A stretch of 64,000 bases of DNA, from the NCBI GenBank assembly GCA_046758085.1, contig JBHHZP010000001.1, positions 3,471 to 67,470 of the forward strand, given 5' to 3'. Of the stretch, positions 1 through 64,000 are shown one piece after another. A program made the position numbers and the translations under genes. Position 1 is the first letter of the stretch, and each line of letters starts with the position of its first letter. Below the pieces are notes generated by a model. That model saw only the letters and a list, made by a program, of their open reading frames with translations, did not search any database and had not been told where the DNA came from. This DNA is from Acidiferrobacterales bacterium. Its GTDB lineage: Bacteria; Pseudomonadota; Gammaproteobacteria; Acidiferrobacterales; SPGG2.

Positions 1-46
1 AACGAGGCTCGCTGACCAGCTGTCTGCGCCGACCCTATCCAGGCCA

Positions 47-397
47 TTACCTAGCCGCGATAACGGCAATCTCAACATCGAACTGTGGAAACGCCAGCCT
101 GGCCTCGATGCAGGCACGTGCTGGCGCGTTCCCGGGATCGGTCCAGGCGTCCCACACGGCATTCACTTCGTCGTAATAGCGCATGTCGCTGAGCCAGATC
201 GTAGCCGACAACAGCTTTGATTTGTCGGTACCCGCCTCGCCGAGCAACGAGTCTATTCGCCTCAGGATGTTCTGGGTCTGCTCGGTGACGGTCACGTCCG
301 GCGCCGTGTCGGCAACCTGACCGGCGGTGTAGACCGTGTCCTGGTGAATCACGATCTGGCTCATGCGTGGGCGGGTGTGAAAGCGCGTGATAGTCAT
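47..397 (-). CDS. RidA/YjgF-family (Rid) protein, 116 aa
   Basis: Complete ORF. Its size and motifs (VYTAGQV near the N-terminus, ARACIEA...VEIAVIA at the C-terminus) are typical of the YjgF/RidA fold. Assignment is from memory of the family. Confidence 0.75.
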   Translation of the reverse strand: MTITRFHTRPRMSQIVIHQDTVYTAGQVADTAPDVTVTEQTQNILRRIDSLLGEAGTDKSKLLSATIWLSDMRYYDEVNAVWDAWTDPGNAPARACIEARLAFPQFDVEIAVIAAR

Positions 398-511
398 TGG
401 CGAGTTGTCTCCTTTGCGTGTTCGGAACGCTTAGGGCCGGCGAGTGTAGGCGACGCAAGCCGTGTGAGCAATTAAGCATGCATTGTTCCGGGGCAGCGGT
501 ATGCCAGCGTA

Positions 512-763
512 CTACCCGCCCTTCAGAATGGTGCCGACGGTGGCGTAGGTCGAGACACAATAAGGCACAAAATAGGTTAATACCATCTTGAAATAATCAG
601 TAGCAGTTAACTCCGCGGCGATGATCCTGTCGGTATAGTTGATCAAGACCAGGATGGTGCCAACTAACAGCCCAACCTTGATCGACCGCCCGACCACGTC
701 GCGCCGCAGCGCCGTGTGGCACCACTGCCGTACGGCGTCATGATTTCCGTGTATGCCTGACAT
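512..763 (-). CDS. NrtS-like small membrane protein (about 83 aa from ATG 763; track ORF extends to TTG 808)
   Basis: RSIKVGLLVGTILVLINYTD ... LTYFVPYCVSTYATV resembles the small nitrate/nitrite transporter NrtS family. Start is uncertain and there is no strong SD. Confidence 0.55.
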   Translation of the reverse strand: MSGIHGNHDAVRQWCHTALRRDVVGRSIKVGLLVGTILVLINYTDRIIAAELTATDYFKMVLTYFVPYCVSTYATVGTILKGG

Positions 764-955
764 TTCGCTGTATAAGCAAGACCGCCGCCGTAGCTCACTT
801 GCGATCAACTCTATTCTAACCCGATCTGATCCGGTATGGTGTTGGCTCGGCGCGGTTTATTGCACCATAGTCATGATTGACACGATTGAGCTGAACCTGG
901 TTTATTGAGCGACTCTATAGAGCAGCGACGATTATTATAAGCCGCAGGTGGCGCA

Positions 956-1417
956 ATGGCACACGGCACTGTTATCGGGATCTATACGGCTTTGACCAGG
1001 GAAGCCGCACTCGATTATCGCGATGAAGTACGGGCGGTGCCCCGAAAAGGTCTCGTGGACGATCGTTACCATGATGGTTCCGGCACGTACTCGAATGATC
1101 CGGATCCGGACCGCGAGCTCACGTTGATCGAACTTGAAAAACTCGAGGCGTTAAAAATCGATTTCGACGTCGAGTTTTCGGGGGCGGAGGCACGCAGAAA
1201 CATTCTTACACGTGATGTTTCGCTGAATGAGCTTACCGGTGTGGAATTCTATATCGGTGAGGTCAAGGTGCGGGGTATCCGCCTGTGTGAGCCTTGCGCC
1301 CATCTGGAGCGACTGACGGGCAAGAAGGTGGTGAAGGGACTTGTGCACAAGGGCGGCCTGCGCGCGCAGATACTGACGGAAGGTATTATTCACGTCGGCG
1401 ACCGTATTGTAATCTAA
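956..1417 (+). CDS. MOSC domain-containing protein, 153 aa
   Basis: RGLVDDRY ... NILTRDV ... RLCEPCAHLE ... GGLRAQILTEG matches the MOSC beta-barrel with its conserved Cys. SD aggtgg lies upstream of ATG 956. Confidence 0.8.
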   Translation: MAHGTVIGIYTALTREAALDYRDEVRAVPRKGLVDDRYHDGSGTYSNDPDPDRELTLIELEKLEALKIDFDVEFSGAEARRNILTRDVSLNELTGVEFYIGEVKVRGIRLCEPCAHLERLTGKKVVKGLVHKGGLRAQILTEGIIHVGDRIVI

Positions 1418-1492
1418 TCCTGGTAGTTATCGCGCCCGTGCGATACGGTTCGACATCGGCTTGGCGGGGGCGCAGAATGGAATCGTAATCCG

Positions 1493-1511
1493 CCGGTATC
1501 GATAATACCGG
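1493..1511. promoter_or_regulatory. Perfect palindrome ccggtat-cgata-ataccgg upstream of the MotA/ExbB-like operon (possible operator)
   Basis: 7-bp arms read directly from the sequence, 29 nt upstream of ATG 1540. Function is inferred only from position. Confidence 0.3.
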
Positions 1512-1539
1512 TAAGGTAGCGGCTTCGGAGACGATTCGC

Positions 1540-2241
1540 ATGGCGCTTGCATCAGAGTGGTGGCGAGGCAGTGACAACACAAGCGGCACCGATAACGCCG
1601 GTTCGCCCGGCCTGCTGTATCGCTACCTGCTGGTGTTGCGCTTTGTGTTGGTCAACATAGTTGCCATCGCGCTGCTCGCTGCCATCTACCTGCAAGGCTG
1701 GCTGGACGACGCACTGGTCGGCTACACAGGCTGGCTATCGCTCGCCATATTTGCTGTGTTTGCGTTCGGCATGATTCTTTGCACCGCCAAGATCTGGCGC
1801 GTGAGCACAGAGCTCAATGATGTGCGAGCAGGTGCGCCCAGCGCAACTTCGCGTGCCGGCAAGTACCTAGCTACAATTGGCGACCGACCGGCGGAAGGCC
1901 GCTCTCTCAGCGCGAATCTGTTGCGCCTGCGAATCATTAATTACATTGCTATCGTCCGCCACTTCGCTAACACACTGGTTTTTCTTGGGCTGGTGGGCAC
2001 GGTCATAGGTTTTATCGTCGCCCTTGCCGGAGTAAACCCGGAGCTATCTGCGACCGTCGATAATGTTGCACCGATGGTGGCAACACTCATTAAAGGCATG
2101 TCCATTGCACTTTATACCACCCTGATCGGTGCCGCGCTGCACGTATGGTTGATGATGAACTATCGTATTCTCGCCACCGGCACGCTCCATCTGTTCAACA
2201 CCATTGTCGAACTGGGGGAACACCGTGTGGGACGCCGATGA
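1540..2241 (+). CDS. MotA/TolQ/ExbB-family proton-channel protein, 233 aa
   Basis: Two N-terminal TM helices plus a C-terminal helix pair with FLGLVGTVIGF and IKGMSIALYTTLIGAAL, the family signature. GGAG lies 9 nt before the ATG. Confidence 0.8.
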   Translation: MALASEWWRGSDNTSGTDNAGSPGLLYRYLLVLRFVLVNIVAIALLAAIYLQGWLDDALVGYTGWLSLAIFAVFAFGMILCTAKIWRVSTELNDVRAGAPSATSRAGKYLATIGDRPAEGRSLSANLLRLRIINYIAIVRHFANTLVFLGLVGTVIGFIVALAGVNPELSATVDNVAPMVATLIKGMSIALYTTLIGAALHVWLMMNYRILATGTLHLFNTIVELGEHRVGRR

Positions 2242-2824
2242 GTTTGACGGCGACGCGGCCGGCACTGTATTCCGCGACGTCCTTATGCTGGCATTGGTCG
2301 GGTTCGTGGCCATGGTGATTATGCTGCTGCCGCATCTGAGCAAATCACAGGAGCAAACCGAAGAGCATAAGGCGCCCGGCAACGTGGTCGTTGAGATTCA
2401 CTGGCCGAATGGGCTGCCGGTAGACGTCGACCTTTGGGTACAAGCACCGGGCGATGTACCCGTTGGTTTTTTCAATCAGGGCAGCCGCATCTTTAACTTG
2501 CTGCGTGACGACCTGGGGCTGGAAGGCGATGCCACCGGGCAGAACTACGAGGTTTCCTACAGCCGCGGCATTCCCGCTGGCGAGTATATCGTCAACGTGC
2601 ACATGTATGGCCCGTTGCCCGCGGGCGTGACGGTGCCCGTAACGGTCGTGGTCAGCGTGCGCCAGAAGTACGATACGCTGCGGCAGGTATTGCAGACTGG
2701 GGTGGTGCTCAAGCGCCGCAACCAGGAGGAGACCGCATTTAGGTTCAAGCTCACCGAGACCGGAGAGCTGGTGCCCGGAAGTGTGACAACGCTCAGGCAA
2801 CGGCTGGTCACCGCCTCGTCGTGA
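2225..2824 (+). CDS. Membrane-anchored protein with an ExbD/TolR-like TM helix and an unassigned beta-rich periplasmic domain (about 199 aa; track start TTG 2204)
   Basis: TVFRDVLMLALVGFVAMVIML resembles the single Asp-containing ExbD/TolR helix. The remainder (VVVEIHWPNGLPVDVDLWVQAPGD...GEYIVNVHMYGP) is not ExbD-like. GTG 2225 is preceded by ggggga and overlaps the upstream ORF. Confidence 0.6.
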   Translation: MWDADEFDGDAAGTVFRDVLMLALVGFVAMVIMLLPHLSKSQEQTEEHKAPGNVVVEIHWPNGLPVDVDLWVQAPGDVPVGFFNQGSRIFNLLRDDLGLEGDATGQNYEVSYSRGIPAGEYIVNVHMYGPLPAGVTVPVTVVVSVRQKYDTLRQVLQTGVVLKRRNQEETAFRFKLTETGELVPGSVTTLRQRLVTASS

Positions 2825-3342
2825 TGGAAACACTGATACTGATCTTCGCCGCGCTTATTGCCATCGCCGCGCTGCTCGCGAGCATCGCCATCTGGGCGCC
2901 GCGGCGCACCCGCATACGGGCGAGTGCCGTAGTGATTACCGCGCTATTTATCCCACTCGGCTATCTCGGGCTGACCGAGGTCTTGAGCCAGCCCAAACCG
3001 ATGGAGCATGAGTGGTTCAAGCGCCATGTCGACGAGGCGACCGTGCTCGGCATGAGTGTCGACGAAGGCAAAGCCATCTACCTCTGGCTCCGGCTCGATC
3101 GCTCGCTCGAGCCGCGCTATTACGTGCTGCCATGGCAGGCGCGAGTGGCCGAGAAGCTGCAGAATCTGATCGACGAGGCGATCGAGAAGCACGGCATGGT
3201 CAAGATCAGGAATCCGTTTTCACGGCGATCCTTCGCTGACCTCGGAGACCTCAATGCCGAGGTGATATTGCCAGCGCCGTTGCCGCTCAAGCCACCACCG
3301 CCACCGCCGCAGTATTTCAATCCACGCGAGCAAATGATCTAG
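2824..3342 (+). CDS. Two-TM membrane protein with a Pro-rich C-terminal tail (PLPLKPPPPPPQYF), function unknown, about 172 aa
   Basis: Stop/start overlap TGATG at 2822-2826 couples it to the upstream ORF. It has two hydrophobic helices and no recognisable TonB C-terminal domain. Confidence 0.6.
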   Translation: METLILIFAALIAIAALLASIAIWAPRRTRIRASAVVITALFIPLGYLGLTEVLSQPKPMEHEWFKRHVDEATVLGMSVDEGKAIYLWLRLDRSLEPRYYVLPWQARVAEKLQNLIDEAIEKHGMVKIRNPFSRRSFADLGDLNAEVILPAPLPLKPPPPPPQYFNPREQMI

Positions 3343-3409
3343 GCATGATGGCAGACAGCGAACGACGTCGGCGGTTACTTCTCATCGCAATTGAATCGGA
3401 GATGCGCGC

Positions 3410-3898
3410 ATGTTGCTCGAAGGATCATGCCACTGTGGGGCTGTGTGCTTCCGTGTACACTCATCCCACCCTTATCCCTTCAACCTGTGTTATTGTTCGA
3501 TCTGTCGCAAGACCGGCGGCGGCGGTTACGCCATCAACCTGGGCGGTGAATACGCCACGCTGAAGGTGGAGGGCCGCGAACACGTGCGCGTGTATCAGGC
3601 ACGTATTCGTGATCCCGATAGCGGGGAGATCAAACGCAGTCCCGCGCAGCGTAACTTTTGCGCGCTGTGCGCCAGCGCGTTGTGGGTATGGGATCCGCAA
3701 TGGCCACAGCTCGTACATCCGTTCGCATCAGCTATCGACACCGACTTGCCGATACCGCCAGAGCGCACACACTTGATGTTGAACTCCAAGGCATCGTGGG
3801 TGCAGCTATACGGTGGGCCGCGGGACAAGCACTGTCCCGGCTACCCGGAGGAGTCCATCGCCGCGTGGCACGAGCGCCTGGGACTGGTTGCCACCTAG
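3410..3898 (+). CDS. GFA-family (CENP-V/glutathione-dependent formaldehyde-activating-like) zinc protein, 162 aa
   Basis: GSCHCGAV ... CYCSICRK ... FCALC Cys clusters are typical of the GFA fold. GGAG lies 8 nt upstream of ATG 3410. Confidence 0.75.
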   Translation: MLLEGSCHCGAVCFRVHSSHPYPFNLCYCSICRKTGGGGYAINLGGEYATLKVEGREHVRVYQARIRDPDSGEIKRSPAQRNFCALCASALWVWDPQWPQLVHPFASAIDTDLPIPPERTHLMLNSKASWVQLYGGPRDKHCPGYPEESIAAWHERLGLVAT

Positions 3899-4204
3899 CA
3901 GGGTCTTGAAGAATACCGTGGCACCGGTGCAACAGCGATGAATGGCGAGGACGAAAAGACAAGGCAGTTCGCGCGATAGCCTGCGTGGGCGAGCGGCACA
4001 AAAACTCTGTCGACACGCATAAAAAGTATTGGGACAATGTCTGTAGGGCCTACATTGGGGGGCGTGGCCAGGCGATGCCCCCGGCCACCGATGGCGCGTG
4101 TCATCAAGGCGAATGTCCCAAGGGCTGAAAGCAATCACATACGGTGCGCCCCCACGATCGACACTTCACAGGACCCGCCATCGACGCAGGTAAAGGAGGC
4201 GACA

Positions 4205-4810
4205 ATGTCACGGTTCGCAGCGCTGCGCAGTCACGCGCTAGTTATTGTAACTGCGTTGCTAATATTGCCCGGGGTTTCCGCAGCCACGGGCCAGGTAGAT
4301 TTCGCAACTACCGTGAGCCAGCTGGGCAACCAGGATCATTACCGCGACAAACGCCCGCAGGAGCGCGTCGAGGTGTCGTTGCCCGGGACGCTTTACGCGC
4401 CACCTATTACAGTGACGGTCGTTGGGAACAAAGATGCCGACCGTAGCACCTTGCTTGGCGCGGTGGCGTCCGACTACTCTGCCTGGCGCAACGACAACGC
4501 AAAATGGATCCTGAGCAACTTCGTGCCTGAAGATCAGCAGGGACTGAAGAAATTTCTCGCCAATGAAGAGCTGCGCAGGGCAAACAGCATGATTTTCTCG
4601 CCGGACCGGACCATGGAGGTGTGGGGGATTGTCAAATATAAAGGATACGGTCTGGTGCTGTTCACCTATGACAACACCCGCAAGTTTGGCGCGGTAGCGA
4701 CCTTTCGCCAGGTCGGCGACGAATGGAAAAGAACCAACGCGTTGTCTGGGGATCGCGTGTTCGATGTCGTGTGGAGCGCGTTCCGCTCGGGGGACGTGAC
4801 GAAAAAGTAG
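4205..4810 (+). CDS. Secreted protein of unknown function, about 201 aa
   Basis: ATG 4205 is preceded by aaaggagg. The N-terminus MSRFAALRSHALVIVTALLILPGVSAATG looks like a Sec signal peptide. No family recognised. Confidence 0.6.
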   Translation: MSRFAALRSHALVIVTALLILPGVSAATGQVDFATTVSQLGNQDHYRDKRPQERVEVSLPGTLYAPPITVTVVGNKDADRSTLLGAVASDYSAWRNDNAKWILSNFVPEDQQGLKKFLANEELRRANSMIFSPDRTMEVWGIVKYKGYGLVLFTYDNTRKFGAVATFRQVGDEWKRTNALSGDRVFDVVWSAFRSGDVTKK

Positions 4811-4933
4811 CCTCTTATGTTCACAAACGCATTGCACACGGCGGAGTGATACCAGACATGGTCGGCGGCAGGCGGGGCGGCGCGGGCGAATAGCCCGATC
4901 ATCGGACTGGGCGCACAAGAAGTCATACCCGCC

Positions 4934-5176
4934 TTGAACGGCGATATGCGTCGCGCTATCACGTCGCTGATGGAAGAGCTCGAGGCGATCGACTGGTATA
5001 ACCAGCGGGTCGATGCCTGCAAGGATCCAGAGTTCAAGGCGATTCTCGCCCACAATCGAGACGAAGAAAAAGAGCATACGTCCATGGTGCTGGAGTGGAT
5101 CCGGCGCCAGGACGAGACTTTTTCCAGGGAGCTGAAGGACTACTTGTTTATGCGGACACCCATCGCCCACGGTTGA
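4934..5176 (+). CDS. Encapsulated-ferritin (EncFtn)-like protein, 76-80 aa, lacking a C-terminal extension
   Basis: LMEELEAIDWYNQRVDA ... ILAHNRDEEKEHTSMVLEWIRR closely parallels my recollection of Rhodospirillum rubrum EncFtn (MEELEAVDWYDQRVDA ... LAHNRDEEKEHAAMTLEWLRR). Start is TTG 4934 or ATG 4946. Confidence 0.7.
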   Translation: MNGDMRRAITSLMEELEAIDWYNQRVDACKDPEFKAILAHNRDEEKEHTSMVLEWIRRQDETFSRELKDYLFMRTPIAHG

Positions 5177-5184
5177 GCGGCCAA

Positions 5185-5341
5185 CTGCGGAACCTGGTCG
5201 ACGAGGCGATCGAAAAGCACGCCCTGGTAAAGATCAAAAACTCGTTCTCGCGCAAGTCCTTCGAGAATCTGGGCAGTCTAATGCCCGGGTCGTGTTACCG
5301 CCCTCACTGCCAGTGAAGCCACCACCCACGCCCCGGCGCAG
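5185..5341 (+). pseudogene. Frameshifted remnant paralogous to the 3' end of the gene at 2824-3342
   Basis: The nucleotide stretch is colinear with 3157-3312, roughly 70 percent identical by eye. RNLVDEAIEKHALVKIKNSFSRKSFENLGSL compares with QNLIDEAIEKHGMVKIRNPFSRRSFADLGDL. A 1-nt deletion at ctaatgcc (versus ctcaatgcc) breaks the frame before the Pro-rich tail. Confidence 0.7.
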
Positions 5342-5464
5342 GTCAGCGGGTACGCGGGCCCCGCGACAAACTGGGGGTTGCCGCATACAAAAAGCGCATG
5401 GCGCGCCGCCAATTTTTGCGGCTGGCGCGGCCACGCGCTTACAGTGGAAGGACCCAGCTTGCGT

Positions 5465-5815
5465 CTAGGACGTCGCCTTCTGGGCCGGTCGCTGCTCGAG
5501 GATGGACCAAACGGCATCGCCCCCGACCAGCAGGCCCACGATAATGTGGTTCCACGCCGCCATGGTCTGATCATAAAAGCCCAGCACAAAGGGCGAAATG
5601 ATCAGCCACAGCCCGAGGACGAGGTTGACCCATTCTTCCCATACCTGCGGTTTGGCCAACGCCGCACCCGCGAAGACCACAACGCCTATGCTGAGGATGT
5701 AGGCGTTCCACGCGGCCATGCCGGCAGCGTCAGCATACTGCAGAATGAAGGGAGACAGAAAAAGCCATACCCCGAGTACAAGCGTTACCAAGTCTTGCCA
5801 TCGTCTGTCTTTCAT
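5465..5815 (-). CDS. SPW-repeat membrane protein, about 116 aa (from ATG 5815)
   Basis: Two repeats of W..L.LG.WL..SPF.L with four predicted TM helices. Start chosen at MKDRRWQDL. Confidence 0.65.
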   Translation of the reverse strand: MKDRRWQDLVTLVLGVWLFLSPFILQYADAAGMAAWNAYILSIGVVVFAGAALAKPQVWEEWVNLVLGLWLIISPFVLGFYDQTMAAWNHIIVGLLVGGDAVWSILEQRPAQKATS

Positions 5816-6067
5816 GTGACACCTCCGTTCTGCGAGTCCGTATATTGGACATCTACTTAGACAGGCAAGAGCCGTCATGTTTCCGGGCCCCGGGGCAAGC
5901 GGCGGTGACGGCGTACACGGTGCCCGTGGGCGCCGGTAGCAGAGCCCTTGACGGCGTTTCGGCAGCCGGGGATCGTGTGCGACAGACGGTCGGCGAGCTC
6001 GGGGCAGGCTCCCCGGCAGCGGGTGCGGCGGACCCGCTGGAGAGTGCCCCGACGCCTGCCGCGGGTG

Positions 6068-6385
6068 CTACGGCCGCAACCGCTTCAGGAAGACCCGCAT
6101 CTCCTTCGCCGCCTGCACGTCACCTTGTCCCTCGGCCACGCGGATGCCGACCTCGTAGGCGGCTACCGCCTCGACCGTGTCTCCCCCGGCGGCCAGTGCC
6201 TTGCCCAGGAGCTTCCAGGCCGCCGAGTAATCGGGATCGAACTCAACAGCCTTACGCAGGTGTAACACGGCCTTGTCAAGCTCTTTGAGCTTGAGGAACT
6301 CATTCCCCAGCCCGTAGCGCACCAACGCATTGTCCTGGCCGCGCGCCAGCATGCTCTCGAGATTATCGATCAACCCCATGTCCAA
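6068..6385 (-). CDS. Small tetratricopeptide-repeat protein, about 103-105 aa
   Basis: TPR-like helical pairs (LGNEFLKLKELDKAVLHLRKAVEFDPDYSAAWKLLGKAL). Start is TTG 6385 or ATG 6379. Confidence 0.65.
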   Translation of the reverse strand: MDMGLIDNLESMLARGQDNALVRYGLGNEFLKLKELDKAVLHLRKAVEFDPDYSAAWKLLGKALAAGGDTVEAVAAYEVGIRVAEGQGDVQAAKEMRVFLKRLRP

Positions 6386-6492
6386 GTTCGCTCGCAGGTG
6401 AAATACCTGTCAATAAGTTCCCGGGCTGATGCAGTATACACGCACTCCTCCCTGTGTTTTTTCCCTGCTTTACTCAACTTAAGCCGCGCCCC

Positions 6493-6524
6493 GAGGAAGG
6501 CAAAGGAAGAGGAAGGCAAAGGAA
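6493..6524. repeat. Perfect tandem duplication of the 16-mer gaggaaggcaaaggaa
   Basis: Read directly: 6493-6508 is identical to 6509-6524. Purine-rich, in the trkH-TPR spacer. Confidence 0.9.
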
Positions 6525-6543
6525 TAGGCGTAATGGGGGGTGG

Positions 6544-6674
6544 TTACTCAAGCCGAGTGAGACACGAAGGCGAAGAACACGCCCGCAGGAGCGCTGTAAG
6601 GATACCGCGCGTCCGGGCCAGGAAATGGCCCTTGCGCGGACCGGCTGAGACGAGGGCCAAGCGAGGGAACCCCG
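6544..6674 (+). repeat. Dispersed intergenic repeat, copy A (ttactcaagccga ... gaaggcgaag ... GC hairpin ... ccaagcgagggaaccccg)
   Basis: Shares terminal motifs and module order with the reverse complement of 53907-54042. The central interrupted hairpin is ccgcgc/gggcca ... tggccc/gcgcgg. Confidence 0.6.
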
Positions 6675-6707
6675 TTCGAGAATGAGCGCCGTCCGGCGAC
6701 AGTAACT

Positions 6708-8159
6708 TCAGCTGCGCCAGAACGTGCGCGACATCAACACGATAAGCGTGAACAACTCCAGGCGCCCCATCAACATCGCTAGCGACAAGATCCATTTGGC
6801 GGCGATCGGTAAGTCCGCATAGGTCTGCGCCACATGGCCCAGACCCGGCCCCAGGTTGTTGAGGCAGGCCGCCACGGCGGAAAAACCGGTCACGAAGTCG
6901 ACCCCGGTGGCGCTGATGGCGAGCGACAACACGGCGAAGCTCAATACGTAAAGCGAAAAGAACCCCCACACGGCGCTCAAGACCTGGTCGGACGTGGGTC
7001 TACCACCGACCTTGATCGGCATGAGCGCATCCGGGTGCACCAGCCGGAAGATCTCGCGCTTTCCTTGCTTGAACAGCAGCAGCGCGCGAATCACCTTCAT
7101 ACCCCCGGCGGTCGAGCCGGCACAGCCACCGACAAAGCTCGCCATGATCAACAATGCCGGCAGAAACAGCGGCCACCAGTCGAACCCGGAAGTGACGAAG
7201 CCGGTGGTGGTGGCGATCGAGACCGCTTGGAAGACCCCGTGACGCAGCGCACCGGTCCAACCACCATAGGTCCCCATAAAAATAAGCGAAATGACACTAA
7301 TGACAGCGACCGCCAGCACGATGCGCAGATAAACCGATACCTCCGCGTCTACGAGATAGGGCTTGACACTGCGCGAGTTCCAGGAGTGAAAATGCAGCGC
7401 AAAATTCATACCCGCCGCCAGCATGAAGATCACGGCCACCCAATCGACGGCGGCATTCTCGAAATAGCCGAAGCTTCGGTCATGCGTGGAAAACCCGCCG
7501 ATGGCAATGGTGGAGAAACTGTGGCCGATGGCATCGAACAAGGTCATGCCTGAGACCCAGTATGCTCCCGCGCACGCTACGGTCAGCCCCAGGTAGATGT
7601 ACCACAGCGCTTTCGCTGTCTCGGTGATGCGCGGCGTGAGCTTGTTATCCTTTATCGGGCCGGGCGTTTCGGCGCGATAGAGCTGCATCCCGCCTACCCC
7701 GAGCATGGGCATCACCGCCACGGCCAGGACCACGATACCCATGCCGCCGAGCCACTGCAGTTGCTGGCGGTAATAGCGAATGGATTCCGGCAGCTCATCG
7801 ATCCCGGTCAGGATCGTGGCGCCGGTGGTAGTAAGACCTGAAATCGATTCAAAAAACGCATCGGTGAAGATCATGTACGGGCGATTGGCGATGAAGAATG
7901 GCACAGCACCGAACAGGGCGAGCAACGCCCAGAACAGTGTAACGATGACAAAGCCTTCCCGTACCCGCACGTCCCGTCGTTGGCGGCTGACCGGCAGCCA
8001 CAACAACAGCCCCGTTGCCAGCGCAATAAAGTATGCTCCGGAGAATGCCTCGGCAGCGCCATCATCGTAGAAAAACGAAACCCCGATCGGCGGCAGCAGG
8101 GTCGTGCTGAACAAGACCAGCAGCAACCCCATTACACGCTGAATCGCGAAAAAGTGCAC
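6708..8159 (-). CDS. trkH: Trk-system potassium uptake protein TrkH, 483 aa
   Basis: Polytopic membrane protein with the TrkH/KtrB-type repeated pore loops (GLTTTGATIL, TTTGF), immediately downstream of trkA. Confidence 0.9.
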   Translation of the reverse strand: MHFFAIQRVMGLLLVLFSTTLLPPIGVSFFYDDGAAEAFSGAYFIALATGLLLWLPVSRQRRDVRVREGFVIVTLFWALLALFGAVPFFIANRPYMIFTDAFFESISGLTTTGATILTGIDELPESIRYYRQQLQWLGGMGIVVLAVAVMPMLGVGGMQLYRAETPGPIKDNKLTPRITETAKALWYIYLGLTVACAGAYWVSGMTLFDAIGHSFSTIAIGGFSTHDRSFGYFENAAVDWVAVIFMLAAGMNFALHFHSWNSRSVKPYLVDAEVSVYLRIVLAVAVISVISLIFMGTYGGWTGALRHGVFQAVSIATTTGFVTSGFDWWPLFLPALLIMASFVGGCAGSTAGGMKVIRALLLFKQGKREIFRLVHPDALMPIKVGGRPTSDQVLSAVWGFFSLYVLSFAVLSLAISATGVDFVTGFSAVAACLNNLGPGLGHVAQTYADLPIAAKWILSLAMLMGRLELFTLIVLMSRTFWRS

Positions 8160-8163
8160 GGTA

Positions 8164-9543
8164 CTAGACGAACTGGTACTCGACCTGGAACAGGCGCTCT
8201 ACTTCCGGGATATATTTTTTGTCGACCAGGAACATAATCACATGGTCATTGGGCTGGATAACGGTGTCATGGTGACAAATGATGACTTTTTTCTTGCGTA
8301 CTATGGCACCGATCGTCGTGCCTGGAGGAAGCTTGATGCCCTCGATGGCACGGCCGCAAACGCGCGATGATGTTGCATCGCCGTGCGCCACCGCCTCGAT
8401 TGCCTCGGCGGCGCCACGGCGCAGCGCATGAACGGCAACCACGTCGCCACGGCGCACATGCGTCAGCAGGCTGCCTATAGTTGCCTGCTGCGGCGACACG
8501 GCGATATCGATATTTGCGCCGCTTTGCACCAGGTCAACGTAGGCGGGGCTTTTGATCAACGACATCACGCGGTGCGCACCCAGGCGTTTCGCCAGCATCG
8601 CCGCCAGGATATTGGCCTCGTCGTCGTTGGTAACGGCACAAAACGTGTCGGTATCTTCAATGCCTTCTTTCATCAGCAGGTCTTCATCTGCGGCATTGCC
8701 CAGGAGTACGATGGTCTTGTGCAGCTCCTCGGCCACCTGTCGCGCGCGGGCGGCATCGGACTCGATCATCTTGACCAGAAAGTTCCTGCGCTCGAGCTCC
8801 AGCGCCAGCCGGCGACCGATGTTACCGCCACCGGCGAGCATCACCCGTTTGCCGGGTTTGTCCAGCCTGCGCAGCTCACTCATTACCGCACGGATATGCT
8901 TTTTCGCGGCGATGAAAAACACCTCGTCATCCGCCTCGATGACGGTGTTGCCCTCGGGCATGATTGCGCGATCGCCCCGGTAAATAGCGGCGACACGTGT
9001 ATCGATGCCGGGCAGATGATCGCGCAAGGCGCTAAGCTCGTGCCCCACCAGCGGGCCGCCGTGATAGGCCTTGATGGCGACAAGCTCGACCAGGCCGCCC
9101 GCAAAATCCAGCACCTGTAACGCACTCGGGTACTCGATAAGTCTCTCTATGTAATCCGCAACGAGCTGCTCGGGGCTGATAATGACGTCGACCGGGATCG
9201 CGTCCTGCGCGAAGATTTCCGGGTGCGACAGATACTCCGCGGAGCGAATGCGCGCGATCTTGGTGGGCGTGTGAAACAGCGTGTAGGCCACCTGGCAGGC
9301 GGTCATGTTGGCCTCATCGCTATTGGTGACGGCAAGGATCATGTCCGCGTCCTCGCCACCCGCCTGGCGCAGGATTTCGGGGAAGGCACCGTTACCGACC
9401 ACCGTGCGCAGATCCAACCGGTCCTGCAGCTCCTGCAGACGGCCGGCGTCGGTATCGACGACGGTGATGTCATTGTTTTCGGTTACAAGATTCTCGGCAA
9501 CCGATGTGCCGACCTGGCCACCGCCAAGGATGATTATTTTCAT
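8164..9543 (-). CDS. trkA: Trk-system potassium uptake protein TrkA, 459 aa
   Basis: Two Rossmann NAD-binding motifs ([12 protein letters not shown]; [14 protein letters not shown]), each followed by an RCK_C-like segment. Confidence 0.9.
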
Positions 9544-9569
9544 TTTTGTTGGGGCTTAGTAACCGACCA

Positions 9570-10931
9570 CTATTTTGTTCTTACGGACTTCGGATTAACA
9601 CCAAGGCTCTTAAGCTTGCGGTAAAGGTGTGTCCTTTCCATATCGGCAACGGCAGCGAGCTCACTGACGTTTCCATTAGTCCGTTTAAGATGATATTCCA
9701 GGTACGCTTTTTCAAACTGGTCACGAGCCGCACGTAACGGAAGCATGAATGCTGCTTCCGGCAGCGTTTGGCTCGTCGCAGGCTGGCTCACCAGCGCCTG
9801 TTCCACCTCGGCGGCGCTGATTTCAACGCCTCGATTCAGTATCAATAGCCGCTCAACCATATTTTTCAACTCTTGAATGTTTCCGGGCCACGAATAGTTG
9901 CGCAGCTCGTTCATGGCCGAGGTCGAGAACTTGCGGTATGGCAGTTGCTCGTGCTCTACCATCCAGTCACAGTAGAAGTTGACGAGCTCGGGCACGTCTT
10001 CATGGTGGTCTCGCAACGGTGGAATAACTATGGGCACCACATTCAAGAAGTAGTACAGGTCTTCGCGTAGCCGACCGTCGTTGACGGCCACCTGCAAGTC
10101 ATGGCTGCTGGTGGCCACGACCCGGACGTCCAGCTCGAGCGACTCATCGCTGCCTACGCGCTCAAAACGTGTCTCTTCGAGGGCCCGTAACAGCCGCGGC
10201 TGCAGTGCAGAATCGAGGTCGGCAATTTCATCCAGCACCAAAGTGCCGCCACGTGCCTGCTCGAGCTGTCCCGGGAAAACGCGGTTGCCCTTTCGAATTC
10301 CAAAAAGCTGGGCGGTGACCTCATCAACTGGTATCGCAGCGAAGCTTATCTCGACCAGGGGCTGGCGTGATCGCACGCTTTTGTAATGCAAGTAGCGTGC
10401 AGCGATTGATTTACCACTCCCGGGCTCGCCGGTAATAAGCACACAGCTATCTGTGGCGGCGACGCGCTCGAGATCATCGCGCAGCTGTTGCATCACCGCA
10501 CTTTTGCCGGCCGGGATCGCGACCGTTGGTGCGCTGCGCTGAGTACCCTGCGGGGTCTGCTGCATGCGCTGCAAGGCGCGCTCCAGCGTTACGAGCAGCT
10601 TGCCCATTGACAAGGGTTTTTCGATGAAGTCAGTCGCGCCCAGTCGTGTGGCCTCGACCGCCGTATCGACGGTACCGTGGCCCGACATCATGACCACTGG
10701 CACGTCAGGTGTGCCAGAACGCGACCATTCCTTCAGCAACGAGATCCCGTCCGTGTCCGGCATCCAGATATCCAGCAGTACGAGATCGAGGCGCTCATTC
10801 GCATAGGCCTCGCGCGCCGTCGTGGCATCTTCCGCCGTTACGACCTCGTACTGCTCGTCTTCGAGGATTTCCTTGACGAGCCGGCGAATTTCCGGCTCGT
10901 CGTCAACCACGAGAATGCATTCGCCTGTCAT
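9570..10931 (-). CDS. ntrX: Two-component response regulator NtrX (REC + AAA+ + HTH), 453 aa
   Basis: It has a receiver domain (LVVDDEPEIR ... DLVLLDIWMPD), Walker A GEPGSGKS and a C-terminal Fis-type HTH. The GAFTGA loop is replaced (FGIRKGNRVFPG), as in NtrX. It is paired with ntrY. Confidence 0.8.
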   Translation of the reverse strand: MTGECILVVDDEPEIRRLVKEILEDEQYEVVTAEDATTAREAYANERLDLVLLDIWMPDTDGISLLKEWSRSGTPDVPVVMMSGHGTVDTAVEATRLGATDFIEKPLSMGKLLVTLERALQRMQQTPQGTQRSAPTVAIPAGKSAVMQQLRDDLERVAATDSCVLITGEPGSGKSIAARYLHYKSVRSRQPLVEISFAAIPVDEVTAQLFGIRKGNRVFPGQLEQARGGTLVLDEIADLDSALQPRLLRALEETRFERVGSDESLELDVRVVATSSHDLQVAVNDGRLREDLYYFLNVVPIVIPPLRDHHEDVPELVNFYCDWMVEHEQLPYRKFSTSAMNELRNYSWPGNIQELKNMVERLLILNRGVEISAAEVEQALVSQPATSQTLPEAAFMLPLRAARDQFEKAYLEYHLKRTNGNVSELAAVADMERTHLYRKLKSLGVNPKSVRTK

Positions 10932-13249
10932 GCACGCTTCTCCCGTAAAGTATCTGCCCTGGCGTTCCCGCGGGCGCCTTCGCCGGCGGATAAAGTCTTT
11001 TCACTGACTGGCAATCGAATGGTAATTCGTGCGCCGCTGCCCGCTATGTTCTCGGCGGTCAACGTGCCGCTATGTTCCTCCACGATCTTCTTGACGATCG
11101 CCAACCCGAGGCCCGTGCCCTTGTCATGGCTTGTAACATAAGGCTCAAACAGGTGGTCCATAAGTACCTCGGGAATGCCGGGACCGTTGTCTTGTATGGT
11201 GAGCACAGCGGTCGCGCCGCGCACATCCTGCACGGTGCGCGTGCCGATGCGGATGACCGGCTGCTCGCGCCCTGTCAGGGCCTGACGCGCGTTCAGTAGC
11301 AAGTTATGCAACACCTGCCGCAGGCGACCCGCGTCGGCGGTAATAGCAGGAAGCTTCGTATCGAGATCGAGCTCGATCACGGGCGCCGCCGGCGCTGGCG
11401 TGATTTCGCCGCTCGACTCAGCGTCCTGCGGCAACGGGCGCGTGGAAATGTTGTCGCCCGCATTGTAGAGCTCGACCACGTCTCGAATCAGGTCATTGAG
11501 ATCCATTGCCGTTGCTTGTACCTGCACACTACGAGCGTAGTCGGAAAACGCGTTTACCATGGATTTCAGCGCTTCTACCTGCTCAACGATGGTGCGGGTG
11601 GCGCGATCCAAGGTTTCGTGTTCGTTGTGCCCAAGCTGGACCATGCACTTGTGACGGATGCGCTCAGCCGACAGCTGTATCGGCGTGAGCGGGTTCCTGA
11701 TCTCGTGCGCCAATCGTCGCGCAACCTCGCGCCAGGCGGCATCACGTTCCGCTTGAATTAGGGCGGTGACGTCGTCAAAGACCACGACGAAGCCGCCTTT
11801 TTTTCGCCGCAGCTTGGGCAGCATCGTCCCGCGCAGCAGCAATGAGCGCTTACCGTGCTGCCCCGGCAGGTTCACTTCGGCCTGCCACTCGCCGCGCCCC
11901 TGCTCGGTGGCGTCGCGTATGGCCTGGCAGAAGCCGGCAAGCTCCGGATGCGACTTGGTAAGGTGCAACAGCGATTTCCCTTCGCTGGGCTGCAAATCAG
12001 CTCGCAGGATATGAGCGGCGGCTGCGTTGTGGGTGCGCAAGTGGTGTCGTTGGTCGAAAGACAACACACCCGAAGACAGGTGTGTCAACACAGTCTCGAG
12101 GTAGGTGCGTTGCATCTCGGCTTCCGCGCGGGAGCGTTTGATCTGATCCTGTGCATCGTGGATCTTCCGGGTCATGTCGTTGAAAGACTGGACGAGCACA
12201 CCGAATTCGTCTTTTCCGGTCACCGGGAGATGCTTGCGATAGTCGCCCTCGGCGACCGCACGCGTGCCGGCCGCCAAGTCTCGCACCGGCGCGACCAGCC
12301 GCCGGGCCGAGAAGATTGCAGCCGACACCGAGATCAACATGGTGAGTAGCGCCACCAGACCAAGCGTCAGCGTGAAACCGAACTTCAGCGGGCCACGCAA
12401 GTACACCAGCTTCTCGTATTCGGCAAATGCCGTTTGTACGCTCTGGCCAAGCTGTGCATAGCGTGTAGGCAGCGGCTGCAGCAGCTGCAGGATGCGCATT
12501 GGGGTACCGACCTCACGCGCGTACACGGGGACCACGACGCGTAGCTGCAAGTCGGTCTTCCCGATCGGGTCGAGGTGGGCGTAGATGTCCCCCTGGCGCA
12601 CCAGCGAAAGAATGGTTTCGCTCGGCTGATCAGGAATCAGACTGCCGGTGTCGGGCCCGGCTTCACTGCTGGAAGCAATGATTGCCCCATCTTGGGAAAA
12701 CAAGGTGATCTCCGAGATACCGTACTTCTCGCGCAGAAAATCGAGCGCGGTCACCGCCAGCTTGTCTGGACTGTCCTGGAGATCCCCCGCCATTTCTTTT
12801 GCCGTGTTCAGCTGGTCTTGCGTGATCGCATCCAGCGCACTACGGCCCACCAATAGTGCATTGTCCAGCGCTTGCCCGGTTTTTACGTCAAACCAGCTGT
12901 CGATTCCCTTGTTTACGGCCTGCAAAGAAAAGACCAGCACCACGGAGACCGGGATGACCGCGAGTAGCACGAACATGCCAAGCAGGCGCACCGTGAGGCG
13001 CGAGCCCATAACCCGTGCTCGATATTGGCTGGCAAGCCGGTAGAGATTAACCAGGATCAGCGTCAGCAGCAGGATAATGCCGAAGATGCTGACGACGAGC
13101 AGAAACGGGTAGAGCCGGCCGGACAGCGCCGAGGATTGTGTCGCCGCATCCATCATCAGCAGCGCACCTAACAGTAAGACCGACAATACTACGAGCGGCA
13201 CGATGCCGGTGGCATAACGTGTTAATGTTGAACGTACCATTCGGTCCAC
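10928..13249 (-). CDS. ntrY: Sensor histidine kinase NtrY (TM-HAMP-PAS-HisKA-HATPase), about 770 aa
   Basis: It has N-terminal TM helices, a HAMP-like segment, the H-box LAHEIRNPLTPI and the G-box GTGLGLAIV. It overlaps ntrX by 4 nt. Start is GTG 13249 or ATG 13240. Confidence 0.8.
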   Translation of the reverse strand: MDRMVRSTLTRYATGIVPLVVLSVLLLGALLMMDAATQSSALSGRLYPFLLVVSIFGIILLLTLILVNLYRLASQYRARVMGSRLTVRLLGMFVLLAVIPVSVVLVFSLQAVNKGIDSWFDVKTGQALDNALLVGRSALDAITQDQLNTAKEMAGDLQDSPDKLAVTALDFLREKYGISEITLFSQDGAIIASSSEAGPDTGSLIPDQPSETILSLVRQGDIYAHLDPIGKTDLQLRVVVPVYAREVGTPMRILQLLQPLPTRYAQLGQSVQTAFAEYEKLVYLRGPLKFGFTLTLGLVALLTMLISVSAAIFSARRLVAPVRDLAAGTRAVAEGDYRKHLPVTGKDEFGVLVQSFNDMTRKIHDAQDQIKRSRAEAEMQRTYLETVLTHLSSGVLSFDQRHHLRTHNAAAAHILRADLQPSEGKSLLHLTKSHPELAGFCQAIRDATEQGRGEWQAEVNLPGQHGKRSLLLRGTMLPKLRRKKGGFVVVFDDVTALIQAERDAAWREVARRLAHEIRNPLTPIQLSAERIRHKCMVQLGHNEHETLDRATRTIVEQVEALKSMVNAFSDYARSVQVQATAMDLNDLIRDVVELYNAGDNISTRPLPQDAESSGEITPAPAAPVIELDLDTKLPAITADAGRLRQVLHNLLLNARQALTGREQPVIRIGTRTVQDVRGATAVLTIQDNGPGIPEVLMDHLFEPYVTSHDKGTGLGLAIVKKIVEEHSGTLTAENIAGSGARITIRLPVSEKTLSAGEGARGNARADTLREKRA

Positions 13250-13773
13250 CCGCTGTTGAGGTGCCAGGCGAGCGATGTGTATGCCACCGGGCGCAATGGT
13301 GCCGGCAACGCCTCCACGTCGAGGCTCGCGCGCACGCTCACATAGTATGTATCCTCGCCGTTAGGGAGCTCATCCAGGGGCAGTTTCAGCTCCTCGAGCG
13401 TGCCCATGCCGGCGAGCGCCGCTTGCAGCGACGCAAAGCTCTCGACCGCATCAGGCCGGTGCCCGGCGACGAGATACTGGCGCGATAACGCATGGTAACT
13501 GATCCCGCGCCGCATTACCCAGCTCTGCATGCGACGGTCCCAGATCACCGGCCGCTTGCGGTAGAGACTGATATCAATGATCACGTCGATCGGTATGCCC
13601 TTGCTCAAGGCCTCTTCGACCTTGGACGTCAGCCCCAGTTCCAGGGTCCCCGAGAGCACCAGCTTGCCGTCGGCGACACGCGGTGAGATGCGCGTAACCT
13701 TAAAGTCCGCCTGCGCCGGGAGTGCGCTCAGCACACCGCTGAGGAGCAGCACCGTCAGCCATTTAGCCTGCAT
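13222..13773 (-). CDS. DUF4390-like periplasmic protein, 183 aa
   Basis: It has signal peptide MQAKWLTVLLLSGVLSALPAQA and occupies the conserved position between rsmB and ntrY. Family recalled from memory. Confidence 0.65.
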   Translation of the reverse strand: MQAKWLTVLLLSGVLSALPAQADFKVTRISPRVADGKLVLSGTLELGLTSKVEEALSKGIPIDVIIDISLYRKRPVIWDRRMQSWVMRRGISYHALSRQYLVAGHRPDAVESFASLQAALAGMGTLEELKLPLDELPNGEDTYYVSVRASLDVEALPAPLRPVAYTSLAWHLNSGWTEWYVQH

Positions 13774-13935
13774 TTCTCACCAGCTGCCTACTGTGGGTGC
13801 GTATCTGCCCACAGCGCGTTCGGTTGTGTGCTCAATGCAGTGTAAGCTACGCCTCCGCGCATTTTCTCTCTCGCGCCTTGTCTCGACGGCCATCTCCGCG
13901 CCCTCGCGACGATACGCGGTGAGAAATGCAGGCTA
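13764..13935 (-). promoter_or_regulatory. 18-bp perfect inverted repeat bracketing the rsmB/DUF4390 spacer (candidate long-range RNA helix)
   Basis: 13764-13781 tagcctgcatttctcacc is the exact reverse complement of 13918-13935 ggtgagaaatgcaggcta. One arm contains the rsmB stop codon; the other contains the SD-like GGTGAG and the ATG of the downstream gene. Confidence 0.5.
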
Positions 13936-15270
13936 GGTCTTTCGCAGGCACGCATAGTAAAACCCATCCATATCCTCCTGTCCCGGCAATATCTGGATAC
14001 CTGGGGCTCGTGCTATGCCGACGGGCGCGGCTAATGTCAAAGCCGCCGCATCGCCATGACGGGCCATAAACGCACTGACCTGCTGGTCGTTTTCCGCCGG
14101 CAGCACCGAGCACGTCACGTATAAAAGCTTACCGCCGCTGGCCAGCAAGGACCACAGCCCATCGAGAATGCGCGCCTGTAAGCGCACCAGGCTCTCCACG
14201 ACCGCGCGGCTGCAATGCAGCTTAATATCGGGGTGACGCCGGATCACGCCGCTGCCGGAGCACGGCGCATCCACTAGGATGCGATTGAACGGCACACCGT
14301 CCCACCACTTGCTCGGATCGGCGGCGTCACCCACGATCACCGCCGCCTCCAGTCGCAGGCGCACGAGGTTCTCATAGACAAGCCGGCGTCGTACCGGCTC
14401 CTTGTCGAGTGCCACGATGTGCGCCGTGCCGGCGCAACGCTCCAGAATGTGTCCGAGCTTGCCGCCGGGAGCGGCGCAGGCGTCGAGCACGCGCTCCCCG
14501 GCGTGCACGTCGAGCAACTCGGGCGCTAGCTGGGCCGCTGCATCCTGTACCGAGACGCGGCCCTCGGCAAAGCCCGGTAGTGCGCTGACCGACACCGGCG
14601 TGTCTAGCACCACGGCAGCGCCAAGGCGTGGCACCGGCGTGGCCCGGAGCCCCGCATCGAGCAAGCACGCCAGGTATTCGTCGCGACTGTTCCGCCGCAA
14701 GTTGACCCGCAAGCTCATAGGCGGACGGCGGTTGTTGGCCTCCACAATCGCCCGGTAGTGATCGGGCCAGCTCCGGTGCAGCGCGTCCAACAGCCAGCGC
14801 GGATGGGCACTGGCAAGCATCGGATCGCGGCGAACCTGTTCGAGAAGTGGCTCCTTGTTGCGCGTGAAGGAGCGCAGGCAGGCGTTCAGCAGCGCCTTGG
14901 CCCAGGGTTTACCGAGCACGGTGGTGGCCGCTACCGTCTCGGCGACTGCGGCGTGGGCCGGTACGCGCATGTGAATCAATTGGTAAAGCCCTACCAGCAG
15001 CAAGGCGTGCAGGACCCGGTCGCGGCTCCGCAGTGGCCGCTCAAGCAACTTACGCGCGATATACTGCAACGGCTGGGCCCAACGCAGCGTACCATAGGCC
15101 ATTTCCTGCACCAGCGCAGCGGTGGTGGCGCCGCGCTGGTCGGGCGTAGCCAGGGCGGTTTCAAGGGCCCGGTCGAGCAATCGACTGCCATAGATGACCT
15201 GTTCAACCACGCGTGCCGCGGTGGCACGGGCTTCGCTGGCGGCACTGGGCGCCGTGGGCATAGCCTGCAC
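13933..15270 (-). CDS. rsmB: 16S rRNA (cytosine967-C5)-methyltransferase RsmB, 445 aa
   Basis: It has an NusB-like N-terminal domain, the SAM motif VLDACAAPGGK and catalytic DAPCSGSGVIRRHPD. It follows fmt as in the canonical order. Confidence 0.9.
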   Translation of the reverse strand: MQAMPTAPSAASEARATAARVVEQVIYGSRLLDRALETALATPDQRGATTAALVQEMAYGTLRWAQPLQYIARKLLERPLRSRDRVLHALLLVGLYQLIHMRVPAHAAVAETVAATTVLGKPWAKALLNACLRSFTRNKEPLLEQVRRDPMLASAHPRWLLDALHRSWPDHYRAIVEANNRRPPMSLRVNLRRNSRDEYLACLLDAGLRATPVPRLGAAVVLDTPVSVSALPGFAEGRVSVQDAAAQLAPELLDVHAGERVLDACAAPGGKLGHILERCAGTAHIVALDKEPVRRRLVYENLVRLRLEAAVIVGDAADPSKWWDGVPFNRILVDAPCSGSGVIRRHPDIKLHCSRAVVESLVRLQARILDGLWSLLASGGKLLYVTCSVLPAENDQQVSAFMARHGDAAALTLAAPVGIARAPGIQILPGQEDMDGFYYACLRKT

Positions 15271-15317
15271 CGCTTAAACGCCGCACGCCGAGGCGCCGAA
15301 AACCTGCGTCGGCAACG

Positions 15318-16256
15318 TCATACCAGGGATTCCCCCGCCGTCAGCCGATGGCCATTGATGAAGGCTTGCGCGGTCAACAGCTTGCCTCCCTCGAGCTGCA
15401 GCCGTCGAATCACGAGCACGCCATCGCCGGTGCGCACGCGGATACCATGCTGGTCCGCGCTCAACACCGTCCCCGGTGCGACGTCCTGTCCCCCGCATGC
15501 GTCCTCGACCGGCCCGATTTCCCAGATGCGAAGCTGGCGGTCGCGAAATCGCGTCTGTGCCACAGGCCAGGGATTAAATGCGCGAACCTTACGCGCAAGT
15601 ACCCGCGCCGGCGCGCTCCAGTCAAGAATGGCTTCCTCTTTGCGCAACTTGGGGGCGTAGCATGCGCAAGCCCCATCCTGCGGCCGCGGAACGATCTGTC
15701 CCTTGGCGAGCTTGCCCAAGGTGTCGAGGAGCAGCGCCGCCCCCAGCGGCGCCAGTCGATCGTACAAGCTCTGCGCGGTGTCGTCCTCATGCACTGCGAG
15801 CTGCTGCTGCGCCAGTAGGTCGCCCGTATCCATACCTTCGTCCATTTGCATGATGGTGATGCCGGTGATCTCGTCGCCGGCCTCCAGGCTGCGCGCGATA
15901 GGTGCGGCACCGCGCCAGCGCGGCAGCAGCGAGGCGTGAACATTGATACCGCCAAATCGCGGAATTTCCAGGACCGCCGCAGGCAGGATCAGCCCGTAGG
16001 CAACCACCACCAGCACCTCGGGGGCCAGGGCCTTTAGCTGTGATGTCGCCAGCGGGTCGAAATTTGCGGGCTGCAACACCGCCAGCCCCAGCTCCAGCGC
16101 CAGCTCCTTGACGGCAGTCATCCTGGGGTGCCGGCCGCGCCCCGCCGGCCGGTCAGGCTGAGTGTAAACGGCCTGGACCGTGTGCTGCCTCGCTTCAACA
16201 AGCGCGCGCAGCGTCGGTACGGCGAAGGCGGGGGTTCCGGCAAAGACGATGTTCAT
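15318..16256 (-). CDS. fmt: Methionyl-tRNA formyltransferase, 312 aa
   Basis: MNIVFAGTPAFAVP ... INVHASLLPRWRGAAPI is the formyltransferase signature. Confidence 0.92.
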   Translation of the reverse strand: MNIVFAGTPAFAVPTLRALVEARQHTVQAVYTQPDRPAGRGRHPRMTAVKELALELGLAVLQPANFDPLATSQLKALAPEVLVVVAYGLILPAAVLEIPRFGGINVHASLLPRWRGAAPIARSLEAGDEITGITIMQMDEGMDTGDLLAQQQLAVHEDDTAQSLYDRLAPLGAALLLDTLGKLAKGQIVPRPQDGACACYAPKLRKEEAILDWSAPARVLARKVRAFNPWPVAQTRFRDRQLRIWEIGPVEDACGGQDVAPGTVLSADQHGIRVRTGDGVLVIRRLQLEGGKLLTAQAFINGHRLTAGESLV

Positions 16257-16797
16257 GAATCAGGCTCGCTATGAAAGTATTTAAGGTCGGCGCAATAGTA
16301 ACAAGTAGCAAGTTTGAAGGAACAATCTGCTAGCATCCACTGCTCCATAAATCCCGCCGTCGCCCAAACCTGACGAGCATTTTCTTCTTAGACATGCGAC
16401 GCTGCACCCCTGCGTTTCGCCTTGTGCAACCGGGCACACTCGCCTTATTTCGGCTCACCCGCCGGAGCCTTGGCAATGCCCCGGTTCACCCGTGGGGAGC
16501 TCGTTCGGGCGGGAAAACCGCCAGGGGCACTTTTTCTTCCTCGGCCTCACCTCCGTAGGCGACGGTCTCGGACATAAATGCTCGTCATGTCTCCACCGGG
16601 GCCGACTGGAAACGCTTTGCTAGTCTTGAAAGGTTACAGGAACGCCGCGCCGAGGCTTGTGCGACGGCGGTGACTAACAAGATCTGTTTTTCTACGTTGT
16701 AACTTGCAAGGAGGTGCTTTTTCAGGCCCCGCGTGCGGCTGTGCGCAATCTGTGACCGCGATCTTCCGCCGCTGTCTCAGGCAGCGGGCGCAGGGCC

Positions 16798-17301
16798 TTA
16801 CATTGCCAGACGTTGTTGCTTTTCGAGCTTCTTGCGAACACGCTGTTGTTTGAGGCGAGACAGATAATCGACAAACAGCTTGCCCTCGAGATGGTCAATC
16901 TCGTGCTGGATGCAGGTGGCCAGCAAGGCGCTCGTTTGGAGCTCGAATGTTTTGCCGTCGCGAGCTTGGGCGCGCACCGTGATGCGCTCGGCTCGAGTCA
17001 CGCTATCGTAGATTCCGGGGACCGAGAGACAGCCCTCTTCCAGAGTCTGTTCGCCCTCGTGGGTAATGATTTCGGGGTTGACGAACACCCGCAGGTCGTT
17101 CTTGGTTTCGGAAATGTCGATCACGATAACCCGCTGTACCACGTCCACCTGTGGGGCAGCGAGGCCAATACCCGGAGCGTCGTACATGGTCTCCGCCATG
17201 TCATCGATCAACGTCCGGATCTCGTCGTCGACGCGTTCGACAGGCTGCGCGATACGGCGCAAGCGCGGATCGGGATAGTGCAGGATTTTGCGTATCGCCA
17301 T
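16798..17301 (-). CDS. def: Peptide deformylase, 167 aa
   Basis: [16 protein letters not shown] and HEIDHLEG metal-binding motifs are present. Confidence 0.95.
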
Positions 17302-17475
17302 CAGTGGCCTTTTACATCTTTAGTCGAGCAGCTTAGTTGCGGTTGTTGCGAAAGCGGTTTACGATTAAATCGGATGTTATTGAATTACAATACGAATTTC
17401 CACATATCGCCATTGGCGGGGCTCACTATTATGGACTACACTCATCGGCAAAGATTAAAGCGAAATATAGATAAC

Positions 17476-18648
17476 ATGTCAGCCCCCAGGAACCTATTGT
17501 TCAGCTTGCTCGTCGCCGCGGCCGTCGCATTGCCCGGGCTTGGCCTCGGGCAGAATCAACAGGTCGAGGTGGTGCAGAGCGGCGACGTGGTACAGCTCAA
17601 GCCCGATCACCCCACGCGCTACACCGTGGTCAAGGGCGACACCCTGTGGGACATCGCCAGCCGCTTTCTGCAAAGCCCGTGGCACTGGCCGCGGATCTGG
17701 ACTATCAACGAGCAGATCGCTAATCCCCATTTGATTTACCCGGGCGACGTGCTGGTGTTGCGATTCGTCGAGGGGCGGCCCCAGGTGACGGTGGCCGAGC
17801 GCGTGGCGCCGGTAGCGCCGGTGGCGGAGGTGCCGCGTGAATTGCCTCCCAAGGAGACTGAAAAAGCGATCGTGCGGGAGTTCGTGGGCGTGAGCGGCGC
17901 GCCGGGTGGGCGGGTAACGAAGCTCTCGCCCAGAATTGTGAGCATGCCGCTGGCAGAACCGATTCCGACGATTTCTCCCGAGGTCATCCTGCCGTTCTTG
18001 ACCAAGCCCCTGGTAGTCGACAATACGCAGATGAAGCGGGCGGGGTACGTTACCATCGGGCTCGATGACCGCATCGCGTTGGGCGACCAGAGTGAGTTCT
18101 ACGCACGCCGTGTGCCCGAGTCGGAGGCCGAGATCTACCAGCTGTTTCGCAAGGGCAAGCTCATCAAGGACCCCGGCACCAAGAAAAAGCTGGGCCACGA
18201 GGCCATTTATCTCGGCGATGCCTTGATGCTGGAGCGCGGCGACCCGTCGAAGTTGATCGTAACCCTGGTGAAAGAGGAAATCCTCCCTACTGATGACCTG
18301 TTGGTTGCCCCGGCCAGGGCGCCGTTGCCGTATTTTTTCCCGCATGCGCCCGATCAGGAGGTGCACGGACAAATCCTGACCGCGTTAAACGCGGTGGAGG
18401 AGATGGGTACGTTTTCCGTCGTGAGTGTCAACCTCGGCACCAAGGATGGTATGGAGCCGGGGCATGTGTTGCGCATCATGCGTGAGGCGGGCAAGCGCAA
18501 GGATCCGGTGACCCACAAGAAGTACAAGCTGCCCGCAGAGCCGTCCGGCCTGTTGATGCTGTTCCGTACATTTGATCAGGTCAGCTACGGGCTCATTATC
18601 AATTCCACCCGCCCCATCCATCTGTTGGATGCAGTAGTAACTCCCTGA
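17476..18648 (+). CDS. LysM peptidoglycan-binding domain protein, about 390 aa
   Basis: It has signal peptide MSAPRNLLFSLLVAAAVALPGLG and LysM motif YTVVKGDTLWDIASRFL...NPHLIYPGDVL. The upstream part of the 611-aa track ORF is antisense to def and was discarded. Confidence 0.8.
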   Translation: MSAPRNLLFSLLVAAAVALPGLGLGQNQQVEVVQSGDVVQLKPDHPTRYTVVKGDTLWDIASRFLQSPWHWPRIWTINEQIANPHLIYPGDVLVLRFVEGRPQVTVAERVAPVAPVAEVPRELPPKETEKAIVREFVGVSGAPGGRVTKLSPRIVSMPLAEPIPTISPEVILPFLTKPLVVDNTQMKRAGYVTIGLDDRIALGDQSEFYARRVPESEAEIYQLFRKGKLIKDPGTKKKLGHEAIYLGDALMLERGDPSKLIVTLVKEEILPTDDLLVAPARAPLPYFFPHAPDQEVHGQILTALNAVEEMGTFSVVSVNLGTKDGMEPGHVLRIMREAGKRKDPVTHKKYKLPAEPSGLLMLFRTFDQVSYGLIINSTRPIHLLDAVVTP

Positions 18649-18677
18649 AAGAGCCTGGCCCGCCGGGGATCGGGAGA

Positions 18678-19781
18678 GTGAATCCGCACGCGTTGCGCTG
18701 CTGGTCGACCCTGCACCGAGTCCCCGGACTCGGTGCGCACGCCGTCGCCGCCCTGCTCGAGGAGCTGGGTAGCGTCGAGGCGATCTTCGAAGCCCCGCGG
18801 TCGCAACTGGAGAGTCTTCTTGGCCGCGCGGCCGGGCAGATCGACGCTATCCTTACGGGGCCAGATGCGCAGGCGTTGGAGCAGGATCTCGCCTGGTTGG
18901 CGCAGCCCAGCCACCATATCCTGACCTTAACCGATGCCGATTATCCGCGCCTGCTGCGCGAAACCGCCCAGCCCCCGATCCTGCTGTTCGTTGTGGGAGA
19001 CAAGAACGTTCTCGCCCGTCCGCAACTGGCCGTGGTCGGCAGCCGCAATGCGACCCCCGGCGGCGTGGCCAATGCCATGGCGCTTGCGGGCAGGCTGGCA
19101 CGCGCGGGGCTGGCCATTACCAGTGGGCTGGCACTCGGTATCGATGGCGCCGCCCACCGCGGCGCACTGGATGCCGGTGGGCGCAGCGTCGCAGTGCTAG
19201 GGACGGGAGTGGACCACATCTATCCTGCGCGCCATCGCGAGCTTGCCGGCCGGATCGCGGCAAATGGCGCGGTGATTTCGGAGTTTCCGCTCGGTACGCC
19301 CCCCAAGGGCGAGAACTTCCCGCGACGAAACCGAATCATCAGCGGGCTTAGTCTCGGTACACTGGTCGTAGAGGCGGCGATGCAAAGCGGCTCGCTAATC
19401 ACCGCACGTTTCGCGCTGGAGCAAGGGCGCGAGGTGTTCGCAGTACCTGGATCGATTCACTCGCCGCAAGCACGCGGCTGTCATGCGTTGATTCGCCAAG
19501 GCGCCAAGCTTGTGGAAACGGCCCAAGACATAATCGAGGAACTTGGCTCGCTGGCGCAGTGGGTAAAGCAAACCCTTGAGGAAAACCGGGACATTACAAC
19601 CACGCCAGAGAACCCCCGCACTGCAGAGTTACTGCGCCACATCGGTTATGATCCGGTAAGCATCGACATGCTGGTAGAGCGCAGCGGATTGACGGCAGAA
19701 TATATTTCCTCCATGCTTCTCGAAATGGAGCTACAAGGCATCGTCGAGGCGTGTCCGGGCGGAACCTACATGCGCGTTTGA
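18678..19781 (+). CDS. dprA: DNA-protecting/processing protein DprA, 367 aa
   Basis: Rossmann-like core SGLALGIDGAAHRGAL ... GTGVDHIYP ... FPRRNRIISGLS, with a C-terminal winged helix. GTG start with gggaga SD. Confidence 0.88.
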   Translation: MNPHALRCWSTLHRVPGLGAHAVAALLEELGSVEAIFEAPRSQLESLLGRAAGQIDAILTGPDAQALEQDLAWLAQPSHHILTLTDADYPRLLRETAQPPILLFVVGDKNVLARPQLAVVGSRNATPGGVANAMALAGRLARAGLAITSGLALGIDGAAHRGALDAGGRSVAVLGTGVDHIYPARHRELAGRIAANGAVISEFPLGTPPKGENFPRRNRIISGLSLGTLVVEAAMQSGSLITARFALEQGREVFAVPGSIHSPQARGCHALIRQGAKLVETAQDIIEELGSLAQWVKQTLEENRDITTTPENPRTAELLRHIGYDPVSIDMLVERSGLTAEYISSMLLEMELQGIVEACPGGTYMRV

Positions 19782-19800
19782 TTGCTGATAAGGACGATTG

Positions 19801-20283
19801 ATGAAAGAGAATGTGTTTGACGTCTTGATGTATCTGTTCGAGAACTATATGGACGAAGACCCCGAGGTTGACCGGGACCAAGAGGCCTTGACCAGCGAGT
19901 TGACTCAAGCGGGTTTTCCCAAGGGAGAGATCAGCAAGGCCTTCTCGTGGTTGGAGGGATTATCAGATTTGCGCGAGCAGGACACGACATTACTTCAAGG
20001 GAGCACACCAGGCTCGGTGCGGCATTACTCGGAGCGAGAACGAACCAAGATCAGCTCTGAGTGCAGGGGATTTATTTTTTCCATGGAGCAGCGTGGCGTG
20101 CTTGATGCAAAGACGCGCGAAATGGTTATCGATCGGACTATGGCGCTGGGTGCGACAGAGATCGAGCTGGAACAATTAAAATGGATTATACTTCTTGTGC
20201 TATTCAACCAGCCTGAGCAGGAACAGGCTTATGCCGTGTTCGAAGATATGGTATTTGAGGAAACACGGCGAGATCTGCATTGA
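19801..20283 (+). CDS. smg: Smg (DUF494) protein, about 160 aa
   Basis: MKENVFDVLMYLFENYMD is the typical Smg N-terminus, in the conserved dprA-smg-topA order. Confidence 0.85.
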   Translation: MKENVFDVLMYLFENYMDEDPEVDRDQEALTSELTQAGFPKGEISKAFSWLEGLSDLREQDTTLLQGSTPGSVRHYSERERTKISSECRGFIFSMEQRGVLDAKTREMVIDRTMALGATEIELEQLKWIILLVLFNQPEQEQAYAVFEDMVFEETRRDLH

Positions 20284-20521
20284 GAAGCCTCCCACCGATC
20301 TTCGGTAACTGATTGAATTCTCCCCCAACATTTAACGGGTCTTGACAAACTACGCGGGATATCGTGGACAATTCGCGTTCAGCGTGAGCACGATCTAAGC
20401 TTCAAACAGGATGTTGATAAATCTGTTATGCGATTTCGATACGCCATGCCCAAACCGGCCGGGCGCAGGACCGGCGTGCTTGGTGTAGTTCCGAGCACGC
20501 AATACGAGGACTAGCAGCTCG

Positions 20522-22807
20522 ATGACAAAGCACCTCATAGTTGTCGAATCTCCGGCCAAGGCGAAGACCATGACGAAATATCTTGGGGACGGGTTTGCTG
20601 CGCTTGCCTCTTACGGGCACGTTCGTGATTTGATCCCGAAGCAGGGTGCAGTGGATACCGAAAACAGCTTCGAAATGAAGTACGATTTGATCGAGAAAAA
20701 CAAAAAGCACGTCGACGCTATTGCTAAGGCCATGAAAAAAGCCGACGCCCTATATCTCGCGACAGACCCTGACCGGGAGGGTGAAGCAATTTCCTGGCAC
20801 CTCTACGAGATACTGAAGGAACGTGGGGCACTGGACAGCAAGCCTGTGCACCGCGTGGAGTTCTACGAGATCACGAAGCGTGCCATCCAGGAGGCCATCA
20901 AGCACCCCCGCGAGCTCTCCACAAACCTGATCAACGCGCAGCAGGCGCGGCGCGCGCTGGATTATCTGGTCGGCTTCAATCTTTCGCCGTTACTGTGGAA
21001 AAAGGTGCGACGCGGCCTGTCCGCCGGTCGGGTGCAAAGCCCCGCACTGCGCATGATCGTCGAGCGCGAGCAGGAGATCGAGCGGTTCAAGACGCGCGAG
21101 TACTGGAGCATAGAGGCCGATGCCGAGGCCAAGGATAAGCCGGTGGTGGCGAAGCTGACCCATTTTGCCGGACAAAAGCTCGAGCAGTTTTCCATCGGTA
21201 ACAGGGAACGGGCGAACGAGATCAAGTCGACCCTGCGCAAAGCCGCGCGCGGCCGGCTGCTGGTCGTTACGGTCGACAAGAAACAGCGCAAGCGCAACCC
21301 ATCGCCGCCGTTTACGACCTCCACGCTGCAGCAGGAGGCCTCGCGCAAGCTCGGGTTTGGCGCACAGCGCACCATGCGCATTGCACAGCAGCTGTACGAG
21401 GGCGTGGAAATCGAGGGTGAAACCGTCGGCCTGATCACCTACATGCGCACCGATTCGGTGAACCTGGCGGCAGAGGGCGTGCAGGAGATTCGTGAGCTTA
21501 TTCGCGAGCGCTACGGCGAGGAGAATCTGCCCGAAGCGCCGCAGGTGTATAAGAGCAAATCAAAGAACGCGCAAGAGGCGCACGAAGGCATTCGTCCTAC
21601 TTCGGCATGGCGCACGCCGGAGAAGGTAAAGCCGTTTGTAAAGCCGGAGCAGCTCAAGCTCTACGACCTCATTTGGAAGCGCACCATCGCGTGCCAGATG
21701 GTTCATGCCACCTTGGATACGGTGGCGATTGATTTGCAAGCCGGCGAGGGCAATATTTTCCGGGCGACCGGCTCCACTGTGGTTAAGCCAGGATTTATGA
21801 CCGTTTATCAGGAAGGGCGCGATGACACTGCGGCCTCCGAGGAAGAACAGGGAATGTTGCCGGTGCTTGAGAAGGGTGAGTCCGTTAAGCTCGTAAAGAT
21901 ACGCGGCGAACAGCACTTCACCGAGCCACCACCGCGTTACACGGAGGCGAGCTTGGTGAAGGCGTTGGAGGCCTACGGTATCGGCCGCCCCTCCACCTAT
22001 GCCAGCATTATCTCGACGTTGCTGCAGCGCGAGTACGTGACGCTTGACAAGCGCCGATTTCAGCCGACAGATGTCGGGCGGGTGGTGAATAAGTTCTTGT
22101 CGGAGCACTTCGAGCATTATGTTGACTACGAGTTTACCGCCCGACTCGAAGATGACCTGGATGCTATTTCCCGCGGCGAGAAGCAATGGAAACCGTTGCT
22201 CAAAGAGTTCTGGAAGGACTTCAAAAGCCAGGTCGATACCAAGGAGCACGTGGAGCGCCCGGGTGTCGAGTTGCTGGAGGAGAAATGTCCAAAATGTGAC
22301 AAACCGCTGGCGAAGCGGCTTGGCCGCAACGGCTACTTCATCGGCTGTACCGGTTATCCGGATTGCAATTACACCCGTAACATCGATGACACTGCCGGAG
22401 AGAACAATGAGCCGCAGATTGTGGAGGGGCGCAAGTGTCCGAAATGCGAGTCGGATCTTGTGATCAAACGCGGGCGCTATGGAAAGTTCATCGGCTGCAG
22501 CAATTACCCCAATTGCAAGCACATGGAGCCACTGGAAAAGCCCGAGGACATGGGTGTGAGATGTCCCGAGTGTGATCAGGGAAATATGCTAAAGCGCAAA
22601 TCCCGCTACGGCAAGGTATTCTACTCTTGTGCTCGTTATCCGGATTGCAAATACGCAGTGTGGAATCTACCGGTCGCCGAGTCTTGTCCGAAATGCGGCC
22701 ACAAGATGTTGACCATCAAGACTACGAAACGGCGTGGCACGGAGAAGGTGTGTCCCCAGAAGGAATGCAATTACGCTGAACCATTTGCATCGCCAGCCGT
22801 AAACTAG
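20522..22807 (+). CDS. topA: DNA topoisomerase I, 761 aa, with four C-terminal C4 zinc ribbons
   Basis: TOPRIM start LIVVESPAKAKT and the type IA core. Four CxxC...CxxxxC modules are visible: CPKCDKPL..CTGYPDC, CPKCESDL..CSNYPNC, CPECDQG..CARYPDC and CPKCGHKM..CPQKEC. Confidence 0.93.
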   Translation: MTKHLIVVESPAKAKTMTKYLGDGFAALASYGHVRDLIPKQGAVDTENSFEMKYDLIEKNKKHVDAIAKAMKKADALYLATDPDREGEAISWHLYEILKERGALDSKPVHRVEFYEITKRAIQEAIKHPRELSTNLINAQQARRALDYLVGFNLSPLLWKKVRRGLSAGRVQSPALRMIVEREQEIERFKTREYWSIEADAEAKDKPVVAKLTHFAGQKLEQFSIGNRERANEIKSTLRKAARGRLLVVTVDKKQRKRNPSPPFTTSTLQQEASRKLGFGAQRTMRIAQQLYEGVEIEGETVGLITYMRTDSVNLAAEGVQEIRELIRERYGEENLPEAPQVYKSKSKNAQEAHEGIRPTSAWRTPEKVKPFVKPEQLKLYDLIWKRTIACQMVHATLDTVAIDLQAGEGNIFRATGSTVVKPGFMTVYQEGRDDTAASEEEQGMLPVLEKGESVKLVKIRGEQHFTEPPPRYTEASLVKALEAYGIGRPSTYASIISTLLQREYVTLDKRRFQPTDVGRVVNKFLSEHFEHYVDYEFTARLEDDLDAISRGEKQWKPLLKEFWKDFKSQVDTKEHVERPGVELLEEKCPKCDKPLAKRLGRNGYFIGCTGYPDCNYTRNIDDTAGENNEPQIVEGRKCPKCESDLVIKRGRYGKFIGCSNYPNCKHMEPLEKPEDMGVRCPECDQGNMLKRKSRYGKVFYSCARYPDCKYAVWNLPVAESCPKCGHKMLTIKTTKRRGTEKVCPQKECNYAEPFASPAVN

Positions 22808-22859
22808 TACATCGCTCCGAACAACACGCGGCGGTTGCGTCAATCCGGCAGTCACGAAG

Positions 22860-24041
22860 ATGTTCGATTGGATTCTTGGCAAGACGGCGCGGACGTATTA
22901 CGCAATTGCATTAGTGGTCGCTTCGGGACTGCTGGTGTCGTGCGCGGGGCTTATATCCAAACCAGAAGGTCTTCACCCGGTGTCTTGGCGGGCGCTCGAC
23001 GGCTGGGCGGCTGGCCACCAGGCTGCGGCCTGGCCGGCGCTGGTTCGAAGCTGCGGGAAACTGGCCACCGGTGATAGCGCATGGAGTGCGATCTGTGCCG
23101 ATACAGAGCTGATGTCTGCGCCCGACGACACCGCGGCGCGGGCGTTCTTTGAGACACGCTTCCTACCCCATGTCGTCGTCGGCAAGCGCGGCAAGAAAGA
23201 AGGCCTCATCACGGGCTACTACGAACCCTTGCTCGAAGGCAGCCTGGTCAAAACGGAACGCTTTCGCTTCCCGCTGTACGAACGCCCGCCGAATCTGTTG
23301 ACAGTCGATCTCGGCGACGTCTACCCGGCGTTGCGGGGCAAGCGGGTGCGCGGGCGGTTGCAAGGCACGACGGTAATCCCCTACTTCAGTCGAGCCGAGA
23401 TCCACAACGGCGAGTCGCCGCTCGCCGGTTATGAAATCGCCTGGGTCGACGATCCGGTCGGTTTGTTCTTCTTGCATATCCAGGGCTCGGGTCGCATACG
23501 CCTTCCTGATGGGCAGACCCTCGCCGTGGGCTACGCCGATCAAAACGGGCACCCCTACGTCTCCATTGGCAGGCGCTTGCTTGAAATGGAACAGATGAAG
23601 CCGGAAGAGGTTAACCTGGATACTATCCGGAACTGGCTTGCCGCCAACCCGCAGCGGGCCGAGGCGCTGCTCAACAGCAATCCGAGCTACGTGTTTTTCA
23701 CCGTGCGCGATCCCGGACTGGCCGGTCCGATCGGTTCACTCAACGTGCCCTTGACGGTACAGCGTAGCATCGCCGTCGACCCCACCTATATCCCCCTTGG
23801 TCTGCCGGTGTGGCTGGACACGACTTTGCCGGATGAAACGCAACCTTATCGGCGACTGGTGTTCGCGCAGGACACGGGCGGCGCCATCAAAGGCGCGGCG
23901 CGGGCCGATATATTCTTTGGTCAGGGCAAGGAAGCTGAGCGCCTGGCGGGCAAAATGAAGCAAGCAGGACGCCTCTACGTACTGTTACCGGCGAGGCGCG
24001 ACCTCGCCCTCCATCCCACGCGGCCTATTTCAAGCAAATAA
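22860..24041 (+). CDS. mltA: Membrane-bound lytic murein transglycosylase A, 393 aa
   Basis: It has lipobox LLVSC, an MltA domain and the 3D-domain motif VFAQDTGGAIKG. Confidence 0.85.
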   Translation: MFDWILGKTARTYYAIALVVASGLLVSCAGLISKPEGLHPVSWRALDGWAAGHQAAAWPALVRSCGKLATGDSAWSAICADTELMSAPDDTAARAFFETRFLPHVVVGKRGKKEGLITGYYEPLLEGSLVKTERFRFPLYERPPNLLTVDLGDVYPALRGKRVRGRLQGTTVIPYFSRAEIHNGESPLAGYEIAWVDDPVGLFFLHIQGSGRIRLPDGQTLAVGYADQNGHPYVSIGRRLLEMEQMKPEEVNLDTIRNWLAANPQRAEALLNSNPSYVFFTVRDPGLAGPIGSLNVPLTVQRSIAVDPTYIPLGLPVWLDTTLPDETQPYRRLVFAQDTGGAIKGAARADIFFGQGKEAERLAGKMKQAGRLYVLLPARRDLALHPTRPISSK

Positions 24042-24130
24042 CTTCGTCGGCCCTCCGTCTTACCGGGCAAAACTCGCGATCCGTGGACCGTGAGGCGTGA
24101 TCCGTGATTCGCTTTTTTCGATTCCCTATA

Positions 24131-24303
24131 TTCAAGCCGAGCCCCGAGTGCAGACGAGGAGTGGGCCCACCCCTCGCTGACCAGTAGGAAGGGAGAATTG
24201 GAGCGGTGTTTTTGTCGCGAGTGTTTTTGGGCGCCTTTCACCGAAGGGCGAGGACCAGGGGAGATCCGAGTCAAAGTACCTCGCCTGCGGGTGCGAGAAC
24301 CCG
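24131..24303 (+). repeat. Possible diverged copy (D) of the dispersed intergenic repeat
   Basis: Shares only the terminal motifs ttcaagccgag and gcgagaacccg with copy A. The interior differs. Confidence 0.35.
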
Positions 24304-24346
24304 ATTAGAATAATCGCCAGTAGGCCACAGCGTCTACGCGCGCCGG

Positions 24347-25450
24347 TCACATCCTGGCGTTCGCGAGCATGGCGACCAACTCGTCGCCGATGACCTGGCG
24401 GCGCCAGCCCGTTTGCAACGGGCCGTTGGTTTCACCGCGAACGAGCGCCTTGAGGTCGCGGCGGGTTGCGATCAGGGCGGAGCTGATGCGCAGCTCGCGG
24501 GCACGTTGATCGACAATATCCACCATCGCGCGGTGCAGTCGCGTTTGCTCTGCATCCAGCCGGTTTGAATCACCGTTTACCGCGGCAAGCGGGGCCGCCA
24601 GGCCCTGCGCAATCGCGCCAAGAATGGCCTCACCCCATCTTTTCACGGTGCCGCGACCGAGCCCGTTGATTTGCTCGAGCTGTTCCCGCGACTGGGGCAG
24701 TTGTTGGGCGAGCTCCACAATCGCGGCGTCACGCAAGACCCAGTTCCGCGGGAGATCGCGCGCCTGTGCACTGCGCTCGCGCCACATTGCAACGGCGCGC
24801 ACCACATTCTTACGGCTGGGGGGCAGCGCACGGCCTCCCTTGATGCGCGTATGTGCCTGCTCAGGATTATTTTGATACAACTCGCTCTGTGTCAGGCGGT
24901 CGCACTCCTCGGTGAGCCATTCGCGGCGTCCAAGCGCAGCCAGTTTCTGCTCGAAGTGTTGATAAAGATCCCGCAGATAACGCACATCATCCTCGGCGTA
25001 GCGCAGCTGATCGTCGTTGAGCGGACGCGCGGACCAATTTGTACGTGTGTGGAGTTTCGCGAGCTTCACGCCGAGTACGGCCTGCACCAGTGCGCCATAG
25101 CCGATCTGCTCATCGTATCCGGCCAGCGCCGCCGCGATTTGAGTGTCGAACACGGGCGCTGGCGGTGCGCCCCGCAAATCATGGAAGACCTCGAGGTCCT
25201 GTCGCGCCGAGTGCAACACTTTCAACAGGCGCTCCGCGAAAATGACATCTAACAACACATCGAGGTTGAGCCCGGCCAGGGGGTCGATACAAACAACCAA
25301 GTGCGGGGTGGCAATCTGGATCAGACTCAATCGTGCGTAATAGGTGCGCTCGCGCACGAACTCGGTGTCCAATGCGATCCAGCGCTCCGCGCGCAGCCTG
25401 GCGCATATTCGCTCGAGCCCGGCGCGATCCTTTACGAAATCGTCAAACAT
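24347..25450 (-). CDS. rnd: Ribonuclease D, 367 aa
   Basis: It has a DEDDy 3'-5' exonuclease domain (IALDTEFVRERTYY ... HSARQDLEV ... YAEDDVRYL) followed by an HRDC region. Confidence 0.88.
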   Translation of the reverse strand: MFDDFVKDRAGLERICARLRAERWIALDTEFVRERTYYARLSLIQIATPHLVVCIDPLAGLNLDVLLDVIFAERLLKVLHSARQDLEVFHDLRGAPPAPVFDTQIAAALAGYDEQIGYGALVQAVLGVKLAKLHTRTNWSARPLNDDQLRYAEDDVRYLRDLYQHFEQKLAALGRREWLTEECDRLTQSELYQNNPEQAHTRIKGGRALPPSRKNVVRAVAMWRERSAQARDLPRNWVLRDAAIVELAQQLPQSREQLEQINGLGRGTVKRWGEAILGAIAQGLAAPLAAVNGDSNRLDAEQTRLHRAMVDIVDQRARELRISSALIATRRDLKALVRGETNGPLQTGWRRQVIGDELVAMLANARM

Positions 25451-25619
25451 ATATGCAGTTTATTCGGACTGAGCAGTTTCGAACAGGCTTGCCTTTGAGA
25501 ACGAGCCATCGCGATCCGCCTTCAGGGGAGCTGGCGCGGCTTGTCAAGGCGGGGTTTTTGCGCCACGCTTTAGACGTAGCACGGAAGACCCAGTTGTTAA
25601 CGCTATGCCCGGCACCCCT

Positions 25620-26972
25620 ATGCACATACATATCCTCGGAGTAGGTGGCTCGTTCATGGCCGGATTGGCCATGCTAGGTCGTGCCTTGGGATACACCATT
25701 ACCGGTTCCGATGCGCAGATCTATCCGCCAGCCAGCACCCAGCTCGCCGCCGCCGGGATCGATGCCTTCTGCGGTTACTCCGCGGCAAATCTCAAGCACA
25801 AGCCTGATGTGGTGGTTATCGGTAATGCCTTGTCCCGCGGGAACCCGGAGGTCGAGGCCGTTCTGGAACAAGGCCTGCCCTACACCTCGGGCGCGCAGTG
25901 GGTGGCTGAGAATATATTGCGTGAACGGTGGGTGATCGCCGTGGCCGGCACCCACGGCAAGACCACGACCGCCAGCATGATTGCCTGGATTCTGGAGCAC
26001 GCGGGCCTCGATCCCGGATTTATGATCGGTGGGGTCCCGTGCAACTTTGATGTGTCCGCGCGCCTTGGGGCGGCACCTTTTTTCGTGATCGAGGGTGACG
26101 AGTACGATACCGCGTTCTTCGACAAGCGCTCGAAGTTCATTCACTACCGCCCGCGCACCGCGATCCTGAACAACCTCGAGTTCGATCATGCGGATATCTT
26201 TCCCGATCTGCCCGCGATCCAAAGGCAGTTCCATTATTTCGTGCGCACGGTACCGGCATCGGGGCGCTTCATCGTCAACGCTGCCGACCGCAACCTCACG
26301 GAAGTGTTGAAGATGGGTTGCTGGTCGCCAGTGGAGTATTTCGACGCCACCGATGGGTGGTCAGCGAAAACGGCACGCGAAGACGCCAGCCGGTTCCGCG
26401 TGCTGCGCGCGGGCGCTGTGCAGGGCGATGTCAGCTGGAAGCTCATCGGCCGCCACAATACGTCCAATGCCCTGGCCGCTATCGCCGCTGCGCATCATGC
26501 TGGCGTGAGCGTGAAAGCCGCCACCGAGGCGTTGTGCAAGTTCGAAAACGTTAAGCGGCGGCTAGAAGTCCGCGGGACCGTGCATGGTATTACGGTCTAC
26601 GATGATTTCGCGCACCATCCGACGGAGATTGCGGCGAGCCTGCGCGCACTGCGTACCAGCGTAGGCAAGCGGCGGATATTCGCCGTGCTCGAGCCGCGCT
26701 CCAACAGCATGCGCATGGGCGTGCATCAGCGCAGCCTCGCCGGTGCCCTCGTTGAAGCAGACCAGGTATTGATACTGCGCGCCCCCGATATCACCTGGGA
26801 TGTGGCCGCGGTCGGCGCGGCACTGAACGGACGCGCACGCGTACTGCCGTCGGTCGATGCCATCATCTCGACGTTGGCGCAGGAACTCCAGGCCGATGAC
26901 CGTGTCTTGATTATGAGCAACGGGGATTTCGGAGGGCTACATGGCCGGTTGCTGGCGCGGCTGCAGAGCTGA
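25620..26972 (+). CDS. mpl: UDP-N-acetylmuramate:L-alanyl-gamma-D-glutamyl-meso-diaminopimelate ligase, about 450 aa
   Basis: Mur-ligase architecture with MHIHILGVGGSFMAGLA and GTHGKTTT; the overall sequence resembles Mpl more than MurC. Start chosen at ATG 25620. Confidence 0.85.
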   Translation: MHIHILGVGGSFMAGLAMLGRALGYTITGSDAQIYPPASTQLAAAGIDAFCGYSAANLKHKPDVVVIGNALSRGNPEVEAVLEQGLPYTSGAQWVAENILRERWVIAVAGTHGKTTTASMIAWILEHAGLDPGFMIGGVPCNFDVSARLGAAPFFVIEGDEYDTAFFDKRSKFIHYRPRTAILNNLEFDHADIFPDLPAIQRQFHYFVRTVPASGRFIVNAADRNLTEVLKMGCWSPVEYFDATDGWSAKTAREDASRFRVLRAGAVQGDVSWKLIGRHNTSNALAAIAAAHHAGVSVKAATEALCKFENVKRRLEVRGTVHGITVYDDFAHHPTEIAASLRALRTSVGKRRIFAVLEPRSNSMRMGVHQRSLAGALVEADQVLILRAPDITWDVAAVGAALNGRARVLPSVDAIISTLAQELQADDRVLIMSNGDFGGLHGRLLARLQS

Positions 26973-27004
26973 GTGACCGCACGGCCTCGCCGCGACGGGC
27001 AGCG

Positions 27005-27593
27005 ATGAAGGACTTGCCGCTGTTTCCGCTGCACGCCGTGCTGTATCCGGATGGGCGCTTTCAGCTCCGGGTGTTCGAAAAACGCTACATGGACATGGTA
27101 ACGACGTGCCTGAAGACGGAGCAGCCATTCGGGATATGCCTGAGTCGGGCAGGTGATGAGGTCGGCGCGGCGGCGCAGGCGCACTCGATCGGTACTCTGG
27201 CGCACCTGGTGGAGTGGGAAATGAGTCAACCCGGAATTCTGGATATCAGCGTGCGCGGCGGACAGCGCTTCCGCACACACGCGACGCGCGTGTGTGCTGA
27301 TCAACTCCGTCGCGGCGATATCGAGTCTCTCCCCCGAGGAGACGTGTGAGTTGCTGTGGGCGACACACCGGCAGCTCGGTGCGTTGCTGGCGCGGTTTCT
27401 GGCCGATGTCGGTGAGTAGTACTATTTTCCGCCGCTCAGACTGGACGACGCCGTCTGGGTCGCCTATCGTCGGGCGGAGTGGTTGCCCGCACCGAACGCG
27501 CTCAAGCAACGTGTGCTCGAGCCGGACGGCGCCGGGCACAAGCTCGATTTGTTGGCTGCCGCCCGAGGCTCTGAGCAAACAGGGCCGGCCTGA
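27005..27593 (+). pseudogene. Lon N-terminal (LON substrate-binding) domain protein, disrupted by a frameshift and an in-frame TAG
   Basis: Residues 1-114 (LPLFPLHAVLYPDG.FQLRVFEKRY) end at TGA 27347-27349. The expected C-terminal half (SPEETCELLWATHRQLGALLARFL ... LRLDDAVWVAYRRAEWLP ... KQRVLE) continues in another frame after the ccccc run at 27331-27335 and contains TAG at 27417-27419. Confidence 0.65.
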
Positions 27594-27676
27594 CCGGAGG
27601 CACGCTCGCGGTGACCGCGCGGCACCGGAGTGACAGCGTGCCAGACTAATCTGCTTGATTATTGGGAGTTTGATAG

Positions 27677-28312
27677 ATGAGAGTACTCGCGTACAGCTTG
27701 GTTATTATGCTTTCCCTCGTCTCGATTCCGACCCAGGCCCAGTTCGAGCTTGGGAAACACTACGTGCAATTACCCCCGGGGTCGGTGGTGGAGACCGACG
27801 ACGGGATCGAGGTGCGCGAGTTCTTCTGGTACGGATGTCCGCATTGTTATCGGCTCGAGCCCTACCTCGAGCGTTGGCTGAAGACCAAACCCGATGATGT
27901 CGCCTATGTGCGCACGCCCGGCGTCGCGCGCAAGTGGATCCCGCATGCCCGTGCCTATTACACCTTCGAGGCCCTGGGGATTACCGAAAAGGTCCACCGG
28001 CCGTTCTTCGATGCCATACACAAGGGTGGTCAAAAGCTCAGCGACGAAGCCAGCATGGCGGCGTTCGTGGCCGCATATGGCGTCGATCAGGAGACCTTTC
28101 GCAAGGCCTTTAACTCTTTCGGCGTGAAGACCCAGGTGCAGAAGGCGAAGCAGTTGAACTTCCGCTATGGTATCGACTCCGTTCCAACCATCACCGTGGA
28201 TGGCAGATACAAGACCAATGTCCGCAGTGCCGGTGGGCCGGACCAGCTCATGCGGCTCATAAACTACCTCGTGGAGCAGTCGAAGCTCGAGCGTAAGAGC
28301 GCCAAGAACTGA
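27677..28312 (+). CDS. dsbA: Thiol:disulfide interchange protein DsbA, 211 aa
   Basis: It has a signal peptide and the active site FFWYGCPHCY in a thioredoxin fold with a helical insert. Confidence 0.9.
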   Translation: MRVLAYSLVIMLSLVSIPTQAQFELGKHYVQLPPGSVVETDDGIEVREFFWYGCPHCYRLEPYLERWLKTKPDDVAYVRTPGVARKWIPHARAYYTFEALGITEKVHRPFFDAIHKGGQKLSDEASMAAFVAAYGVDQETFRKAFNSFGVKTQVQKAKQLNFRYGIDSVPTITVDGRYKTNVRSAGGPDQLMRLINYLVEQSKLERKSAKN

Positions 28313-28565
28313 CACGCCGTTCTGATCCTGTCTATCCACATAGGATCGTGGGCCCGCGCAGCCCCGAGAACATGCGCCGGCGTGCCCCGCGGATTACGCT
28401 TATAGATGCCTGGATTCGACGCTTCGGGGCGCCGCTGCGCGGCGTTCCAAATCGTCCCCGACGATTTTGGTCAAATTTCTGGGTTTTATTAAACGGTCAG
28501 AGGTTCGAATCCTGGCGTTTGTAGCGATCGACAGGAGAGCCGCGGGTGGGGTGCTTATGGGGTGG

Positions 28566-28642
<77 letters not shown>

Positions 28643-28838
28643 GGGACGCAAGAGCATACGCGCCGAATCGGACAGCGTCCATCCTGCCCGGGGTGTTGGC
28701 GTCGCGTAACGGCGGCGCTCGATGCTGGGCGACTCGCGCTGGAATGGGATATACTTTGCGAGTATTCACATTTTCTTGGTGCCGTCCCCCGGTGGGGCGG
28801 GTGTCATAGTCGATTACATTCGGAGGACTCGTTCTGCG

Positions 28839-29351
28839 ATGAGCCACCCTAGCGATAGCGTATTCTGGAAAAATTTCGCCCTGCTAGTCGGGGCGCTGGT
28901 TACACTGACCTTCGTGCTTTTTGTTGTAGCTCAGATTATGGCTGCGAAGATCCCGCAAGAAGGCCTCGCCCAACTAAAAGACAAGGCTGCGCAGGAGCAG
29001 ACGGTGGCGAGCCGAATTCGACCGGCCGGACAGCTAAAGTTGGCTAGCGGCGCCGGCGGCGAGGTGATGAACGCGCTTATCCCCGCAGCCAACGCCGGCG
29101 GCGGCGGGGAGGCGACCTATAAGGCCACCTGTCAGGTCTGCCACTTAGCGGGTGTCGCCGGCGCGCCTAAGTACGGCGACAAGGCGGCCTGGAAGGATCG
29201 CATTGCCCAGGGCAAGCCCACGCTCTATGAGCACGCGCTCAAGGGCTACCAGGGAAAGGTCGGATTCATGCCGGCAAAAGGCGGTAATGCCAGCGTGAGT
29301 GATGTCGACGTCAAGGCAGCGGTGGACTTCATGGTGGAGGGTTCCCAGTAA
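28839..29351 (+). CDS. Membrane-anchored c-type cytochrome (cytochrome c5 family), about 170 aa
   Basis: ATG 28839 is preceded by ggagga. It has an N-terminal TM anchor, the heme motif CQVCH and distal MPAKGG. Confidence 0.8.
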   Translation: MSHPSDSVFWKNFALLVGALVTLTFVLFVVAQIMAAKIPQEGLAQLKDKAAQEQTVASRIRPAGQLKLASGAGGEVMNALIPAANAGGGGEATYKATCQVCHLAGVAGAPKYGDKAAWKDRIAQGKPTLYEHALKGYQGKVGFMPAKGGNASVSDVDVKAAVDFMVEGSQ

Positions 29352-29393
29352 CGGCTGGGCACAATATTGCTTTTCCTTTTCGAACTATCCCTG

Positions 29394-30914
29394 CTAAAAG
29401 CCGATGAGCTTGTCGCGATCCAGGCAGCGGTACTGAATCGCCTCGGCCAGATGCGTCTGCGCGATGTCGCCCGCGCCCCCCAGGTCGGCGATCGTGCGCG
29501 CGACCTTGAGCACCCGATGATAAGCGCGCGCGCTCAGCCCCAATCGTGCCATCGCCTGCTCGAGGAACGTGCGCGCCTCCTCATCGAGCGCACATACGGC
29601 TTCGATCTGCTTGTTGGTTAGCGCGTAATTCCCACAGCCGCTGCGATCGAGCGCGCGCTCGCGCGCCGCCTGGACCCGGCGCTGCACTGCGGTCGAGCTC
29701 TCCCCACGGCTTTCTTGCCGGCGCAGCAGTTGCTCGCGCGGCACCGCCGGCACCTCCACGTGCATGTCGATGCGATCGAGCAACGGCCCCGATACCTTGG
29801 AGCGGTAATTGAGCACGCGCTCAGGCGAGCAGTGGCAGCGTCCAGAGCTGTCGCCGAAGTAGCCGCAGGGGCACGGGTTCATGGCCGCCACGAGCTGAAA
29901 CCGCGCCGGGAACTCCACGTGCCGTGCCGCACGCGAAATATTTATAGTGCCGGATTCCAGCGGCTCACGCAGGACCTCCAGCACATGGCGGTTGAACTCC
30001 GGCAGCTCGTCGAGGAACAACGCGCCACCGTGCGCCAGCGAGATTTCCCCCGGCCGCGGGTAGCTGCCGCCGCCGACCAGCGCCACGGCCGAGGCGGTAT
30101 GATGCGGTGCCCGAAACGGGCGCCTTTTCCACATCGCAAGCGAGAACCCCTTACCGCCGACGGACTGGATGGCCGCCGCTTCCAGCGCCTCGTCATCGCT
30201 CATTGGCGGCAGGATGCCCGGCAGGCGGCTCGCGAGCATGGTTTTGCCGGTGCCCGGCGGGCCGATCAGCAACAGGCTGTGACCGCCGGCGGCGGCGATC
30301 TCCAGGGCGCGCTTGGCATGGTGCTGACCGACGATGTCGCTCAGGTCTGCGGCTTCCGGCAAGGTGTGCTCGCCCGGCTGGATCGCGTGTGGGCTGAGCG
30401 TGTTGCCGTTGGCTAGATGGGCCGTTACCTCGAGCAGATGGTCCGCGCCCATCACCATGACATCGGCCGCAAGCGCCGCCTCATCGGCGTTGGCAGCCGG
30501 CAGGATCAGCGCGCGGCGTGCTCTGCGCGATTGTAATGCCGCCGCCAGCGCGCCGCGCACGGGACGCAATGCTCCCGTGAGTGCGAGCTCACCGACGAAC
30601 TCGAACTTCTCGAGTGCCTTGGCTGGGACTTGGCCGGATGCGGCCAGGACGCCAAGGGCAATAGGCAGGTCGAAACGGCCGCCCTCCTTGGGCAGATCGG
30701 CCGGTGCGAGATTGATGGTGATGCGCCGCGCGGGAAACTCGAAGCGCGCATTCAGCAACGCGCTGCGAACGCGGTCTTTGCTTTCCTTAACCGCAGCCTC
30801 GGGCAGTCCCACGATCGAAAGGCTCGGCAGGCCATTGGCCAGGTGCACCTCGACAGTGACCTGAAGTGCGTCAATACCCACCTGCGCGCGGCTATGTACC
30901 ACGGCCAGCGTCAT
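29394..30914 (-). CDS. comM: Mg-chelatase-like ATPase ComM/YifB, 506 aa
   Basis: Lon-like N-terminal domain, AAA+ Walker A GPPGTGKT, Walker B LFLDELPEF, and a C-terminal Mg-chelatase subunit ChlI-like tail. Confidence 0.88.
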   Translation of the reverse strand: MTLAVVHSRAQVGIDALQVTVEVHLANGLPSLSIVGLPEAAVKESKDRVRSALLNARFEFPARRITINLAPADLPKEGGRFDLPIALGVLAASGQVPAKALEKFEFVGELALTGALRPVRGALAAALQSRRARRALILPAANADEAALAADVMVMGADHLLEVTAHLANGNTLSPHAIQPGEHTLPEAADLSDIVGQHHAKRALEIAAAGGHSLLLIGPPGTGKTMLASRLPGILPPMSDDEALEAAAIQSVGGKGFSLAMWKRRPFRAPHHTASAVALVGGGSYPRPGEISLAHGGALFLDELPEFNRHVLEVLREPLESGTINISRAARHVEFPARFQLVAAMNPCPCGYFGDSSGRCHCSPERVLNYRSKVSGPLLDRIDMHVEVPAVPREQLLRRQESRGESSTAVQRRVQAARERALDRSGCGNYALTNKQIEAVCALDEEARTFLEQAMARLGLSARAYHRVLKVARTIADLGGAGDIAQTHLAEAIQYRCLDRDKLIGF

Positions 30915-30950
30915 GGCACCCCCCTAGCGGAAGCCCTCGGGCTTATTGGC

Positions 30951-31193
30951 TTACTGTGATCCGTGCTGCTGTTCCAGTGCAGCGACCTTTTTTTCCAGCT
31001 CCTCCAGCTTCTGGCGCGTGCGCGCGAGCACGGCCTCTTGCACCTCCAGTTCCTCGCGTGTCACGAGGTCGAGACGTTCGAACGCGGACTGGAGTGCCGC
31101 ATTCATGTTCTTCCGTACGTCGTGCGTGAGCTGTTGCGGAAGAACACTGCTGATGGCGGCGGAAATCTGATCGAGGGTTTTCTGGCTCAACAT
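30951..31193 (-). CDS. ubiK: UbiK/YqiC (BMFP) family coiled-coil accessory factor, 80 aa
   Basis: The ERLDLVTREELEVQEAVLARTRQKLEELEKKVAALE coiled coil is typical of the family. It is divergent from glnK, as in many proteobacteria. Confidence 0.75.
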   Translation of the reverse strand: MLSQKTLDQISAAISSVLPQQLTHDVRKNMNAALQSAFERLDLVTREELEVQEAVLARTRQKLEELEKKVAALEQQHGSQ

Positions 31194-31389
31194 AGCCGTC
31201 GTCCTTGTGCGCGATTATAACAGAACAGTTTTGCACCCGCCCCGTTGCGTTGCGAGCCGACAAGCGCTCGCCGCGCAACGCACCATTGTAGCGCATGTCA
31301 CGGTGCCGAAGCGGCCATGTTGGTGCACGCCAAAACTCGCTGCGGCCGGTACGCGAGACAAGCGCTTGTTTTGGCGGGCATAAATTTTT

Positions 31390-31405
31390 TGGCACAAGAA
31401 CTGCA
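31390..31405 (+). promoter_or_regulatory. sigma54 (-24/-12) promoter TGGCAC-N5-CTGCA for glnK-amtB
   Basis: tggcacaagaactgca matches TGGCAC-N5-TTGCW in 15 of 16 informative positions, about 145 nt upstream of glnK. An NtrC-like site cgcaccattgtagcgca lies at 31277-31293. Confidence 0.7.
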
Positions 31406-31548
31406 ATAGCACTGCATGCGCCGCACTCGTGAGCCTGGCTGCACGGTCCATGGTCGAATGCGGCGTGGAGAGCAGCAATCCGTCGTAACCCGGGGGCCCC
31501 CGGCACGATGGTCGCTGCTGCAGGGTGGCGCAACCAGGAGGCAGGCAG

Positions 31549-31887
31549 ATGAAGTTAGTTACGGCAATCATCAAGCCCTTCAAGCTCGACGATGTGCGCG
31601 ATGCGCTGTCGACCGTGGGCGTGCGGGGCATAACGGTGACCGAGGTCAAGGGTTTCGGGCGCCAGAAAGGTCACACGGAGCTTTATCGCGGTGCCGAGTA
31701 CGTCGTGGATTTCTTGCCTAAGATCAAGCTCGACATCGCTGTTGACGATGATCTTCTCGACCTGGTGATCGAGGCGATTGGCGAGTCAGCCAGGACCGAA
31801 AAGATTGGCGACGGCAAGATCTTCGTGCTCGACCTCGAGCAGGCGATACGTATACGCACCGGCGAAACCGGCAAAGACGCGTTGTAG
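31549..31887 (+). CDS. glnK: Nitrogen regulatory protein P-II (GlnK), 112 aa
   Basis: [20 protein letters not shown] ... T-loop [17 protein letters not shown] aggagg lies 7 nt upstream. It is adjacent to amtB. Confidence 0.92.
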
Positions 31888-31920
31888 ACGTTAGTCCAAC
31901 CAGACTGTGGAGATTTGAAC

Positions 31921-33228
31921 ATGATTAAGACACGCGCAAGAGTTCTCACCGCCCTGGTCCTGCTCGCGGCGGGCACCTTACCGAGCCTGGTGTCTGCCGA
32001 CGAAGGGTCGAGCCTGAATTCCGGTGATACCGCGTGGATGCTCACTGCGACAGCACTGGTCCTGTTCATGACCATACCTGGGCTCGCCCTGTTCTACGCG
32101 GGCATGGTGCGCGCCAAGAACGTGTTATCGGTGATGATGCAGTGTTTCGCCATCGCCTGCTTGATGACAATATTGTGGGCGTTGTACGGCTACAGCATAG
32201 CCTTCGGCGGCGAGGGCGCCTACTGGGGCGGACTGAGCAAAGCGTTTCTGATGGGCGTCAAGGTCGACACATTGAACGGCTCGATTCCTGAAACCGTCTT
32301 CATGACTTTTCAGATGACCTTTGCCATCATCACGCCCGCGCTGATCGTCGGTGCCTTCGCCGAGCGTATGAAGTTCTCGGCCATGCTCTGGTTCATGGCT
32401 ATCTGGCTGACTGTTGTTTATGCGCCTATCGCTCACTGGGTGTGGGGTGAGGGCGGCTGGCTAGGGGACCGGGGTATTCTGGATTTCGCAGGCGGCACGG
32501 TGGTACATATCAATGCCGGCACAGCTGGTCTTATGGCCGCCCTCGTATTGGGCCCGCGCAAAGGCTATCCGCGAACGGCTATGCCGCCGCACAACCTCGG
32601 GTTAACGCTGATCGGGGCATCGATGCTGTGGGTCGGCTGGTTCGGGTTCAACGCCGGCAGCGAGCTGGCCGCCGATGGCGTCGCCGGGATGGCGATGGCC
32701 GTAACGCAGATTGCGACTGCCACGGCTGCGCTGGCGTGGATGTTCTCGGAGTGGGTGAGCCACGGCAAGCCGAGCGTGCTGGGAATTGCCTCCGGTGCGG
32801 TCGCGGGCCTAGTCGCTATTACGCCGGCCTCGGGCTCCGTCGGGCCCATGGGGGCGCTCGTGATCGGCGCGGCCGCCGGTGTCGGCGCTTTCCTGGCCTC
32901 CACCCGCATTAAGCGCGCGCTCGGCTATGATGACTCGCTCGACGTCTTTGGCGTTCACGCCGTCGGCGGAATCATCGGGGCGTTGTCGACCGGCGTGTTT
33001 GCCGCCACCGCACTCGGGGGCGCCGGCTTCGGTGACGGCATCGACGGCATCGCTGCGCAGGTCGGCGTGCAGTTCATCGGGGTCATCGCCACCGTTGTCT
33101 ACACCGGTGTGGTGAGCCTCATCATATTGAAGGGGCTGGATCTGATAATGGGACTGCGCATAACCGAGGAACAGGAGAGCGAGGGCATCGATCTTGCCCT
33201 GCACGACGAAAAGGGATACAACTGGTAG
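31921..33228 (+). CDS. amtB: Ammonium transporter AmtB, about 435 aa
   Basis: Signal peptide and the Amt/MEP signature (DFAGGTVVHINAG, twin-His region). ATG 31921 is preceded by gtggaga. Confidence 0.92.
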   Translation: MIKTRARVLTALVLLAAGTLPSLVSADEGSSLNSGDTAWMLTATALVLFMTIPGLALFYAGMVRAKNVLSVMMQCFAIACLMTILWALYGYSIAFGGEGAYWGGLSKAFLMGVKVDTLNGSIPETVFMTFQMTFAIITPALIVGAFAERMKFSAMLWFMAIWLTVVYAPIAHWVWGEGGWLGDRGILDFAGGTVVHINAGTAGLMAALVLGPRKGYPRTAMPPHNLGLTLIGASMLWVGWFGFNAGSELAADGVAGMAMAVTQIATATAALAWMFSEWVSHGKPSVLGIASGAVAGLVAITPASGSVGPMGALVIGAAAGVGAFLASTRIKRALGYDDSLDVFGVHAVGGIIGALSTGVFAATALGGAGFGDGIDGIAAQVGVQFIGVIATVVYTGVVSLIILKGLDLIMGLRITEEQESEGIDLALHDEKGYNW

Positions 33229-33251
33229 GAAAATTTACGTGGTTGTTGGAT

Positions 33252-33283
33252 AGGCGGGCACCCTAGTGCCCGCCTTTTTGTTT
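33252..33283 (+). terminator. Rho-independent terminator after amtB
   Basis: Perfect 10-bp stem aggcgggcac/gtgcccgcct with loop ccta, followed by tttttgttt. Confidence 0.85.
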
Positions 33284-33316
33284 ACGCGCGCAGCGCCGCC
33301 ATGCGGTCGCCGGTGT

Positions 33317-34744
33317 CTACATCGCGAGCCCGAGCAAAGGCTGCTTCAGCGGTTTATTGTTGACCAGCACACGACCACTAAGGAACGATGCGCTGATCTT
33401 GTAGTGCGAGCCAGCCGGGATAAGATGCTTGGTGAAGCTATTTCTTGACAAGTACGAAGGATAGGCCTGGTCAACGATCTTGGCCATGACGCTCGGCGTG
33501 AGCTGGGCCGCCTCGCGTGGGGTGAGCAGACCCCTCTTCTTATAGACCTCGACATCTTGCCGAATCTGTGGCGCCAGAATGGCCTTGACCATGCTCGGCG
33601 GAATCGAAAGCTTGGCGCTACCCTGCAGCGCGGTCACGAGCAACATGAGGTTTTGCCCAACGTCCACGTTGCTGCCATCCAGCACCAGCTTGGCTGTGCC
33701 CGTCAGCTCGCCCTCACCGGAGCTGAAGTTCAGGTTGGTGATCTCGATCTCCGGGGCGTTTTTCGACAGCTTGGCAAAGAGCTTCATGGTTTCGGCGGCC
33801 ACCATCATCGACGCTTGCTCTTGCGGCAACGCACGCTTGGAAATCTGACTGACCTTTTGCTCGTATTGGCGCAGCGTCTTGATGTTGAGCTTGCGCACTA
33901 CAAGCGTCATGTGCCCGGGACCGTATGTGCGTTCACCGACTTTTATGCCTTTGACCCGGTACTTGACGGTTGTACTAAGGTTCTTGCCCGCGGGCTTTGA
34001 GGCGCTGCTAAAACGCAGCCCACTGATTTTGATATCGTCACCGAGCTCGAACTTTCCTATTTGCAGAGTGCTGTTGCCGAACATCATGCCGCCGGTGCCC
34101 GCCCTCGCGTCGGATCGGAAGCTGATCTTCTTGATGGCGACCTTGCCGCTCTTCTCAAGCGACATCATCACGCCCGGTGAGCGCAGGTCGATATTGATGC
34201 TCTGCCCTCCCTGTCTGAGCCGAATACTCCCGGTCAAGCCGCGCCAATTAAAACTACTACCGCCCGACTTCCCCTTATTTCGGCTCGCTAAAACGCTAAG
34301 CGCGGTGTCGGCATTTCCGTTAAAGCTGACCACCGTATCGGCCTTAATGACGGATCCCTGCTTGATGAATGCCTTGGCCAAGTCTGAACCGGTACCTTTC
34401 TTTGCGACCATACTGACCTGGGTGTTCACGAACGCCAATGCCGGTGTGAGCTGCAGCTCACCTTGCAGTATCCGGCTGATCGCAATCGGCCCATGTTCGA
34501 TCTCGCTGGTCAGCCTAAAGCCGAACGGCACGCGCGGCATCTGAATCGTGGTTTCGGAGCTCGAGCTAAGCCAGCCGCGCTCGTAACGCTTGGTAGTGAA
34601 TGCGGCGGTGCTGTTGGCGGACATCTGCTGCACCATTTCGGTGTAGGCTTTTTCCATCTGCATGCCGAACCAGAATGGCGCGGCGCCCGCAGCCACTACA
34701 AGCAGGAGCAAGACAACGCCGAGAGCTATTCCAATCTTTTTCAT
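33317..34744 (-). CDS. YdgA-like (DUF945) periplasmic/membrane-anchored protein, about 475 aa
   Basis: N-terminal anchor MKKIGIALGVVLLLLVVAAGAAPFWFG and a long beta-rich body. ATG 34744 is preceded by gggg. Family recalled from memory. Confidence 0.6.
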   Translation of the reverse strand: MKKIGIALGVVLLLLVVAAGAAPFWFGMQMEKAYTEMVQQMSANSTAAFTTKRYERGWLSSSSETTIQMPRVPFGFRLTSEIEHGPIAISRILQGELQLTPALAFVNTQVSMVAKKGTGSDLAKAFIKQGSVIKADTVVSFNGNADTALSVLASRNKGKSGGSSFNWRGLTGSIRLRQGGQSINIDLRSPGVMMSLEKSGKVAIKKISFRSDARAGTGGMMFGNSTLQIGKFELGDDIKISGLRFSSASKPAGKNLSTTVKYRVKGIKVGERTYGPGHMTLVVRKLNIKTLRQYEQKVSQISKRALPQEQASMMVAAETMKLFAKLSKNAPEIEITNLNFSSGEGELTGTAKLVLDGSNVDVGQNLMLLVTALQGSAKLSIPPSMVKAILAPQIRQDVEVYKKRGLLTPREAAQLTPSVMAKIVDQAYPSYLSRNSFTKHLIPAGSHYKISASFLSGRVLVNNKPLKQPLLGLAM

Positions 34745-34876
34745 GCTTTTCCCCAAGGTGGGTTCAACTCGTGTCTCCTGGTTAAGTATAGGAAATCTGA
34801 TGCAAGTTACAGCCCTGGGATGGGCCGGCCGGGCGCAATCTCGCTACCGACCCCTGCCGGGTGAGAACGCGGCGGG

Positions 34877-35728
34877 CTAGCCCACAGCCTCAAGGAAAAA
34901 TGTGGGGGCCACCATCGCCGCCTTGTGGATCGAGTGATTATAGTAGCGCGTGGGAAACGTCTTCTGCGCGGCCGCGTGCTCGCGATAGCTGATTCCCGGA
35001 ATTTTCTTGCACGCCAGGGTGGCGGTCCACCACCCCGAGGGGTAGGTGCACTGCGGGAAATGAAGGCTCGCCACCTCCGGGAAGCCGGCGGCGGCCATGG
35101 CGCTACGCATGTTTTTGATCAGATCGAGGTGGTACAGCGGTGATTCGCTTTGTGCCACTACCACGCCGTGCGCCCCGAGAGCCTTGAAGCAGCCGGCATA
35201 GAATGCCTGTGAGTACAGCCCAGCCGCCGGTCCAACCGGATCGGTGGAGTCGATAATAATGACGTCATAGCTCTCCGGAGCGGCGCCGGTGACCCATTTG
35301 ATCCCGTCGGTGAAATGGAAGCGCGCCCGCGAATCATTGTTTGCCTCACACAGTTCGGGGAAAAAACGTTCCGCTACGCGGGTGACGCGTTCATCGATCT
35401 CGACCATTTCGACGGTTTGCAAGTCCGCATGCCGCAATGCCTCTCTCAGCGTGCCACAGTCACCGCCACCGATCACCAGTACCCGTCGTGGTTGCGGGTG
35501 CGTGAACAAGGCCGGGTGGACCAACATTTCGTGATAAATGAAGTTGTCGCGGTCGGTAAGCATAACCAGACCATCCAGTGTCATGAGGGTGCCGAAGAAT
35601 TCGGTTTCGTAGACTTCAATTAGCTGGTATGGCGTCTGTTCCTCGTACACCTTTTCTTTGAGTTTCATCGAAAACGCAGACCCCCCCTCGGGACATTCCT
35701 CGGTGTACCAGCTGTTATCGATCGTCAT
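34877..35728 (-). CDS. speE: Spermidine synthase (polyamine aminopropyltransferase), 283 aa
   Basis: YHEMLVHP ... VLVIGGGDCGTLRE ... DVIIIDSTDPVGPA motifs are present. Confidence 0.9.
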   Translation of the reverse strand: MTIDNSWYTEECPEGGSAFSMKLKEKVYEEQTPYQLIEVYETEFFGTLMTLDGLVMLTDRDNFIYHEMLVHPALFTHPQPRRVLVIGGGDCGTLREALRHADLQTVEMVEIDERVTRVAERFFPELCEANNDSRARFHFTDGIKWVTGAAPESYDVIIIDSTDPVGPAAGLYSQAFYAGCFKALGAHGVVVAQSESPLYHLDLIKNMRSAMAAAGFPEVASLHFPQCTYPSGWWTATLACKKIPGISYREHAAAQKTFPTRYYNHSIHKAAMVAPTFFLEAVG

Positions 35729-35759
35729 GACATTTACTCCGCAGATTCAGATGCAATCG

Positions 35760-35858
35760 GCAAGATACAAGATACAAGTCGCCCCGGGCAAGCAGCGCTT
35801 ACGTTCCTTTCTTGGTCGTAATATCTCATAATCTGGCATCTTTAATCTTGGATCTTGC
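35760..35858. promoter_or_regulatory. 13/14 inverted repeat (gcaagatacaagat / atcttggatcttgc) in the speE-speA divergent region
   Basis: Arms lie at 35760-35773 and 35845-35858, and each arm is a doublet of the hexamer CAAGAT/ATCTTG. The right arm ends 12 nt before the speA ATG. Confidence 0.45.
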
Positions 35859-35869
35859 ATCTGTCTTTC

Positions 35870-37759
35870 ATGAGCGACTGGGATATCGACAAGGCACGCC
35901 GGCTTTATAACGTAGCCCGCTGGAGTGGCGGATATTTTGACATAAACTCGCACGGCAATCTGGTCGCTCGGCCCACCGGGCGCGACGACGGGCCTGAGAT
36001 CGACCTTTACCTGCTTAACGATGACATCAAGGCACGAGGGCTCACCTTGCCGGCCCTGGTGCGCTTTTCCGGCATCTTGCATGATCGCGTGCGACAGCTC
36101 AACGAGGCTTTCACCCGGGCCATGACGGCTGACGACTACCGCGGCCACTTTAGCCCCGTCTATCCGATCAAGGTAAATCAACAACGCAGTGTGATCGCCG
36201 AGATCCTGCGTCACGAAAATAACGGCGTCGGCCTTGAAGCGGGCAGCAAGCCGGAGCTGATGGTGGTGCTGGCGCAGTCGTATTCTCGTGGCGTCATTGT
36301 CTGTAATGGTTACAAAGACAGGGAGTACATTCGCCTGGCGCTTATCGGTAAGCAACTGGGTCACGAGGTCTACATTGTCGTGGAGAAACTTAACGAGCTG
36401 GACCTTATCGTGGAGGAGTCGCGCGCACTCGGCGTTGAGCCATTAATCGGGGTGCGCGTGCGATTGGCATCACTCGGCGCGGGCAAGTGGCAAAATACCG
36501 GCGGTGAGAAATCCAAGTTTGGCCTATCGGCAGCCGAGCTGTTGCGTGTTGTGCAACACCTGCGTGACGCGGGCATGCTGGACGCGTTGCAAATGATGCA
36601 CTTTCACATGGGTTCGCAGATACCCAATATCGGACACATACAGGTCGGTATGCGCGAGGCGGCGCGTTACTACGCGGCACTACGCGAGCTGGGTGTAGCT
36701 ATTCGGTGCGTTAACGTAGGCGGTGGCCTCGGTGTGGATTATGAGGGGTCCCGTTCCAGAAGCTTTTGCTCCATGAATTACAGCGTGCAGGAGTACGCCA
36801 ATAACATCGTGCACGCACTGTGGGAGATCTGCAGCGCGCACGGCCTGCCACATCCTGACCTCATCTCGGAGTCGGGTCGGGCAATGACCGCACACCACGC
36901 GCTGCTGATCACCAATGTCGTCGATGTGGAACGTTCCCCGCATGCGCAGTTTATGGAGGCGCCGGGACCAGGCGAAGCCCAGATCATTTGCGACATGTGG
37001 GAGGGGCTCCAGAGTCTGGGCGAGCGCGCCCCGATCGAGGTCTACCACGATGCCGTCTACCGGCTGTCCGAGGCGCAGGCCATGTTCAGTCACGGTGAGC
37101 TCACGCTCTCGCAGCGCGCCTGCGCCGAGCAGATCTGCTATGCGACTTTTGAGAAAGTACGTGAGCAGCTGCAGCCCGCGCTGAAGGCGCACCGCGAGGT
37201 CCTTGATGAGTTGAGCGAAAAGCTGGCGGACAAGTACTTTTGCAACTTTTCGTTGTTCCAGTCGATCCCGGATGTATGGGCGATCGATCAGATATTTCCC
37301 GTCATGCCATTGCACCGCCTTCACGAGCGCCCGACACGGCACGCTGTACTGCGGGACATCACCTGCGATTCGGACGGTCGCGTGGACCTGTATGTCAACG
37401 CTGAAGGCGTGGGGCCGGTTTTGCCTTTGCATGCCGTTGACGGCAAGGCCCCCTATCTATTGGGTATCTTCCTGGTTGGCGCCTATCAGGAGATACTGGG
37501 TGACATGCACAATCTTTTCGGCGATACAGCCTCGGTGCACGTCGAACTGTTAGCGGATGGAGGCTGTCAACTGGAGCAACCCCTACGTGGAGACGATGTC
37601 AGCTCGGTTCTGCGCTACGTGCACTTCCTCCCGGAAGAGTTGCTTGCGGACTATCGCCGAAAAACCGAGCAGGCCTCGTGGTTGAGCAAGGCAGAAAGAC
37701 AGACCTGCCTGAGCATCCTGGTGTCGGGCCTGCAGGGCTATACCTATCTGGAAGACTAA
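35870..37759 (+). CDS. speA: Biosynthetic arginine decarboxylase, about 629 aa
   Basis: PLP-dependent group IV decarboxylase; YPIKVNQQ contains the PLP lysine. N-terminus W.IDKARRLYNV.RWS.GYF is typical of SpeA. Confidence 0.9.
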   Translation: MSDWDIDKARRLYNVARWSGGYFDINSHGNLVARPTGRDDGPEIDLYLLNDDIKARGLTLPALVRFSGILHDRVRQLNEAFTRAMTADDYRGHFSPVYPIKVNQQRSVIAEILRHENNGVGLEAGSKPELMVVLAQSYSRGVIVCNGYKDREYIRLALIGKQLGHEVYIVVEKLNELDLIVEESRALGVEPLIGVRVRLASLGAGKWQNTGGEKSKFGLSAAELLRVVQHLRDAGMLDALQMMHFHMGSQIPNIGHIQVGMREAARYYAALRELGVAIRCVNVGGGLGVDYEGSRSRSFCSMNYSVQEYANNIVHALWEICSAHGLPHPDLISESGRAMTAHHALLITNVVDVERSPHAQFMEAPGPGEAQIICDMWEGLQSLGERAPIEVYHDAVYRLSEAQAMFSHGELTLSQRACAEQICYATFEKVREQLQPALKAHREVLDELSEKLADKYFCNFSLFQSIPDVWAIDQIFPVMPLHRLHERPTRHAVLRDITCDSDGRVDLYVNAEGVGPVLPLHAVDGKAPYLLGIFLVGAYQEILGDMHNLFGDTASVHVELLADGGCQLEQPLRGDDVSSVLRYVHFLPEELLADYRRKTEQASWLSKAERQTCLSILVSGLQGYTYLED

Positions 37760-38024
37760 TCCGGTTAATACCGCACACTCACCGTGGAGGCCACGATGAT
37801 CACAGAGCAAACGAATATGCGCACAGTCACGGGCGGCGGCCGACCAGGAATATAAACGATCACGCCATATCCGATTGCACCACCAGGGTGATACTGTTTG
37901 AACATTTTTCTCCGTGCTCTCCTGGCGCTGACCCGGTGCCGTGCGCGGCGCCAACAGCCTGTCACTATGGCCGCGCTCGAAACAGGCCGACCGCGATCAT
38001 GCTTACGTAAGCAGGAGTCTCACA

Positions 38025-38927
38025 ATGAAAACAGGCTTCATTGGATTGGGTGCCATGGGCGCCCCCATGGCGGTTAACCTCCACAAAGCCGGGCAGCTGC
38101 GTGCGGCGTGGAACCGCACACAGGTGACCGCCGCAGCCATAGCCTCCGCGAGCGGACTCGCGCTCGCAGCCGGGCCCGGCCCGCTCGCCCAGGAGTGTGA
38201 CCTCATCATAACGAGTGTCTCCGATGATGCGGCGTTGCTGGAGGTCGTCGATGCGTTGGTGCCTGGCATGGCTGCGGGCAAGATTATGGTAGATACATCG
38301 ACAGTGAGTTCCACGACCGCACGGGAGGCGGCAGCGCGCCTTGCCTCAGTAAACGCCGCCTTTCTGGATGCGCCGGTATCGGGCGGCGTGGAAGGTGCAC
38401 GCCAGGGCAAGCTGGTGATGATGGTCGGCGGCGATGCCGCCGTGCTTGCACGTGCGCGCGCGGTCTTGTCTGCTGTGGCATCCAAGATCACCCACATCGG
38501 ACCGGTGGGCAGCGGTCAGGGGGTGAAGGCCGTGAATCAACTGATGGTGGCCGGAATCAACCAGGCGGTGGCGGAATCACTCGCATTCGGGCAGGCCCTG
38601 GGCTTGCCGATGGACAAGGTGATCGATGTCCTGGGGACCGGCGCGGCATCCAGCTGGTTCCTGGCGCACCGCGGTGCGAGCATGCTCAATCATGAGTTCG
38701 TCCCCGGCTTCAAGGTGGCCCTGCATCACAAGGATCTCTCGATCTGCAAGCACATGGCCGAGTCGTTGGCTGCGCAGCTGCCGCTTGTTGAGATGACCCT
38801 GGTGCATTACAAGCGATTGATGGAGGCAGGATTGGGGGACGCCGACATATCCGCGTTGTTCCACCAGAAAAAATCGCTTTTCGGTGACGGCAACTCCGCT
38901 CAAGGCGTCCTTACCCCTCCCGTTTGA
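38025..38927 (+). CDS. NAD(P)-dependent beta-hydroxyacid dehydrogenase family oxidoreductase (3-hydroxyisobutyrate dehydrogenase-like), about 300 aa
   Basis: MKTGFIGLGAMGAPMAVNL Rossmann start. ATG 38025 is preceded by gcaggag. Substrate not assignable. Confidence 0.75.
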   Translation: MKTGFIGLGAMGAPMAVNLHKAGQLRAAWNRTQVTAAAIASASGLALAAGPGPLAQECDLIITSVSDDAALLEVVDALVPGMAAGKIMVDTSTVSSTTAREAAARLASVNAAFLDAPVSGGVEGARQGKLVMMVGGDAAVLARARAVLSAVASKITHIGPVGSGQGVKAVNQLMVAGINQAVAESLAFGQALGLPMDKVIDVLGTGAASSWFLAHRGASMLNHEFVPGFKVALHHKDLSICKHMAESLAAQLPLVEMTLVHYKRLMEAGLGDADISALFHQKKSLFGDGNSAQGVLTPPV

Positions 38928-39501
38928 CCTTGAGCCGCAACGCCTCGATGCCGAGCTCGCGCAGGCGCGCGTTGGCGGTATTGAGCTCCGCGAGGTTATC
39001 GTACGGTCCCAGGCGCACGCGGTAGAACTCGCCTTTTCCCTCAATCGTTACTTTCTGGATGTGCGTGACCAGGCCATTCAATGCGAGCCTTGCCTTTAGA
39101 CGGTCGGCATCCTCGAACCTGGCAAACGACGCCGCCTGCAGGACATAACGCACACTAGCGTCCGGTGCTTTTACTGGCTTTTTTTGCGGCAACGGCTCCG
39201 CCTCCGGCAGCACGGTCTCGATCTCCGGCAAGATGGTGTAGAAATCGAACTTGGGCATGCGAACTTTAGTCGGGCTTGCAGCGCTAGGAATCTTCGTGTT
39301 GCTTCGATCCGGCGGCTTGTGCGCGCGGCTGATGAGTGTGCCCAAACCACTACCGGGCGAGGTACCGCGGTAGGCAAAAACCGTGACCAGCGCGGTTAGC
39401 ACGATACCGATCGTTAGACCGAGTACCAGAAACGCCCACGGCGGCAGTTTCTTGATTTTGCGGCGCCGTCTTGCCGTCTTGGCGCGTTTCTTGCGGACCA
39501 T
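38911..39501 (-). CDS. SPOR domain-containing membrane protein, 196 aa
   Basis: Basic N-terminus plus a TM helix, and a C-terminal SPOR-like YVLQAASFARFEDADRLKARLALNG ... YRVRLGPY. Confidence 0.75.
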   Translation of the reverse strand: MVRKKRAKTARRRRKIKKLPPWAFLVLGLTIGIVLTALVTVFAYRGTSPGSGLGTLISRAHKPPDRSNTKIPSAASPTKVRMPKFDFYTILPEIETVLPEAEPLPQKKPVKAPDASVRYVLQAASFARFEDADRLKARLALNGLVTHIQKVTIEGKGEFYRVRLGPYDNLAELNTANARLRELGIEALRLKVKREG

Positions 39502-39511
39502 GCGTTTTATC

Positions 39512-41269
39512 CTACATGCTCTGCGGTGCGGATACCGCCAGCAAGCCCAGGCCGTTGGCGATCACCTGCCGTGTTGCGCCGATGAGGTTCAGCCGTGCGT
39601 CGCGCACGTCCGCGGAGTCGACCAGAAACGTATGCGCGTTATAATAAGTATGGAAGTCATTCGCCAGCTCGCGAAGGTAATGACACAGCTGATGCGGTTC
39701 ATACATCGTTGCCGCTGCTTCAACCACTTCCGGGTAGCGCGCCAACGTCGCAAGCAGTGCCTGCTCGTGCGCCTCCACCAGAAGCTCTACATGGGCGAGA
39801 CCGTTTTCCCGGTCGTAAGCCAGGTTTTTTTCCTTTAGCTGGTGGAACACGCTACATATGCGCGCATGCGCATATTGCACGTAATAAACCGGATTGTCGG
39901 CAGACTGTGACTTAGCTAAATCGATATCAAAGTCCATGTGCTGTTCGCACTTGCGCATGACGTAGAAAAAGCGGGCAGCGTCTTTACCGACCTCGCGAAC
40001 CAGTTCCCGCAGCGTGACAAACTCGCCGCTGCGGGTAGACATCTGTACCTTTTCGCCACCGCGATAAAGCGTGGCGAACTGCACCAGCAAGACATGCAGC
40101 CTCGAGGCATCGTCACCGATGGCCGTGAGCGCCGCCTTCACACGTGGCACGTAGCCGTGGTGATCAGCACCCCATACATCGATTACCTGCTCATACCCGC
40201 GCTCGAGCTTATCCATGTGATAGGCGATATCCGATGCAAAGTAAGTGGTCTGGCCGTTCTCGCGCACGACCACGCGGTTCTTCTCGTCACCGTAATCCGT
40301 CGAGCGGAACCACAAGGCGCCACCTTGCTCGTACACATGCCCCGACCTTCGCAAGCGTTCGATGGCACGATCCACCGCGCCACTGTCCGTAAGCGAGCGT
40401 TCGGAGAACCACAGGTCGTAGACCACGCCAAACTCCTCGAGGTCCCGGTGTATATCGACTAGTATGATGCTTAGCGCCCGGTCGTAGATAACACGATACA
40501 GTTGCTCCCCGAGTAACAGCTTGGCGCGCGTAATCAGTGCGTCAATGTGGATCTCATTGTCACCTTCGGGTGCATCCGCGGGCACGTCGTGCAAGACCTG
40601 CGAGGCGCGACATAGCAACGCCGCAGCGTGCTCGCGATGGAGTTCGGCGGCGATGTCATAGACATAATCGCCTGCGTAGCCGCTCTTGGGAAAGCTGATC
40701 TCCTCACCACACAGCTCGAGGCAGCGCAACCACACGCTGGTGGCGAGGATGTCCATCTGGCGCCCGGCATCATTTACGTAATACTCGCGGTGCACCTTGA
40801 ATCCAACCGCCTCTAATAAGTCTGCCACCGTCGCGCCGTAGGCGGCGCCGCGCCCGTGACCCACGTGCAATGGCCCGGTGGGATTGGCGGAGACAAACTC
40901 GACCTGCACCGCACGCCCGCCGCCGAGATGGCTGCGACCGTAATCAACGCCGGCATCCAGGATCTCGCGCACCACGGTTTGGAGTGCGCCCTTGGTGAGG
41001 ACGAAATTAATAAATCCGGGCCCAGCGATGTTTACGTGCTCGACATGCCCGGAATCGGGAAGCCGCTTCACGATCTCTTGCGCAAGCTCGCGCGGAGGCA
41101 CGTGTGCCTTTGCGGCGAGCGCCAATGCCACGTTGCTGGCAAAATCGCCGTACCCCTCGTGGCGCGGGTGTTCGACGCTGATTGTTACGCCGTGGTTCGC
41201 CACCAGCACGCCGTCGCGTTCCAATTCCGCTATGGCCTCGGTGAGCAATTTGCGCAGATGTTGTTTCAC
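39512..41269 (-). CDS. argS: Arginine--tRNA ligase, 585 aa
   Basis: Class I HIGH-type motif [11 protein letters not shown], an anticodon-binding DALR C-terminal domain, and typical length. Confidence 0.93.
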
Positions 41270-41368
41270 CGCCTCTTCAGGTTCCAGGGTGGAGGGGATA
41301 TTACAAGGGGTGCCGATTCTACAGAGCCGGTGACGTCATTCAAAGCGCGAACGCACGCATTGGGCCAT

Positions 41369-43540
41369 CTAACCTTGCGGTAAGGGAAGGTGGGCGGTAC
41401 GAAGGTAGTAGCTGCTAACTGGGTCATTTACGGCTTTGCGCAAGTGCTCGAAGATCGGAATCGCTTGATCGGGTTCGTTCCGGCGCACGAGCTCGTATGC
41501 GCGTTGATACTCGGCAAGCCAGTCCATGCGTGTATAGCCATCGGCATGCATGAGCTCATAGATCTTTACCGGTTCACTCCTTCCCCTGACCGTCGTTACG
41601 TCAATCTCGCGAATGTACTTGAACTCCTCGCGTACCTGGTCGTATGTAAACTCGCTCATAAGAATGTGCGTGCCGTAGGTCTTGTTCAGAGCCTCTATGC
41701 GCGACCCCAGGTTCACGGAGTCGCCGATTACAGTGTAATCAAACCGATTCTCCGAGCCCATGTTGCCAACGACCATGGCGCCCGTATTAATACCGATCCC
41801 GATATCCAGGATCGGTAGTCCCTGCTCCTTCCAGGTGGCTTGCAGGTGGCGCAGCTCATCGAGCATATCCAGCGCCGTGCGGCAGGCCAGGACGGCGTGG
41901 TCGTCCCGGCGGATCGGCGCGCCGTAAACGGCCATGATGGCATCCCCGATATATTTGTCCAGCAGGCCATCATGCTTGAAGACTTTTTCGGTCATTTGCG
42001 TAAGGTAGACATTCAGCAATCGAACCAGCTCCTCGGGCGCCAATGACTGGGCGACCGAAGTGAACCTGCGAATATCGGAAAACAACACTGTGAGCACGCG
42101 CTTCTCACCACCGAGTCTGAGCCGTTCGACATTGTCGATGATGTCATCGACCACCGCTGGTGGCACGTAGTGCTGGAAGGCCGACTTGATCTGCCGTTTG
42201 CCTGTCTCTGCACTCAGATACTTGGCGATGGTCGAGGTCACGAACAGGGCGAGGACCAGAACAGAAGGATAAACGAGATTCAACCAGACGAGCTGCACAT
42301 GGAACACAACGACGGCGATGCCTAAATATGCTGCCAACAGCGCCACTGTAAGACCAGCCCCGCTCCACATGCCCATACGCGGCATCGCATAGGCCAGCAA
42401 CCCGCCCAGCAAGACAATAACGAGTGCATCGACGGCCAGCATCCACCCTGGTCGATTGACAAAATCACTGTCGAGAATGTTTTGCATGGTGCTTGCGCGG
42501 ATCTCGACCCCAGGGAAGATGGGACCGTAAGGGGTTACACGGATATCGCCAATGCCCTCGGCGGTGGCCCCGATCAACACGATCTTGCCCTTAATCTTTT
42601 CGGCGGGGACGTTGCCGTTCATCAAATCGGCGATCGAGATCGTGGGGATAGTTTGCTCCGGGCCGTAGTAGTGGATCAGCGCGCGACCGGACTCGTCGGT
42701 GTTGATGAGCCGATTGCCGATCTGCAGGGCAGTGATTCCATAATCGGTGGCATGTAGAAGGATGTCCTCCGCGCCGAGATAGGCGCGCACGGCTTGCACA
42801 TCGGCCGATGGGAAAAACATGTCTTTGTAGCGAATGACCAGCGGCGCCCAGCGCAGAGTGCCGTCCGGATCCGGAATGCTGTTGATATGGCCAGTATATT
42901 GGGCGCTGGATCGTATTTGCGGCAGATTGGCCATAAGGCCGGCAGGCTCGACCATCGGAAAGTCTAGGCCGGTGTCGCCACTCACCTGGAAGGCCCGAAC
43001 TGCCTGGTCTTTGACATGCGCGAAGGCCTCGTCCGACTCTCCCGGCGGACGCTGGCGCGCCTCTTCTTCCGACATCAGGAAAACCATGCTGAGAACGACC
43101 TTGCCGCTGACGGCGATAGCGCGTCCGAGCGCGGCGTCTGCCGCCAACGCCTGCTTCAAGGAGGCAAAGGGGCTGTTTTTGCCGCTGACGTGTCGCTCCG
43201 ACTCCAGTTTTTCGATCTGACGCAACAGCGCCTCGTTTTCCGACTCCGGGAAGAAGGCATCCAAGGCGATGACGCGCGCAGCGAGCGCATCGAGCTTGCC
43301 GATGAGATCGGCCAGTACCACCCGGCTCCACGGCCAGCGCCCCAGCGTGGCGAGACTCTGCTCATCGATGGCGGCGATGACGACATCCCCGGAGGGAATA
43401 CGCGTACCTTGGGCTACCAGGCGCATGTCATAGGTCTTGAGCTCCAAGGTATCGAGCAACTGGTTGCCCCGCAGATACATTAGGAGGATGATCAGGCTAA
43501 TACCTCCCAGGACAAAACCGATTTGTCGGGTAGAGAGCAT
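41369..43540 (-). CDS. CHASE2 sensor-domain class III adenylate/guanylate cyclase, 723 aa
   Basis: N-terminal TM, a periplasmic CHASE2-like region, three TM helices, then cyclase motifs LTVLFSDIRRFT and GDAIMAVYGAP. Confidence 0.8.
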   Translation of the reverse strand: MLSTRQIGFVLGGISLIILLMYLRGNQLLDTLELKTYDMRLVAQGTRIPSGDVVIAAIDEQSLATLGRWPWSRVVLADLIGKLDALAARVIALDAFFPESENEALLRQIEKLESERHVSGKNSPFASLKQALAADAALGRAIAVSGKVVLSMVFLMSEEEARQRPPGESDEAFAHVKDQAVRAFQVSGDTGLDFPMVEPAGLMANLPQIRSSAQYTGHINSIPDPDGTLRWAPLVIRYKDMFFPSADVQAVRAYLGAEDILLHATDYGITALQIGNRLINTDESGRALIHYYGPEQTIPTISIADLMNGNVPAEKIKGKIVLIGATAEGIGDIRVTPYGPIFPGVEIRASTMQNILDSDFVNRPGWMLAVDALVIVLLGGLLAYAMPRMGMWSGAGLTVALLAAYLGIAVVVFHVQLVWLNLVYPSVLVLALFVTSTIAKYLSAETGKRQIKSAFQHYVPPAVVDDIIDNVERLRLGGEKRVLTVLFSDIRRFTSVAQSLAPEELVRLLNVYLTQMTEKVFKHDGLLDKYIGDAIMAVYGAPIRRDDHAVLACRTALDMLDELRHLQATWKEQGLPILDIGIGINTGAMVVGNMGSENRFDYTVIGDSVNLGSRIEALNKTYGTHILMSEFTYDQVREEFKYIREIDVTTVRGRSEPVKIYELMHADGYTRMDWLAEYQRAYELVRRNEPDQAIPIFEHLRKAVNDPVSSYYLRTAHLPLPQG

Positions 43541-43605
43541 GAATCGCTAGATGCGGTCGCAGGCAGCTCGCCTCACATCGCTGCCATAGGGCGTGGGGGC
43601 ATTGT

Positions 43606-44123
43606 ATGAGATCGGACTCTGTACCTGTTAGCCTTAAGTATAAGTGCAAACGCGCGCGTGCTGCATTTTCGCGTGCCCCGGTCGTCCTCGTGGCGCCGCT
43701 TGTGTCTCACGGCATCGCGACCACCGCGGCCGACACTGCTGAGTTCAAACTCTCTAAAACGATTCCCGCCGGGAGCGGGGACGAGACGCGATTTTCGCAG
43801 GTCACGGGCATGTTCGTCGATGCCGAAGTACGATCCGTTTGACGGATAGCAAATCCGGAAAGCTCGTCAATCTCGGCCCCTCCGCAGTCAGTGCGACCCC
43901 CGTCGTCGGCAAGGACGCGCCGTTTCGATCTACCCAGCTCGGCGGGCTCGCGCCTATGGGCGATTCCGCCATCGTCGTCGCCAGCTCCGGCGATAGCGCG
44001 CTGGCGGTGATCGACAAGGCCGGTAAGCTGCAATACACCTTAGGGGAGAGCGGCAGCGCGGGTGGTCAGCTCAGCTCCCCGCGCGCAGCTCGCGCTCGGT
44101 CTCGTTTATGTCGAACTGGGTAA
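43606..44123 (+). pseudogene. Decayed gene for a secreted NHL/beta-propeller-like repeat protein
   Basis: Two consecutive ORFs lie in different frames (43606-43842, 43839-44123). VVASSGDSALAVIDKAGKLQYTLGESGSAGGQLSSP looks like an NHL-type blade. The reading frame degenerates again after 44070. Confidence 0.45.
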
Positions 44124-44282
44124 TAAGCAACGGGGAATGAAGTGCGTTGCAATCCTTTACCCGGACCCATCCATCGCACCCGCTCGCTGCTGACGCCCGC
44201 GAGGTGATCCAGCAACTTCAGGCGAGTTAGCCTGGTATCGACTCATCCATCGAGGCAGTTACACCGGATATTTCAGTGCGAA

Positions 44283-44590
44283 TTCACCGCAGAGACCGCA
44301 AAGATCGCAGAGAAAAAACAACTAGACCATTGCTGTTGATGGCAGAGCCAGGGACAAACTGTTATACCGTACCCGCCTCGACGGCAAGAGCAAAGCTGTT
44401 TGAAATCAGGCCTCCGCGTTCTCGCGATCGCTTGTTCCCGACGCGATCTACCTCGGCAACCGCTCCCTGCGTTGCTCTACCTCCTACATCCCTGTAGTCC
44501 TCCTCGACCGCTGTTCCCGACGCGGTCCTACCTCCTCCGTCCCTGGAGTCGTCCGTCCCTGGGGTCGTGCGCTTCGCGCTCTGCGGTGAA
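44283..44590. repeat. MITE-like non-coding element with 12-bp perfect terminal inverted repeats
   Basis: ttcaccgcagag at 44283-44294 is the reverse complement of ctctgcggtgaa at 44579-44590. Internal direct repeats of about 25 nt (gcttgttcccgacgcgatctacctc / gctgttcccgacgcggtcctacctc) lie 80 nt apart. Confidence 0.55.
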
Positions 44591-44644
44591 ATAGTCGGGT
44601 TATTCACCCGGTGTTAGCATAATTGTGCCGCGCTCGCGGCTGCG

Positions 44645-45319
44645 TCACTCTGGTGCGTTGAACTCAGGGAACGGCGCGGGCGCCGGCGATTTAGTTATCG
44701 CTTCAAGCTCCCGGATCGTCGCGCGCCTCATCGGTTTTCCGTCCACCGGGCTCAACGGCGGCTCGCGCGCGCTTTGCGGCTCGAAGACGTACACTTCAAC
44801 GGCAATTGAATCGGCGTTGAAGTGGTAGACCGGACGCGTATCATAGCGTTCACCTCCGTACCGTATACGCCTATCGGTCTCTTCATACGGAATGTTGTGA
44901 TCTTGCAACCAAAGGCCGATCTCCTCGGGTGTGTCGGCGCAGACGTGCAGCTGAACAACGGACTCGGCGGTGACGACGCCGCTTAGCACGGACCCGACCA
45001 AGCGGGGGTCGAACGCGGCGAAAAACCGCATGGCCTCGATGGCCACCATGCGCAACTCGGCCAGTGTGCCCGAGAGTCGTTCAGCGTGGAACAACTGCAG
45101 GTACTCATGCAGGGCTGATTCCACCTCCTGGTTGGCCGGCAAATTCTTGCCGTCAGGTAGATTCAAGCGATTGGCAGCCTTTCTTTTTGCAGTCTGAAAA
45201 TCGCGCACGCCCTCTTCGCACATAATGCGAGCTGCCTCGGCGCTGATGCGCTGACGAACTTGTGCCTCCGCGCGCGCGCCGGTCTTGCTCGCGCGCGCCA
45301 ACGTGGTCTTGCTCGGCAT
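44645..45319 (-). CDS. Cytoplasmic protein of unknown function, translationally coupled to mrcA, 224 aa
   Basis: Its ATG overlaps the mrcA TGA (TGATG at 45317-45321). There is no signal peptide, and no family was recognised with confidence. Confidence 0.6.
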   Translation of the reverse strand: MPSKTTLARASKTGARAEAQVRQRISAEAARIMCEEGVRDFQTAKRKAANRLNLPDGKNLPANQEVESALHEYLQLFHAERLSGTLAELRMVAIEAMRFFAAFDPRLVGSVLSGVVTAESVVQLHVCADTPEEIGLWLQDHNIPYEETDRRIRYGGERYDTRPVYHFNADSIAVEVYVFEPQSAREPPLSPVDGKPMRRATIRELEAITKSPAPAPFPEFNAPE

Positions 45320-47931
45320 CAGAATAGTCCCTTGGGGATCTCTTCGTTTACCGGTGGCGGCGCCGGTGTAATTTCCGCACCGTCTTCATCAGCCATGAAG
45401 GTAACAGGCTCCGTACCCTCGATGAAGTACTCCACGATCGCGCCGGGATCCTCGGGGTCGCGAGGTTCGCCGGTCTCACGGTCAACGCTCAGCGCGACGA
45501 TGCCTGACGGCACCGTTAAGGTCCTCTCTGGCATACCTTTTAGTGCGGTCGTCATGTAATCAATCCAGATCGGCAAAGCGGCGCGCGCGCCGGCCTCGCC
45601 GGGACCCAATGACGCGGGTTGGTCAAAGCCAATCCAGGCCGTCGTGACGATATCCTGCGTAAACCCGGAAAACCACGCGTCGCGGAACTCATTGGTGGTG
45701 CCCGTCTTGCCGGCAAGGTCGGCACGGCCAAGCGCCAGTGCCCGCCGGCCCGTGCCGCGCGCGATAACATCTTTCATGACGGTTGTCATAATAAAGGCGT
45801 TTTCCTTGCTGATAACGCGTGGCGCATAACGAGGCTTGTACGTCTGTGCATCGCTTGTGGTCGTACCCTCGCCGAGTTCGGCAAGCAGCGAATTGACAGC
45901 ATCCGGAGTTCGCCGGTCTGTCGTATCCGTCTGCTTGTCTTCTACGGCATCGTCGGATTCGGGACACTCGGCGCAGATGACCAGCGGGTTGGCCTGCAGC
46001 AGAATGTTGCCGTCGGCATCGTCGATGCGCGTTATGAAGTAGGGTTCGACCTTGTAGCCACCGTTGGCGAACACAGCAAATGCGGTAGCCATCTGTAACG
46101 GTGTGGCCGAGGCGTTGCCGAGTGCCAATGACAGATTATGGGGCAGATCGGCCGGGTCAAAGCCGAATCGTTGTAGATACTCGGCGGCATAGGTGGGCCC
46201 AATCGCCCGCAACAGACGCACCGACACGAGGTTCAATGACAGCGTCAGAGCCTTGCGCAACGGAGTTGGCCCGAAGATCCGGCCGCTGTAATTCTCAGGG
46301 CGCCAGGTATCCTCCAGTCCCTCGGGATCCGCGATTACAATCGGCGCACCACTGACCGCAGTGGCGGTCGTGAAGCCCTTTTCCAGCGCGGCCGAGTAGA
46401 TAAAGGGCTTCAAGTTGGATCCGGGTTGGCGTTCGGCCTGTGTGACCCGATTGAACTTGCTCTGGTCAAAATCAAAACCGCCAGTCAGCGCCAGGATGGC
46501 GCCATCACTGGGTCGCAATGACACCAGAGCACCCGCCACTCGCGGCACCTGGGTCAGCGCCCAGTAGCCTGCCTCTTCTTCTTCGGTTTTCTCACCCTGC
46601 GCCTGCTCCTTACCTCCCTCCGGTTCGACATACTCCAGATAGATGATATCTCCCGGTGCCAGGATATTTGCAGCCTTCTTAGGGGCCGGCCCACGCGCCC
46701 CCTCGTCGATGTATTTGCGCGCCCACGACAAGCCGTTCCAGCCGACTTCCACTACATAACCGTCCTGGGTGTACACTGTTGCCGTCTGCTCATCGAGCGC
46801 CAAGACGATCCCCACCAGCAAATCGCCAATCGAGCGGTACTGCCTCAACACGTCGTCAAGGTAATCCTGATCGAGGTCAGCTTCGGTGATGTCGACATGG
46901 GCCGTTGGGCCATAGTAGCCATGTCGTTGCTCGTAGGCGCGCAAGCCCTTGCGCAACGCGCGGTTGGCCGCTTGCTGATAGTCTGCGCGAATAGTGGTGT
47001 AGATGTGAAAACCACCACCGTAGCTTTCCTCAGCGTACTTATCGACCATGTATTGGCGCACCATCTCCGCCACGTACGGCGCCTCGACGTCGTAGCGCAA
47101 GGCATGTTTGCTGGCCGTCAGCGGCGCTGACACCGCCTCGTTAAAATTGGCCTGATCGACGAATCCAAGCGTCTGCATTCGCTGCAGGACGTAATTGCGC
47201 CGTGCAATCGCACGTTCGGGGTTGCTTATCGGATTATTCCGGGAGGGAGCCTTGGGCAAGCCCGCCAGCATGGCGGTTTCTGGCAGCGTCAGTGCGTCGG
47301 GCCGTTTACCATAATAGACTTGGGCGGCCGCGCCGAACCCGTAGGCACGGTTGCCGAGAAAGATCTTATTTAGATAGAGCTCCAGGATCTCATTCTTGGT
47401 AAGTTGCCGCTCGATCTTGAAGGCGAGCAGGATCTCCTTGATCTTACGCGTATAGGTTTTCTCGGGACTCAAGAAAAAGTTCCGCGCCACCTGCATGGTA
47501 ATTGTGCTCGCCCCCTGGCTGTGGGTACCGCTGCGAAGGTTGGCCCACAATGCGCGTGCAATCCCCAAAATATCGATGCCGTAATGGTTATAAAAATCGT
47601 CATCCTCGGCTGCAAGAATCGCCTTGATCAGCAGATCCGGAACGTCGTCAGCGTCCAACAGTATGCGCTTCTCTTCGCCGAACTCGGCGAGCAGTTTGCC
47701 CTCGGCCGAATATACGCGCATGGGTACTTTGAGCCGCTCTTCGGAAAGCGACAGCACCGAGGGCAGCTTAGGTGTGAGCAGCGTCACGGCCACGGCGAGC
47801 ACCAGTGCCCCGGTGACGAAAAGACCGAGGAGTGCGACCAGCAGAGCTCGCCCTAGCCTACGACGTGGGCCACGCCGCGCCCTGGGTGTGGGACCGGAGT
47901 CGTTATTGGCTTCCATGGACAGGTAGATCAT
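45319..47931 (-). CDS. mrcA: Penicillin-binding protein 1A (bifunctional transglycosylase/transpeptidase), about 870 aa
   Basis: GT51 motifs EDDDFYNHYGID and RKIKEILLA; transpeptidase SxxK (GSNLKPF) and KTGTT. Start is uncertain (ATG 47931, ATG 47916 or TTG 47967). Confidence 0.88.
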   Translation of the reverse strand: MIYLSMEANNDSGPTPRARRGPRRRLGRALLVALLGLFVTGALVLAVAVTLLTPKLPSVLSLSEERLKVPMRVYSAEGKLLAEFGEEKRILLDADDVPDLLIKAILAAEDDDFYNHYGIDILGIARALWANLRSGTHSQGASTITMQVARNFFLSPEKTYTRKIKEILLAFKIERQLTKNEILELYLNKIFLGNRAYGFGAAAQVYYGKRPDALTLPETAMLAGLPKAPSRNNPISNPERAIARRNYVLQRMQTLGFVDQANFNEAVSAPLTASKHALRYDVEAPYVAEMVRQYMVDKYAEESYGGGFHIYTTIRADYQQAANRALRKGLRAYEQRHGYYGPTAHVDITEADLDQDYLDDVLRQYRSIGDLLVGIVLALDEQTATVYTQDGYVVEVGWNGLSWARKYIDEGARGPAPKKAANILAPGDIIYLEYVEPEGGKEQAQGEKTEEEEAGYWALTQVPRVAGALVSLRPSDGAILALTGGFDFDQSKFNRVTQAERQPGSNLKPFIYSAALEKGFTTATAVSGAPIVIADPEGLEDTWRPENYSGRIFGPTPLRKALTLSLNLVSVRLLRAIGPTYAAEYLQRFGFDPADLPHNLSLALGNASATPLQMATAFAVFANGGYKVEPYFITRIDDADGNILLQANPLVICAECPESDDAVEDKQTDTTDRRTPDAVNSLLAELGEGTTTSDAQTYKPRYAPRVISKENAFIMTTVMKDVIARGTGRRALALGRADLAGKTGTTNEFRDAWFSGFTQDIVTTAWIGFDQPASLGPGEAGARAALPIWIDYMTTALKGMPERTLTVPSGIVALSVDRETGEPRDPEDPGAIVEYFIEGTEPVTFMADEDGAEITPAPPPVNEEIPKGLF

Positions 47932-48106
47932 GACCGGAGCTGGACGGCAGGCGTCCGGAGCCGGCAAAGTATAAAGCCAAATCGGCGGCCGCCAAAGGCG
48001 TATTTGTCACTTCCATTCGCAATGGTCTATATTTGGGTGTAGTACTTCACCCTTATTTGTACCTATATCATATAAACAACTGATTTAAAAGGTAAAACGG
48101 TAGTTC

Positions 48107-49177
48107 ATGTTAGAAAAACTGTTCAGCAAAAGCAAGCAATCTATGATTGGCATAGACGTCAGTTCATCGGCCTGCAAGGTGCTGGAGTTGAGCAAGGCCG
48201 ATGACCACATCCGTGTCGAGCGCTATGCCGTAGAGCCGCTGCCCCAGAACTCGGTGGTGGAGCACGCGATCACCGAGGTGGAGCAGGTGGCGCAGGCCGT
48301 CGAGCGCGCGGTGAAACGCTCGGGCACGCGCTGCAAGCATGCAGCGGTAGCCGTTGCGGGTGCACACGTGATCACCAAGACTATCAAGATGCCGGCGAAT
48401 CTTTCGGACGCTGAGTTGCAAACCCAGATCGAAATGGAAGCGGACCACTACATCCCCTATCCGCTTGACGAGGTGAACATGGACTACCAGGTCCTGGGCG
48501 CCTCCGAGGAAAATGCGGACGAAATGGAGGTGTTGATGGCAGCTTGCCGCAAGGAGATTGTCGATGACTATGTAGCCGTCATCCAGGGACCTGGGCTGAC
48601 ACCGGCGGTGGTGGACATCGAGACCTATGCGATGGAGAACGCGTACTCGCTCATTGCCGAGCATATGCCCGGTGGCGGCATGGAGAAAACCGTCGCCATC
48701 TTGGATATCGGGGCCACGACGACCAATATTAATGTCATCCATAACAACCACTCCGTTTACAGCCGGGATCACACCTTTGGGGGACGCCAGCTCACCGAGG
48801 AGATTCAGCGACGTTACGGTCTGTCCTATGAAGAAGCTGGTCTGGCGAAGAAACAAGGCGGGTTGCCGGACAACTACCAGACAGACGTGCTGCGACCGTT
48901 CATGGAAGCGATGTGCCAGGAAACCATGCGCGCGCTGCAGTTCTTCTACTCATCGAGCCCGTTTAACAGTGTTGACCAGCTGCTGCTCGCAGGTGGTTGT
49001 GCCCAGATTCCGGGAATCGATGAGATGGTGGCGGCGCGCATCGGCGTGCCGGCGATGGTGGCGAATCCGTTCGCAAGCATGTCTTTGGCCTCACGCATCA
49101 AACCACAGATGCTGGCGAGCGACGCACCTTCGCTGATGATCAGCTGCGGACTTGCGGTGCGAAGCTTCGATCAATGA
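48107..49177 (+). CDS. pilM: Type IV pilus assembly ATPase-like protein PilM, 356 aa
   Basis: Actin-like fold (GIDVSSSACKVLEL ... LDIGATTTN), first gene of the pilMNOPQ order. Confidence 0.9.
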   Translation: MLEKLFSKSKQSMIGIDVSSSACKVLELSKADDHIRVERYAVEPLPQNSVVEHAITEVEQVAQAVERAVKRSGTRCKHAAVAVAGAHVITKTIKMPANLSDAELQTQIEMEADHYIPYPLDEVNMDYQVLGASEENADEMEVLMAACRKEIVDDYVAVIQGPGLTPAVVDIETYAMENAYSLIAEHMPGGGMEKTVAILDIGATTTNINVIHNNHSVYSRDHTFGGRQLTEEIQRRYGLSYEEAGLAKKQGGLPDNYQTDVLRPFMEAMCQETMRALQFFYSSSPFNSVDQLLLAGGCAQIPGIDEMVAARIGVPAMVANPFASMSLASRIKPQMLASDAPSLMISCGLAVRSFDQ

Positions 49178-49773
49178 GCACGCGACTGAATCTGCTGCCC
49201 TGGCGCGAGATGCGCCGCAAGGAGCAAGATCGCCAATTGCTTACCATGTCGTTCGGCGCGTGGATACTGATGGGATTGGTTGTATTTTATGCGCATCTGC
49301 ATGTCACGGGTTTGATCGACAACCAGAACCGGCGCAATGATTTTCTGCAACAGCAGATTGCGAAGCTCGAAAAGGAGATCAAGGCGATCCGGGACTTAAA
49401 GAAGCAGCGTGCAGCTTTGATCGCGCGCATGAACGTGATCTACGAGCTGCAGGGTGACCGCACCCAGGTCGTGCACGTATTTGACGATCTGGTGCGAAAG
49501 CTACCGGAAGGCGTTTACTTCACGTCCGTAAAGCAGAAAGGAAAGAGCATAGGGATAAAAGGCGTCGCCCAGTCGAACGCGCGCGTATCGGCCCTCATGC
49601 GCAACCTCGAGTCGTCGGAGTGGTTCGCCGACCCCAACCTCGATGTCATTAATGTTAAGGCGCGGGGCAGCGATCGCGTGAGTACGTTTTCGCTCAGGGT
49701 GAAAGAGACAGCCAGGGTTCAGAAACAAAAGATTCCCACGAAGTCAGGGAAGCGCCGCCAAGCGAAAAAATAG
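49174..49773 (+). CDS. pilN: Type IV pilus assembly protein PilN, 199 aa
   Basis: N-terminal INLLPWRE motif that binds PilM, followed by a single TM helix. It overlaps pilM by 4 nt. Confidence 0.88.
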   Translation: MSTRLNLLPWREMRRKEQDRQLLTMSFGAWILMGLVVFYAHLHVTGLIDNQNRRNDFLQQQIAKLEKEIKAIRDLKKQRAALIARMNVIYELQGDRTQVVHVFDDLVRKLPEGVYFTSVKQKGKSIGIKGVAQSNARVSALMRNLESSEWFADPNLDVINVKARGSDRVSTFSLRVKETARVQKQKIPTKSGKRRQAKK

Positions 49774-49787
49774 CGGAAATCCAGCTA

Positions 49788-50447
49788 ATGACTCTAGATG
49801 ATTTAAGAAACATCGATCTTAATAATATCTCGGCTTGGCCGCTGCCGCTCAAGATCGGCGGGATAGTCATGGTTGGCATCCTGATACTGGCGGCCGGATT
49901 CTGGTTCATCGTGCGCGGAGAACTCGATGACCTCGATGCCGCCACGAAGCGCGAAGTGAAGCTGAAGGAGACCTATAGTAGCAAGGTAGCGTTGGCCATT
50001 AATCTACCTGCCTACAAGCAACAGATGGAGGAAATGAGGCAGACGTTCGGCAGTCTGTTGCGACAGTTGCCCGACACCACCGAGGTACCGGATTTGCTGA
50101 TCGATATTACTCAGGCGGGGTTGGGCCAGGGACTCGAGTTTGTGCTATTCAAGCCGCAGAAAGAGAAACCGAGAGAGTTTTATGCCGAGTTACCGATAAG
50201 CATCAAGGTAAGAGGCAGTTATCATGAGCTGGCGAACTTTGTCAGCGACGTCGCGGCGCTACCGCGCATCGTGACCTTCGGAAACATATCGATTATTGCT
50301 GGCGGCAAGAGGGGTAAGAAGAAATATGATGGCAAGCTGCTGATGTCGGCACAGGCCAAGACTTATCGCTACCTCGATGATGATGAGATCGCCGCGATTG
50401 CCAAGAAGAAAAAGAAGAAGAAAGGCAGACGCAGACGGAGAAGGTAG
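49788..50447 (+). CDS. pilO: Type IV pilus assembly protein PilO with an unusual KKKKKKKGRRRRRR C-terminus, 219 aa
   Basis: TM helix, coiled coil and ferredoxin-like core, in position between pilN and pilP. The tail was read directly from 50404-50444. Confidence 0.85.
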   Translation: MTLDDLRNIDLNNISAWPLPLKIGGIVMVGILILAAGFWFIVRGELDDLDAATKREVKLKETYSSKVALAINLPAYKQQMEEMRQTFGSLLRQLPDTTEVPDLLIDITQAGLGQGLEFVLFKPQKEKPREFYAELPISIKVRGSYHELANFVSDVAALPRIVTFGNISIIAGGKRGKKKYDGKLLMSAQAKTYRYLDDDEIAAIAKKKKKKKGRRRRRR

Positions 50448-50963
50448 ATGAAGCGGCTCGGGCCGACCATTCTTTTTATTTCACTAAGCTTTTTGGTTGC
50501 TGGCTGTAGCGGCGACGGCGCTGCTGATTTGCAGCAGTGGGTCAAAGACCAGCGCAAGGGCCGCAAGCCGCGTGTGGAGCCCCTGCCCGAGATCAAGACG
50601 CACGAATCCTTTGTTTATACGGCCGATAACCTGACCAACCCGTTCGCGCCGTTTAATTTGAAGCCGCAGGGCGGGAACAAGGGCGGGCCACAGCCGGACA
50701 GGAATCGTCGCAAGGAGCCGCTCGAAGAGTATCCACTCGATGCGCTGAGGATGGTGGGCACGTTGACGCGCGGAAACCAATCCTGGGCAGTGATCCAGGC
50801 GCCCGATGGCGCGGTGTATCGCGCCAAGGTGGGCGATCACATGGGACAGAACTTCGGCATGGTGACAAAGATCACAGAAGAGCAGATAGATCTGGTCGAA
50901 CTTGTCCAGAATCCGCTCGGGGACTGGATTGAACGCGAAGCCAATATCGCGATTGTGGAATGA
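50448..50963 (+). CDS. pilP: Type IV pilus assembly lipoprotein PilP, 171 aa
   Basis: Lipobox LVAGC and a C-terminal beta-sandwich (LRMVGTL...AVIQAPDG.VYRAKVGD). Confidence 0.85.
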   Translation: MKRLGPTILFISLSFLVAGCSGDGAADLQQWVKDQRKGRKPRVEPLPEIKTHESFVYTADNLTNPFAPFNLKPQGGNKGGPQPDRNRRKEPLEEYPLDALRMVGTLTRGNQSWAVIQAPDGAVYRAKVGDHMGQNFGMVTKITEEQIDLVELVQNPLGDWIEREANIAIVE

Positions 50964-53539
50964 GAGATAAGGGTATGAGAACGAACACAACAGCATCATC
51001 AACAGCATCATCAATGGTTTTGTGTGCCCTGAAAGCCCGCCGCATGCTCGCCGTCTTGGTTATGTCGGTGATGTTTGGTTCAGCTGCCGCGTTTGCGGGC
51101 GAGATCAGTTCGCTCGCGTGGAGCGACGACGACGAAGCGGTGTTACAAATCCAGGTCAAGGGGGAGGCTTCTTTTACCACTAGTTCGCTTGAAGGCGGTC
51201 AGCGGCTGCGTCTCACGTTCCCCGACAGTACTCTAGGGCCAGCAGCGGGAGAGCTTGAACGTCGAGGCAAGGTCAAGGGCGTTTATCCTTATCTTGCAGA
51301 TAACGCTACCGCGGTGAATGTCGATTTGCTGCTGACCGAGTCCGGGCACCTGGAGGTGACACCAACCGATTATGGCTATCGCGTTGTGGCACAGGCGGGC
51401 GTCGGAGCTACGAGCACCACGGCGGCGACTCCCGAGCCGGCCGCCACGCCGCCGCCCGCTCCGGCAACTGGCGATGAGAATGTGATCAAGAAAATCCGTT
51501 ACGCCGTGCTCCCAGGAAGCCGCGTGCAGATCACGCTGGAGATGTCCCAGCCCCCGCCCGAACCCACGGCATTTAGTATCACCAATCCCGCAAGAATCGC
51601 GCTGGATTTTCCCAACACACGGGTAAGCCTAACGAAGAGATCGCTCCCGATTAAGGAAGGGGCAGTGCTCAGTGTGACCACCATCGAGGCCCCGGACCGC
51701 ACGCGTGTGGTGCTTAGCCTGGTGCGGCCGGTCGCCTATACCACGAGCGCCAAGGGGAACACGTTCGCAATTATCTTGGATACTCCGGTGCGTGCAATCG
51801 CGCCCGCGCAAAAGCCACGCACGACCCGTTTTGCCGCACAAACTAAGCCAGGTAAGTTTAGTGTGCGCGACATCGATTTCCGTCGGGGATCTGCCGGCGA
51901 GGGCGTTATCCAGATCACGCTCTCGGACCCGGCGGTGGGGATCGATCTGAGCGAGCAGGCTGGCCAAATATTCATAGATTTTCTGAACACGTCGATTCCC
52001 ACCGACCTGCAGCGTCGGCTCGACGTCGTCGATTTCGCCACCCCGGTGCAAACGATCGACAGTTTTCCCAGTGGACGCGACACGCGCATGGTGATCACCC
52101 CCAAGGGCCGTTTTGAGCAGTCGGCGTTTCAGGCGGGCAACGTGTTCACGGTCAATGTGAAACCGATCCTGGAAGAGGAAGAGGAGAGGCCGGTCGATGA
52201 GTTCGGCTACTCCGGCGAGAAGCTCTCGCTGAACTTTCAGAACATCCAGGTGCGTGCCGCGTTACAGGTACTGGCTGACTTCACCGGCCTGAATTTCGTG
52301 GTCAGTGATAGCGTCAAGGGAAGCCTTACGCTGCGTCTCAAGGATGTGCCGTGGGATCAGGCCCTGGATATCATTGTAGACAGCAAGAATCTGGCGATAC
52401 GCCGGATCGGCAATGTCGTTACGGTTGCGCCCGCGAGCGAGGTTGCTGCCAAAGAGAAGGCCCAGCTCGAGGCGAGTCGGACCGTGCTCGATCTCGAGCC
52501 GCTCACCTCCGAGTTGATTCAGATCAACTATGCCAAGGCGGAAGATATAGCCGCTTTGCTCAAGTCGATCAAGGCGCTGCCGACGGCCGCACAGCTTGCA
52601 GGCGAGCACCCCGTGTTTGGTCCTGCCGCCACCGGGCAACCGGAAGTGGCCACCGCCGAGACCAACACGCTGCTGTCACCACGCGGCCAGGTGACGGTGG
52701 ACTCGCGTACGAATTCCCTTCTCGTCCAGGACACGGCGCAAAAGATCGCCGAAGTGCGCAAGCTGATAGCGCAGCTGGACCAACCGGTGCGTCAGGTAAT
52801 GATCGAAACCCGGCTGGTGGAAGCGACGGAAAACTTCAGCCGCAACCTAGGTGTGAAGTTCGGTGTGCAATCGAGCGGCACCTCCGGCGACATTCAGGTG
52901 ACCCAGCGATCCACACTGGATACCACCGGCTTGCTCACGCCCGATGGCTTAAATGTGAACCTGCCGGCCCAGGGGCTGGGCGCGTTTACCAGCCCCGCGG
53001 CGTTGGGGCTGACCATCGCCAAGCTCGGCACGGGGGGGCTGCTCAGTTTGGAGCTCTCGGCGCTGGAGGCGGAAGGGCTCGGCAAGATCATATCGAGCCC
53101 GCGGCTGATCACGGCCAACCAGCAAAAAGCGTCGATCGAGCAGGGCGAGGAGCGCGTGTTTACTACCAGCGTTCTCGGCGTGGGTTCTGTGGTTACGAAG
53201 CGCGCCACGCTCAAGCTGGAGGTCACCCCGCAGATCACGCCGGATGATCGCGTGTTATTGGACGTGGTCATTACCAAGGATAATTTTGCTGACGCCGTGA
53301 TCGGTTTACTCAATATCAAGGAAATCCGTACCCAGGTTCTGCTCGACAACGGTGAAACCGTCGTAATTGGCGGGATCTACGAGCGCACAAAGAATGACGA
53401 TGTCACCAAGGTGCCATGGATCGGCGATGTGCCGGTGCTGGGGTGGTTGTTCAAAAATAAATCCGTCGTTGATAATAAGACCGAGCTCCTGATCTTCCTG
53501 ACCCCGAAGATCCTATCCGAGAACCTGACGCTCACCTGA
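50960..53539 (+). CDS. pilQ: Type IV pilus secretin PilQ, about 855-859 aa, apparently with three AMIN-like N-terminal modules
   Basis: C-terminal secretin domain (VPWIGDVPVLGWLFK ... ELLIFLTPKI). N0/N1 region, and three successive AMIN-like segments by eye. Confidence 0.88.
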   Translation: MRDKGMRTNTTASSTASSMVLCALKARRMLAVLVMSVMFGSAAAFAGEISSLAWSDDDEAVLQIQVKGEASFTTSSLEGGQRLRLTFPDSTLGPAAGELERRGKVKGVYPYLADNATAVNVDLLLTESGHLEVTPTDYGYRVVAQAGVGATSTTAATPEPAATPPPAPATGDENVIKKIRYAVLPGSRVQITLEMSQPPPEPTAFSITNPARIALDFPNTRVSLTKRSLPIKEGAVLSVTTIEAPDRTRVVLSLVRPVAYTTSAKGNTFAIILDTPVRAIAPAQKPRTTRFAAQTKPGKFSVRDIDFRRGSAGEGVIQITLSDPAVGIDLSEQAGQIFIDFLNTSIPTDLQRRLDVVDFATPVQTIDSFPSGRDTRMVITPKGRFEQSAFQAGNVFTVNVKPILEEEEERPVDEFGYSGEKLSLNFQNIQVRAALQVLADFTGLNFVVSDSVKGSLTLRLKDVPWDQALDIIVDSKNLAIRRIGNVVTVAPASEVAAKEKAQLEASRTVLDLEPLTSELIQINYAKAEDIAALLKSIKALPTAAQLAGEHPVFGPAATGQPEVATAETNTLLSPRGQVTVDSRTNSLLVQDTAQKIAEVRKLIAQLDQPVRQVMIETRLVEATENFSRNLGVKFGVQSSGTSGDIQVTQRSTLDTTGLLTPDGLNVNLPAQGLGAFTSPAALGLTIAKLGTGGLLSLELSALEAEGLGKIISSPRLITANQQKASIEQGEERVFTTSVLGVGSVVTKRATLKLEVTPQITPDDRVLLDVVITKDNFADAVIGLLNIKEIRTQVLLDNGETVVIGGIYERTKNDDVTKVPWIGDVPVLGWLFKNKSVVDNKTELLIFLTPKILSENLTLT

Positions 53540-53906
53540 GCGCGGGTGGCGCGTCCTGTCCGCCGAATACAACGGCGGGCAGGGTGTGGGCCGTGCAGGC
53601 GCCGCATATAGCTTAGGGTGTTGAAACGGTGGTTCCACCACCGCGGCACCCCCGTAGCGCTTCGGCATTAGTCGCCTACGGCGGTCCAAATTTGAACCCA
53701 TCAATTTTGTCTTCACGTGCCCAAAGACACTTGCCTGGAACAAACGGCCGCACTTCAGTGCGCCCGATCAGGGGCCGCGCCAGGGACGGTGCGGCACAAA
53801 CGAACCCAAAGAAAGGGCACCCCGGACTTCCGTGCAGGCAAGCACCTATGCTGCGGGTGCACGGAAGCACAGGAGCGGCCTGCGCCCCGCATGTATACCC
53901 CACAGG

Positions 53907-54042
53907 CGGGGTTCCCTCACTCGGCGCTTGGCTCAGAAGGTTCGCCCCAGGCACGTGTCCCTGTGCCTGGGGCGAACGCGGGGGTCCCTACCCGCCACTT
54001 CGTGCTTGCCCTTCGCCTTCACGCCTCTGTCGGCTTGAGTAA
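53907..54042 (-). repeat. Dispersed intergenic repeat, copy C (inverted relative to copy A)
   Basis: The reverse complement begins ttactcaagccga...gaaggcgaag and ends ccaagcg...gagggaaccccg, like 6544-6674. It has a central perfect 14-bp hairpin ttcgccccaggcac/gtgcctggggcgaa (53941-53976). Confidence 0.6.
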
Positions 54043-54267
54043 GGGGATTCCAAAGCAAAACAACTCCCTTCCCCTGAATGGGGGAGGGCTGGGGAGAGGG
54101 CGCTTGGCTCGGCGATAGGCGCGAAGAAAATCAACATTAAAGATAAGTTCGTGTAATGCTGAGGTCTGCGCCCGCAACGTCGTGCGAGCGGCCAACTCGG
54201 CCAGCGGTGTGAGTCGCGCGACCGGTCTCTTGATTTATTCCCATGATGCTGGCATATCTGGCGAACA

Positions 54268-54804
54268 ATGACGGTTTCGGGGAATATCTTCCTCATCGGC
54301 CCTATGGGCGCCGGTAAGTCCACTATTGGACGTCACCTGGCGGAGTTGTTGAGCAAACGCTTTTGTGACTCTGATCAGGAGATAGAAAAGCGCACCGGTG
54401 CCAGCGTCGCGCTTATTTTTGAAATAGAAGGCGAGGCCGGATTTCGCAAGCGCGAGACGGCGGTCCTGGATGAGCTGACGCGCACGTCTGGCGTCGTGGT
54501 GGCAACCGGCGGCGGCGCCATCCTTTCGCAAGAGAATCGCCAGATGCTGCGTACACGTGGCATCGTGGTCTATCTCGATGCCGATATCGACACCCTAACT
54601 CAGCGCACTCGACGTAGTCGAGATCGTCCCTTACTGCGCGACGGTGATCGCCGCGAAAAGCTTGAGGAAATTATGAAAAGCCGTGAACCTCTGTACCGCA
54701 GCGAGGCCGACGTGATAGTCAAGACGAGCCGGCGCTCCCCCGTAGCTGTCGCGCGCAAAATAGCTGCGAAGCTGCACTCGCTGGATCACGATGAGAACAC
54801 TTGA
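54268..54804 (+). CDS. aroK: Shikimate kinase, 178 aa
   Basis: P-loop [12 protein letters not shown] and shikimate-binding DSD..IE, followed by aroB. Confidence 0.9.
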
Positions 54805-55876
54805 GCTGGCTCTGGGTGAGCGCAGATATCCGATTCACATCGGAACGGACCTCGTTGCGTGTGCCGATCTGATTACCTCGCACCTCAAGGGCAGCCGGGT
54901 GGCGGTGGTCAGCAATGAGACTGTGGCCCCGCTGTACATGGACAAGCTGACAGCCGGTCTTGGCCGTTACCGACCGCTTAGCATTGTTTTACCTGATGGC
55001 GAACAGTACAAGACGCTGGAGGTGCTGGAGCGCATCTTTTCGGCGTTACTGGCCGCACACTGCGATCGGCGCACAACGCTTATCGCCCTGGGAGGGGGCG
55101 TCATGGGCGATATGGCGGGATTTGCTGCCGCCTGCTATCAGCGCGGCGTGCCCTTTATCCAGGTACCAACGACGCTGTTGGCGCAGGTCGACTCCTCCGT
55201 GGGTGGTAAGACGGGGGTTAATCACCCGTTGGGTAAGAACATGATCGGGGCGTTTCATCAGCCGCAATGCGTAATCATCGACACCGGGACCTTGGACACG
55301 TTGCCGGATCGCGAGCTCTCCGCCGGCATAGCCGAGGTGATCAAGTACGGACTAATACGCGATGAAGCGTTTATTGTATGGCTCGAGGAGAACATGGAAG
55401 CGCTGCTTGGTCGTGATCAGGAAGTCCTAGCGACCGCCGTTTATCGTTCCTGTGAGCACAAGGCGCAGGTAGTAAGCGCTGACGAGAAAGAAACCGGCAC
55501 GCGCGCGTTGCTGAATCTTGGGCACACATTTGGCCATGCGATCGAAACGGGTCTGGGCTACGGCAAGTGGTTACATGGCGAAGCAGTGGCCGCCGGGATG
55601 GTCATGGCAGCGAGCCTCTCACAGCGAAATGGATGGCTGAATGAGCCGGATGTGGCGCGTATTGAGTCCTTGTTAGCGCGGGCCCGGCTGCCCGTACGTG
55701 CGCCGGCCGAACTCGAACCGTCTCGACTGATGGAGCTCATGGCCGTGGACAAGAAGGTGCAAGACGGGCAGATCAGGTTGGTATTGCTCAAGGCCATTGG
55801 GCGTGCCGTACTCACTGCTGATTTCGACGTTGAGCTTTTGACGTACACGCTGCAGGCGTGTCGGAGTGAGCTATGA
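54791..55876 (+). CDS. aroB: 3-dehydroquinate synthase, 361 aa
   Basis: [27 protein letters not shown] and HTFGHA metal-binding motifs. Confidence 0.92.
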
Positions 55877-57021
55877 CGCTCGCGCCTTATGCGGCCAGCG
55901 ACGCCATGTCACGGGGCCGTCAGCATCCGGAGCAGGCGCCGCCCTACCGCGGTGAGTATCAACGCGACCGCGACCGCATTGTTCATTGTGCGGCATTCCG
56001 GCGACTGGAATACAAGACCCAGGTATTCGTCAACCATGAGGGCGATCTGTTCCGCACACGGCTTACGCATTCCTTGGAAGTGGCACAAATCGCGCGCTCC
56101 GTTGCTCGTGCGCTTGGGCTCAACGAGGATCTCACCGAAGCGATTTCCCTGGCGCACGATCTCGGGCACACACCATTCGGTCACTCGGGCCAGGACGCAC
56201 TCAATCACTGCATGCGTGCCTATGGCGGCTTCGAGCATAATCTGCAATCGCTTCGTGTCGTTGAGGTGCTAGAGGAGCGCTATGCGGAATTTCCGGGACT
56301 CAATCTCACGTTCGAAACCCGTGAGGGCATACTCAAGCATTGCTCATCGAAGCATGCCAAGGAGCTGGGCGAGCTGGGAAGACGATTTATTGAACGAAGG
56401 CAGCCGGGCCTGGAGGCACAGCTCGCCAATATCGCCGATGAGGTCGCCTACAACAATCACGACATCGACGACGGTTTGCGTTATGGGTTGATAGAGATCG
56501 AGCAGCTCAGAGCGGTAGAGCTGTTTGCCGCGCAGTACGTGCAGGTCGAGCAAAAGTATCCCGAGCTTGCACCGCGCCGGCATGTGCACGAGACCATCCG
56601 TCGTATGATCAACCATGTTGTTGTCGATCTGATTGAAAATAGCGCCAGCATGCTGGCGGCCGACAAACCGGAGAGCATCAATGACGTACGCGATGCTGGC
56701 AAACCCCTGGTTGCCTACAGCGAGCCGGTCGGCGAGCAAGTATTGGTGCTGAAACGGTTTCTGCGTGAGAACTTGTACCAGCACTACACGGTCAGGCGCA
56801 TGAGCCGTAAGGCGGCAAGCATCATCAACGATCTATTCAGCATGTTCGTGGAAGACGTGCGGCTTTTGCCACCGCAGTACCAGCACAAGGTCGCGGCATC
56901 TGAAGGCAACGCACAGCGCGCGCGAGTCATCGCCGACTACATCGCCGGTATGACGGACCGCTATGCCATACATGAGCACGCACGCCTGTTCAGCCCCACT
57001 GAGCTGACGCGCGGCACCTGA
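55873..57021 (+). CDS. dgt: dGTPase-like (deoxyguanosinetriphosphate triphosphohydrolase-like) HD-domain protein, 382 aa
   Basis: [22 protein letters not shown] ... RLTHSLEV ... [11 protein letters not shown]. It overlaps aroB by 4 nt. Confidence 0.85.
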
Positions 57022-57091
57022 CGTGCTCGCGCCTCATCGCGCTGGTTTTCTGCGTGCAAAGGCCTACGGGTCTGAGCCGCGCAAAAATTGA

Positions 57092-57120
57092 TTGAACGGG
57101 CAAAGGCCGGTCTGTATACT
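57092..57120 (+). promoter_or_regulatory. Candidate sigma70 promoter for gltBD (TTGAAC-N17-TATACT)
   Basis: Hexamers and the 17-nt spacer were read directly; it lies about 85 nt upstream of ATG 57204. Confidence 0.5.
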
Positions 57121-57203
57121 TTTTCGGCTTTTACCTCTGTATTTCTCGGGTTATTTCGCCGACATGGCATGCGAGCACGGACACCTCGGACCATTTAAAA
57201 ACG

Positions 57204-60200
57204 ATGTACGCCTCACCCACACAACCTGCGGGGCTCTACCACCCGGAGTTCGAACACGACGGCTGTGGCTTCGGCCTGATTGCGCATATGGATGGTCAGA
57301 GCAGTCATTGGCTGGTGTCCACCGCCATCGCCTCGCTCGCGCGCCTGACACACCGGGGTGCGATCGCTGCTGACGGCAAGACCGGCGACGGCTGCGGCCT
57401 TTTATTAAAGAAACCTGAGAGCTTCCTGCGCCAGGTTGCGGCCGAGCAGGGAATCAGGCTGAGTCCGTGCTACGCCGTAGGCATGGTGTTCCTGCACCCT
57501 GATACCAGGCCCGCCGGCACGGCGCGCCAACGCCTGGAAGAAGAGCTGGCGGCAGAGGGTCTCGTCGTATGCGGCTGGCGGCCTGTACCCACGGATCCCG
57601 ATGCCTGCGGTGCGGAGGCATTGAAGAGCATGCCGCACATCGAGCAGGTTTTCGTCAACGCGCCCGAGTATATGGACGAGGCTGCGTTCGAGCGCCATCT
57701 CTATATAGCGCGGCGGCGCTGCGAAAAAGCGATCGAGGGCGATGACGGGTTCTTCTACGTCGCGAGCCTGTCTAGCCGCGTGGTCGCATATAAGGGCCTG
57801 GTGATGCCGGCAAACCTGCCGGTGTTCTACGCCGATCTCAGCGATAATCGCCTGGAATCGACCTTATGTGTGTTTCACCAGCGATTTTCCACCAATACCT
57901 GGCCGCAGTGGCGTTTGGCACAACCGTTCCGCTATCTCGCGCACAACGGTGAGATCAACACCATCCAGGGTAATCGCAGCTGGTCGATCGCACGCGGTCC
58001 GAAATTTGCGACCGAGCTGATCCCAAACTTCGAGGACGTGCTGCCACTGGTGTCCGTAACTGGCTCCGATTCGTGCAGCCTGGATAATATGCTCGAGGCG
58101 CTGTTTGCCGGTGGCATGGATATCTTTCGTGCCATGCGCATGCTGATTCCGCCGGCGTGGCAGAACGTGGAAACCATGGATCGCGATCTGCGTGCTTTCT
58201 ATGAGTACTGCTCCATGCACATGGAGCCGTGGGACGGACCAGCCGGCATCGTGCTAACAGATGGGCGTTATGCAGCGTGCGTACTGGACCGCAATGGTTT
58301 GCGCCCGGCGCGTTATGTCGTTACACGGCGCGAACCCGCCGAGGCCCCGGACCCATCGCATGAGTACGCTGGATGCGTGATCACGTTGGCGACCGAGGTG
58401 GGTGTGTATGACTACGCCCCGCAAGACGTCATCACCAAGGGGCGATTGAAGCCAGGCCAGATGTTCGCCGCTGACACCGTCACCGGCAAACTGCTGCTGC
58501 CGCGCGACATCGATCAATTGTTGAAGACACGCAAACCCTACAAGCGTTGGCTCCGGGCCCACGCCAAACGTCTGGAGGCGAGCCTGGTCGAGGAAGAGTC
58601 CTGCAGCGTGGCCATGGAACCCGAGGGCCTGGCGGTCTACCAGAAAATGTTTCAGGTCACCTTCGAGGAGCGCGACCAGATCCTGCGCGTGCTTGCCGAG
58701 TCCGGGCTGGAGGCCGTGGGTTCCATGGGTGACGACACGCCGTTGCCGGTGCTGTCGAAAAAGGTGCGCCCACTGTATGAGTATTTCCGGCAACAGTTCG
58801 CACAGGTCACCAATCCCCCGATAGACCCGTTGCGCGAGCAGATTGTCATGTCGCTGGAGACCTGCTTCGGGCGCGAGCACAACCTGTTCGAGGAAACCCC
58901 CGAGCACGCCGCCCGCCTGGTGGTGGATTCTCCGGTACTCTCGGCGAGCAAGTTCAACCGCTTGCTGGCACTGACGGATCCGCATTACGCCCATGAAATC
59001 ATCGACCTGAATTACCCAGAGGCCACCAGCCTGCGCGACGCGATCGAGGCGATGTGTGTTCAGGCAATTGCCGCGGTGCGCGCCGGCAAGACCATAATCG
59101 TGTTTTCTGACCGCGAGATCGCGCCCGACAAACTTCCAATGCATCCACTGCTCGCCACCGGTGCCCTGCATCACCGTCTGGTGCGCGAGCGCTTGCGCTG
59201 TGATGCCAACATTGTGGTCGAGACGGCTACGGCGCGCGACCCGCACCATTTTGCCGTGCTGATCGGTTACGGTGCCACGGCGGTGTGCCCCTACCTTGCT
59301 TATGACTGTCTGCGCGACATGATCCGCAGCGGCGAGATTGGGGCGAAAGACGCGGTTCGGGTCATGCATACCTACCGTAAGGGGATTAACAAAGGCCTCT
59401 ATAAGATTATCTCGAAGATGGGTATATCCACTGTCGACAGCTATCGTGGTGCCCAGCTGTTCGAGGCGGTCGGTTTGCATAGTGAGGTGACTGATCTGTG
59501 TTTTCAAGGAACGACTTGCCGTGTGGGGGGGAGCACTTTTGAGGACTTGCATAAGGACCAGCAGATGTTGGCGCGCGATGCATGGAACCCGCGCAAGGTG
59601 ATCGCTCAGGGTGGCGTGCTCAAGTTCATTCACGGCGGCGAGTACCATGCTTTTAACCCCGACGTGGTGGCGGCCTTGCATGAAGCCGTACGTTCCAATG
59701 ACTACGAGAAATATCGCGAGTTCGCGCAACTGGTGAATTATCGCGAGCCGATGGTCTTGCGCGACCTGTTGGCGCTGCGCCCCAACGCGGACCCCGTCCC
59801 GATTGATGAGGTCGAGCCGGTCGAGGCCATCTTGCCGCGCTTCGACTCTGCCGGCATGTCGCTGGGTGCGCTGTCGCCCGAGGCCCATGAGACATTGGCC
59901 GAGGCCATGAACCGGCTCGGGGCGCGCTCCAACTCGGGCGAAGGCGGTGAGGATCCCAAGCGCTACGGCACCGAGCGCAGCTCAAAGATCAAACAGGTCG
60001 CCTCCGGGCGTTTCGGCGTCACGCCGACATACCTGGTCAACGCCGAGGTGCTGCAGATCAAGATTGCGCAGGGGGCAAAGCCCGGGGAGGGCGGCCAGCT
60101 ACCGGGTCACAAGGTCAATGAGATGATCGCTCGCCTGCGATATGCCCGCCCCGGCGTGGCGTTGATCTCGCCGCCCCCGCACCACGACATCTACTCGATC

Positions 60201-61715
60201 GAGGACCTGGCGCAGCTGATATTCGATCTCAAGCAGGTGAATCCGAAGGCGCTGGTGTCGGTGAAGCTGGTGGCCGGCCCGGGCGTGGGCACCATCGCCG
60301 CCGGTGTCACCAAGGCCTATGCCGATCTGATCACCATTGCCGGGTATGACGGCGGCACCGGCGCGAGTCCGCTGACATCAATCAAGTATGCCGGCACGCC
60401 GTGGGAGCTCGGGCTTAGTGAAACTCATCAGATACTGCGCGCCAATGGGCTGCGCGGCAAGGTGCGCGTGCAAACCGATGGCGGTCTCAAGACCGGCCTG
60501 GATGTGATCAAGGCGGCCGCGCTGGGCGCGGAAAGCTTTGGTTTTGGCACGGCGCCCATGGTCTCTATGGGCTGCAAGTATCTGCGCATCTGCCACTTGA
60601 ATAACTGCGCGACCGGGGTTGCCACACAGAACAATGTGCTGCGCCTAGGCCACTTCAAGGGCGACGTGCAGATGATCATGAACTACTTTCGCTTCGTCGC
60701 GCAGGAGGTACGCGAGTGGATGGCTCGGCTAGGCGTGCGGCACTTCGAGGAGCTGATCGGGCGCACCGATCTCCTCAGTGTGATAGAGGGCCGGACCGCG
60801 AAGCAACAGCGCCTCGACCTGGGCCCCATCCTGGCGAACGGTGGCGTGGCCGCCGACAAGCCGCAGTTCTGTCAGGTAGCGCGCAACCAGCCTTTCGACA
60901 AGGGTGAGCTCGCCGAGCAAATGGTGCGCGACGCGCTCCCGGCGATCGAGCAGAAACTGGGCGGTGAGTTCTGCTACGAGATTCGCAATGTCGATCGATC
61001 CATCGGGGCACGGCTGTCGGGCGAAATCGCGACACGGCACGGAGATCACGGCATGACGGACGCGCCCATCACGATTCGGCTGCGGGGTACGGCCGGGCAG
61101 AGCTTCGGGGTGTGGAATGCCGGTGGGTTGCAGATGGTGCTCGAAGGCGATGCCAACGACTACGTCGGCAAGGGCATGACCGGTGGCAAGCTCGTCATCT
61201 ACCCGCCGCCGGGGAGCGCATTCAACAGCAACGAGGCGGCCATCATCGGAAACACCTGCCTGTATGGCGCTACCGGCGGCAAGCTGTTTGCGTCTGGAAT
61301 TGCCGGTGAACGCTTTGCTGTGCGCAACTCGGGTGCGCACGCAGTGGTCGAGGGCGTCGGTGATCATGGCTGCGAGTATATGACCGGCGGTGTTGTCACC
61401 GTGCTTGGGCGCACGGGCTTTAACTTTGCCGCGGGCATGACCGGCGGGTTCGCCTTCGTCCTGGATCAGGCGAATACCTTTGTCGACAACTACAATCACG
61501 AGCTGGTTGACATCCATCGCGTCACCACCGAGAGCATGGAAGCACATCGTAATTATCTGCGGCGACTGATTATGGAGTTCGTGGCGGAGACCGAAAGCGC
61601 GTGGGGCCAGACGATACTCGATGATTTCTACGACTTTGTCGGCAGATTCTGGCTGATCAAGCCTGTGGCAGCCGACCTCGACACGCTCCTCGATACGCTA
61701 CAGGAAGCGGCGTGA
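57204..61715 (+). CDS. gltB: Glutamate synthase large subunit, 1503 aa
   Basis: Ntn-amidotransferase Cys ([11 protein letters not shown]), plus central, FMN/3Fe-4S and GXGXG C-terminal domains, with typical length. Confidence 0.95.
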
Positions 61716-61725
61716 AGACCGCGAG

Positions 61726-63240
<1,515 letters not shown>

Positions 63241-63250
63241 AAAAACATCT

Positions 63251-63373
63251 AACGCAGAGGCGCAAAGAAACGATTTGGTATTTCTAATCTTGATCAGGGC
63301 GTTAAATTAACAGTGCGTCTTTCGCATTTAATTCACGATTTCTTTTCTTGTTCACTGTGCGCGCCTTCGCGTT
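63251..63373. repeat. Imperfect long palindromic (MITE-like) element in the gltD-hemE spacer
   Basis: The left end aacgcagaggcgc matches the reverse complement of the right end gcgccttcgcgtt in 11 of 13 positions. Inner aaagaaacgatt / acgatttcttt partly pair. The motif cgcagag..gcaaaga is shared with the 44283 element. Confidence 0.45.
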
Positions 63374-63386
63374 GGAAGTTTTTCTC

Positions 63387-64000
63387 ATGACGGAGCTGAA
63401 AAATGATCGCCTGCTACGCGCCCTCGCACGCCAATCCGTCGATGTGACGCCGGTGTGGATCATGCGCCAGGCGGGCCGCTATCTTCCGGAGTACCGCGCC
63501 ATCCGGGAGAAGGCAGGCGATTTTCTTACGCTGTGCACGACGCCCGAGCTCGCCTGTGAGGTGACGCTCCAGCCCGTCGACCGTTTTCCGCTCGACGCGG
63601 CGATCTTGTTCTCCGATATCCTGACCATCCCGAACGCCATGGGTCTCGGTTTGTATTTTGTCGAGGGCGAGGGGCCGCGGTTCGAGCGCCCCGTGCGCAC
63701 CCAACGCGATGTGGCAGCACTCGCGATCCCGGACCCCGAGGCCGAGCTGCGCTATGTTATCGATACGGTGCGTCTGGTGACGCGCGCGCTCCACGGCCGG
63801 GTGCCACTGATCGGCTTCGCCGGCAGCCCGTGGACGCTGGCGACCTACATGGTCGAGGGTGGATCGACGCGGGATTTCAACCGGGTCAAAGGCCTGATGT
63901 TCGAGCAACCGCGCCTGTTGCACACCTTGCTGACGACTCTGGCGGATGTCGTCACGCAGTACTTGAATGCGCAGATCAATGCCGGGGTGCAGGCGGTCAT
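63387..64000 (+). CDS. hemE: Uroporphyrinogen decarboxylase, N-terminal part (runs off the window)
   Basis: Own translation from ATG 63387: [37 protein letters not shown]...FSDILTIP, the HemE signature. Absent from the ORF track because there is no stop in the window. Confidence 0.9.

Follow-up and report, generated by a model that had tools for sequence, protein, structure and literature searches.

A MITE with IS1380-like ends at the rsmB stop codon and the DUF4390 start of an Acidiferrobacterales operon

The window (the whole 64-kb stretch of DNA analyzed here) contains an operon of the order fmt-rsmB-DUF4390-ntrY-ntrX in which the genes are otherwise tightly overlapping. A gap of 160 nt lies between rsmB and the DUF4390 gene, and the stop codon of the former and the start codon of the latter are placed in the two arms of an inverted repeat. 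A first-pass annotation had offered two explanations: a long-range RNA helix coupling translation of DUF4390-ntrYX to termination at the rsmB stop or, alternatively, a ∼170-bp MITE with the arms as its terminal inverted repeats. The question addressed here is what placed the repeat at this junction and how the genes behind it are translated. The reading preferred, at a probability of roughly 85%, is that a MITE with IS1380-type ends was inserted at the rsmB stop codon, rebuilt the stop and replaced the DUF4390 start, and that DUF4390 is now probably expressed by reinitiation.

The inverted repeat and the genes at the junction

The repeat consists of positions 13764-13781 (TAGCCTGCATTTCTCACC) and 13918-13935 (GGTGAGAAATGCAGGCTA), two arms of 18 nt that are complementary at 18/18 positions and have 136 nt between them. 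When up to 3 mismatches were allowed, the 18-mer was found at these 2 places only in the 64-kb window, against a chance expectation of 0.01, and two or more matches were obtained in 0 of 100 shuffles. On the minus strand the 5' arm starts with the TAG that ends the RsmB ORF, and the 3' arm contains GGTGAG, ATG and codons 2-3 of the DUF4390 ORF. The first-pass annotation had described the perfect repeat, its 136-nt spacing, the stop codon in one arm and the Shine-Dalgarno (SD)-like sequence and start codon in the other, and each was recovered exactly. A spacer hairpin that it had listed, ctgtggg...cccacag, was located at 13814-13808/13797-13791 and is predicted to form. Coordinates of all features are collected in Table 1.

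Table 1. Features of the rsmB-DUF4390 junction and of the adjoining genes (positions in the window).
Feature	Position	Strand	Details
Complete MITE copy with both TA copies	13764..13935		172 bp, net insertion 170 bp; perfect ends, empty site, termini elsewhere
TA target-site duplication, DUF4390-side copy	13764..13765		Empty site in L124; TA consistent over 94 copies
TA target-site duplication, rsmB-side copy	13934..13935		With the element's first G (13933) gives rsmB TAG, minus strand
Terminal inverted repeat, DUF4390-side arm	13766..13781		mRNA 3' arm GGUGAGAAAUGCAGGC; SD-like GGUGAG 13781-13776, AUG 13773-13771
Terminal inverted repeat, rsmB-side arm	13918..13933		mRNA 5' arm GCCUGCAUUUCUCACC; UCACC mimics anti-SD
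Internal hairpin of element, CUGUGGG…CCCACAG	13791..13815	minus	
rsmB, 16S rRNA methyltransferase, 445 aa	13933..15270	minus	Pfam NusB + RsmF-B_ferredox + Methyltr_RsmB-F
DUF4390 gene, current form, 183 aa, MQAKWLTVLLL…	13222..13773	minus	Pfam DUF4390, E = 2.5e-39
Ancestral DUF4390 Shine-Dalgarno AGGAGG, within rsmB coding sequence	13974..13979	minus	6 nt 5' of ancestral ATG
59-codon chimeric ORF, MGFTMRACERPSLHFSPR…THPQ*	13788..13967	minus	Ancestral ATG 13967, then 5' arm, element interior and TAG 13790-13788
ntrY	10928-13249	minus	Overlaps ntrX
ntrX	9570-10931	minus	Overlaps ntrY

Codons 1-3 of the DUF4390 gene and the first base of codon 4 are element-derived. Every ORF downstream of the junction is intact, with the overlaps seen in relatives, and translation of the overlapping ntrY and ntrX probably depends on the junction. 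The sole ORF crossing the element is a read-through from the old DUF4390 start. Within the element no sigma-70-like promoter, terminator or IHF site was detected, and Rfam covariance models run over 13000-14800 with E up to 1 gave no match in or near it.

The element family and its transposase-bearing partners

The first-pass annotation had suggested searching for further copies, and the same termini were recovered well beyond this genome. At least 120 stretches of DNA from unrelated genomes contain the exact 18-mer; these genomes belong to about ten phyla, with hosts in the Acidobacteriota, Verrucomicrobiota, Planctomycetota, Myxococcota/'Deltaproteobacteria', Gamma- and Alphaproteobacteria, Nitrospira, Dehalococcoidia, Rhodothermales and others. 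The 18-mers mostly occur as pairs spanning ∼183 bp with Y-TA-R flanks. Single Bryobacterales chromosomes (OZ242366.1, OZ241991.1) and one 'Deltaproteobacteria' MAG carry dozens of copies each. A set of 94 complete copies has a modal length of 180-189 bp and is flanked as Y-TA…TA-R, with the target sequences CTAG (47 copies), CTAA (15), TTAG (11) and TTAA (7); no extended target motif was found outside Y-TA-R. TA is the only duplication consistent over the 94 copies, and a 4-bp model fails in 47 of them. Copies of the same subfamily as the window element were found at L104 (89% identical over 120 nt) and at L120, which is from an Acidiferrobacterales MAG. The window itself holds one copy in 64 kb; the other genomes, together with contigs that break inside the element (L125 starts within it and L121 also breaks there), suggest that the element is multi-copy in the window organism too. 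No match to the element was obtained by blastn against PLSDB plasmids.

The 18-nt inverted repeat is the terminal inverted repeats plus the duplicated TA of a 172-bp MITE, as the alternative in the first-pass annotation had it. The ends match at 18/18 positions including TA, the TA duplication is seen when filled and empty sites are compared (below), and the 172 bp hold no transposase gene; other genomes contain dispersed multiple copies and transposase-bearing elements with the same ends.

Two such full-length partners were located, L001 353-2082 (1730 bp) and L069 4694-6382 (1689 bp), in two different phyla. Their ends are near-identical to those of the MITE, with 14-18 of the 18 arm bases present at each end. 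Each has one transposase ORF (449 or 481 aa), and both lengths lie in the range of about 1.6-2.0 kb expected of the IS1380 family. The transposases were assigned to Pfam DDE_Tnp_1_4 (E = 1e-147 and 1e-151) and scored 388 and 399 bits with the NCBIfam IS1380 model NF033539, for which the cutoff is 180 bits. On the evidence of these two copies, the MITE ends appear to match IS1380-family insertion sequences. The Bryobacterales loci L055, L025 and L105 had also supplied candidates for full-length elements, 1.25-1.6 kb long, but these were rejected as nested-MITE arrays or as carrying an unrelated transposase-like ORF; that ORF resembles IS110 by eye.

The size of the partners (1.69-1.73 kb) and their single DDE transposase passing the NCBIfam model are as in IS1380, IS1247 and ISEcp1. 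The target duplication is different. Characterized IS1380 members make duplications of 4-5 bp. The duplication of IS1247 is 5 bp (PMC3281130), whereas the 94 MITEs and both full-length copies are bounded by the 2-bp TA, which alone fits; the 4-bp model fails at the window site and at L069 too. IS1380-family insertion sequences are prokaryotic relatives of piggyBac. The Y-TA-R target is reminiscent of the TTAA used by piggyBac, for which IS1380 has served as an outgroup (PMC10813416).

An IS630/Tc1-mariner-type origin, similar to that of the pneumococcal RUP, was assumed at first since TA is duplicated within a CTAG-like target. The Y-TA-R target with CTAG favored is consistent with it, as RUP/IS630-Spn1 uses TA targets (PMC2229807). 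The RUP of Streptococcus pneumoniae, a MITE mobilized in trans by IS630-Spn1, is also alike in being about 100-250 bp and non-coding, in sharing its ends with a transposase-bearing insertion sequence, in its TA target duplication and in its many dispersed copies. However, the only transposase-bearing elements found with the present ends are IS1380-family, in two phyla, and among 120 loci none has an IS630-type transposase ORF on the inner side of an unpaired arm. This origin was therefore dropped and is regarded as very unlikely. Unlike RUP, the present MITE has a partner of the IS1380 family, an 18-nt end conserved over about ten phyla and copies that prefer stop codons.

That preference was seen when ORFs of at least 200 codons were counted by the frame in which they meet the element: the frame that terminates precisely at TA+G has 45 of them, while the remaining two frames have 18 and 9 (p = 4e-7). 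Of 10 such stop-hit ORFs sampled, nine proved to be genuine genes, and in most of these a Pfam domain extends to the C-terminal end. Family-wide, the elements thus show a preference for the stop codons of genuine genes. A stop codon placed in the arm is a general property of the MITE family, a point overlooked in the first-pass annotation. Donation of start codons was also considered as a family-wide property and rejected: reading outward from the AUG, 67 ORFs of at least 80 codons were counted in frame 0 and 84 in frame +1, so that frame 0 is not enriched for long ORFs (the TA+R stop closes frame +2, which therefore provides no control). Start-codon donation is accordingly an accident of the rsmB/DUF4390 site and not a family rule.

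A broader idea, speculative and probably wrong, is that the ends of these IS1380-related MITEs were shaped to make insertion into stop codons nearly harmless in compact GC-rich genomes. The G would rebuild TAG, the outward SD and AUG would restart translation, the helix would tie that restart to upstream ribosomes, and the 2-bp TA would represent a new transposition variant in the IS1380/piggyBac lineage. If so, the rsmB/DUF4390 junction would be one worked example of a 'translation-neutral' transposon design. The present MITE family, which pairs with IS1380-type transposases, duplicates TA only and regenerates the stop codons on which it lands, was not found described in the literature searched: full-text search for the arm sequence returned irrelevant eukaryotic primer matches only, and searches combining MITE, start codon, stop codon and SD returned nothing relevant.

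The insertion site in relatives

The ancestral state was read from the related locus L124, at which the DUF4390 gene is 93% identical at the amino acid and 94.5% at the nucleotide level. It has an exact empty site, GAC-C-TA-AATGG, and its junction, …TGCCTGCAAAAGAC-CTAAATGGCTGACGGTG, is the window sequence minus 170 nt. The filled site of the window, C-TA-(element)-TA-A, compared with the empty C-TA-A of L124, demonstrates that TA was duplicated. The site is likewise empty in L123 (96% identical). In L124 rsmB (2707-4035) overlaps DUF4390 (4001-4576), and compared with this locus the RsmB of the window, ending …YYACLRKT*, is unaltered by the insertion in length and stop position.

The ancestral DUF4390 start lies within the 3' end of rsmB as AGGAGG-N6-ATG, giving a 35-nt overlap, and is in use in relatives (for example P0002, N-terminus MGFTMRACKRPKWL). 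The N-terminus was changed from MGFTMRACKRPK… in the ancestral form to MQAK… in the window. Of the 120 homologues listed, most have the ancestral N-terminal motif M[GDVA]F[IT]M[RP]A[CY][KR]… and the remainder have other starts; the element-derived MQAKW start occurs in P0003 only and is lacking in the other 119.

Conservation of both arms at orthologous junctions, which the first-pass annotation had proposed as a check on its helix, was not found. No arm within 4 mismatches was present at 14 related loci, and the element is missing from about 18 of 20 related gene lineages. Orthologous junctions with the element are those of the window lineage and of L125/L126 only, with none at L123, L124 and L127-L139; a metagenome scan for relatives yielded 16 loci and no additional filled junction. 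The arm recurs at the same site in the L125/P0003 lineage (78% amino acid identity), which also shares the MQAKW start and has an intact gene. Between this lineage and the window the element segments, which are short, are roughly 90% identical by eye and the flanking gene is 84% identical.

Predicted RNA structure and expression across the junction

The minus-strand region was folded, as the first-pass annotation had suggested, using 201 nt of RNA. The predicted structure has an energy of -84.9 kcal/mol (z = -3.4) with the arms paired together. The stretch from SD to AUG has a predicted P(unpaired) of 0.008, the ribosome-binding site being 99% paired, and opening of the start region is predicted to cost 13.7 kcal/mol, falling to about 5 when a ribosome is placed on the rsmB UAG.

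Under the preferred reading, the element entered the TA of the rsmB stop codon (ancestral …ACC TAA ATGG…) and duplicated it, separating the ancestral DUF4390 start (MGFTMRACKRPKWL…, in the last 35 nt of rsmB) from the gene body. The first base of the element is G, so that TA+G restores a TAG exactly where the old stop was and RsmB is unchanged in length. The other end reads outward as GGUGAGAAAUGCAGGC-UA, offering an SD-like GGUGA and an AUG in frame, so that the new start, GGUGAG-N2-AUG, would give MQA-KWLTVLLL…, a protein that retains an intact signal peptide. Within the operon transcript, both ends of the element are expected to pair as an 18-bp helix hiding the new SD and AUG, and de novo initiation there would consequently be very poor. 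DUF4390 and the overlapping ntrY-ntrX would then be expressed by ribosomes that come from upstream. Most of these would have loaded at the intact ancestral ribosome-binding site; they would read the 59-codon ORF, unzip the helix, stop and reinitiate. A smaller contribution would come from ribosomes that finish rsmB at its UAG and thereby open most of the 5' arm. The ORF now opened by the old start ends 14 nt short of the new AUG, which makes termination-reinitiation the most probable way for DUF4390 to be expressed, and the 59-codon ORF probably provides more direct coupling than rsmB termination does. The first-pass annotation had overlooked that the ancestral start, with its strong SD, is still present upstream and drives this ORF.

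The coupling helix of the first-pass annotation is partly retained: burial of the SD and AUG, and opening by a ribosome on the UAG, were reproduced in silico. In its stronger form the helix would be an evolved, selected long-range device: it would block the ribosome-binding site of DUF4390-ntrYX, yield only to ribosomes that terminate at the rsmB stop and so tie ntrYX output to rsmB translation. The predicted burial, the saving of about 9 kcal/mol by a UAG ribosome and the recurrence of arm, site and MQAKW start in the more distant L125/P0003 lineage are in its favor. However, both arms are the consensus ends of a transposon family spread over about ten phyla, and there is no covariation to score because they are invariant family-wide; the site is empty in both of the nearest relatives (93-96% identical), and most of the listed homologues retain the ancestral motif. 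The helix is not a conserved device because about nine-tenths of the related lineages lack the element. By these comparisons the selected device appears largely refuted by lack of conservation and is extremely unlikely.

A further reading, judged unlikely, is a recent and mildly harmful polymorphism. Expression of DUF4390-ntrYX would be reduced in a polar manner by the helix and by the missing native start, and the insertion would persist only by drift or hitch-hiking in this population. The still perfect arms suggest a young insertion, the closest relatives lack it, and the predicted opening cost would strongly cut direct initiation. Against this, the downstream ORFs are all intact and overlap as in relatives, the analogous insertion in the P0003 lineage also left its gene intact, and ribosome flow could be maintained by way of the 59-codon ORF. 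The window strain was moreover assembled from two sequencing runs, and the element junction is present in the one contig reaching there (L121).

The transcribed hairpin could also act mainly in RNA processing or stability, RNase III cutting the duplex and separating the rsmB and DUF4390-ntrYX messages, as proposed for Correia/NEMIS. This is improbable: the perfect 18-bp duplex is predicted to close a structured multiloop, and NEMIS stem-loops are proposed RNase III targets (reviewed in PMC2229807). However, 18 bp is at or below the usual length for efficient cleavage and ribosomes from two upstream frames would hold the helix open much of the time. The Correia/NEMIS elements of Neisseria are MITEs that are often co-transcribed with their neighbors, have ends folding into a long RNA hairpin, influence how adjoining genes are expressed and in some cases are fused to ORFs (PMC2229807). 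The present element differs in having no sequence relation to them and no detected IHF site or promoter, and in replacing a start codon and rebuilding a stop codon.

The proposed reinitiation at the transposon-borne start resembles coat-replicase coupling in MS2, where a start buried by distant upstream pairing is freed by ribosomes translating or terminating there, and the short stop-to-start distance is like that in termination-reinitiation coupling. Here, in contrast to MS2, the arrangement is a predicted one, a transposon by-product absent from most orthologous junctions. The MITE accounts for both the odd gap in the operon and the odd MQAK… N-terminus, and cautions against taking transposon ends for riboregulators. 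The junction constitutes a natural experiment in which a gene lost its own start and gained a transposon-borne one locked in a predicted helix. DUF4390 could also start at an in-frame GTG (13752-13750), which lies 21 nt 3' of the new AUG.

Inverted repeat at the rsmB/DUF4390 junction

A perfect 18-nt inverted repeat is located at 13764-13781 (TAGCCTGCATTTCTCACC) and 13918-13935 (GGTGAGAAATGCAGGCTA), with 136 nt separating the arms; repeat search confirmed the exact complementarity and spacing described in the first-pass annotation. Read on the minus strand, the 5′ arm opens with the rsmB TAG and the 3′ arm holds GGTGAG, the ATG and DUF4390 codons 2-3, exactly as described there. The arm motif was not found elsewhere in the 64-kb window at up to 3 mismatches, and the chance expectation for arm matches was 0.01 (dinucleotide shuffles of the window). 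The repeat is real and far beyond chance. The predicted fold of a 201-nt junction RNA (−84.9 kcal/mol, z = −3.4) pairs the two arms and encloses the suggested spacer hairpin CUGUGGG/CCCACAG. An Rfam scan at the junction gave no match.

An 18-nt direct repeat of 89% identity (13671-13688 and 13907-13924; CGGCGACACGCGGTGAGA and CGACGATACGCGGTGAGA) joins the subterminal element to DUF4390 coding sequence (…ISPRVAD…). It is longer than the GGTGAGA common to the arm and is probably due to chance.

Genes around the junction in the window, and transposase genes found inward of unpaired arms at two loci from other genomes (L001, L069)
Feature	Position	Strand	Remarks
fmt	15318-16256	minus	
rsmB	13933-15270	minus	
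DUF4390	13222-13773	minus	
ntrY	10928-13249	minus	
ntrX	9570-10931	minus	
L001 transposase	577-2022		481 aa; within 1730-bp unit, ends TAGCCCGCATTTCTCACC … GGTGAGATATCCGGGCTA
L069 transposase	4898-6247		449 aa; within 1689-bp unit, ends TAGCCCGGATGTCTCAC … GGTGAGAAATGCAGGCTA

Transposon ends and their IS1380-type partners

The junction feature is explained by insertion of a MITE, a known kind of element, which the first-pass annotation had offered as an alternative to a regulatory helix. An exact 18-mer search using one genome per species recovered the same ends in at least 120 stretches, and related genomes carry the empty site. Among the matches listed, dozens of loci came from single Bryobacterales chromosomes, and record titles included Bryobacterales and other Acidobacteriota, Verrucomicrobiota, Planctomycetota, Myxococcota/'Deltaproteobacteria', Gamma- and Alphaproteobacteria, Nitrospira, Dehalococcoidia, Rhodothermales/Rhodohalobacter, Eisenbacteria and KSB1. 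No description of the family was found in the literature searched.

The listed loci contained 94 complete head-to-head arm pairs (≤2 mismatches per arm), with a modal length of 180-189 bp and a second class of ∼205 bp. Outside the TA, one flanking base was Y and the opposite one R (CTAG 47, CTAA 15, TTAG 11, TTAA 7); outer flanking bases were often mismatched, and the sole duplication fitting every copy was the 2-bp TA. No target motif wider than Y-TA-R was found in the MITE copies. The window copy is a shorter variant, with the same subfamily present in L104, L120 (an Acidiferrobacterales MAG), L091 and L125. The L104 copy (85-316; MAG labelled Nitrospira, Mohns Ridge sediment) is 89% identical to the window copy over 120 nt and has ∼60 additional internal nt; its occurrence in another phylum suggests either that the subfamily has recently spread laterally or that the contig was mis-binned. 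The isolate genome of Rhodohalobacter sulfatireducens WB101 (L022, 3524-3780) contains an AT-rich copy of 257 bp whose ends are conserved (TAGCCTGCATTTCTCACC … GTGAGAAATGCAGGTTA) and whose interior matches host base composition.

DNA inward of unpaired arms was screened for long ORFs, giving two homologous transposases from different phyla. An IS630-type source had first been expected because of the TA/CTAG target; both transposases are of the IS1380 type, matching Pfam DDE_Tnp_1_4 (L001, E = 1e-147; L069, E = 1e-151) and scoring 388 and 399 bits against the NCBIfam IS1380 equivalog model, above its cutoff of 180. Both full-length units are flanked by TA, and a 4-bp duplication model fails at L069 (TTAG vs CTAG). 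The family is atypical for IS1380 in duplication length because characterised members duplicate more than 2 bp, 5 bp in IS1247 (PMC3281130). Among prokaryotes, IS1380 transposases serve as outgroup to piggyBac (PMC10813416). Y-TA-R recalls the TTAA target of piggyBac, as a resemblance only. Transposon specialists would be interested in a family that has an IS1380-type partner, duplicates TA, prefers stop codons and keeps its ends conserved across phyla.

In L001 (117-2082), MITEs starting at 117 and 173 share an end at 354 and are directly followed by the full-length IS1380-type element. The single TA at 353-354 is common to the MITE end and the IS, and the IS therefore inserted into the MITE-flanking TA; elements nest and abut. 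Arm pairs 1.4-1.6 kb apart in L105 (6551-7981) and L041 (6301-7924) each enclose one long ORF (318 and 389 aa) that by eye looks like an IS110-type transposase; these are probably other insertion sequences landed within MITE copies.

Filled and empty sites among relatives

The closest database relatives of the window DUF4390 protein are named Acidiferrobacterales. In L124, which holds a DUF4390 93% identical to that of the window (P0002), rsmB (2707-4035) overlaps DUF4390 (4001-4576) by 35 nt and the junction reads …TGCGTGCCTGCAAAAGAC-CTAAATGGCTGACGGTG…. The window junction, …TGCGTGCCTGCGAAAGAC-C-TA-[GCCTGC … GCAGGC]-TA-AATGGCTGACGGTG…, matches that of L124 but for 170 added nt that leave TA duplicated. 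The empty site is likewise present in L123, a relative with 96% identity. By this alignment the insertion point is the TA of the rsmB TAA stop, the first G of the element having restored TAG at an unchanged position; RsmB ends …DGFYYACLRKT* in the window and …DGFYYACLQKT* in L124.

The arm, allowing 4 mismatches, is absent from the related loci L123, L124 and L127-L139, drawn from assemblies and metagenomes, and occurs at this junction only in the window lineage and L125/L126. A regulatory helix as an evolved mechanism is thus not supported. L125/L126 (P0003; 78% aa, 84% nt identity) carry the arm at the same TA with the same MQAKW start. Two separate insertion events at this one stop-codon TA seem somewhat more likely, because the closest relatives are empty, the window arms have stayed perfect, and unrelated copies, L104 for example, resemble the window copy as closely as the L125 copy does. 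An old insertion lost by precise excision is the less favoured alternative, with the left end missing from the L125 contig, which starts within its own element copy. A Logan contig of the same strain (L121) is identical to the window as far as mid-element, where it ends; contig breaks inside repeats are typical of assembly.

Start replacement, predicted translation and family habit

Among 120 listed homologues the typical DUF4390 N-terminus is M[GDVA]F[IT]M[RP]A[CY][KR]…, the ancestral N-terminus being the rsmB 3′ end read in another frame. The window retains the ancestral start intact (AGGAGG 13979-13974, 6 nt, ATG 13967), which the added 170 nt, not being divisible by three, have put out of frame with the rest of the gene. 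The present ORF opens at the ATG in the element's end (MQA-KWLTVLLLSGVLSALPAQA-DFKV…), retaining a lysine, the hydrophobic core and the signal-peptide AQA motif. GGUGA, at a workable spacing from the AUG, is complementary to UCACC of the 16S rRNA 3′ tail; UCACC is also present in the 5′ arm, so that arm and ribosome would compete for the SD. Since the insertion, rsmB and DUF4390 share one reading frame, broken only by TAG 13935-13933 and the TGA in GGTGAG (13779-13777); the interior of the element likewise stays open in this frame.

In a 301-nt model mRNA the SD-to-AUG stretch was unpaired with probability 0.008 and opening the ribosome-binding site cost 13.7 kcal/mol. The first-pass annotation had proposed that the helix could occlude the DUF4390 start until melted by a ribosome terminating on rsmB. 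The physical part of this proposal, unlike the evolved mechanism, appears reasonable, because placing a ribosome on the rsmB UAG, with 9-15 nt downstream covered, lowers the predicted cost to ∼5 kcal/mol. A more direct coupling route would be the 59-codon ORF from the ancestral ATG (13967-13788, MGFTMRACERPSLHFSPR…THPQ*), which crosses the 5′ arm and element interior and stops at TAG 13790-13788, 14 nt ahead of the new AUG. Ribosomes initiating at the ancestral RBS would translate this ORF, opening the helix on their way, and stop close enough to the new AUG for reinitiation, making termination-reinitiation there likely in this model. No sigma-70-like promoter or intrinsic terminator was detected within the element, and DUF4390-ntrYX therefore probably still depends on read-through transcription from upstream. 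With its replaced start site and likely termination-reinitiation, the junction is open to experimental test, useful for annotation and a natural experiment.

Open frames ending exactly on the TA+G triplet were measured for 218 arm ends. ORFs of at least 200 codons numbered 45 in the TA+G frame, while the remaining frames had 18 and 9 (binomial p = 4e-7); those of at least 300 codons numbered 32 vs 11 and 6. Nine of 10 sampled TA+G-ending ORFs could be recognised as genes, and in most of them a Pfam domain reached the C-terminal end; they included a TonB-dependent receptor (…LSYRF*), sigma-54 activator, DUF1501, carbamoyltransferase and DUF2817. In GC-rich genomes, insertion-tolerant Y-TA-R sites are to a large extent stop codons, and the initial G of the element restores the stop every time. 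The presence of the rsmB stop codon within an arm is accounted for by this habit. The outward AUG of the arms showed no enrichment in frame with long ORFs, and start-codon donation is occasional (window, P0003 and probably L042). In L042 (75-1553), a 492-aa PQQ-like beta-propeller protein starts at the ATG in a MITE arm (MQASRYTFCVLTLL…), a likely further case; its N-terminus is signal-peptide-like (MQASRYTFCVLTLLGLASIPASG…).
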